Positions 1-44,141 are shown, counted from the first letter of the stretch. The stretch is 44,141 nt of DNA from an uncultured Acidobacteriota bacterium (GCA_963777605.1 CAVZRV010000025.1:1-44141), one strand, 5' to 3'. Notes: generated by a model not told the origin, from the sequence alone. Numbers and translations are program-made.

Positions 1-155
1 CGGCGACATGGCATGGCGGTTGCCCCGCCCCCCAAGAGTCCGGGGCGACTTCGTTTCAGCCTAGAGCTTACCCTGGGTCTTGGGTCCCGGCACGGTGATC
101 GCGGCCTTCTGTAAGGTCCCGCCGGATTGCTTTCGACAGCAATGCCGGCGGCGAT

Positions 156-385
156 TTGGACATCGATGTGGCCAGTCCAAAGTCTGGAGTCCCCAGAAAG
201 ATGACGATGGACGCCGCGGCAGATGCCATGCCCACCTGGTCCAGGTATGGCCGCTGGATCTATTTCAACTCAAACCGTACCGGGAAGCACCAACTACCGT
301 TTCACCCATTGGACCTGAATTCGTATATGGCGTGGGTTATGCCGCTGATAACGCGGACATCATGCTGGTGGAGAATTTCCGGTAG
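156..385 (+). pseudogene. Remnant C-terminus of a TolB-like (PD40) beta-propeller receptor, internally deleted
   Basis: Frame 156 reads DAMPTWSRYGRWIYFNSNRTG (PD40 repeat). Frame 80 ends DIMLVENFR, as do the receptors ending at 11964 and 28127 ([10 protein letters not shown]). The intervening blades are missing. Confidence 0.7.
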
Positions 386-480
386 AGACCAACGCCTGGG
401 ACCGTCTGCATCTTGAGTGTGACTTGGGGGAATTCCCTCCCCGCCCCGAGTAGTAACGTTTCATCAGACTCCTGAAGCGG
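359..480 (+). repeat. Diverged direct repeat of 28101-28222 (propeller 3' end plus start of a methyltransferase remnant)
   Basis: atcatgctggtggagaatttccg(g/a)tagagaccaacgcctggga(c/t)cg(t/a)ctgcatcttgagtgtgac is shared by both copies. This copy has in-frame stops (gagtagtaa). Confidence 0.85.
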
Positions 481-676
481 CCGTGGTGCAGAGGTTGGCG
501 CTTGGCGAAACCTTCCGCGGAATTCTCACCGCCCGTCTCCTCTGGGATGAAGTCGGGCGGTGATGCCCAGGTTAAGGGAAGCCTGGGCATCCAGACACTG
601 AAGCTGGCGGCAATCCAGTCCGGCCTCCAGGCCGTTCCTCTCAGCCGGGACGAATAGCCTTAATCCTGGCGGGTCT

Positions 677-1814
677 TCAGGGCGCCGGCTTGGCGCTTGT
701 CTCCACCCAATTCACAAGATCGGTGAAGGCTCCGAGCCACTCGGCCTCGGTAAATGCGCAATGTCCGAAGGTCTCACTAGTCCGCTGCAGAAGCAGGTCG
801 GACGCGTCCCGGCTCCGCAACCAGATCCGCATAGATCGCCTCATGAGAAAGCGGTACGATGGGATCTCTCTCACCGTGGAGCGTTATCAGGGGGATGGCC
901 AGATTCCCGGTTGGCTCGAAGTAGTGTGTCATGTATCGTTCGGCAGGTCGAGAGACGGGTCCGCAACGCTCCACCCCCTCATTCAGAGCGATGTCATCTG
1001 AGGATCCGGTGTAGACCGTGTCCAGATTGTCATAGAAATCGTGGTCGTGAACCCGCTTTGGAAAGTCCACCGCCCAAAAGGTGTAGGAGGCGAGTTTGCC
1101 GATCATGGCGCCCGGCAGTTCCGACACGGGGTTCAGGATTTCCACTTCCATTTGGTCCACCGACAACAGTTCCAGCGCCCGAGCGGTATCCGACATGGCG
1201 GCAAATCCCAGCGGAAGAATATCCCCTGCGAAGGTCGTTCCTTCCGGTAGGGAGGTGACTTCACCGGGAAGCAGGCCCGGGTAGAAGTAGTCGAAGAGGA
1301 CGCGAAAGTCGAAGAATTGCTTCATGGCATGGGCCGTGCCGCCGATGATTCCGCACATGACGAGTGCCCCATCGTACTGATGCGGATAGTCCTCGATGAG
1401 CGGGATGACGATGCCACCACCCATTGACATTCCCATCAAATAGGAACGGCGTGGGTTTCCGAAGTAGGACTTGAACAGACCGCGAAGCTGGTGGGTCTGT
1501 TGGGCTCCCCGCTTGAGTGCGACTCCGTTCTCGGAAAAGCTGGAGAGCGCGAAAGCGAACCCCCTCTCCAGGAGTGGTTCTCTGAACCCGGCGATGTAAC
1601 CCGGATCGAGTTCAATTGGGGCGCTGGGATCCGCCATTCCATGGACGAAATAGACTACGTCGCCGTTCCAGTTCTCGGGCACGTAAAATCCGTAGAGGGC
1701 GCCGGGCCCGATCTCTCCTTCAACCACAGTGACTTCGGCAAACAGACCGGCTCCGGACAGGGCCAGGACCGATGTCAAAACCAGAATTTGCCACAATGCT
1801 CTTGCTACACGCAT
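677..1814 (-). CDS. Secreted alpha/beta hydrolase; frameshift near ~810
   Basis: ATG 1814 follows a GAAGGGAG RBS. Signal peptide MRVARALWQILVLTSVLALSGAGLFA, nucleophile G-M-S-M-G-G, Asp in RDPIVP. The His (FGHC) lies in ORF 677-874, in another frame. Confidence 0.8.
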
Positions 1815-1889
1815 GTTTTCTCCCTTCTCTTCGTTAGACAGGAACCCAGGCTTGCTCAAGCCTGATAGGGGCAGGAAAACCCCTTGACG

Positions 1890-1933
1890 CTGAAAAAGTC
1901 CTGAGAAACTTCGGAATTTCTTCTGAATTAGTG
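1890..1933. promoter_or_regulatory. Four 11-bp-phased imperfect direct repeats, candidate OmpR/PhoB-type wHTH operator
   Basis: ctgaaaaagtc/ctgagaaactt/cggaatttctt/ctgaattagtg start at 1890, 1901, 1912 and 1923, between the hydrolase and the divergent wHTH gene. Confidence 0.5.
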
Positions 1934-1961
1934 ATTCGAGGCTGCTAGTCTCCCGAGTCAC

Positions 1962-1989
1962 AAATTGGCATGCACCTGCGTGCCAATTT
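1962..1989. repeat. 28-bp near-perfect inverted repeat in the divergent intergenic region
   Basis: AAATTGGCATGCA-CC-TGCGTGCCAATTT. Confidence 0.7.
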
Positions 1990-2080
1990 ATGACTCAGGG
2001 CACTTGTCGAACCAGGAACCCGGAGACCGGGAATCAGTCAGGTGCTGCGCCGAAAGGGTTGCTTGGGTGACGTAACGTCA

Positions 2081-2109
2081 TTGCCCGCCTGTAGTTGTGG
2101 TGCTAGACT
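2081..2109 (+). promoter_or_regulatory. sigma70-like promoter of the wHTH receptor
   Basis: TTGCCC-N17-TAGACT with TGn extended -10, 33 bp upstream of ATG 2143. Confidence 0.5.
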
Positions 2110-2142
2110 CAACCGAAAGAGCCCACAGGAGACACTAGGGAG

Positions 2143-4588
2143 ATGCGAGGCGCATTTTATCTGGGTGAGTGGTTCGTCCACCCGGATGACGGGACGGTCA
2201 CCAGGGCAGGTGAGGAGCATCAGCTCGATCCCAAAGTCACTGAAGTTCTTCTGTATCTAACCGACCACCCAGGGGAAGTCCTGCCAAGGGAACGCCTGAT
2301 CCAAGCTGTCTGGTGGGATGCCGCGGTCACGGATGACGTTTTGACTCACGCGATCTCCGAGTTGCGGAAGGCGATTGAAGACGATCCGAAGCATCCCCGC
2401 TATATCGAGACCCTCCCCCGTCGGGGGTATCGGTTGATGGTGCCAGCCCGTTTCCCTGGCGAGCATTTTGGCGAGAATTCGGTGGCAGAGAATCAGAGGG
2501 AAGTGCTGCTTGGACCGGGGCCGGATCGACTGGACCGGAGGGCGGGTGAAGAGAGAAACCGGAAAGCCAACAGGCCTGTGCAGGATTGCCCGGCCAGAAT
2601 CATAGACTTCGGCTTGGCGAATCGAACAATGCTGGCCAGAGACGCGGACCAGCGAGACGAGAGCCTCCACGAACTTCTGCCGAAACCAGACGAGGGCCGT
2701 GAGAATCCGGGCCCCCAGCTGGCTGGGACTTCCGGACCCGCAGGGGGTACCCAGTCCCGCTCTAGAAGCAGCCAATTCTGGGCATTGATTCTCTTGTTGC
2801 TGGCCTGCGGCGTAGCAGTCGTGTTTTTGGTCTTCTGGCTGCCATTCGCTCAAAAACAACATTTCAGCGTCAGAGTGCCGGGTGTTGTCCCTTTGACGAG
2901 TCTTCCCGGGCACGAGGAGTATCCCTCGTTATCTCCCGATGGAACTCAAATCGCCTTTATCTGGCGTCGGAAGTCGGCTTCGGATGCTGGGCATGTCTGC
3001 GTTCAGTTAGTGAACGCTGGAGAGCCTCTTATTCTGACGCCCGAAGAAGGAGTCTATTCCTACCCGGCTTGGAGCCCTGATGGAACCCAGGTGATTTTTT
3101 CGAAACGAACGCTCGACGGCCATGAGGTAGTTGCCATTCCTGTCCTTGGGGGGCCGGAACGCCTCCTTGTGAGGTCAAAAGCTCCACCATTTGGGATCGA
3201 CTATTCGCCGGACGGCAGCACAATCGCCTATGTCGATCGTCCTTCTCAAGCTGATCAGCCCAGCATTTACCTTCTTTCGCCGGAGTCGCTTGAGAAAGAA
3301 CGACTTTCAAACCCGAAACCTATCGGCGGCAGTAAGACTCTTGATGCTTTACCTCGATTCTCGCCGACGGGAGACCGGCTGGCCTTTCAACGAGTATTGG
3401 CTGGCACCGGCGGCGTCGGACCTATCATGATCAGTCGCCTCAGAGACGGAAAATGCTATGTCGCCTTACAGACGCTGTTTGCCAGTGATTTTGATTGGGG
3501 ACGGACCGGGAAGACCTTTGTCGTGAGCACGGGAGCGCCGGAAGGCTTCCTGGCAGAAATGCCGATTGGCCGATATGAAGATGCAGAAGGGGAGAAGCGA
3601 GGATACCCTTCGGATAATGCGGGAGCAACTCAAACAGAATCGCCTGCCCTTCGGAAGTGGGGCTCAAGCAGTTTCAATCGAGGGCGGCCGACTCGTCTTT
3701 TCCCAGCACCTGTTAGACACAAACATCTGGCGAATCCCGGGACCAACTGCTTCCGCAGATGCTGGAGAAGAAGTCATCATTAACTCAAGTCGACAGGATA
3801 TTGCTTATGACTATTCGCCGGACGGCTCAATGATCGTCTTTACTTCAGATCGCTCTGGTGGACCCCTTTCAACATGGGTCTGCAATTCCGATGGAGACAA
3901 TCCTCGTGAGCTGAAGAACGTAACAGCGCTCTGGCCGCAGTTTACTCCCGAGGGAAATCTCTTTTTTAACGATCACAGCGGACGGATTTATACACAGGAC
4001 ATTCGTGGGGGGCCTGTTGAAAGGCTGACTTTCGGCGACTTCAAGCAGTGGTTGCCGACCTGGTCCCATGATGCACGGGCCCTGGTTTTCGATTCTGATC
4101 ACGCTGACGGCATTCGCCAGATATGCAGAATGGACCTGGATACGGGTGAACTACGACAGCTTACAAGGTCGTCCGGTACGAAGTTTCGCCCAATCGAGTC
4201 GAACGGCTATGTCTACTTCTACAAGCCTGGAACAAATGCATCGTTTGCCGGCATTCGAACGGCGTCAAGGGTTCAATCTATTTTCAGAGTTCCTTCTGGT
4301 GGAGGAGAAGAGGAACTCGTAGTCGATCGTATTCCTTATCATTACTGGGATATTTGGGAAGACAATCTCATTTATGTTCGGTTTACCGAGGAAGACGAAA
4401 TCGTCATCGAAATGATGAATCCGGCAACCGGCGCCAAGCATCTACTCCGGAAGTTGAGCCCTGAGACGGAACTGCCCCATGAACTGGTTCCCTATATGCC
4501 CGTGAGTCCCGACGGCCGGTGGATTCTTTTAACGAAGAACGACCTCAGCGGATCTGATTTGATGATGGTCGATTTTGCATCTGATTGA
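2143..4588 (+). CDS. CadC-like wHTH (Trans_reg_C) - TM - TolB-like PD40 beta-propeller receptor; frameshift ~3545-3570
   Basis: N-terminal LDPKVTEVLLYL...LTHAISELRKAIEDDPKHPRYIETLPRRGYRL, TM FWALILLLLACGVAVVFLVFWLP, repeated P.(W/L/Y)SPDG motifs. Continues in ORF 3566-4588, ending SDLMMVDF. Confidence 0.85.
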
Positions 4589-4711
4589 AGACGGTCCCCA
4601 ATCTCCCGATCAGGGGTTGATGTCCGGGCCATGGGTATTCAATGTCTGGATAGGACGTTCATCGTGACAACCTTGCTGAAAACTGTTTGAGGGCAATTTC
4701 GTATATGAGGT

Positions 4712-6013
4712 TTAGTGTCCAGGCTGTCCCTGGAAGTAAATCGAGATATCCGGCCAGTCCTGATCGATAGCGTTGGGGTTCTTCTTCTCGGTCACGAAGA
4801 ACTGGATGTTGGGTTCGTTCTTGATTGCCCAGCCGGGAGTCAACATGTTCTGATAGCCGGCTTCGCCCGCCAGTTGTGTCTTTAGAAAGGCGAGCATGTA
4901 TCGCTTGATGATCGGGTTGGCGACCGAATACGGAATGAACGGCGCACAAAAAGACTGGTTGAAGAACTCTACGAATCCGGGGTCCATGAGACCCAGATCC
5001 CTCAGAATCGGGTGGACGACGCAACGGTCACTGAAGGTGATGTGGTGGCTGTTGTTGACATCGACCCGATAGGAGGGATGGCCCTGAATTGCCGCGTGTT
5101 GACGCGCCTGCCAGTCCGGTCCCGGACTTTGGGTAACGGCCAGGGTCGCCCAGTCCCGGCCCATCGCCAGGGCGGGAACCGTGATTCTCGCCATTTCGTC
5201 GAAATGGAGGACCTGGTTCGAACCTTCCAGCGTGATGATCGCTTTGATCCTCTCGTCCGGAACGGCGGGCACGCAGGACTCGTTGGTGGGGGGAATGCTC
5301 TGGTAAGGAAAGTTCAGCAGGTCGCAGACTTCGTCGTCACCCCCGGTCAGCGCCATCATTCCATAGCCCCCTAGCGACCAGCCGGCGCCCGCGATCTTGT
5401 CGGGCAGGAACAGGTTGGATAGAGGATCGGACGGGTCTTCATTCCTGATTTCCAGGTCGTCCAGGACGAATGGAATGTCGACTGTGCGGTTGAGAGCGGA
5501 CATCGACAGATGCTGCAGTGCGTCGGAAGGGGTTGCGCCGTCTCCGTAATGCGTCACCACGGCAACTGCGAATCCGTGGCTGGCAAGTCGCGTCCCGACG
5601 CTAATGTGGAACAGGTAGGAGGCGCCCAAGCCCGGTGAGAATACAACCAGGGGAAAGGGAGCATCCCGGGAGATCGGAACCTCCTGGTACGCCGGATCGA
5701 TGCCCACACTCTCGAATAGATGTGCCGGCAACAGCGTGACTGGAGATGCGTAGGGGTCGAAAGCGTAAAGAGCTTCCGGCGCTCCACTGACATCTGCAGG
5801 ATCGACCGGATACCAGACGGCAACCGGGATTGGTCGCCCGCCGAAGGAGCTGTCCTGATTCCGGGAACCATCCACAAGCAGGTACTCGTAGAAGCCAACC
5901 TGGTATGGTCCCATCTCGCCCAATTCTGCAATCTGGTCCGATGGCACTCCATAAACAGCTGGAACCGAAAGGATGAAAACAAGTGCAACCAGAAAACCAA
6001 AGACTCGTTTCAT
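4712..6013 (-). CDS. Secreted alpha/beta hydrolase (PAF-acetylhydrolase/chlorophyllase-like)
   Basis: ATG 6013 follows AAAGGGGAAG. Signal peptide MKRVFGFLVALVFILSVPAVYG, then GRPIPVAVWYP, FPLVVFSPG, nucleophile GWSLGG and HITFSD. Confidence 0.85.
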   Translation of the reverse strand: MKRVFGFLVALVFILSVPAVYGVPSDQIAELGEMGPYQVGFYEYLLVDGSRNQDSSFGGRPIPVAVWYPVDPADVSGAPEALYAFDPYASPVTLLPAHLFESVGIDPAYQEVPISRDAPFPLVVFSPGLGASYLFHISVGTRLASHGFAVAVVTHYGDGATPSDALQHLSMSALNRTVDIPFVLDDLEIRNEDPSDPLSNLFLPDKIAGAGWSLGGYGMMALTGGDDEVCDLLNFPYQSIPPTNESCVPAVPDERIKAIITLEGSNQVLHFDEMARITVPALAMGRDWATLAVTQSPGPDWQARQHAAIQGHPSYRVDVNNSHHITFSDRCVVHPILRDLGLMDPGFVEFFNQSFCAPFIPYSVANPIIKRYMLAFLKTQLAGEAGYQNMLTPGWAIKNEPNIQFFVTEKKNPNAIDQDWPDISIYFQGQPGH

Positions 6014-6321
6014 GTCAACTTCCCCTTTGCTTAGATTTCTCTTTCGATTACCGGTCCTCCTGGGCGGGTCTCCTGAGAATGACAGACAGCTTTGGGCTGA
6101 CTGTCCCGAGAAAACGGCAAGACAGGAAGGATCCGGACCGCCGGGCTGGGCTCCACTGAGACAGTCTGAAGCCCACCCGCGATATCTGGCCCTGCAGGAG
6201 TAGGCGGCGCCCGTGGTCGAAGCAAAGAAGTCATCGTGATCTCTCTCTACTGGCTGAGGCGCAGGAGGCGGAGATTTACTGTCATGAAAAATGGAGTTGA
6301 GGAAGGCATGGGGAACAGGGC

Positions 6322-6500
6322 CGGCGCGCCGGGCGGGTTTTCCATTGCGATCAATGTAGGCGGCGACTAAGATTGACCCACGAGCACTCAATCTCCCGGG
6401 AGGCGGACGTGGTCGAGCGGACGATCTCACACTACCGGATCGTCGAGAAGATCGGCGAAGGGGGGATGGGAGAGGTCTACCTGGCCGAGGATACCTCCCT
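6322..6500 (+). repeat. ~179-bp identical direct repeat (copy 1): promoter + RBS + kinase 5' end
   Basis: Identical by eye to 9233-9411, from cggcgcgccgggcgggtttt to gatacctccct. High similarity continues downstream. Confidence 0.9.
6345..6373 (+). promoter_or_regulatory. sigma70-like promoter of kinase receptor A
   Basis: TTGCGA-N17-TAAGAT, followed by GGGAGG RBS and GTG 6409. Confidence 0.6.
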
Positions 6501-9094
6501 GCCAGCGAAAAGTCGCACTGAAGTTTCTCCCCGAAAGCCTTCAGCGGGACACGATCGCCCGGAAGCGGTTCCTGCGGGAGGCCCAGTCGGCGGCGGACCC
6601 TGCGATCACCCTTTCATCTGCAACATCAAGGAGGTCGCTCAAACCGACGACGGCCAGGACTTCATCGTCATGGAGTACGTCGAGGGGCAGACGCTGAAGG
6701 AGCGGCTGGCCGAGGGGCCACTTCCACTGAAGCAGGCGCTGCAGGTGGGTGTCGAGGTTGCCGAGGCGCTGGAGGTCGCCCACCAGAAAGGGATCGTTCA
6801 CCGGGACCTGAAGCCCGCCAACATCATGATCACAGCCGCAGGGTCATGCCAAGATCATGGACTTCGGCCTGGCCAAGCGGATGATCACGGAGGAAGGGAA
6901 GGAAGAGGACCTGACCTCGGCCCTGACGCGGGAAGGTTCGACGCTGGGGACCCCGGCCTACATGTCTCCCGAGCAGATCCGGGCCCAACCGGTCGATCAC
7001 CGTTCGGACATCTTCTCCTTCGGGATCGTGCTCTACGAGATGCTGACCGGCGTCCACCCGTTCCGGAAGACCACCCAGAACGAGACCATCGGAGCCATTT
7101 TGCATGACGATCCGCCTCCGCTGGAAACCTACCGGGAGGACGTTCCCGAACTGATCCAGCACATCCTGAACCGAATGTTCGACAAGAGTCCGGAGCGGCG
7201 CTATCAGGACGCTCGCCAGATTCGGATCGACTTGGAGGAGGCTCTGGAAGCCCCGAATTCCCAGACCCGGCGGGCCGCCCTGTCCCAGCGCCGGAGGAGA
7301 GGAGTCTACTGGGCCGTGGCGGTGTTTCTGATCTTGTTGGGAGTTGCCGTTCCGCTGTACTGGCTTGGGCTCTTGGGTGTTGGTCCATCGGCTCAGACAG
7401 GTTTGGACTTCTCCAGCCCGCCTCGGCCACTGACGGCTCTGCCGGGTATTGAGAAGGATCCGGCGGTGTCCCCCGATGGAAATCACGTCGCGTTTGTCTG
7501 GAACGGCGGCGGAGACGGCTATTTTCATCTCTATTCCATGCAGATCGGGGGAGGAGAGCGGCTGCAACTGACTCACGCGAAAGCGGACGACCTGAGCCCG
7601 GTTTGGTCTCCAGGGGACAGCCGGATTGCGTTTCTGCGCTGGAGTGAAGGGCGACTCGAAATCTGGTGGGTCCCCTTCCCGACCGGACCGGAGAAGCTTT
7701 TCCACACTCTCCGCGGGTCCGACGAAGCGTCCCAGCCCGGCCTGGACTGGTCTCCGGACGGCCGATTCCTGGCAGTGGAAGATCAGTTGCCGGGCGGTAC
7801 GCGCCGTGCCGTCTATTTGCTCGACGTATCCAGTCACGAGGTAACTCAGGTAAGTTTCCCTCCGCCTGGTGCGGTGCCGGGAGACTCGCGTGCCGTCTTT
7901 TCGCCCGACGGCAGCGAGATTGCGTTCCTGCGCGAGTACCTGGGTTCCGTCTGCGACATCTATCTGCAATCAATCAGCGAGGGAAAGGCTGTCGGCAAAG
8001 CGCGAACCCTCATCTCTCGGGGTGCGAATGTTGAAGATCTGGCGTGGTCTCCGCTCGGCGACGAGGTCTTTTTCACAAGATTGGGCATACTCCAGAGAGT
8101 GCCACGCACTGGAGGAGACAGCACCGCGGTTGCTCCGGCTCAGGGTGCGGTGTCTCTGGCGATCGACCGGAAGAGAAACCGCCTGATCTATTCCGGAGTG
8201 CAGGAGGATTTCGACATTTGGCGAATGCCGGGGCCTGCGGCCGTCTCCCGGACAGAACCGGAACCCTTCATCCGGTCGACCCGAAACGAGGCCCATCCGC
8301 GCTATTCCCCGGACGGAATGTCCATTGCTTTCCACTCCAACCGGAGCGGTTCAACGAATATATGGCTGGCCGATTTCGACGGAACCAACCCGCGGCAACT
8401 CACATACCACCGGTGGGCCATCATCCCGCGCTGGGCTCCACGAGGGGACAGACTGGCCTTCCATAGCTTTTTCGGGGACTATGCGGAGCTCTTCTTGCTA
8501 GACCTGGACCGGGCCGAGCCGACACCGGTGACCGGCGTGAAGGCTAACCAGGGAGTCCCTGTCTGGTCACCTGACGGATCGTGGATCTATTTCAATCGGC
8601 AGCGGCGGTCCGAAGAGGCTGACGCTGAATGGCAGATCTGGAGGGTCAGGCCGAATGGAGAGGAACCCCAACGGTTGACTGAAAACGGAGTGTTCCCGTT
8701 CGGAGTTGACGAGGAATTTGTCTACTTTCTAAGGCCACTGGGAGATCCGAACTTCCCCTTGGAGGCCCAGGTCTGGAAGGCCCCGACAGAGGGAGGTGAA
8801 GCGAGTCTTGTCGTCGACGACGGCATGCTTCCAACCCGGTGCGACTTGTGGGAAGGGAAACTTGTGTACATCAACCGCCATGACCGAGTAGCTTTGCGCG
8901 TGCTCGACCTTGCAACCGGGCAGGCGACCACGACGGCTGTACTGGACGCCAGGTCATTTCCGATCGGTATTCGAGCGATATTCAGTGAAACTCTATGGGC
9001 CGGGATGAGTGTTTCGCCTGACGGAAAGTGGGTCCTCTACGGAAGGCCGGCGAGCATGGAAGCGGACCTAATGGTGATTGACTCGTCCCGGTAG
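6409..9094 (+). CDS. Receptor A: Hanks-type Ser/Thr kinase - TM - PD40 beta-propeller; frameshifts ~6500, ~6600, ~6835
   Basis: [55 protein letters not shown], then multiple SPDG repeats. Joined from ORFs 6373-7107 and 6857-9094. Confidence 0.85.
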
Positions 9095-9232
9095 CCGAGT
9101 CACTTGCCTCCGTTCGACCTGCCGGGTTTCAAATCGGAACCGTTCGGCTCCCTACTCCAAGTTTGCCCGCGGGTCTCACTTCGGCTTAGGCTTTTGAGCT
9201 CATCGAATGATTGAAGCAAAGGGAAACCGGGT

Positions 9233-9411
9233 CGGCGCGCCGGGCGGGTTTTCCATTGCGATCAATGTAGGCGGCGACTAAGATTGACCCACGAGCACTC
9301 AATCTCCCGGGAGGCGGACGTGGTCGAGCGGACGATCTCACACTACCGGATCGTCGAGAAGATCGGCGAAGGGGGGATGGGAGAGGTCTACCTGGCCGAG
9401 GATACCTCCCT
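9233..9411 (+). repeat. ~179-bp identical direct repeat (copy 2), including promoter TTGCGA-N17-TAAGAT at 9256-9284
   Basis: Identical by eye to 6322-6500. Confidence 0.9.
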
Positions 9412-11964
9412 CCAGCGAAAAGTCGCATTGAAGTTTCTCCCTGAAAGTCTTCAGCGGGACACGATCGCCCGGAAGCGTTTCCTGCGGGAACCCTGGAACA
9501 CCCCTTCATCTGCAACATCAAGGAGGTCGCTCAGACCGACGACGGCCAGGACTTCATCGTCATGGAGTATGTCGAAGGCGAGAGCCTTCAGGCGCGACTG
9601 GGACGGGGGCCGCTGCCGCTCAAGGAGACGCTTAAACTGGGAGCGGAACTGGCTGAGGCTCTGGAGTCGGCCCACGGCAAAGGGATCATTCACCGGGACC
9701 TGAAGCCGGCGAACGTCATGATCACCCCATCAGGCCATCCCAAGATCATGGACTTCGGGCTGGCCAAGAAGGTCGTTTCCGAAAACGGCCGGGAGCAGGA
9801 CATCAGTTCGGCACTGACGCGGGAAGGTTCGACCCTGGGGACCCCCGCCTACATGTCCCCCGAGCAGATCCGGGCCCAGCCGGTCGACCACCGTTCCGAC
9901 ATCTTCTCCTTCGGGATCGTGCTCTACGAGACGCTGACCGGCGTTCACCCGTTCCGAAAGAGCACCCAGAGCGAGACGACGGGGGCCATCCTCCACGAGG
10001 AACCTCATCTATTGGCAACCTATCTCAATGATGTTCCCGACCTGCTTCAGCACACCCTGCACAAAATGCTGGCCAAGAACCCGGACCAGCGGTATCAGAC
10101 CGTCCACGAGATCTGGACTAACCTGGAGGAGGTCCGGGAGAACTCTGGTCCCCAGCCTCTCGATGCGCAACGTGATGCGTACCGAGGCAGGCTGGGCATC
10201 AGGCTAGGTTTAGGGATTGCCGTGGTCGTACTCGGAATTGGCGTAATAGCGTTTTTTCTTGGCTGGATTCCCTGGGCCGGATCGAATCAACTCACTGCGT
10301 CGACCTTCAGAGCCGTTCCCGTTACATCCCTTCCCGGTGGGGAATGGAGGCCCGACTTTTCTCTAGGTGGGGACCGCATCGCGTTTCAATGGGCCGGACC
10401 GGATGCCGCGAATCCGAACAGCGATATCTGGGTGAAGCAGCTCCGGGGAGGCGAGCCACTGCGGCTCACTTTCGATCCAGCAATTGATCGCTACTCGCGC
10501 TGGTCTCCGGATGGGCAGGAAATTGCCTTCGCGCGTTGGCTCCCGGGCAAGATCGCTATCAAGACTGTCCCGTCGTTGGGAGGCCATGAAAGGCTCCTCG
10601 TTGAGGTCGCGCGGAACCAGCGATACGACCACGGCTTGACGGGTATTTCATGGGCTCCGGATGGCCGGACACTGGCGATCTCCTATCGACCGGGAGGCCA
10701 GCTCGAAGCCCGGGTCTTCCTCTTGAGCATCGATACAGCTGAAATCAGGCCGTTCAGTTCGCCGCCTGCTGGAAGTTATGGAGATTACTTCGCGCAGTTC
10801 TCTCCAGATGGCCGGACAATCGCCTTCTTTCGGCAGCAGGGCTACGCGGACTGGGACCTGTTTCTTCAATCGCTGGAAGCGACCGCACCGGAGCAGGTGA
10901 CTTCGGAGACCTTCCGAAATGCCGCGGGTCTTGCCTGGATGCCGAATGGCCGAGGGATTGTCTTCTCCGCTTCAGGTGCCGGGCCTGTGAGCCTCTGGCG
11001 AGTCGCTGTCCCCGGAAACAGGCCAATTCCATTGACGGACCAGGGAGCGTATTTGAGAAGGACGTTCCCGGCGTTTTCTCCTCGGGGGGACCGGCTAGCG
11101 TACACCGAAGTCGAACCCGGCAAAGCCGCCATCTGGCAATTCGTCAACCCACGAGTGAACGAGTCTTCAATCCAACCACACAGCCTGATCGCGTCGAGCC
11201 GATGGGACGGCAGAGCGGTACCTTCACCAGACGGGAAGCGGTTGCTCTTTGAATCAAACCGAACGGGCCCTTCTGAGATTTTTATATCGGAAGTCGACGG
11301 CTCTCAACAGAGACAGATTACATTCCTCAATGCCGACACCGGATCGCCGATGTGGTCGCCCGATGGCAGGCGGATTTGCTTCGATGCGCGAACTGGTGGA
11401 GTCGGAGACATTTTCGTCGTAGGCGATCAGGGTGGGGCTGTCCGCCAGTTGACGACAGACCCGGCGGAGGACGTCTCTCCCAGTTGGTCGTCGAACGGTC
11501 ATTGGATCTACTTCGCATCGAATCGAACGGGAAGACACGAAACCTGGAAGGTCCCCTCCGCTGGAGGCGAGGCAGTTCAAGTGACGCGGAACGGGGGATA
11601 CTACGCCCAGGAATCGTCTGACGGTTTTCTCCACTACACGAAGGCGATCGAGGGGAGTATCTGGAAATTGCCGTTAACAGGTGGCGAGGAAACTCTCGTA
11701 CTGGATCGAACGGTTCGGTGGGAGGACTGGGTCTTGACACCGGAGGGGATCTACTACGTGACCCGGAAGCAGGAGGGGACGGATTGGATCTGGGACTTCC
11801 GCTTCCTGACCCATCCGGATAGGGTGGACCAAGAGGTCTTCACCTGGAGAAGTAGTCACTCCGGCGACTGGCTCGCGGTGTCTCCGGATCAAAAATGGTT
11901 CTTCCCGACCGTGTTCGAGCCTTACAGAGGATCAGACATCATGCTGGTGGAGAATTTCCGCTAG
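9320..11964 (+). CDS. Receptor B: Ser/Thr kinase - TM - PD40 propeller; ~16-nt frameshifting deletion at ~9490 (possible pseudogene)
   Basis: GTG 9320 follows GGGAGG. Kinase motifs are split between ORFs 9284-9703 and 9562-11964. [26 protein letters not shown]; ends DIMLVENFR. Confidence 0.85.
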
Positions 11965-12097
11965 CTATGCTTGGGACCGGCGAGGTTCTTATCCGGCTCG
12001 GACAAGCTCAACCCCTGTCCCACTTCACGCTTCGGACCGGCAGGTTGCCGCCGAACCCAATCGCCGCCAGCGGCCGAAGCCGCCCGGGATTTTTCCC

Positions 12098-12185
12098 AAA
12101 ATCCGTCGCCACTCTCAGAAAAGAGGGATCTCTTATTCGGGGCGCGTGCGCGCCCCGGGGTTGGGTGAATTTCGGGACGAGGACG
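12098..12185 (+). repeat. Diverged repeat of 16989-17075
   Basis: gggatc(t/c)...gc(g/a)cgtgcgcgcc...gggttgggtga is shared. Translations KSVATLRKEGSLIRGACAPRGWV and KPVVAFRRKGSLIRSTCAPTGWV. Confidence 0.7.
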
Positions 12186-12622
12186 CCGACTTACTTCGTA
12201 CGGCGCTCATCGAGACCAAGATTTCGCCTGACGATAACGCGGCTCCCTGAACCGTCCCGCCCACGGGTTGGCAGTCTTCCTCGCTGCTTCCCGCCGCGGT
12301 CGCATTCTTGATGAAGTCCTCCACGATCCGCCGGAGGAGACAGAGCGGTGCTGGTGACGGGCAACAGCTTTGAGCCACGTGGCCGGGCCGGTTGTGTGCC
12401 ACGCCTCGATCCACACCATATTGCCGGGGGTTCCCGTCAGTTTCATAAGGGTACTTCGTCGTTCTGCGCTGCGATCCGTGGGAAAGAACTTACCTTGACC
12501 CACTCAGTAAGCGCCGCTGTTTAAGCTACTTAGCGACCCTCGCGGCTTCCTCACCGTAATCTCACCTAACCCGTCCCCTGTCCTCCTGACTCCCTTCCGG
12601 TCCGGGCGGTACCTGTGGCGTC

Positions 12623-13485
12623 ATGAACTCCAGAGGTACTGCCAGAAAGTCGATTTGGGTTGGGTCAATGCTGCTTGTTCTCCTGGGTGGGCTGAACCGG
12701 GGCCTGTCCGCCGATGCCGAACTTGAGACAGTCCCGTTCACCATGGCCGGACACCTGATCGTCGTGCGGGTGTCCATCGGAAAGCTGACCCAGCTCAATT
12801 TCGCGATCGATACCGGGGCCTCCTTCACCGTCCTCAACCGGGACCTGGCCAAGCGGCTCGGGATTCGGGGACGGAAGACAAAGGTCTCAACCTGGGGACA
12901 GGAATGCGACGCACAGCAGACCACAACCCCGAACTTGCCCTGGGCACGGTCCGATTCTCCGAGGTCGACGTTCGCATCCTCGAACTTCCGGCATCGCAGG
13001 GAGTTCGCCTGGACGGGCTGGTTGGGCTGGACTTGCTGCGGCGGATGCCGGTGACGATCGATTTTCGCACGCAGACCATTCAGTTCGGGACGGTGCCGCC
13101 ACTTCGGCACTCGCAGAGCTTCTACCCCCGGTTCCCGTTCATCCCGTTGAACCTGACGGTGAACGGCGAGGTGCTTCGGGTCGTGGTGGATACCGGGGCG
13201 GTGGGTCTGATGCTCTACGGAAAGGCCATCCGGGATCGGTTCCAGTTTCCGAGAAACGGAAGCACCGAGACCTGGCCCTATGCCGGGGGCAGAGTCAAAA
13301 TGGACCCGGTCCTCGTCCAGGGCCTGGCGATCGGCGAGACAGCCTGTGGAGACCTGACCGCGCGAGTGATCCGAGACGGTAAGAGCGGCAACCGGCAGGT
13401 CATGGGCAACCTCGGCATCCAGTCTCTCGGCCTGGCCGCCATCCAGCTGGACCTCCAGGCCGGCCACCTCGGGTGGGAGGAATAG
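12623..13485 (+). CDS. Exported two-lobed retropepsin-like aspartyl protease; frameshift ~12905-12930
   Basis: Signal peptide, lobe 1 FAIDTGASFTVL, DGLVGLDLL, lobe 2 VVVDTGA. Joined from ORFs 12623-13054 and 12904-13485. Confidence 0.85.
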
Positions 13486-13665
13486 CCTCGGACCGCAATG
13501 AACGGTTCTCCGCCCTGAACGAACCACTGAACTGGAGTTCTACTCGGGCGAACTTGCAGGAATCCCAAAAAATGGACGATTGATGCCATTTGTTGTCACT
13601 CTTTCTCGCCTTAACTGGGTGAAGGAGAAGAGTAGAAGCAGCCTTTCTTTCAGGGCGGTTCAACC

Positions 13666-14894
13666 ATGCTCAAGCGTGAGACGTTGGTTCGAAGGGTTAT
13701 CCGTGGTGGGATGCTAGGGCTTCTGGCCTGTCTATGGCTGGCCTTCTTTTTCCCTGCGACTGTACCGGATGCCCCCTGCCGAGAGTCATCGTCATGGGCG
13801 ACATTCACGGCGACTTCGATCGATTGACATCCATGCTCCGGAAGACCGAACTCATTGACGATTCCCAGCGCTGGATTGGGCAGGATGCTGTGTTGATACA
13901 GGTGGGGGACTTTACCGATCGAGGCCCGCATGTCCGGGACGTGATGGAGCTCTTGATGCGGCTTCAGAGTGAGGCGAGTGACGCGGGAGGAGAAGTCGTC
14001 GTGCTCCTCGGTAACCACGAAATGATGAACATCGTCGGCGACTTGCGCTTTGTTACCGAAGCGATCTATCGGTCCTTCTCGGATGAGAATTCTCCACAAC
14101 GGCAGGAAGAGTCTTATCAAAAGTATCTCTTGATCGCGGACCAGATTGCCAGGCGCTCCCCGGGTGGGGATGAGCGACCCGATGAACCGGGGCGAACCGA
14201 GTGGTTTGAGAGCCACCCTCTGGGGTATGTCGAATACCGGGAAGAGATGGGGCCGAAGGGCAAGTACGGGAAGTGGTTGCGCAACCTGCCGGCCGTCGTT
14301 CGTCGTGGAGACATGATCTTCGTGCACGGCGGCATAGCGCCTTCCCTCTCGGAACTGTCGATTTCCGAGATCAACTCGCGCATCGATAACGAGCGCCGCC
14401 AGTTCGACAAATGGGTCAAAGCTCTGGAGGAATCCCGAGTGGTCGCTTCTTTTTTCTCCCTGGAGGAAATGCTGGAGAACGCCAAGGCGCTATACAACGG
14501 CCTCATCGTTGGTGCCAGAGGTCAGGATGGTGTCGATTCGTTTCCAATCAGGCGGCCCAGCCCCAGGGAACTGGACACGGCCCGCGTGATCAGGGAATTG
14601 TTTGGGATTCGAAAATGGCTGAGCATGCGTGCCGATGGCCCGCTTTGGTTTCGGGGGTATGGGTTGTGGCCAGAGAACAAGGGGCGTCCGGCCATCGCAA
14701 TGCTGCTACGGAGCTATGAAACGAAGCATTTTGTGGTCGGCCACACCATGAAAGTGGGAGATCGGATCGCCAGCCGATTTAGTGGAGGCGTCCTGCTCGT
14801 CGATACCCTCAGGACATCGGCAATGGAGATCCATGACGGCGTTTTCACAGCGATTTATGCAGATCAACGGGAACTGCTCGGCCCTATCGAGTAG
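13666..14894 (+). CDS. Calcineurin-like metallophosphoesterase (Shewanella-like phosphatase type), probably exported; frameshift ~13775
   Basis: GDIHGD, GDFTDRG, GNHE, HGG, GPLWFRGY, VVGHT. An upstream out-of-frame ATG 13666 gives the signal-like MLKRETLVRRVIRGGMLGLLACLWLAFFFPA. Confidence 0.85.
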
Positions 14895-15347
14895 TCTGAT
14901 CGAGTTGGCCTTCTTCCAGCCCATCCATAGTTACTTGAACGAATGGCGGCCTGCAGGCGAGATCGGCCGCGAAGTCCGCCGGCGAATTTCCTTTCTGAAC
15001 GAGATTCTCCCAGAACAACCTGGTCCTCGGTGAAGCGGGGGCTATCGAAATCAGGAATTTTGAAAATCGTGAGGTGGATCTAATTCCGATAGAGGCCAAA
15101 TCTCCGTCTCCCCCACTTTCTCATTCATTCCGATAACGTCCTCCCGGGACCAGGTGGTACAGGCGGAAATTGCAGTCCCGAATCGGGGTCGCCTTGCTCC
15201 TCCTCGAATGCCCGCGGGAAATCAGCAGTCCAAGTTTTACGCGAGGAACGATCAATTTGACAGCTCTTGCCCCATTTTTAGCGCCTCACTGAGTGAAGGG
15301 CACGAAGATGGCGGACCAAGAAGGGATTTCACTAACTGAGAGAGGAC

Positions 15348-16715
15348 TTGGCAAACGTTTGGATCAAACGATCGTCGATCCGCACTCAATCTGTTTGGCA
15401 ACGTGCGGAAGGGGGAAGCAACACTGGTGCTCCTGATGTTCTTGAACATCTTCGTTCTCCTGTTCACCTGGTATCTCCTCAAAACGGCTCGCGAACCACT
15501 GATTCTCCTGACGGGAGGAGCCGAACTCGCGGCTTACGCGGCAGCCGCACAGGCTATTGTCTTGATCGGGTTTGTCCGTCTCTACGGATGGCTTTCATCG
15601 AGACTTCCGCGGGAAAAGCTGATCGTCGTTGTGATCCTTTTCTTTGTGGTCTGTTTGGAGTTGTTCTACGTGGGTGGGAAGATGGGGATTCCGTATCTGG
15701 GGTTTATCTTCTATGTCTGGGCCGGAATTTTTACGCTGGCCACGATCGCCCAGTTCTGGTCCTATGCCAATGATCTCTATCGGCGAACAGACGGAGAGCG
15801 GCTGTTCCCTGTAATCGCAGTTGGGGCGACAGCAGGAGCGCCGATCGGAGCCAAGACCGCGCAATGGATGTTCAATGCGGGGATCACCGGCTTCGAGATC
15901 ATGCAGGTCGCGGCGATATTGCTCGGGTTGCACCTGGTGCTCTACGTAGTCATTGCTCGGAAGTCCCGGAGATCTGGTGAAACACTTGATCAAGGCCATG
16001 CGATTGAAGTCCTGAGTAAGACTAACGGTTTTCAACTCATCTTTCAGAATTCCTACCTGCGTCTGATCGCACTGCTGATCCTGCTTCTGAATATCGTGAA
16101 CACGACGGGGGAATACATCCTCAGGGATTCGGTGATGGCGGCTGCTCGGCTCCAAGCCGCCTTGGGCACGGGTATGAGCGCCGAAGCCTTCGTCGGCAGC
16201 TTCTACGGGGGATCTTCTTCTGGGTCAACATCATCACGATTTTGATCCAGGCATTCTTGGTGTCACGGATTGTCAAATACCTGGGAATTCTCGGCGGACT
16301 GCTCGTTCTTCCCCTGATCTCGCTTGGCACTACGGCCTAGTGGCGGGTGGAGTCAGCTTTGTCCTGTTTCGCTGGGCCAAGACAGCTGAAAACTGGACCG
16401 ACTACTCTGTAATGAACACCGTCAAACAGATGCTGTGGCTTCCAACCACACGCACTGAGAAGTACAATGCCAAGCAGGCAATCGACACATTTTTCGTGCG
16501 GGGCGGCGACCTGCTCTCATCGGCGGTCGTATTCCTGGGCATCCATGTTCTCTCCCTCGAACGCTCCGGTTTCGGACTGGTGAACTTTGGGCTCACATTT
16601 GCCTGGATAGGGGTAGGTCCTGCTCCTCCATCGACGCTACCAAAACTTCACATCTTCGCCGACAGAAACGAGAGGTATCTTCTCCCAGGGAGCCGCCAAA
16701 CCCACCGTGGCCTAA
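15348..16715 (+). CDS. Npt/TLC-family ATP/ADP translocase-like MFS transporter; several frameshifts
   Basis: VRKGEATLVLLMFLNIF..WYLLKTAREPL, AQFWSYANDLY..GERLFPVI, DYSVMNTVKQMLWLPT..EKYNAKQAIDTFFVRGGD. Pieces lie in different frames; the inferred stop is TAA 16713-16715. Confidence 0.8.
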
Positions 16716-16988
16716 GGGACCGCGCGAAGGAGACTTCGGGCCCAAACCTCAAGTGGTCACTTCCCGTTTGTCAGGGAAGGGAACTCTATGAAAGAGGCCG
16801 TGGGAAGCTTCGTTGACCTCACCGGAAAGCCAGGTCCCTTTGGAAATCCATCACTTGGCAGGCCCGGTCAACGCCAGGACTATCGGAACGGTCGTGCACA
16901 TTTGCGCACAGGACCGCGGCAAAGCCAAAATGTTTTGCCGGTCGGGCAGTCTCTTGTCCCAAGGAGTACCCTCCTCGAAGTTCTCGCT

Positions 16989-17165
16989 GAAACCTGTCGT
17001 CGCTTTCAGAAGAAAGGGATCCTTAATCCGGAGCACGTGCGCGCCGACGGGTTGGGTGATTCGTGGCACTCCGATCCTGGCTTACCTGAATGTGGCGCCG
17101 TTCCTCCAGGGTCTGGCCGCCATAAAGATCGACCTCCAAGCCGGCCGACTCGGCTGGGAGGACTC
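16989..17165 (+). pseudogene. Deletion remnant of a second aspartyl protease locus
   Basis: The 5' part matches 12098-12185. The 3' part encodes GLAAIKIDLQAGRLGWED, versus GLAAIQLDLQAGHLGWEE at the end of the 12623-13485 protease. Confidence 0.7.
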
Positions 17166-17250
17166 GGCGTCCGGGTTCCGAGTACCCACTGGAACCATGC
17201 AACGAGTCGTGCCGAAGGCTCAGAACCAGCAGGGGGAGTTTTCAAAATTG

Positions 17251-17280
17251 TTGTCTCCTGGAGTGATCCGGCGTTAACAT
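17251..17280 (+). promoter_or_regulatory. sigma70-like promoter shared by the wHTH-led genes
   Basis: TTGTCT-N18-TAACAT; same layout at 19534-19562 and 42843-42872. Confidence 0.5.
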
Positions 17281-17314
17281 TCGGGGTAACGGGGCGCAGA
17301 AGGGTTCAGGAGCC

Positions 17315-19477
17315 ATGGAGCCGCAAGGCCACTTCCAGGTGGGGGAATGGCAGGTTCGTCCCCCGCTCAATGAGATCCAAAATGGGGAAGAGGTTCGCCA
17401 CCTCGAACCCCGAGTGATGGACGTCCTGGCCTATTTCGCCTCCCATGCCGGTGGAGTTCATCACCAAGGAACGGTTGATCCAGGCCGTCTGGCCGGATAC
17501 CTTTGTCACCGACGATGCCCTCAAGTACGCCATCGTCTCCCTCCGCAGAATCCATGCCGATGACGCATCTGAACCCCGATATATCCGCACCATCCCCCGT
17601 CGAGGCTATCAACTGGTGGCAGACGTCGAGTTGCCCGAGGGACCTGGTCACCACACCGGATGGCGGCCAGGTAACTGGATGTGGGCCTTGGCTGCCGTAC
17701 TGATGCTGACCCTTGTCTCGACGTACTGGGCAGTGCGCGAGGGTCCTCAGGCGCCTTCGCAGGTTGGTCTTGACCTGTCGGCTGCACCCCGGCCCCTCAC
17801 CTCTCTTCCGGGGATTGAGAAAGACCCAGCGATTTCACCAGACGGAAGCCAGGTGGCCTTCGCCTGGAACGGCGGCGAAGATAAACGATTCCACATCTAC
17901 ACGACATTGGTCGGTGGAGGAACTCGCTTTGCCGTCACCCGAGCTGCGGCTGACAACACGAGGCCGGTCTGGTCACCCACCCAAGACCGAATCGCGTTCC
18001 TCCGGTCCGTGGATCGTCGACTGGAAGTGTGGTGGGTCTCCTTCCCAAACGGCGAGGAGAAACTTGTCTACGTCGAGCGCCAGACCGGGGAATCGCCCTG
18101 GGCGGGAATCGACTGGTCTCCTGACGGCCGCTTCCTGGCGTTCGAGGATCTCGTTGGCGGCACTGGTAGCCGGGCAATATTCGTATTGGACGTAAGGGTG
18201 GCGGGACAACCCAGTTGACCTTTCCTCCGTTCGAGGCTGCACGAGGCGACTGCAAGCCAGTGTTTTCACCGGACGGAAGCGGAATCGCGTTCCTGCGGGG
18301 GTGGGTCGGAGGGGTCTTCCAAATCCACATTCTAGGAATCAGGGATGGAAAACCTGACGGGGAATCGCATCCGTTGATCGCGGACTCTGCCCGAAGAATC
18401 ATTTATGACCTGCGGTGGTCACCCCATGGAACGGAGCTGCTCTACACGACTCCTGGTGAACCCGCTCTTTGGAGAGTTTCCTTTCCTGGAGGGAAGCCGA
18501 GACCTGCGCCCCCCGCCCAGAATGCCCGTTCCATGGCTCTGGATCGGTTTGGCAGGACTCTCGTTTACGCAGCGATTGGCGGTGATGCCGACATCTGGCG
18601 CATGCCTGGCCCTGAAGCGGCCGTGACCTCGGGCCGGGTGCCGCTTATTCGATCAACTCGGGACGAGGGTCAGCCGCGGTACTCGCCGGATGGTCAGCAC
18701 GTTGCTTTCATGTCAAACCGGAGCGGTAAACCGAACATCTGGGTCGCCGATGCCGACGGCGCCAATCCGCGGCAGTTAACCGATCACAAGTGGGCGATCA
18801 TGCCCCAATGGTCTCCCGATGGGGAGTCGATCGCTTACGGCAGCTTTGAACCAGACGAGGGATATTCCGAGATCTACACGATCGGACTTCAGGATGCGCA
18901 ACCAACTCAGTTGACTCACGATAGAAGGGACAAGGGAATACCGATCTGGTCGCCGGATGGGAATTGGATCTTCTTCAACCGCCGTCCGGACACCAATGAT
19001 GACGGCGATGCCGGATGGCAGATCTGGAAGGTTCCTCCGAAGGGGGGAGAATCGCAGGTTGTCAATCCCAGTGGTCAAGTTCCACTCGGGGTGGACGATC
19101 GATTCGTTTACTTTCACCGGGGGCCGGGTGCGTTCGACCGGGGACAGATCTGGGGAACGAGGTATGACGGAGGCGAGGAGAGCCTGGTTCTGGATGAGAA
19201 TGTGTACTGCTGGGAGTGGTGCACGTGGCGGGATCGTCTCATCTACGTCGATCGTTTTCGACCCGAAGGACCAAGCATCCGGGCCCTCCGACTTGATACT
19301 AGGGATTCCGAAACGCTTGCCCTTCTCGACCCCGAGTCGTTCCCGGGCCTGCTCTCGATGCAGGGCGACGAGTTCTTGTGGGGCGGGTTGACTGCCTCTC
19401 CAGACGGGAAGTGGATACTCTATGGGAAGCACACGTTTTCTGAGGCGGACTTGATGGTAATAGAAGCGGCCCGGTAG
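17315..19477 (+). CDS. wHTH (CadC-like) - TM - PD40 propeller receptor; frameshifts ~17450 and ~18210
   Basis: MEPQGHFQVGEWQVRP..LEPRVMDVL, IRTIPRRGYQL, TM WMWALAAVLMLTLVSTYWAV. The propeller closely resembles that of receptor A. Confidence 0.85.
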
Positions 19478-19533
19478 TCGAGAGGGGAAGACGAGCGCCG
19501 AGATTGTCCTCCATCCAGGACTTCACAAACCCG

Positions 19534-19562
19534 TTGCCTCCTCCCCAGCCCAGCGTTACCAT
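19534..19562 (+). promoter_or_regulatory. sigma70-like promoter
   Basis: TTGCCT-N17-TACCAT, then GAGGAG RBS and ATG 19596. Confidence 0.5.
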
Positions 19563-19595
19563 TCAAGGTAACCCGTTATCAGAGGAGAGCACCTC

Positions 19596-22500
19596 ATGGA
19601 GCCGGAAAGCCGCTTCCAGGTGGGGGAATGGCAGGTTCGTCCCTCGCTCAATGAGATCCAGAACGGCGGTGACGTGCGTCATCTTGAACCTAAGGTGATG
19701 GATGTCCTCTGCTACATGGCTGGGCGTGCGGGGGAGGTCCTCACCAAGGAACGCCTGATTCAAGGGGTCTGGCCAGATGACTTTCGTCACCGATGATGCC
19801 CTGAAGTACGCCATCGTGTCCCTGCGCAAGGTACTTGATGACGATGCGGCGGATCCCCGGTTTATCCGGACGCATACCGAGACGGGGTTACCAACTGGTG
19901 GCCGAAGTCGAGTTCCCGGAGGAACCGGCGCCGGAACCTGGACGCTACCGACTCGATCGGAAGCTGGGAGAAGGGAGAATGGGCGAGGTCTGGCTGGCCC
20001 AGGATACCGAACTGGGCCGCCTCGTAGCGCTCAAGTTTCTCCGCCCGGAGAGTGAGGAGGACAAGACCCTACGTCGTCGCCTGAGACGGGAGGCGCGGGC
20101 AGCTGCCGCCCTGGATCACCCCTATATCTGCAAGGTCTACGAGACCGGTACTCTCGACGGGCGCAGCTTCATCGCGATGGAGTACCTGGAGGGAGAGAAG
20201 CTGAGCGACAGGCTGAAACAGGGCCCGCTGCCAATGAACCTAGCCCTCCGCATTGCTCAAGAGTTGGCGGAGGGACTTCAAGAAGCTCACCGTCATGGCA
20301 TCGTCCACCGGGACATCAAGCCGTCAAATGTGATCCTGACCGAGCAGGGACACGTCAAGATCACCGACTTCGGGATCGCCAAGCGGTTCCGGAAAGCAGA
20401 AGGCGACGGAGGAGACTGGACCGTGACCAAGGCGGAGCAGGAGAGCCCGGGCACGCCCGACTACATGAGCCCGGAGCAGATCCGGGGGGACCCGGTCGAT
20501 CAACGCAGCGACCTGTTCCAGTTCGGGATGGTGCTGTTTGAGATGCTGACAGGCGTCCACCCGTTCCGACGAGAAACCAAGGCAGAAACCACAGCAGCAA
20601 TTCTCAATGAGCAGCCCCTACCGATCGACAAGTTGCGGAGAGACATTTCGGAATTACTCCAGCATCTCGTGGAAAAGCTGCTCGCCAAAGACCCGGATGG
20701 CCGCTATCGCTCTGCGGCGGAGGTCCGGACAGACTTGGTCGCCATTATTGAAAGAAGTAATTCCGGGGCTTCACCCAGGGCGATCCTGAGGCTCTCTCGT
20801 TTGTGGGCGCCCCTGGCCGGCGCTGCCTTGATCACGTTGCTCGCCGTCTCCTCGTGGGAGTTCCTCCACGAGGATGGGACACACCGGACTGTGGGCCAGG
20901 TGTTCAGGAGCCAGGTTGAGCTGCCAAAGGACACGGAGATGGGATGGGTTTGGAGTAAGTTCGGGGTTGTGGTGTCGCCCATCCGACGAGAGATTGTGCT
21001 TTCGCCCGATGGGAGTACCCTCGTATTCAGTGCAGTCGATACCCGTGAACCCCATGAGACTCGCCTTTACCGAAGACCTCTTGACGGCGATCATGCTGAG
21101 CCGATCCCTGGCACCAAAGGAGGTAGCCAGCCGTTCTTTTCGCCAGACGGTGGCTGGATCGGCTTCTGGTTGGGCGGGAAACTGAAGAAAGTCTCCACGG
21201 CAGGAGGAATGCCCATCGAATTGGGCGGGGTGCCGTTTCGAGAGGAAGGAACTGACTATCCTCCGGCCGGCGCTTTTTGGGCGGAGGACGGCAGGATTTT
21301 TCTAGGCGGCACGTACTGTGGTCTCCTTTCGATCTCGGAAGAAGGCGGCAAGGTCACTCCGATAACGGAAGTGGAACGGAATCGGGAGGTCCACCACGTC
21401 CTGCCGTGGGTCCTGCCGAACGGTGACGATGTCCTGTTCACTTCGATGCCCCACCCCTGGGGAGCCGGAGCGCGGCTTGAGGTCATTACGCTCTCCAGTG
21501 GAAGGCGCAAGGTCCTCCTTGAAGACGCTGCCGACGCCCGCTACGTGCCGACGGGGCACCTGCTGCTCTTGCGCCGGGGAGTGCTGATGGCCGCGCCATT
21601 CGACGTGAATCGCCTGGAAGTGGTCGGCTCCGCTGTCCCGGTGCAAGACCAGGTCCAGCAGGCTTTGAATCGAGGCCACGACTCCTGGAATTCAGCGTCG
21701 GGTCAATTCTGGGTGTCCAGCACAGGAGTCCTGGTCTTCGAGTCGGGAGGGATCTTCAAGGATCGCCCCAATGAACTGGTCTGGATCGACCGGCAAGGGC
21801 AGGTTGACGTTGTTGAAGGGTTCGATAAGCCGCTTCTCGGCCAGTTGGATCTTTCTCCCGACGGGCGTTTTGTCGCCTTTGTCGAACGGGCAGTCAGCGG
21901 AGCACTGTGGGTCTTCGACATGGAACGGGCGACCCACACTTGCCTACTTTCTGAAGGGATAGGCGGGTACCCGGTCTGGAGCCCGGATGGCAAGTCTGTG
22001 GCCCTGTCCTGGTCCGACGGAGGACCGCAGAACATCTGGCTCGTATCGGTCGAGCGGAAGGGTGAGCGAACAAGACTCACCGAGAGCGAAAACCTCCAGA
22101 TTCCCTCTTCGTGGACTCCGGATGGCAAGTACCTGGCTGTGTGGGAACCGGCAGACATCCTGGTGTACAGCGTCGATACCGGGAAATTGGAGCCCTTCAT
22201 TGCGACCGATGCCTACGAAGCGTTCCCTGAGTTTTCTCCGGACGGACGTTGGCTAGCCTACGTCTCTGACGAAACCAAGAGGCAGGAAGTCTACGTCACG
22301 GCGTTCCCCGACCGGGCCCAGACGCTGATGATCTCGAACCAGGGAGGCACGAGCCCAATTTGGTCCCCCTCTGGCACCGAGTTGTTCTACGCAGGCCCGA
22401 AGAACTTCATGAGTGTGGAGATTCACCCCAGTGAGAGAATCACGGCGGGTTTACCCCGGCCTCTTTTTGACAGTTCCCTGGGTCCTTCGGTTTGGGAGGC

Positions 22501-22675
22501 TGTGTCAGCGTACAGCATTGACAGGCAAGGCACGCGGTTTCTTTACGGACGGGAGAAGGCCCCAGATCCCCAAGCGGCCGAGGCTGAGACTCCGCCCTAC
22601 GCTCGCCTCAATCTGGTGATCAGCTGGTTCGCTGAATTGAACCGTCTTTGTCCCACGGAGCCGCCCGATGATTGA
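19596..22675 (+). CDS. Receptor C: wHTH - Ser/Thr kinase - TM - PD40 propeller; frameshifts ~19780 and ~19875
   Basis: The wHTH end IPRRGYQLVAEV is in frame with kinase GEGRMGEVW/HRDIKPSN/DFG/GTPDYMSPEQ. TM LWAPLAGAALITLLAVSSW; propeller ends LVISWFAEL. Confidence 0.85.
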
Positions 22676-25465
22676 CCGGGCCATCTCTCACTACCGGATT
22701 ACTCGAAAGCTCGGCGAGGGCGGGATGGGGGAAGTCTACCTGGCCGAGGATACCTCCCTCCAGCGAAAAGTCGCACTGAAGTTTCTCCCCGAAAGCCTTC
22801 AGCGGGACACGATCGCCCGTAAGCGTTTCCTGCGGGAGGCGCAATCGGCCGGAATCCTGGAACACCCCTTCATCTGCAACATCAAGGAGGTCGCTCAGAC
22901 CGACGACGGCCAGGACTTCATCGTCATGGAGTATGTCGAAGGCGAGAGTCTTCAGGCGCGACTGGGACGAGGGCCGCTGCCGATCAAGGAGACCCTGAAA
23001 CTGGGAGCGGAACTGGCCGAGGCGCTGGAGTCGGCCCACGGCAAAGGGATCATTCACCGGGACCTGAAGCCGGCCAACGTGATGATCACTTTAAGCGGGC
23101 ATCCCAAGATCATGGACTTCGGTCTCGCCAAGAAGGTCGTTTCCGAAAACGGTAGGGAGCAGGACATCAGTTCGGCCCTGACACGAGAAGGATCGACCTT
23201 GGGTACGCTCTCCTACATGTCGCCGGAACAGATCCGGGGCGAGGTAGTCGACGCCCGATCCGACATCTTCTCGCTCGGAGTCGTGCTCTACGAGATGGTG
23301 ACGGGCGTTCATCCCTTCCGGAGGGCCCAGTCGGCGGAAACGACGAGCGCGATCTTGAGGGAGGACCCGGCGCCGCTGCGACCCGTTACGTAGGACGAAG
23401 TTCCAGAGCTTCTCGTGCACACGCTCCAGAAGATGCTGGAGAAGGACCCGGCGGACCGCTACCAGTCGGTACATGAGGTGCTGACGAACCTGAGCCGCCT
23501 GCGCGAGGACTCGGGAAGAGTGAGGATCGTCGGAACCGGAGCGGCCTCACCGGTTCCCGTTCTGGGCTTGGATCGCCTGTGCCGCCGCACTGGGAATTGG
23601 CGTTGGATCTGGCGGCGGTGCGTACCTTTTGGTATAAGTCCGGATGATTCTCCGACGCCCACTCCCTTGCTGCGCTTCTCCATCCAGTTGCCGGAGGGGG
23701 AACGCCTGTTCGGCTATTCCAGACACGCCGTGGCGGTGTCGCCCGACGGCCGCTGGGTCGCCTACGAGAGCTTCAAGCCGAGCGATCGGGAGACACTCCC
23801 GGATCGAGATTACGCGATGAACCTGCAGCGTCTGGACCGGAACGAGGTACGCCGAATACCTGGCTACAACCTCAATCCGTTCTTCTCGCCCGACAGCGCG
23901 GCAGTTGGGTTTCGTGGAGCGTGTCGCGGCCGGAAGCTTTCTATTGCGGAAAACCGTGGTCGAAGGCGGGCCCATCGAAACAGTGGCCAGTTTGAAGATG
24001 GCACCCTTTGGTTGTGCCTGGCTGCCGGATGACACCATCATCTTCTCCCCGGGGATCCAGAGCGGCCTTTTCGCCGTCCCGGCGGTTGGAGGGGAACCCA
24101 GGCCCCTTACTCAACTCGATCAGGAAGCCAGTGAATTAAGCCATCGGTTGCCGTCGGTCCTGCCCGACGGCCGCACCATCCTGTACACTGCGATCCGGTT
24201 TTCCGACCATAGCTGGTCCCGGGCCCGGATCGTGGCCCAACGTCTCGACACAGGCGAGAAGAAGGTGCTGATTGAGGGCGGCTCGGACGGCCGTTATGTG
24301 ACATCGGGGCATCCTGCTGTTCGCCCGGGAAGGCCGCTTGATGGCCGCCCGATTTGATGCCGATCGCCTGGAGATCCTGGGGGAGGCCATCCCGGTGCTC
24401 GACGGTATGGTCCACGCAATCAATACAGTCGGATCCACTACCGAGAGCGGCACTGCGCAATATGGAACGAGCCGCGGCGGCCTCTTGGTTTACGCGCCGG
24501 GCTCCGTCTATCCGGAGAGTTCACGTGCAGGTCATGTGGGTAGATCGGCGCGGTCGGGAGGAACCGCTCGAACTGCCGGCCAGGAGTTGGACTTGCCCGA
24601 GAATTTCGCCGGATGGGGGTGAAGTCTTGCTGGCGAGTTCTTATCCACCGCGAGACCTATGGACTTACGATCTGGAGCGAAAGACACTTCAGCGGCAGAC
24701 CGTGGAGGGTTCGGCTATGAGGGGAATCTGGGGGCCCGAGCAGGGGACCCTCACCTTGAACTGGGATCCTGAAGGGCCGGAAGGGATCTGGCTCAAGAAG
24801 ATTGATTCCGGCTCGGAACGGGGCGAAGAGCTGGTGTCGTCCGGCATCGAGGGCCTCCCGGTGGCCGGTTCCTGGTCTCCTGACGGGAGAAGACTCGCTT
24901 TCTCCATGATAACGCTGAAAACTGTCCACGACATTTGGATCCTCGACCGGCAAGGAAGAGCCGAGCCATGGCTCCAGACCCCCTTCAGTGAGTGTCACCC
25001 TGAATTCTCCCCCGATGGCGGCTGGCTGGTTTACTCCTCGGACGATTCGGGACGCAGAGAAATCTACGTACGTCCGTTTCCAGGGCCCGGAAGACCGCTC
25101 CAGGTCTCGACAGAGGGCGGGATCGAGCCCTGTTGGGCGAGGGACGGAGGGGAGATTTTCTACCTCCGAACCGATCCCTCCCAGACGACGTTTTATGCCG
25201 TCGGAGTCCAGATTGGCGGTAAAGACGGCGAGCTACAGCTGGGCGTGCCAAAGCGGCTCTTTTCCGGACCCTTCCAGGGGGATTCTATCCATTTCGCGGC
25301 AGTTATGAAGTGAGCCCGGACGGCCGTTTCCTGGTGCTTAAGCGCGACCGCCAAGATACTCAGTCCAGAATACTGGAGGCCATGGCTCCTACCCGCATCG
25401 AGTTGGTCCAGAACTGGTTCGAGGAACTTAGTGCCAAGGTTCCGGTGGAGTCACCGAATGATTGA
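22668..25465 (+). CDS. Receptor D: Ser/Thr kinase - TM - PD40 propeller; many frameshifts
   Basis: Kinase in ORF 22668-23393; propeller pieces in ORFs 23415, 23905, 24338 and 24354. The final frame reads ELVQNWFEELSAKVPVESPND, with TGA 25463-25465. Confidence 0.75.
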
Positions 25466-28127
25466 CCAGACCATCTCCCACTACCGGATCATCGAGAAGC
25501 TCGGCGAGGGCGGGATGGGGGAGGTCTACCTGGCCGAGGACACCTCCCTGCCACGGAAGGTGGCCCTCAAGTTTCTCCCCGAAACCCTGCAGCGGGACGA
25601 GATTGCCCGCAAGCGGTTCCTGCGGGAGGCCGAGTCCGCAGCAGACCTGGATCATCCGTTCATCTGCCACATCAACGAAGTGGCCCAAACTGACGACGGT
25701 CAAGACTTCATCGTCATGGAGTACGTTGAGGGACAGACGCTCAAGGAGCGACTCGCCGAGGGGCCTCTGCCCCTGAAGCAGGCGCTGCAGGTTGGTGTCG
25801 AGGTCGCCGAGGCACTGGAGGTGGCCCATCAGAAGGGGATCGTACACCGGGATCTGAAACCGGCCAACATCATCCTGACGCCACAGGGTCATGCCAAGAT
25901 CATGGACTTCGGCCTGGCCAAGCGCATGATCACGGAGGAGGGCAAGGAAGCAGGACCTGACCTCGGCCCTGACGCGGGAGGGATCGACGCTCGGGACCCC
26001 GGCCTACATGTCCCCCGAGCAGATCCGGGCCCAGCCGGTCGATCACCGTTCCGACATCTTCTCCTTCGGGATCGTGCTCTACGAGATGTTGACCGGCGTC
26101 CACCCGTTCCGAAAGACCACCCAGAGCGAGACGACCGGGTCCATCCTCCACGAGGAGGTTCCACCGCTGTCCCGGTACCTGGACGAAGCGCCCGACCTGC
26201 TCCAGCACACCCTGCACAAGATGCTGGCCAAGAGCCCGGACCAGCGGTATCAGACCGTCCACGAGATCCGGACTAACCTGGAGGAGGTCCGGGAGAGTTC
26301 CGGTCCTCACATGCTGGAAGCGGGAGCCAATTCACGGGGACAAACGAAACCCTTCTGGACAGGTTTGATTTCGGTCGCCGTTCTACTCGTCGCGGGTGCA
26401 GCCGCGGTTTTCTTGGGATGGATTCCCCTCAGCGGATCGGATCAGTCCACCTCCGAACCCCTCCAGGCCGTTCCGTTCATGAATATGCCTGGAGGTGCGT
26501 GGTGTCCGGATTTCTCTCCATTGGGTGACCGAATTGCCTTCCACGGGACCGTCGAAGACGAGGCGAAGGTTGGTTTCGATATTTGCGTCAAGCAGATCGG
26601 ACCAGGGGATCCGCTTCCGCTGACAACAAGTCCAAATTGGGATCGATATCCGTGCTGGTCTCCGGACGGACTGCAAATCGCATTCGCGCGCTGGTTCCCA
26701 GACAAGATTGCCATCATGACAGTGCCAGCGTTGGGAGGTCTGGAACGACCGATTGCCGAAGTTCCCTGGAAAGGACCTTGACAACCAACTCAGAGGAATA
26801 TCTTGGTCCCCGAGACAAATCGCGACTTGCTCTCACATATCGACCTGTCAGCGAAGTTGAGTCTCGCATATTTCTTCTCGATGTTGACACAGGCGAGCTG
26901 AGACGCTTTTCTTCGCCTCCAGCGGGGATAGATGGAGATTTCTACGGAGAATACTCACCGGACGGTGACCGGATAGCCTTCTTTCGGGCAAAGACTCCCC
27001 CAAGGCTCGATTCGGACCTCTACATCCAGCCGCTCTCTGGCGGCGAAGCCCAGCCACTGACGAATGAACACTTCCAGGCGGTGTCGGGACTTGCGTGGAT
27101 GCCAAACGGCGAAGAAATCATCTTTTCTGCGGGGCCTCAGGAAAAGGAGCTGCTCTGGCGAGTTGATGTTTCAGGAGGGAAGCCGAAGCCAATCCTGGGT
27201 TCCGGAGAGAACCTGAGGCGGCAGTATCCCGCCGTTTCACAGAACGGTCGCCGTCTCGCATATAACCAGGTTAAAACTTGGGGATCGACCATTTGGCGGT
27301 TTCCAAATCCCAGGGTGAGCAACTCAACCGAGGCACCGAGATGTCTCGTCTCCTCGAGTCGATGGGATGGTGGAGCGCTCCCCTCACCAGACGGGAGCCG
27401 GATACTCTTCGTTTCGGATCGAACCGGAAGGATGGAACTTTACCTCTGCAATAGCGATGGCACCCAACAGAGACCACTCACCGATCGAAAGGCTTATTGC
27501 GGGGCATCTGCCTGGTCACCCGATGGCCGCCAAATCTGTTTCGATGGCCAGGTTGGCACTAATTTCGATCTTTTCCTGATGAATCCTGACGGAAGCAATA
27601 TTCACCAGTTAACCGATCATCCCGCGACGGACGCCACACCGAGTTGGTCAAGAGATGGAAAGTGGATCTACTTTGCGTCGAACCGCACTGGAAGATTTGA
27701 AACCTGGAAGGTCCCGGCAGCGGGAGGAGAACCGCTCCAGGTCACTCACCAGGGAGGATTTAAAGCTCAGGAGTCCGAAGACGGCTTCCTGTACTACACA
27801 AAAGGTGAAGTGGGGGAGATTTGGAAGACCGCTCCCGGGAGAGGAGAAGAAACTCCGGTTCTCCAACAGAAACTGTACTGGTGGTACTGGGCCCTGAGCT
27901 CGGATGGAATCTACTTCATCACCCTGGAGAAAGCCGCAGGCGGGCAAAAGCCGGTCATCCACTTTCTCGATTTACAGAGCGGGACGACAGTACACGATGT
28001 CCTGACGCTCGATCTCTTGAGTTCCAGCACGACGATAGAGCTGTCTCCCGACGGACGGTGGTTTCTCTTCAGTGTGCAGGAGCCCTCGGGAGCTCCGGAG
28101 ATCATGCTGGTGGAGAATTTCCGATAG
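25458..28127 (+). CDS. Receptor E: Ser/Thr kinase - TM - PD40 propeller; frameshifts ~25950 and ~26780-26810
   Basis: [29 protein letters not shown]; TM FWTGLISVAVLLVAGAAAVFLGWIP. The propeller resembles receptor B and ends EIMLVENFR. Confidence 0.85.
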
Positions 28128-28525
28128 AGACCAACGCCTGGGATCGACTGCATCTTGAGTGTGACCTGGAGGCGTTTCCTCCACACCCCGAGTTGCAGGC
28201 TTTCATCAGGCTGCTCAAACGGGAGAGGGCAGACCGCGTCCTTGATCTCGGCTGCGGGACCGGAAGGCACAGCCAGGTAATGGCCGCTGAAGGCTTCGAG
28301 GACTGGGGACTGGATGCCTCGCCGACCGGACTGGAACGGGCTGTCCTCCGCCCGGGAGAAGCGCCCGTCACGGGGCATTTTACGCTTCACGCCAAGGAGA
28401 CCCTGCCCTATCCCGACTGCGTCTTCGGGGGCGTTCTGAGTGTCCAGTTGATCCATCACATTGTTTGGAGCATTTTCACGCTTTCTCCCGTCAATCACAT
28501 TGCGTCAGTGTTTTCGGGACGGTGA
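28128..28525 (+). pseudogene. Class I SAM-dependent methyltransferase remnant
   Basis: Motif I RVLDLGCGTGRHS, GLDAS, LPYPDCVFGGVLSVQLIHH. No own start codon and truncated C-terminus. Confidence 0.7.
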
Positions 28526-28618
28526 CGACTTCTTTCACATGCTTCGCGCCTTACTCATTAGAGAGTGAGGCGCCCGTTTTCTGTCGGGGCGTGGCTCAGG
28601 AGGAAAGTGAGCGATCGC

Positions 28619-29923
28619 ATGAAAGGTATCCTAGGACACGTTTTTGACTTCCGAAAAGGCGAACTGCCCGTTGTTTTGCTCCTCTGGACTTTCTTCTTTC
28701 TGATCATTGCGATTTTCCAGATTCTCAAACCACTCAAGAACGGGCTCTTCGTGGAACACTATGGAGCTGACATCGAACTGTATGCCAAGCTGGCCAACAT
28801 CGCTGTGGCTGCCCTGGGAATGATGGGCTTCGCCTATCTCCACAAGATTCTTCCACGGTGGCGTCTTATCTATGTCCTTTGCGGTTTCTTCATTGCCGTC
28901 TTTGTCATGCTGACTTATCTCCTCCAGGACCCCGGAGCTTCGACAATCTGGGGTTTCTACCTGATTGGAGATCTTGAGACAACTTTGATGGTTGTCGCAT
29001 TCTGGGCTTATGCGACCGACCTTTCCAGCTCCGACCAGGCCAAACGATTGTTCGGTGCGATCGGTGCGGGCGGCGTAATCGGAGGATGGGCCGGCATCTC
29101 ATTCGCCAGGTCGCTCCTGAAGATCATCGGGATGGAGGCACTGCTCCTGATCGCGGCCGCCCTCATGGGGGTGATCCCCATTATCGTGAAGATGGTGGAA
29201 CGGCAAGTGAAACTGTCGGGGAGATTCCAATCGCCGATGCGGGCACGGGATGAGGCGCCCTCGGGAAAGACCGCCAAGGATTTCAGTATCCATGTTGCGC
29301 TTGAGGGCGCTCGACTTGTGCTGAGGTCAAAGTACCTTGCAGCGATTGTGGGGATTCTCGGCTTCTATGAAATCACTTCTCAAGTGATGGACTATCAGTT
29401 CAAACTGCTGACCGAATCGCTCAGAGGAGTCGTTGAAACGCAGGCTTACATGGCCAACGTCTATTTCTTCGCCAATCTCCTGGCCGTCATCGTTCAACTG
29501 TTTCTCGTCAGTCTGATCATGCGCAAGGCGGGACTGACGGTCACTCTGCTGGTGATGCCGGTCGCACTGCTAGCCAGTTCAGTGACCTTTCTGGCTGTTC
29601 CCACACTCCTGGTTGCCAGTCTTTTGGTGATCTCCGACAACGGCTTAAACTACTCGATTCAACAAACGGGTCGGGAAACTCTTTACGTCGTCACGTCTCC
29701 GGCCGAGAAATACAACGCTCGGGCCTTTACCAACATGTTCGTTCAACGCGCCGCCAAAGGCCTGGGAATCTTTGCAGCCATCGGTCTCGCCTTTCTCGGG
29801 ATTTCGGCGCGGTACCTCAGCTTGGTGACGATCACGGTGCTCTGTCTCATGGTCGCCTGCAGTATCTACGCAGGGCGGCGTTTCCGCACAGCCTGCCACG
29901 ATACCGGACCGCGAACAAAATGA
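28619..29923 (+). CDS. Npt/TLC-family ATP/ADP translocase-like MFS transporter
   Basis: FDFRKGELPVVLLL..QILKPLKNGLF, AFWAYATDL..QAKRLFGAIG, NYSIQQTGRETLY..EKYNARAFTNMF; many hydrophobic segments. Confidence 0.85.
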   Translation: MKGILGHVFDFRKGELPVVLLLWTFFFLIIAIFQILKPLKNGLFVEHYGADIELYAKLANIAVAALGMMGFAYLHKILPRWRLIYVLCGFFIAVFVMLTYLLQDPGASTIWGFYLIGDLETTLMVVAFWAYATDLSSSDQAKRLFGAIGAGGVIGGWAGISFARSLLKIIGMEALLLIAAALMGVIPIIVKMVERQVKLSGRFQSPMRARDEAPSGKTAKDFSIHVALEGARLVLRSKYLAAIVGILGFYEITSQVMDYQFKLLTESLRGVVETQAYMANVYFFANLLAVIVQLFLVSLIMRKAGLTVTLLVMPVALLASSVTFLAVPTLLVASLLVISDNGLNYSIQQTGRETLYVVTSPAEKYNARAFTNMFVQRAAKGLGIFAAIGLAFLGISARYLSLVTITVLCLMVACSIYAGRRFRTACHDTGPRTK

Positions 29924-30009
29924 TCGCGCCCCTGCATCCGACGGTCAAGAGAACCCGCCCCCCATTTCCCGGCCAGTCTCACTCCCAAGCTGGATTTCCC
30001 GCGGGCAAC

Positions 30010-30760
30010 TCACTCCGGCGTGCGGACAACCATGGGGATCGAAACGCGGGACGGGTACTCGGCAGTCCGGTAGACGTGGTGTTCAGCGGCCCGGAAGGCC
30101 TCGGCGCCGGCGTCGGAGATATTCTTCACGAAGGTCTGGGGATTACGGTCGATCAGAGGAAACCAGGTGCTCTGGACTTGGACCATGACGCGGTGTCCCT
30201 TGAGGAAGGAGTAATTCTGGGTGTGCAGGCTGAAGGTGTATTCGAGGACTTTGCCGGCTTCGATCGGCGCCGGCTTCTCGAAACGATTTCGGTAGCGGCC
30301 GCGGAAGACCTCGTTGGAGACCATAAACTGGTAACCTGCCAGGTTCCAGTTCTCTGGGTAATGCTCCGGAAAGACGTCGATGAGTTTGACGACCCAGTCC
30401 GCGTCGGTGCCGGTGGTGGAGGCGAAGAGGTGGGCCACGACCTCCCCGGCGATGGTGAGGTCCTTCTCCAGGGGAGAGCTCTCCCAGCTCAAAACGTCGT
30501 CTCGGTCATCGACGAAGCGCTGGTCTTCAACAAGCCACGTGCTCCAGGCGGAACCGCCCGGGAAGTAGGTCGCCTGGATCGGTCGGTGGCGGTAGGGGAC
30601 CGGGTGGGCCGGGTCGGAGCGATAGCTGTCGAAGGCTTCTTCGCCCCCCTCGGGCACTTTGTCGGTCAGAAGTCCTCCGGGGCTGAAGTAGAGATCACGC
30701 CGCTCGACCTGGGAACCAGGCGGCCAGGCGTCCCATCGCCTCCAGTGGTTCGGCAACTGT
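30010..30760 (-). pseudogene. C-terminal fragment of a CocE/NonD family hydrolase (PepX_C domain)
   Basis: YRSDPAHPVP, EDQRFVD.RDDVL, ASTTGTDADWVVKLIDV, RGRYRN.FE, QSTWFPLIDRNPQ. The catalytic N-terminal domain is absent. Confidence 0.8.
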
Positions 30761-30854
30761 GGGCCACCGTTCAGAGTTTTTTCACGAAACCTGCAACCAG
30801 AATTCGGCACGGTCCGTCAAAAGATCGTCACGATAAAGAATGGAGGTAGGGACA

Positions 30855-31271
30855 ATGGAGGTCTTGCTATTTCTGCTGCTGGTCGTCTTCGGATTTGTCG
30901 GCTACGGAATGCTTAAACGCTTTCTCCTCGATCAGACGCTGGTCAAACAGAGGGAGATGATTCACAAGGAAAGGATTATGGCCATGGAAAAAGGACTGCC
31001 GATCGATAATCTCCAACTCCCGGAACACCCGGTGATGTCGGATGGCTCGCTGCAGGAGAAAGTCCTCGTTTGGGTTCGGCTCATCGCTCTGGGGTTCGGA
31101 ATGTTCCTGATCCCGGCTGGAATCGGCATTTGCGTCGCCTTTCACTTCTCCGGGAACTTAGATCTTCAGCCAGTCTGGACGGTCGGATTGATCCCGATAC
31201 TATGTGGCTTCGGCCTTCTCCTGTTCTTCCTCTTGAGCAAGGGTTTCAAGGAAGACTTAAAATCAAAATAG
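30855..31271 (+). CDS. Small membrane protein preceding ECF sigma (DUF6249-like)
   Basis: GGAGG RBS; three hydrophobic segments; MIHKERIMAMEKGLP motif. Confidence 0.7.
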   Translation: MEVLLFLLLVVFGFVGYGMLKRFLLDQTLVKQREMIHKERIMAMEKGLPIDNLQLPEHPVMSDGSLQEKVLVWVRLIALGFGMFLIPAGIGICVAFHFSGNLDLQPVWTVGLIPILCGFGLLLFFLLSKGFKEDLKSK

Positions 31272-31273
31272 TC

Positions 31274-31909
31274 GTGTCTGAGTCTTACTCCCTCGACCTA
31301 TCTTGTGGTTCGCCGGCGGACACCGTTCCCCCAGCTGCGGTGAGCGACAACTCCGATCTCTGGAAAGACGAGGAACTGGTCGGGCAGTATTTGAAGACGG
31401 GGAAGGATCACTTCTTTGCGATTCTCGTGCGTCGCTACAAGGAGAAAGTGTTTCGACTGGTTCTCTCGGTTCTCGGGCCCTCGTTCACGGAAGAAGCCGA
31501 AGAAGTCGTTCAGGAGGTGTTTCTGACGGTCCACCGGAGCCTGAAGCAATTTCGCTGTGACAGCCGTTTCGGCACGTGGCTTTACCGGATTGCATTCAAT
31601 CGTTCGATCGACTGGCGCCGGAAGCCACACCTGCGATTCCGCCATTCGGACGAGGGGGCTCTCCTCCAGCAGGCTTCCCGCGAGCGGAGCCCGCTGCGGC
31701 AAGTGACCGATCAGGAGCGGCGTGAGCGGGTTCTGGAGTCCATCGAGGACCTTTCAGAACCCGGGCGGTCGGTGATCTTCCTGCATTACTGGTTAGGCCA
31801 ATCGGTGTCGGAGATTGCGGAGTATCTCGATCTCAAATCCTCGACGGTGAAGTCTCACCTGTTCCGGGCAAGAAAGTTGTTGGGACGTTCTCTGAGAGGC
31901 AAGGTCTGA
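31274..31909 (+). CDS. ECF RNA polymerase sigma factor (start uncertain)
   Basis: Region 2 EAEEVVQEVFL..F.TWLYRIAFNRSIDW; region 4 EIAEYLDLKSSTVKSHLFRARKLL. Confidence 0.9.
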   Translation: MSESYSLDLSCGSPADTVPPAAVSDNSDLWKDEELVGQYLKTGKDHFFAILVRRYKEKVFRLVLSVLGPSFTEEAEEVVQEVFLTVHRSLKQFRCDSRFGTWLYRIAFNRSIDWRRKPHLRFRHSDEGALLQQASRERSPLRQVTDQERRERVLESIEDLSEPGRSVIFLHYWLGQSVSEIAEYLDLKSSTVKSHLFRARKLLGRSLRGKV

Positions 31910-31910
31910 A

Positions 31911-32421
31911 ATGGATAAATACTGCCCCAGCCTGGGCCAGATTGAGAGGTTCTTCGAAGGAGCATTCAAATCGGGCGAAGAGCGCAGGCAATGGGAGTCC
32001 CATCTGGAGATCGGCGATGAGTGCCGGGATGCTCTTGACGGACATCAGGTGTTGCTCAAGAGTCTCGCGGGAGACTTCCCCATTCCCAGACTCTCTCCCC
32101 AGTTTGAGCGAGAACTGAAGGCAACCCTGTCTCGCGACAAGGCTCCGGCAACCTCTACGCGCCGGAGGCGGCTGCTTTTACAAGGCTACTGGCTGCTGGC
32201 ACTTGGGGCCAGTCTCGTCGATTCTGGATTCTGTGGAAGGAAGTGTTCAAATACCCGTCGCGTTCTCTGTTGCATTGATCGTATCCACGATCCTTCCCCT
32301 GATTGCTGTAGGGTTTGTGTTGAAGCAGGTTCACCTGGAAGTTATCGACCTTGTCCGTTTCGCGACGGTCGATCCCGGGTTCCACGTGAGTCGAACTGGC
32401 TCAGAGGCCTCCTCAGGGTGA
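31911..32421 (+). CDS. Probable anti-sigma factor, degenerate zinc-finger plus TM helices; frameshift ~32215
   Basis: Starts 1 bp after the sigma stop. HLEIGDEC resembles HxxxCxxC. Hydrophobic segments continue in ORF 32203-32421. Confidence 0.65.
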
Positions 32422-32460
32422 CGGGCGTGAGTCAACGAGGTTGAATCCGCTTTTGAAACT

Positions 32461-33347
32461 TCAATTAGCTGGATTGTCGCCGGCAAACACGTCCCGAAAC
32501 GGCCCCAGAAACCGCCGCCCCGGGGACCAGTCCGTGACGGCAAAGACAACCTCGGAAAATGCGCCGGAGAACTCCCCTTCGAGCGCCCTCCGGAAATCGA
32601 CGGCCGTTCTGTACGGGTCGTTCAGAACGCGCCGCATCCCCAGGCACCCAGCACCAGCACGGCATGCCCGTAGGCCCGGGCGATCCCCAGAACCCGAAGG
32701 ATCCGTTTCTCCAGGAGGTCCCCGGACTCCGGCTGACCGATCTTCGATGCCACGGGGGCAGCGCAAGTGAGGAAACTCAGCCCCCAGGGACGGGCCAGGT
32801 TCGCGCCGTCGTCACCCCGAAAGATGGGGACGTTGGGAGAGTAGATCGCCCAATCGGTCGAATCGGGCCGGCACCGGTTCCGGTGCGCCTCGTACATGGG
32901 ATCGTCAACCAGGGTCGTATAGAGGGCACTGGAGCGACAGAGAACTTCCTCTTGTGCTCTGGACCCGTTCAGAAATCCCCCACCCGGGTGGATCCCGTTG
33001 GCAAAGTTCAGAGCCAGCGGCTCGAGTCCCCTCCCCACCAATCGTCGAGACGCCCCAAGAGTCGTCTCGTTGGTCACCTGAGCTACCGTCTCCGAAAATA
33101 TGCGACGCTTGAGCTCAGGCAGAGCGGCATCCGGAGGGATGCTCACCTTCGATGAGCGGGCCGCCTCGACGGCTTCCCCCCAATGAACCTGCCTACCCTC
33201 TTCCGTGAGGTACCGCCCCCTTTGGCAGGCGTCCACCGCCAGCAACCCGAGCCGTGCGGCAACGTCCCTCGGCATATCGAGTTCTCTCCGCCTTTCCGCG
33301 GAGATCTCCTCCGAATCCAGACAGGGCAACACACGCAATCGACTCAT
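32461..33347 (-). CDS. TIGR02452/DUF2263 family protein, microbial PARG-like macrodomain; frameshift ~32625
   Basis: LNFANGIHPGGGFLNGSRAQEEVLCRSS, IYSPNVPIFR, LVLGAWGCGAF. Continues NDP..VVFAV in ORF 32461-32766. Confidence 0.85.
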
Positions 33348-33628
33348 CCAAGACACTGTAGGACAATCTCTCCTGATTGTCTCGCGACAATTGACTCCCC
33401 GACTCAGGACCACCGCTGAAACCAGACATTGTCTGACGGATCGCCGGATTGACATTCACTCCGTCCCGCAGACGGCGGTAGCGGGTGGTAGAAGGACGGC
33501 ATCCGCGACGGTCCACCGAGGCCCGGGGTACTCCGAGAGCCTGGATCCATCTTAGAGTTGCGGTGGCGTAGGCCGGCAGAACTTAGATAGAATCTTCCCC
33601 AACAGATACTTCGGAAGGAAAGGTTCCC

Positions 33629-34546
33629 ATGAATAACGAGTCGTCGCGTCGAGATTTCCTCAAAGCTTCCGGGGCCGCGGTCGCAAGCGCCGGAATGATC
33701 CGTTCCCTGGCCGGCGCCCCGGCAACGGCTGCCATCCCGAAAAAAGCCAAGCTGACCAAGGGCGTGGTGTGGGGCATGCTGCCCGAAAAGCTCAGCTACG
33801 ACGAGCGCCTCAGCCTCGCCGCAGATGCGGGCTTCGGGGTGGTCGAAGGGTATACCGTTGAGGGACCGGGTGAAGCGGAGAAGATCAAGGCCGCGGCGGA
33901 GAAGGCCGGCATCCGCATTACATCTGTGATGAACCAGGCCCACTGGCCCTACCCCCTCTCGAGCGGAGATCCCGAGGTCGTCAAAAAGAGCCTCGAGGGG
34001 ATGCGCACCTCGCTGCGCAACGCCTCCCTGTGGGGCGCCGATGCCGTGTTGCTGGTCCCTGCCGTGGTCGATGCGGCGACTCCCTACCGCACCGCCTACG
34101 AGAGGTCGCAGAAACAGATCCGGGAACTGATTCCCCTGGCGGAGGAACTCAAGGTGGTCATCGCGGTCGAGGAGGTCTGGAACAAGTTCCTGCTCAGCCC
34201 GATGGAATTCGCCAACTACGTTGACGAGTTCAAGAGCCCCTGGGTCCGAGCCTACTTCGACGTCGGGAACGTGGTCATCTTTGGCTACCCGCAGGACTGG
34301 ATCCGCACGTTGGGCCACCGAATCAAGAAGGTTCACCTTAAAGACTTCAAAGTGATGACCACCGGGTTCAGCCCCTTCAGCACGGAGTTCGTCAACCTTG
34401 GCGACGGCGATATCGACTGGCCCGAAGTCCGCAAGGCCCTGGACGAAATCGGCTACGAAGGCACCGTGATCGCCGAACTCGACGCGGGCGACCTCGCCTA
34501 CCTGACCGACGTCCGCAAGCGGATCGACCGCCTGCTGATGATTTAG
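33629..34546 (+). CDS. Tat-exported sugar-phosphate isomerase/epimerase (AP endonuclease 2 TIM barrel)
   Basis: SRRDFLK Tat motif; EEVWNKFLLSP, YFDVGN, VHLKD. Confidence 0.9.
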   Translation: MNNESSRRDFLKASGAAVASAGMIRSLAGAPATAAIPKKAKLTKGVVWGMLPEKLSYDERLSLAADAGFGVVEGYTVEGPGEAEKIKAAAEKAGIRITSVMNQAHWPYPLSSGDPEVVKKSLEGMRTSLRNASLWGADAVLLVPAVVDAATPYRTAYERSQKQIRELIPLAEELKVVIAVEEVWNKFLLSPMEFANYVDEFKSPWVRAYFDVGNVVIFGYPQDWIRTLGHRIKKVHLKDFKVMTTGFSPFSTEFVNLGDGDIDWPEVRKALDEIGYEGTVIAELDAGDLAYLTDVRKRIDRLLMI

Positions 34547-34851
34547 CAGTTTGTGGTAAACCCGAGATTACGAGGGTCGTCGAATACACCGAGGCAGGCA
34601 CCCTCGTCGGGCCTGCGTTTGCGGATGCAGCGCCGTTCAACGTTCCGCGTTTGACTCTCCGGAGCCGTGGGGCCGATGCTTGCCCTTAATTCAGTTTTTG
34701 GGTGCCGATATCCGGGAATCGAGGCTTTGATCACGAGACACCCTCGGGGACGGTTGTCCTACGCTGTTGAGGGTGGTTCCGTGCCACGATTCATGATGTG
34801 GAGGCTCCGATCGCCAGTTGCTCGAGAGAAACGATTTCATGGTAGTCGGCT

Positions 34852-37188
34852 TCACCGACCGGCATTTTTGGATTGTGCGATTTCCTCGTGGACGCCGGGG
34901 GAGGCGAGATAGCCCCCCATCTGCTTATAGACCTGCTCAATGCTGGGTTCGAGGCCCATCTTCTCGTAGATGTTTTCAATCCGCGGATGAGTGAAATATT
35001 TGGCGGCAAAGATGTTTGCGCGTAAGTGGACAAGTTGTGTGTCGTGTGAGTTAAAGGCTCTTTCCAGCCAGGCTATCCCTTCGTTCACTTCGCCCAGGAA
35101 GAGATAGATAAGGGCGATCTGGGCTGGAGAATAACTTTCTTTCGCGGGAGGATCGATGAGGTCACTCAGCAACAGGGAGGCTTCTCCCTTTCTCCCGGCA
35201 GCGGCATAACCCCAACCCAGCAGGGGCTTCGCCCAGGCCCATTTCTCGAGTATCTCGATCGTCTCATCCAGTCTCCCCTGCCCCTGCAGTGCAAACGCCA
35301 GTAGCGATTTTGCATAACGGTTCAGGGGATCCATTTCAATGGTGGATTCAAAATGCTCGATTGCCTCATCGAAATGGGCCATGCAAAGCAGCACCCAGCC
35401 GAGATTGACACTGGCAAAAACCGAAAGAGGATCTACGTGCAGTGCAGCCCTCGCCTCCCTCAGAGCTTCGCCCCAGCGCGCCAGGGGCACAAGGCACCAG
35501 CTATAGAACACATGGGCATCTGCGTAGTTCGCGTTCAGCTTGATGGCCCGCTGAAACGCCCGCTCTGCACTCGCCCACTCCCAGTCGTAAAATCGCACGA
35601 ATCCATATGAGGTGTGGGCTTCCGGGAGATTGTAGTCGAGCTTCAGCGCTTCCTCCGCAGTACTCTTCGCTTTTGCAAATGCCTCCTCTTCGCTCAAATA
35701 TCCGAAATGGCCGGCATCCGCATAACAGGTCGACAGGCCGGCCAGCGCGGGAGCATAAGAAGGATCTTCTTGAATCGCCTGTCTGAAGCAGCGGATCGCC
35801 TTTTCGAGGTCCTCGGCAGACATCTTCTTCTGAAAGTAACGCCCTTTCAGATAGGAGTTGTAAGCATCCAAGGACCTTGGTCTCCCCCTTCCCGGGTGCC
35901 TGCGTTCTCTGACCGTGAAACCTGTCTCGAGGGCCGAGGCAATTTCGCCAGTGACCTCGGCCTGAACGGCGAACAAGTCCTCAAACTGACGATCGAAGAT
36001 CTCCGCCCAGATCTGGCGCTCCGAGGCCACTTCCACAAGACTGCAAACGATGCGTAAATGATTCCCTTCCCGTCGGATACTCCCTTCCAGGACTGCGTCC
36101 ACCCCAAGCTCGACTCCGATCGTTCGCAGATCTTTGTGACTTCCTTTGTAACGCATCATCGAGGCCCGGGAAATCACACGAAGCCCCGAGGCCTGGGACA
36201 GGCGGGTGATAATCTCTTCCGTAATACCGTCAGAGAAATACTCGTTTTCCGGGTCAGTACTTAGATTTCGAAAAGGGAGGACGGCCAGAGAACGCAACTC
36301 CGATTCTCCCAAGGCGATGCTCGACCACTGCTCCGCGATTCTGACAAAATGGTCCAGAACCACCTCAACGGAACCATACCGCCGCGTCTTCTCCTTTGAC
36401 AGCATCATCGAGATCGTTGCCTCGAGCTCAGGCGAGCAGTTGGGAGCGTACATGCGAAGCGGGTCCTGGGCGGTTTCACGGATGGCGATGAGGGTCTCAA
36501 GGGCGTTTGCGCGGCGGAACGGATGGATGCCGGCGATCATTTCGTAAAGAATTATGCCAAAGGAGAAAATGTCGCTGCGCGCATCCAGAGGATCCCCAGC
36601 AAGCTGCTCCGGAGACATGTACGCGAGCGTTCCCCTGAGCACTGGAATGGAATCTTCAGTTTCAGCGTCATCCACGACTCGAGGGATACGCATAGCAAGT
36701 CCGAAATCGAGCACCTTTATGTGGCCTTCGGGGGTGAAGGCCAGGTTTGCGGGTTTCAGATCCCGATGAATAATGCCTCTCTCGTGTGCTTTTGCCAGAG
36801 CCTCGGCAATCTCAATTCCAGTCCTGAGGGCTTGTTTGATCGACAGCGGACCTTCTTTGAGTCGATCTTTGAGAGTCCTGCCCTCAACGAACTCCATCCC
36901 TATGAATGGGTTCTTCTGGTAATTTCCGACGCTGTAGACCTTACAGATAAAGGGGTGGTCCAATGCAGCCGCCAGCCTGGCTTCAGACAGAATCCTGTCC
37001 CAGGCTTTCTTGGTATCAAACTCGCCTGCAGCAAAGAATTTCAATGCGGCGCGCCGGCCCAGCGTCGTGTCCTCGGCAAGATAGACACTCCCCCCTCCCC
37101 CTTTCCCGATTTTCTCCAAAATCAGGTACTGGTCTACCTGCTGCCCGATCAGAGCTTCATCAGTAATTACAGCGCCACGTTTCTCCAC
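34852..37188 (-). CDS. Cytoplasmic Ser/Thr kinase - TolB-N-like domain - TPR repeats
   Basis: [34 protein letters not shown]; SLAVLPFRNLS.DPENEYFSDGITEEII; TPR-like helices; no TM. The GTG overlaps the precursor stop (TAGTG). Confidence 0.9.
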   Translation of the reverse strand: MEKRGAVITDEALIGQQVDQYLILEKIGKGGGGSVYLAEDTTLGRRAALKFFAAGEFDTKKAWDRILSEARLAAALDHPFICKVYSVGNYQKNPFIGMEFVEGRTLKDRLKEGPLSIKQALRTGIEIAEALAKAHERGIIHRDLKPANLAFTPEGHIKVLDFGLAMRIPRVVDDAETEDSIPVLRGTLAYMSPEQLAGDPLDARSDIFSFGIILYEMIAGIHPFRRANALETLIAIRETAQDPLRMYAPNCSPELEATISMMLSKEKTRRYGSVEVVLDHFVRIAEQWSSIALGESELRSLAVLPFRNLSTDPENEYFSDGITEEIITRLSQASGLRVISRASMMRYKGSHKDLRTIGVELGVDAVLEGSIRREGNHLRIVCSLVEVASERQIWAEIFDRQFEDLFAVQAEVTGEIASALETGFTVRERRHPGRGRPRSLDAYNSYLKGRYFQKKMSAEDLEKAIRCFRQAIQEDPSYAPALAGLSTCYADAGHFGYLSEEEAFAKAKSTAEEALKLDYNLPEAHTSYGFVRFYDWEWASAERAFQRAIKLNANYADAHVFYSWCLVPLARWGEALREARAALHVDPLSVFASVNLGWVLLCMAHFDEAIEHFESTIEMDPLNRYAKSLLAFALQGQGRLDETIEILEKWAWAKPLLGWGYAAAGRKGEASLLLSDLIDPPAKESYSPAQIALIYLFLGEVNEGIAWLERAFNSHDTQLVHLRANIFAAKYFTHPRIENIYEKMGLEPSIEQVYKQMGGYLASPGVHEEIAQSKNAGR

Positions 37189-37433
37189 TAACGACGTGGT
37201 GACTCAGAGAATGAAAAGCGAACGAGCGGCACCGCATACGTGTCAGCGCCCTCTTTGTACTTCTCCCCGAGTCTCTCCATGAGAGCATCTCGCAATTCGT
37301 CCGTAGTGAATTTCCCTTCGGACACCGAATTGATGAAAGATTCGTCGTCAAGATCTGTTTTCAATTTCCTGGAAACCTCCTTGGACTTGCCGAAAACATC
37401 ATCAAGAAACTTGCGAGCTTCCTGGTCGCTCAT
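37188..37433 (-). CDS. Putative RiPP precursor peptide, 81 aa, Nif11-like leader
   Basis: ATG 37433 lies 6 nt after GAGAGGAG. Sequence MSDQEARKFLDDV...EGKFTTDELRDAL..EGA-DTYAVPLVRFSFSESPRR. Directly downstream of the YcaO gene. Confidence 0.7.
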   Translation of the reverse strand: MSDQEARKFLDDVFGKSKEVSRKLKTDLDDESFINSVSEGKFTTDELRDALMERLGEKYKEGADTYAVPLVRFSFSESPRR

Positions 37434-37534
37434 TGCATACTCCTCTCTTGAAAGGCCTCCCGGCATCGCGAACGAGCGAGAAACCCGGGGGCAATTACTG
37501 CACAATACGCGCGACAAGTTACTGGTTATTCTTG

Positions 37535-37563
37535 ATCTTACGCCGACCAACAGCCGTCGGCAA
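37535..37563 (-). promoter_or_regulatory. sigma70-like promoter for the precursor-kinase transcript
   Basis: Minus strand TTGCCG-N17-TAAGAT, starting right after the YcaO stop and overlapping a GCCGAC/GTCGGC hairpin. Confidence 0.5.
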
Positions 37564-39774
37564 CTACAACGACAGCCAGGCCGGATTCAGCTCCTCTTCC
37601 AGAACCGGCTCACCTATCCAGCCCATCCGAACCGGCACATCGTACAACCGACCCGGAGCGAACCGGGGCCACCAGGGACGAAGAGACGGAATCAAGACCT
37701 TGACCACGGGTAGTCCGACTTCGTCGCGGGTCTGATCCAGCAAGAGAACCTCCAGGCCGTGCTGTTCTGCAACTCGAAGGCACTGATCAAGATCGGATGC
37801 CTCGCTCGGGGAAAAGTCGGCCGCCGTCTTAGCCGGAACATCCTCCGCTGGCCGAAGCCAGCAATCGTCGATCTCAGATCCTCCAGGGAGGCCGGTCAGT
37901 GAGATTGTATTTCCTCCATCAAGCACGAAGGGCATCAACTGGGTCATCTCCAGGAGGGCTCGCCTGATGGCATCTGACATATTGAAGCTGGCTCCGAAGC
38001 CGAGAGTCAGACCAGACAGATCGCCGTTTTCGGGTCGCGATAGAGCCACACAGGTTGGGATTTCGAAATCGGAGGAAATCTCGAGAACCGCAATTTCACG
38101 TCCCCGGGATCTGTAGTAGCGATGGACCTTTTCAAAGAAGGGCAAGTCGAATGAGTCAAGGTTGATTCCTGCCCTGGGGATTCGATTGTACCACCATATG
38201 GCAGCACAGTCTCTTTCGACCAGTTCGAGGAACCCGCGCACGATCGCATCTTCGAGACTGTTTCCGGCAGCATTTCCGTTCGAATCCGCCTTGCAGAATC
38301 GAGTTGCAGTGGGATCAGGGTAGCCGTAATAACAAAACGCGGTTGGGAGGTACCTCTCCCGATCCTCCGTCAGCGAGCGAACGGCAGTCCACTCGATCTT
38401 CGCACCTTTCTCAAGGGGTTCAGGTATCCAGGGAAGGTTCGAATCGGCACCCTCGGCATACCGCCGATTGGACATCTGTCGGTCACTGAAGAGCATCAAC
38501 AGATTGGGGTGCAGGGCCGTCGGCCCGAGTTCGCCAAATGTTGCTCGTCGCCGAGTCTCAGTTCCCTGGAACACCCCAGAGTAACGCTCGACCGACTCGC
38601 ACAGGACGCAGGTTTTGGCTTCCAGGCGAGATGTCCCCCGGCCGGCACACCAGAACATCGGGAATGACTCCGGAAGCCAATCGGGACGTTCAATCATGCC
38701 GAACCGCTCTCCGGTCGCGTAAACGTATAACGGGATCTCATCCGCCTCGAAGACCGGATTGATGCTCCCGACGATTCCAGTGATCGGGCTGACGTACTTT
38801 TCAAGTCGTTCGAAGGTATCCTCAAACACCACATCCCGCGTATTGCATCCTTTCGCTAACTCGGAATTGCCAGCCCCAAGCGTCGCCCGGAATCCAGCAA
38901 GCGGTTTTTCATGGACATCTCGCCGGCCGCATTCGGGGCAATGCTGAAACCTGGGAACCGCGTGCTCGGTCAGCTCCCTGGAGGCGCCGTCGAGCACGTA
39001 GATCCGGTCTTCCAGGTCCCGGAAGTCAGGATCAGCAACCCATCGGAACAGACTAAGGGCCGCCAGATTCATTCCCGCCGCGCTCAGAGAGTTGATGTCT
39101 GGGCGGCAAGTGGGCCTGTGAATGACCGAGGAACCCACCAGGGAAGAGAGGTGATCGGACCAGAGGTTGGCTCTCAAACGCCGAGCAAGACAGTGCCAGC
39201 AACCGGTTCGACCGGGGACCAAGAGCGGCCCCCACCAAAAGGACGCCCCGTTCGGTTTGGCCAGCATCCAGGGTCGTGATGACTGCAGCGCCTCCCGGTT
39301 GAACTGTTCGAGGTCTTTCTGAAGATAGTCCTCAACCGCGACTACCTTGATCCCGCCGGCATCTCCCAGACACAACCCAAGAGATTTCATGGCCGCCTCA
39401 AAACCGTCAATGCAAACCTTGCCCAGCGCCGTCAGGCAAACGGGGGACTCAGCCAGTCTTTCGCCTGAGCCCTCGATATCCAGGTTGAGCGAGTCGACAA
39501 CTCCCTCGAGCCTGGTAGAGTCCGATTCGATTGTCCCAACAAGCAGGCCTGCCTCGCGCAGACAGAACAACCCGAACCGGACCGAGCCTGGAGACAAGAC
39601 CCCATCGAGCCTTTCAGCGATCTCCGCTGCACTGCTTCTTCCATCTACATTAGGCGCCAAAAGGGCGAAAAGACGGCCATTCAGGACGAGACAGCGTTGG
39701 TCGGTGGCAAACAGAACTGTTTCTTCCCCGACAACCTCGACCCTGAGATGGTGGCGAAATCTCGGGACAAGCAT
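37564..39774 (-). CDS. Fused RRE - E1-like - YcaO cyclodehydratase (TOMM type)
   Basis: Likely ATG 39774. PWMLAKP..WWGPLLVPGRTGCWHCL, CPECG. YcaO motifs GRGTS..EAKTCVLCESVERYSG, DSNGNAAG.SLEDAIVRGFLELVERD and RFAPGRLYDVPV. Confidence 0.92.
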   Translation of the reverse strand: MLVPRFRHHLRVEVVGEETVLFATDQRCLVLNGRLFALLAPNVDGRSSAAEIAERLDGVLSPGSVRFGLFCLREAGLLVGTIESDSTRLEGVVDSLNLDIEGSGERLAESPVCLTALGKVCIDGFEAAMKSLGLCLGDAGGIKVVAVEDYLQKDLEQFNREALQSSRPWMLAKPNGASFWWGPLLVPGRTGCWHCLARRLRANLWSDHLSSLVGSSVIHRPTCRPDINSLSAAGMNLAALSLFRWVADPDFRDLEDRIYVLDGASRELTEHAVPRFQHCPECGRRDVHEKPLAGFRATLGAGNSELAKGCNTRDVVFEDTFERLEKYVSPITGIVGSINPVFEADEIPLYVYATGERFGMIERPDWLPESFPMFWCAGRGTSRLEAKTCVLCESVERYSGVFQGTETRRRATFGELGPTALHPNLLMLFSDRQMSNRRYAEGADSNLPWIPEPLEKGAKIEWTAVRSLTEDRERYLPTAFCYYGYPDPTATRFCKADSNGNAAGNSLEDAIVRGFLELVERDCAAIWWYNRIPRAGINLDSFDLPFFEKVHRYYRSRGREIAVLEISSDFEIPTCVALSRPENGDLSGLTLGFGASFNMSDAIRRALLEMTQLMPFVLDGGNTISLTGLPGGSEIDDCWLRPAEDVPAKTAADFSPSEASDLDQCLRVAEQHGLEVLLLDQTRDEVGLPVVKVLIPSLRPWWPRFAPGRLYDVPVRMGWIGEPVLEEELNPAWLSL

Positions 39775-39875
39775 CAATCCCCTGTTCCTGGTCCACCTCA
39801 AACCGCGCGTGCCTTGAAGGCAAGGACCACATTGAACGCCGAGCACATCCTTAACGAACGCCTGTTCTCGAACGC

Positions 39876-41042
39876 TTAGTATCGGGCCACGACCTCGCTG
39901 AAATAGCGCTCAAATTCGTCGATGTGAATACCTGCATGGAAATCGAGCGCCGCCCTGCGCGAAGCCCTTGAAAGAGTCTCGTACTCCTCCCGGCTGCAGA
40001 CCAGTTTCTTGAGCGCCGATATCCAAGGGGCTAAATCCTGCCTGGGAACTTTCGGATTTACAGAGACTTTCCCAGCTTCGATTCCCAACTCCCACTCGCA
40101 AATGGCATTAACGGGAATTACGAAATCAGTTCCCAATTTGGCCTCGGGAAGACCTCCAACTCGGCTGGCGATGACCGGGATGCCTCTCAGCATCGCCTCA
40201 ATGACAATCACGGGAAAAGCTTCCTGCCACAGAGAGGGAGCCAGGAGGATACGAGTACGATCGAGGATCGTGTCGATGTCGGGGTGAGGCTCGATCATCC
40301 TGATGTTCGGAACCGTTCTGATTGCCGCGACCGCCGAGTCGGAAGTTGCCCAGGAGCGGACCGCCCCAAACTCAACATCAGGGAACGCTTTCGCTAACTC
40401 GACGAATATTGTGAGCCCTTTGATCTCCGATGGATTGACCATCAATACGAGACCCCGTTCGAAGGAACTGAAGTCTGGAAACGGGCCGCCACCATACCCC
40501 GGGAAAGGCAGGGCTACCGACTCGATCCCTCCGTATGTCCATAGGTAGTTTCGAAGGAATTGACAGACTACGACAGCCCCTCCCGCCGTCTTCATCAACT
40601 CCAAGGCCCGATTGTCGGGGAATACCGAAAACGGCCCGAAGGGGAGCACCTCGGTGCAATGAACGGCGACGACGCATCTCTTGCGGTAGTCGTCGGGGAG
40701 AGACGCCATATTCCGATACGTCTGCGATTCGCTGAACAGAATCACATCCGGACGAAAACGCAGGACGGTTGCCCTTGCGACTGCGCCATAGTCTTCGATT
40801 CGGCGGCAGGCAACAACCTGCGTGCCATTATCTTCCAGACAAAGGCAGTTCTCGTCTTCGTCAACCAGTCTGCAAGTCGGATTCGACGGGGGGTCTTCGC
40901 ACTGGCCTTCGGGACCAATCAATGAAACCGCCGCTCGCACTCGCCATCCCCTCTCGCCAAGGAGGTGGGCGAGACACCGATTGATCTTGACGCCCGCGTT
41001 CCAGCTGAAATAGGCTCTGTCCTGAAGAAAGACAATTCGCAC
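39876..41042 (-). CDS. GT-B (GT4-like) glycosyltransferase
   Basis: MRIVFL start; VNPSEIKG; PSLWQEAFPVIVIEAMLRGIPVIASRVGGLPEA (E-x7-E). Confidence 0.88.
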   Translation of the reverse strand: MRIVFLQDRAYFSWNAGVKINRCLAHLLGERGWRVRAAVSLIGPEGQCEDPPSNPTCRLVDEDENCLCLEDNGTQVVACRRIEDYGAVARATVLRFRPDVILFSESQTYRNMASLPDDYRKRCVVAVHCTEVLPFGPFSVFPDNRALELMKTAGGAVVVCQFLRNYLWTYGGIESVALPFPGYGGGPFPDFSSFERGLVLMVNPSEIKGLTIFVELAKAFPDVEFGAVRSWATSDSAVAAIRTVPNIRMIEPHPDIDTILDRTRILLAPSLWQEAFPVIVIEAMLRGIPVIASRVGGLPEAKLGTDFVIPVNAICEWELGIEAGKVSVNPKVPRQDLAPWISALKKLVCSREEYETLSRASRRAALDFHAGIHIDEFERYFSEVVARY

Positions 41043-41106
41043 TGGCTTTGGCTCAGTCTATCACCCGACCGGGGTGATCCCAAGACTGGATTTCGAGGGC
41101 TTTTCC

Positions 41107-42075
41107 ATGAATGCCCATTCGGTCCTCATCTGCGGAACCAACTATGGTCGGACCTATCTCGAGGCTGCGCAATTGAGGCCCGACACCTACATTGTCCGAG
41201 GGATACTCGCCCGGGGCAGTGAACGTTCGACAACCCTCGCCGGAGAGTCGAGGTTGCCGCTGTACACGAGCGTTAGTCAAGTGCCCGACTTCATCGATAT
41301 TGCCTGCGTCGTGGTGGGTTCCTCAGTGGAGGGAGTCGTGACTGGACTCCTCAACCGGGGCATCCATATTCTCGCGGAACACCCCCAGAGACCAGAAACC
41401 CTTAAGCTCGATCTGGACAAGGCAGCCAAGCAGAATCTCTGTCTTCACGTCAATCCGCATTTCAGCGACTTGACTGCCCCAGTTGCCTTTATTCGGCACT
41501 GCGGTGAGAGACTGCAGGAGTCAGAACCTCGAATGATTCAAGTCATTGCTGCTGACCGCGCCTTGTATGGAACGCTGGACCTGATCCACCAGTCCTTCGG
41601 CTCCTTATCCACCCTGCGCTTGGATGGTGTCGATACGAAGGGTGAATTCATCGTGATCGACGGAACCTTCGGTCGTTCCAGTCTGTCGCTGTGGCTCCAG
41701 TCTGCCCGAGACGGCAACCATCGGATCCCTGACGGAAGTTCCCGGTATTCTGTCGATATGAGAGTCGCAATTGTCTTCGGCACAGGAACACTGAGCCTGT
41801 TGTCGCTTGCAGGTCCAGTCATCTGGAACGACAACTTACTCCAGTCGACGGACTCGACGAAGCCAATATGGGACCGCGTCTATGAAGCGGTCGAGACTCG
41901 TGTTGCATTGTATGAGCAAAGGATCAGGGCAAATGTCGTTGCCTTGGATCGTCTGCGCAGGCAAATTGAAACTGGCTGTGTCCCACCGAGCCAGTCACCT
42001 GGAGTTCTGCTTGAAATCAGCCAGGTATGGGAAGACGTCTCCTCAAAGATCAACTGTGCCGAAGTTCACGATTAG
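41107..42075 (+). CDS. Gfo/Idh/MocA oxidoreductase of the thiazolinyl imide reductase (Irp3/PchG) type
   Basis: VLICGTNYGRTYL..GILARGSERS..LA...LPLYTS...DIACVVV...RGIHILAEHP follows the Irp3/PchG N-terminal pattern as I recall it; C-terminal GTLSL..GPVIW. Start is ATG 41107 or GTG 41074. Confidence 0.8.
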   Translation: MNAHSVLICGTNYGRTYLEAAQLRPDTYIVRGILARGSERSTTLAGESRLPLYTSVSQVPDFIDIACVVVGSSVEGVVTGLLNRGIHILAEHPQRPETLKLDLDKAAKQNLCLHVNPHFSDLTAPVAFIRHCGERLQESEPRMIQVIAADRALYGTLDLIHQSFGSLSTLRLDGVDTKGEFIVIDGTFGRSSLSLWLQSARDGNHRIPDGSSRYSVDMRVAIVFGTGTLSLLSLAGPVIWNDNLLQSTDSTKPIWDRVYEAVETRVALYEQRIRANVVALDRLRRQIETGCVPPSQSPGVLLEISQVWEDVSSKINCAEVHD

Positions 42076-42086
42076 CGAGATACCGA

Positions 42087-42581
42087 CTATTCTTCAGGCC
42101 AGCAGATTTGGCCGGTCGCTTCTCCCGTGCCTCCGAAAAATGCAATACGCAAAAGGACGTACCCGGTTGCCCCCTCATAACGCCCCGTTCCACCAGTGAC
42201 GACATGGGTTTCGAGATTGAAGAAATCGCCGACAGCATCGTAAGCCGGCCAGAAATTTACGCCCACCATCATGGTCTGGATTTCTCCGTGTTTACCCTCA
42301 AAGATGCTCTCCCCCCTCCAGACCGAACTATCCCCGAAGGTCGGGAACTCGAAATCGTAGCCGATGCTGTATGCGGTCCAGGTCCCGTTGATGGTCCCAA
42401 CCATGTCAGCGGTTCTACAGGGAGCGCGAAACGCTCCACAATCCTCCTGTTCAGAGAATATGGCGTAGTCGTACAAGTGCACGTTAACCTTCTCGCACCT
42501 CTTCTCGGCGGCTGCAGTCCCGGCGAGGATGAACACCGAGAAGAGAAACAGTCCGGCCAGTAACCCAGTTCCTGACTTCAT
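42087..42581 (-). CDS. Small secreted beta-rich protein, allene-oxide-cyclase/dirigent-like barrel
   Basis: ATG 42581 follows AAAGGAG. Signal peptide ending AAA; VTGGTGRYEGATG motif. Confidence 0.65.
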   Translation of the reverse strand: MKSGTGLLAGLFLFSVFILAGTAAAEKRCEKVNVHLYDYAIFSEQEDCGAFRAPCRTADMVGTINGTWTAYSIGYDFEFPTFGDSSVWRGESIFEGKHGEIQTMMVGVNFWPAYDAVGDFFNLETHVVTGGTGRYEGATGYVLLRIAFFGGTGEATGQICWPEE

Positions 42582-42710
42582 GACACATCTCCTTTCGAAA
42601 GTTGACCCTGTCTTAAGTGGTTGTAGATAAACCAAAAAGAAACGGAAGAACCTGCTTCATGAGACAACCTTTTCTGAATTGGTTCAGAACTAAGAAGTAC
42701 TTCTTCTTCG

Positions 42711-42754
42711 TTGAGGAAGTCGTGAAGAAACCTGGAAGTTTCCTTGAATCTTTC
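42711..42754. promoter_or_regulatory. Four 11-bp-phased imperfect direct repeats, candidate wHTH operator
   Basis: ttgaggaagtc/gtgaagaaacc/tggaagtttcc/ttgaatctttc start at 42711, 42722, 42733 and 42744. Confidence 0.5.
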
Positions 42755-42842
42755 TCCCGGGAAGGCAAAACTGCCCTGGTTTCTGTTGCCGCTTGGCTTG
42801 CGTCCCAGAAACCAGATCTTGTGGATCAAACTGCTGGGCCCA

Positions 42843-42872
42843 TTGTGTCCTGTGAGCTGTCAGCGGTAACAT
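42843..42872 (+). promoter_or_regulatory. sigma70-like promoter of the wHTH gene
   Basis: TTGTGT-N18-TAACAT in the same gcg.ta.cattc context as 17251 and 19534. Confidence 0.45.
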
Positions 42873-42907
42873 TCAGAACAAGCCAATACCACGAGGACCG
42901 ATAAGCC

Positions 42908-43355
42908 ATGGGGCCGGCTGAGGAATTCCAGGTGGGGGAATGGCGAGTTCGTCCACCGCTCAATGAAATTCAGAACAGCAGCGAGGTGCGCCACCTCGAA
43001 CCCAAGGTGATGAATGTCCTCTGCTACCTGGCGGGCCACGCGGGAGCGGTGCTTACAAAGGAACAGATAATCCAGGCAGTCTGGCCGAATACCTTTGTCA
43101 CGGATTGGGTACTCTCCCATGCGATATCAGAAGCCCGCAAAGCACTCGGAGATGATGCGGGAGTTCGTTTCCTCGGTGGCGATTGCCTGTGTCCATCTTG
43201 GCCTCGGTAACAAGGACCAGGCCCTGGGCTGGCTAGAGCAAGCCTGCCAGGAAAGAAACCAGAGATTGATTGGCCTGAAGACACATTGGCGGTACGATCC
43301 GCTTCGCGCCGAACCCCGCTTTCAGGAACTGCTCCGGCGGATGAATTTCCCATAG
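42908..43355 (+). pseudogene. Internally deleted wHTH-TPR regulator
   Basis: The wHTH runs to RKALGDDA (~43158), then jumps out of frame to the terminal TPR helix QALGWLEQA..ER...YDPLRAEPRFQELLRRMNFP. Confidence 0.75.
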
Positions 43356-43842
43356 TTGCAGACCAAACGTGTTTGAGAGAGGCTCCAGCATAGTTGACGG
43401 TATAGTGTTTTGCGTGCCGCTTGCAGGAATCAGTCTCTGCCGGTTCGAAATTGATAATTTCCCGGCAGGACTTCAGAACTCAGACTGCCCTTGAAAGTTC
43501 ATCTTGTTCGGGTGGAATGTTGTTTTCAGCGACCGGTCGGGTGTCACGGGAAGTCGCAGTCCCTCCGCAATCTCCGTCATCAGTTTTCTCCTATTCACTG
43601 CAGCCGGGAGCTGGAACTTGCTGCCTGAAAGGTTTCTGGTGTCGGCACCTTCGTGTGAATCTTAGCGCAAACGGAAACTAAATGAACGGATTCCTGTTTC
43701 CGACGTGTACGCAGTTGAAGAACGATAATCCGCGCCTCTCCGCTTCTGATCGCTGTGATAGTGTTTCTGTCCGGGGTCTTAACGATCCTGCCGCGGGCGA
43801 AATCACCCGGCTACCCCGAGTACTCGATCCAGCACTCGGTTG

Positions 43843-44065
43843 TCAGAACGGCGCCACGTAAATCACTCTGCGCCGGTACTTTGGAATGAACACCAGTTGA
43901 TAATTACACTCCGACTTCGCGTGCTGTAGACTGCTGTAGTTCGTGATGGAACGCCCTTTCGTACGGCTTTGGTCGGCTCGCGAAGGGGAGTTCTCAATCA
44001 GACTCCCGCAAATGTCAAACTCCGCCTGCCTCTCCGGCAGAGCCGGGGGGACTCCCATTTTCGAC
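43843..44065 (-). mobile_element. tnpA: IS200/IS605 family remnant: left-end hairpin and truncated TnpA N-terminus
   Basis: YSSLQHAKSECNYQLVFIPKYRRRVIY (Y1 transposase N-terminus). The expected start reads ATC. Upstream hairpin gggagtccccccggc-tct-gccggagagg. Confidence 0.75.
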
Positions 44066-44141
44066 TGGCTCCGCCAGCTCTCAGGGAAAAGGAAGGCATG
44101 CAGGGATGAAAATTCGTCCAGAGAGCAATGATTCGGCACTC

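Follow-up and report, generated by a model that had tools for sequence, protein, structure and literature searches.

A putative azoline reductase of the Irp3/PchG family next to a YcaO heterocyclase and its ribosomal precursor in an uncultured acidobacterium

What does a thiazolinyl imide reductase-like enzyme do beside a ribosomal-peptide cyclodehydratase? The question is raised by one contig of an uncultured Acidobacteriota bacterium, C25, the entire length of which (44,141 bp) is the window analysed here; the genome comprises 6.73 Mb in 53 contigs and is 96.7% complete. To our knowledge, the azolines that YcaO enzymes form in ribosomal peptides have two fates: they are kept or they are oxidised to azoles. 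Reduction to azolidines is treated as a speciality of nonribosomal peptide synthetase (NRPS) assembly lines. In pyochelin biosynthesis, for instance, a thiazoline is reduced and then N-methylated. A sequence-only reading of the window had proposed that its reductase carries out an azoline-reduction step on a RiPP (a peptide made on the ribosome and modified after translation), a proposal that our comparative genomics supports through the co-location of reductase and YcaO genes and the precursors found with them.

The reductase frame is open from 41074 to 42075 on the plus strand and would encode 333 residues from a GTG start. Both the homologues and the database entry for this protein (P0003, 322 residues) begin at the ATG at 41107 ('MNAHSVL...'), and the gene is therefore more likely 41107-42075 than 41074-42075. 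Scored against the thiazolinyl imide reductase model TIGR01761, the protein reaches 165 bits (E 3.3e-48, profile positions 3-256 of 350), which misses the curated cut-off of 188.8 bits; against the general family PF01408 it reaches 43.9 bits (cut-off 24). In its C-terminal part, PF21390 (Irp3-like_C) is the sole Pfam match (residues 151-251, 32 bits, cut-off 27), with none of the generic Gfo/Idh/MocA C-terminal families reported there. Irp3/YbtU was also the sole match among all PDB sequences (two distinct sequences at E<=0.01), with a phmmer E-value of ~5e-25 to Irp3 (4gmf/4gmg). An AF2 model built on a 17-sequence alignment (pLDDT 88.3, pTM 0.86) was compared with known structures by Foldseek. 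Irp3 chains occupied ranks 1-10 (E 8e-26 to 9e-25, TM 0.82-0.84), the best fold match having a TM of 0.84 (4gmg/5kvq); the first non-Irp3 entry listed was GnnA (E 6.4e-16, TM 0.68), and generic Gfo/Idh/MocA enzymes did no better. The 17-sequence alignment of the clade has 35 invariant columns, and the reductase keeps them all. Because both the PDB sequence matches and the Foldseek ranking favour Irp3, we regard the protein, on sequence and model comparison, as an intact Irp3-like reductase and not a generic sugar dehydrogenase; in Foldseek as with TIGR01761, it groups with Irp3 and not with generic Gfo/Idh/MocA enzymes. It is the only true TIGR01761-like gene in the genome, where a generic family member (C6) scores 44.7 bits. 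Irp3/YbtU (yersiniabactin, Yersinia) and PchG (pyochelin, Pseudomonas) share the two-domain fold with the window reductase, which is ~25% identical to them and ~50-60 residues shorter (322 versus 372-385 residues).

Table 1. Genes of the proposed cluster in the window and the matches on which their assignment is based
Feature	Coordinates	Strand	Basis
Reductase, Irp3/PchG-like, NAD(P)H-type, 322 aa	41107..42075	+	PF01408, PF21390, TIGR01761 profiles; AF2 model
GT4-family glycosyltransferase	39876..41042	-	PF13692 42.5 bits, PF00534 38.9 bits
YcaO heterocyclase, 760 aa, winged-helix/RRE + leader-binding + YcaO domains	37564..39846	-	PF02624, TIGR03604, TIGR03882
Precursor peptide, 81 aa, Nif11-like leader, Cys-free	37188..37433	-	phmmer, alignment
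Ser/Thr protein kinase with C-terminal TPR repeats, 778 aa	34852..37188	-	PF00069 163 bits

Irp3 and the window reductase also have in common a Rossmann N-terminus, a GPV(I/L)W segment and the EHP motif that the sequence-only reading had pointed out. The EHP His is equivalent to Irp3 His101 (position counted along the alignment), and the motif is present in 178 of 187 family sequences. Further along, the phmmer alignment to 4gmf/4gmg pairs Irp3 'wiNTFY' with 'hvNPHF' of the reductase, in which Tyr128, the Tyr of NTFY, is replaced by Phe119 with a conserved His (His118) just before it. His101 and Tyr128 of Irp3 are reportedly the proposed acid/base residues, Tyr128 as the general acid. In one published account, hydride transfer in Irp3 comes first and protonation by a general acid follows (PMC7465668). 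His118, next to Phe119, is a plausible candidate for the proton donor in the window enzyme. The difference between NTFY and NPHF, from which an altered active site had been suspected, is thus confirmed by the Irp3 alignment, but it fails as a mark of RiPP use. Most family members have the His-Phe pair (134 of 187 sequences; His-Tyr occurs in 17 and His-Trp in 9), and the Irp3-like Phe-Tyr or Leu-Tyr occurs in 13 of 187, mostly long proteins (~373-381 residues). Since His-Phe is the family majority and is also found, as NSHF, in NRPS-linked enzymes of Desulfobulbus (L042, L050), NPHF is no signature of YcaO-linked enzymes.

Upstream of the reductase and divergent from it, with a gap of 64 bp to the ATG at 41107, lies the GT4 gene, followed on the minus strand in the order of transcription by the YcaO, precursor and kinase genes (Table 1). 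All five are intact open frames. The precursor gene is 131 bp downstream of the YcaO gene and its stop overlaps the start of the kinase gene, the product of which partially matches TIGR03903 ('TOMM system kinase/cyclase'). A YcaO with a leader-binding domain and an adjoining leader/core precursor are what identifies an azoline RiPP cluster, and both are here. The YcaO scores 271 bits with PF02624, 235.5 bits with TIGR03604 (cut-off 219.25) and 96.5 bits with TIGR03882. It matches LynD (E 2.2e-141), TruD (E 9.8e-137) and MusD (E 4.8e-121) over the full length, C-terminal tail included, residues 30-756 aligning with LynD 9-771. Judged by these alignments, it is of the azoline-forming LynD/TruD/MusD type along its whole length. 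The missing PxPxP-like C-terminus of Nif11-type YcaOs had been considered an argument against azoline formation; this was dropped after the LynD/TruD alignment, because the tail aligns to within a few residues of the LynD and TruD ends. The sequence-only reading had named this YcaO as the only azoline source nearby. It lies 1.26 kb from the reductase and is in fact the sole YcaO of the genome. TfuA was not found in the genome (96.7% complete), and SagB-like genes are absent from the window and from the related loci with Nif11-type precursors, and occur in the genome on other contigs only. Two open frames next to the reductase gene, a secreted 182-aa ORF (42087-42635, minus strand) and a 178-aa ORF (42027-42563, plus strand), were tried as cluster members and rejected because they have no counterparts in related loci. 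A promoter/terminator scan of the window was uninformative (one promoter-like site versus 2.6 expected).

The cluster has no assembly line at its side. A scan of 41 ORFs of the window turned up no AMP-binding, PP-binding or condensation domain, in agreement with what had been said of A, PCP and Cy domains in the window. The genome contains 16 PF00668 (condensation) matches, none of them on this contig and all on contigs C3 and C35; the NRPS genes, on these other contigs, appear fragmented. Seven of the 16 matches were examined. HHxxxDG is present in six of them, the seventh match does not span the motif, and the DxxxxD of heterocyclization (Cy) domains is absent from all seven. A search for an orphan NRPS in the genome leads only to C3 and C35, and there, in the matches examined, to motifs of the HHxxxDG type.

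A word-indexed search with the reductase gave only 20 proteins. When 1.84 billion cluster representatives were searched with a profile, 955 matched at E<=1e-3, of which 500 passed E<=1e-10 and 317 E<=1e-30. The 317, representatives of 50%-identity clusters, are mostly of the short form. Neighbourhoods were compared in 39 loci from species genomes and in the best 80 of 129 metagenome relatives, counts that stand apart from the four closest relatives P0004-P0007 (46-58% identity); YcaO genes were sought by tblastn with the proteins of the window and of its relatives. The reductase has a YcaO in its vicinity in 34 of the 39 genome loci and in 42 of the best 80 metagenome loci, at a distance of 8-3964 bp (median 1294 bp); many of the metagenome loci are on contigs only 1-3 kb long. 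When both flanks are at least 6 kb, a YcaO is found within 4 kb in 35 of 38 loci (24/27 genome, 11/11 metagenome). The three exceptions are L021, a complete locus with kinase and reductase and no YcaO within 10 kb, and two NRPS-PKS loci of Desulfobulbus. These two are the only loci in which condensation domains were found beside a reductase relative; another Desulfobulbus locus, the third and short-flanked, encodes a thioesterase and a PPTase. When 11 loci were scanned with Pfam/NCBIfam, the YcaO was borne out in 8 of them. Constant company with NRPS/PKS genes and not with YcaO had been named as an outcome against the RiPP proposal, and the family does not show it; its usual companion is a YcaO, in Acidobacteriota and several Gammaproteobacteria and with two unrelated types of precursor. 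The two kinds of relatives differ in themselves, too. With TIGR01761, the YcaO-linked ones score 162-206 bits and an NRPS-linked one 327.7 bits, and the NRPS-linked proteins are ~380-393 residues long.

Other genes recur around the relatives. Of the 63 related loci that have a kinase, 58 place it on the strand of the reductase and directly upstream, at a median gap of 19 bp. A class I SAM methyltransferase is near the reductase in 10/39 genome loci and 42/80 metagenome loci (the best 80); its best matches are O-methyltransferase models, all below their cut-offs. A sedolisin-type peptidase is frequent in Nif11-type clusters, and an acyl-CoA ligase or a GT1-type glycosyltransferase is found in some. 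A metagenome scan with an alignment of the five closest sequences found no relative.

The trees agree with these contexts. In a tree of 58 rows, five of the six NRPS-labelled rows fall in one starred clade, and the sixth, L039, is on a very long branch, probably because of the ORF extraction. The context labels require a minimum of two changes in this tree, the deep backbone of which is unresolved, against a mean of 16.4 when shuffled. The outgroup of this tree, on a very long branch, is the genome's generic family member (C6). A FastTree of 188 rows was rooted on a generic family member. The clade that spans its NRPS-labelled rows comprises 23 proteins with a median length of 381 residues and 0 YcaO-linked rows, at a weak support of 65. 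The fragmentary L033 and L047 were left out of both trees and L039 out of the larger one.

What would the substrate be? The window precursor ends in ...VRFSFSESPRR and has no Cys. It is the only ORF of its kind in the genome, matches the precursor of L034 in phmmer (E 4.5e-5) and aligns with 42 others, bearing the Ser76 and Pro79 that are invariant in the 43-sequence alignment. With the Nif11 leader model TIGR03798, three relatives pass the E 0.001 threshold that the window precursor does not reach; its membership of the family is based on phmmer, the alignment and a profile that includes the window precursor. The Nif11-type group to which it belongs consists of the window and mostly acidobacterial loci. 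In 119 loci we found 81 precursor-like ORFs, 70 of them unique, and 66 of the 70 end in x-S-[EQ]-x-P-x-x, most commonly as SEAPGF (23), SEPPGF (13) or SEVPGF (12). The window precursor ends in SPRR, at positions where at least 90% of relatives have G and F. The residue before the invariant Ser in the 66 tails is Phe in 31, Tyr in 17, Leu in 15, Ile in 2 and Val in 1. In 18 of the 66 unique tails the nine residues preceding this Ser contain no Ser, Thr or Cys, and the invariant Ser is for this reason the prime candidate for cyclodehydration; in 23 of the 66 there is a Cys within the nine residues. The sequence-only reading had expected an oxazoline as substrate from the lack of Cys in the precursor, and an invariant Ser in Cys-free cores fits that expectation.

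A second system, of unrelated precursors, is found in Shewanella, Pseudoalteromonas, Marinomonas, Endozoicomonas, other Gammaproteobacteria and Thermoanaerobaculia. A ThiF-YcaO fusion of ~820 residues is immediately upstream of the reductase, and before the fusion, in 20 of 22 loci, lies a precursor of 127-352 residues with 17-22% Cys in short repeats. In the Shewanella locus that was scanned with NCBIfam, the first gene encodes a heme-binding 'FMP' protein; Marinomonas and Pseudoalteromonas have similar ORFs ahead of the precursor. Nine Thermoanaerobaculia loci of this system have a SagB-like gene between YcaO and reductase. Thiazolines made from such Cys-rich precursors would, by analogy, match the substrate type known for the enzyme family, and this pairing is the strongest indirect support for the view that the reductases act on YcaO products.

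Taken together, the comparisons make it on balance somewhat probable that the window encodes an Irp3/PchG-fold C=N reductase that was recruited from assembly-line chemistry to a RiPP pathway and reduces a Phe75-Ser76 oxazoline. Points that weigh against this reading are the TIGR01761 score under the cut-off, the Phe in place of Irp3 Tyr128, the YcaO-less locus L021 and the atypical make-up of the window's own cluster. In such a pathway, the LynD-type YcaO would bind the Nif11-like leader of the 81-aa precursor and cyclodehydrate Ser76 onto the Phe75 carbonyl to form the oxazoline. The reductase would then deliver a hydride from NAD(P)H to C2 of the ring, and the nitrogen would be protonated via the EHP His and/or His118. 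An oxazolidine would be expected to result, or an open-chain species arising from it. Glycosyltransferase and kinase may take part in further tailoring or act as regulatory partners; alternatively, the invariant Ser could itself be the target of either. Unsubstituted (free-NH) oxazolidines are hydrolytically labile, which makes a stable oxazolidine product uncertain. The product may be stabilised, ring-opened to an aldehyde and a hexapeptide, or reduced again. A specific form of this, which we consider doubtful, is that the oxazolidine, an N,O-acetal, opens spontaneously, whereupon hydrolysis would break the backbone and free the variable core as a C-terminal peptide aldehyde, or that a second hydride yields a reduced amide. 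The aldehyde variant would have Phe, Tyr or Leu at P1 and the conserved S-E-x-P-G-F as leaving group. Ring opening or a second reduction would explain why the six C-terminal residues are conserved and the residues before them vary.

The reduction of the Ser76 oxazoline has to be weighed against other roles for the enzyme. It may act on the YcaO-modified peptide at another C=N or site, such as a thiazoline, methyloxazoline, amidine or other activated amide. YcaO enzymes also make amidines and thioamides; the 23 tails with a Cys close to the invariant Ser provide other sites, and the Cys-rich second system suggests that thiazolines are the ancestral substrate. This is unlikely, if still to be reckoned with, for the window itself, the precursor of which is Cys-free and is accompanied by the 18 tails that offer no other Ser, Thr or Cys nearby, and where the YcaO is of the LynD/TruD/MusD type throughout and TfuA was not found in the genome. 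Departing further from our preferred reading, the protein could be a sugar or small-molecule oxidoreductase of the Gfo/Idh/MocA type that prepares or modifies a sugar for the adjacent GT4. It has the PF01408 Rossmann domain and a fold that is common to generic sugar dehydrogenases of this type, and the divergent GT4 gene is just 64 bp away. Its C-terminal domain is PF21390, however, with no generic C-terminal family reported, and the Foldseek E-values of Irp3 are better than those of the sugar enzymes by some ten orders of magnitude. Moreover, a glycosyltransferase accompanies the relatives in 9 of 119 loci versus 76 of 119 for YcaO, and the GT4 is unique to the window. We regard a sugar-related role as improbable. 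A classical thiazolinyl imine reductase acting in trans for an NRPS elsewhere in the genome is more improbable still. Irp3 and PchG are stand-alone genes, condensation domains do exist on C3 and C35, and three Desulfobulbus relatives are in NRPS-PKS loci. Yet the NRPS genes are on other contigs and apparently fragmented, the seven condensation matches examined of the 16 lack DxxxxD, and the NRPS-linked enzymes, with their higher TIGR01761 score and greater length, form a separate clade.

The remaining alternative concerns the window's own copy, which might be rearranged, decaying or silent, with a reductase that no longer works with the YcaO. This copy is atypical in its rearranged order and degenerate precursor end. 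The reductase gene is inverted and 3.9 kb from the kinase, so that the kinase-reductase link kept by 58 of 63 relatives is broken. The GT4 gene has no counterpart in the 120 related loci; window-like loci have a GT1/EryCIII-like glycosyltransferase in its place (10 matches, some from duplicate contigs). An IS200-like fragment lies at the contig end, and numerous genes are split elsewhere in the window and the genome, which is suggestive of decay or misassembly. The gene is also rare, being present in 2 of 137 genomes of the class, the window's own included, and in 1 of 401 genomes sampled from the phylum, again the window's own. In the second class genome (G086) the genes follow one another as YcaO, precursor, kinase and reductase, as is usual; its locus was left uncounted because it appears to be a duplicate of one already in the set. 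Against decay, the five frames are intact, the reductase keeps 35/35 invariant columns and the precursor keeps its Ser and Pro. We consider this alternative quite unlikely.

Irp3 and PchG work with NRPS Cy domains and carriers, whereas the window reductase has a YcaO and a ribosomal precursor as partners, and the substrate would therefore be a free peptide, in the window an oxazoline rather than a thiazoline. The cyanobactin pathways of PatD, LynD, TruD and MusD resemble the window in having a leader-guided precursor with a short core, but the window leader is Nif11-like and the S-E-x-P-G-F motif stands in place of the cyanobactin recognition sequences. Cyanobactin pathways use the subtilisin-like proteases PatA and PatG, and the oxidase domain of PatG oxidises azolines to azoles; in the window cluster, the reductase takes this redox slot. 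TOMM systems such as SagBCD and McbBCD share with the window a TIGR03604-type YcaO with a leader-binding domain and the TIGR03903-related kinase. In TOMM systems with an FMN dehydrogenase the known optional second step is oxidation, and the window cluster has a reductase instead. The pairing of reductase and N-methyltransferase in pyochelin biosynthesis is echoed in the Nif11-type relatives by the SAM methyltransferase near the reductase, although the window lacks such a methyltransferase. A myxobacterial relative, SrbI, has been described as using NADPH to reduce a thiazoline that is tethered to a carrier (PMC10127202). A 2022 review names thiazolidines and oxazolidines as products of reduction by NRPS reductive domains only; for RiPPs it names FMN-dependent oxidation alone (PMC9811515). 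Our search of full texts outside the subscription journals found no paper on the pairing of a YcaO with an Irp3-type or other azoline reductase. The window reductase is a known kind of enzyme in an apparently new pathway context.

The Irp3-like clade tied to YcaO genes is fairly large and conserved and is associated with two precursor families, and it suggests that a reductive branch is missing from the known azoline chemistry of RiPPs. Our study also defines an uncharacterised, mainly acidobacterial family of peptides with an x-S-E-x-P-G-F end. Named isolates of Shewanella, Pseudoalteromonas and Marinomonas carry the Cys-rich sister system and may serve as experimental hosts. If the product is a stable azolidine, the reductase would be an added tool for peptide engineering. 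If the ring opens, the products would be ribosomal peptide aldehydes or reduced amides, and this outcome, if true, would be a ribosomal route to warheads that have so far come from NRPS reductase domains.

The tightest linkage in the reductase family is with a Ser/Thr kinase gene. In locus L016, one of the related loci that encode an Irp3-like reductase, and in 57 other loci, the start of the reductase gene meets or overlaps the end of the kinase gene. The kinases are of the kinase-TPR type or of a kinase-AAA_16-TPR type related to TIGR03903. A second subfamily of Nif11-type precursors has Y-S-E-P-P-G-F, or a sequence very similar to it, as its C-terminus in place of F/L-S-E-A/V-P-G-F.

Features in the window, in two other contigs (C3, C35) of its genome and in related loci (L numbers; coordinates within each locus)
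Feature	Location	Strand	Remark
Kinase-reductase pair	L016:6534-10004 (kinase), 10001-10936 (reductase)		likewise 57 other loci
Y-S-E-P-P-G-F precursors	L070, L071, L081, L085, L090, L105, L107, L113, L114, L118, L121, L124, L125, L133, L134		
182-aa protein ORF	window 42087-42635	-	convergent with reductase
Short CadC-like winged-helix ORF	window 42908-43210	+	just outside cluster
IS200/IS605-like transposase fragment	window 43843-44139	-	at contig end
Apparently split array gene 1	window 22668-23393 (kinase), 24354-25313 (PD40)		
Apparently split array gene 2	window 25431-26276 (kinase), 26583-28127 (PD40)		
Fragmented NRPS genes	C3:17-28 kb, C35:264-273 kb		
Cys-rich precursor-like proteins	L027:6489-7343, L043:6382-7440, L046:6054-6887, L030:6193-6621		16 more loci
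FMP-type heme-binding protein gene or similar ORF	L027:5146-6273, L043:5193-6236, L046:4907-5917		
SagB-like nitroreductase-family gene	L029, L030, L031, L035, L036, L040, L041, L044, L053		about 9400-9980 in most

Next to the window cluster, the 182-aa protein begins with a signal-like hydrophobic segment; a family search gave no match to it, and it has no counterpart among the related loci. Elsewhere in the window (2143-28127) lies an array of paralogous genes, some coding for CadC-like winged-helix-PD40 proteins and others for Ser/Thr kinases joined to a PD40 beta-propeller. A number of these genes are apparently divided into separate ORFs, and the splits may stem from frameshifts, pseudogenes or assembly errors. 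On C3 and C35 the NRPS genes, whose condensation domains are near-identical, are split up into numerous short frames, and in-frame stops occur in some of these. These broken genes are either decayed or mis-assembled repeats.

The Cys-rich precursor-like proteins of the second YcaO-linked system are 127-352 residues long with a Cys content of 17-22%, and combine a conserved helical N-terminus with CxPCxxxxC-type repeats. Downstream of their genes lie those for a ThiF-YcaO fusion protein and the Irp3-like reductase. The hosts are Shewanella, Pseudoalteromonas, Marinomonas, Endozoicomonas and Thermoanaerobaculia. The L027 FMP-type gene product scores 243.7 bits against NF040572 (‘heme-binding protein, FMP type’), and the L043 and L046 operons begin with the similar ORFs, which have no family assignment. 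NCBIfam has no family assigned to this precursor system, which is a candidate poly-thiazoline/thiazolidine system. In nine loci the SagB-like gene is placed between the ThiF-YcaO fusion and the reductase. Each of these clusters therefore encodes both a candidate azoline oxidase and a candidate azoline reductase.
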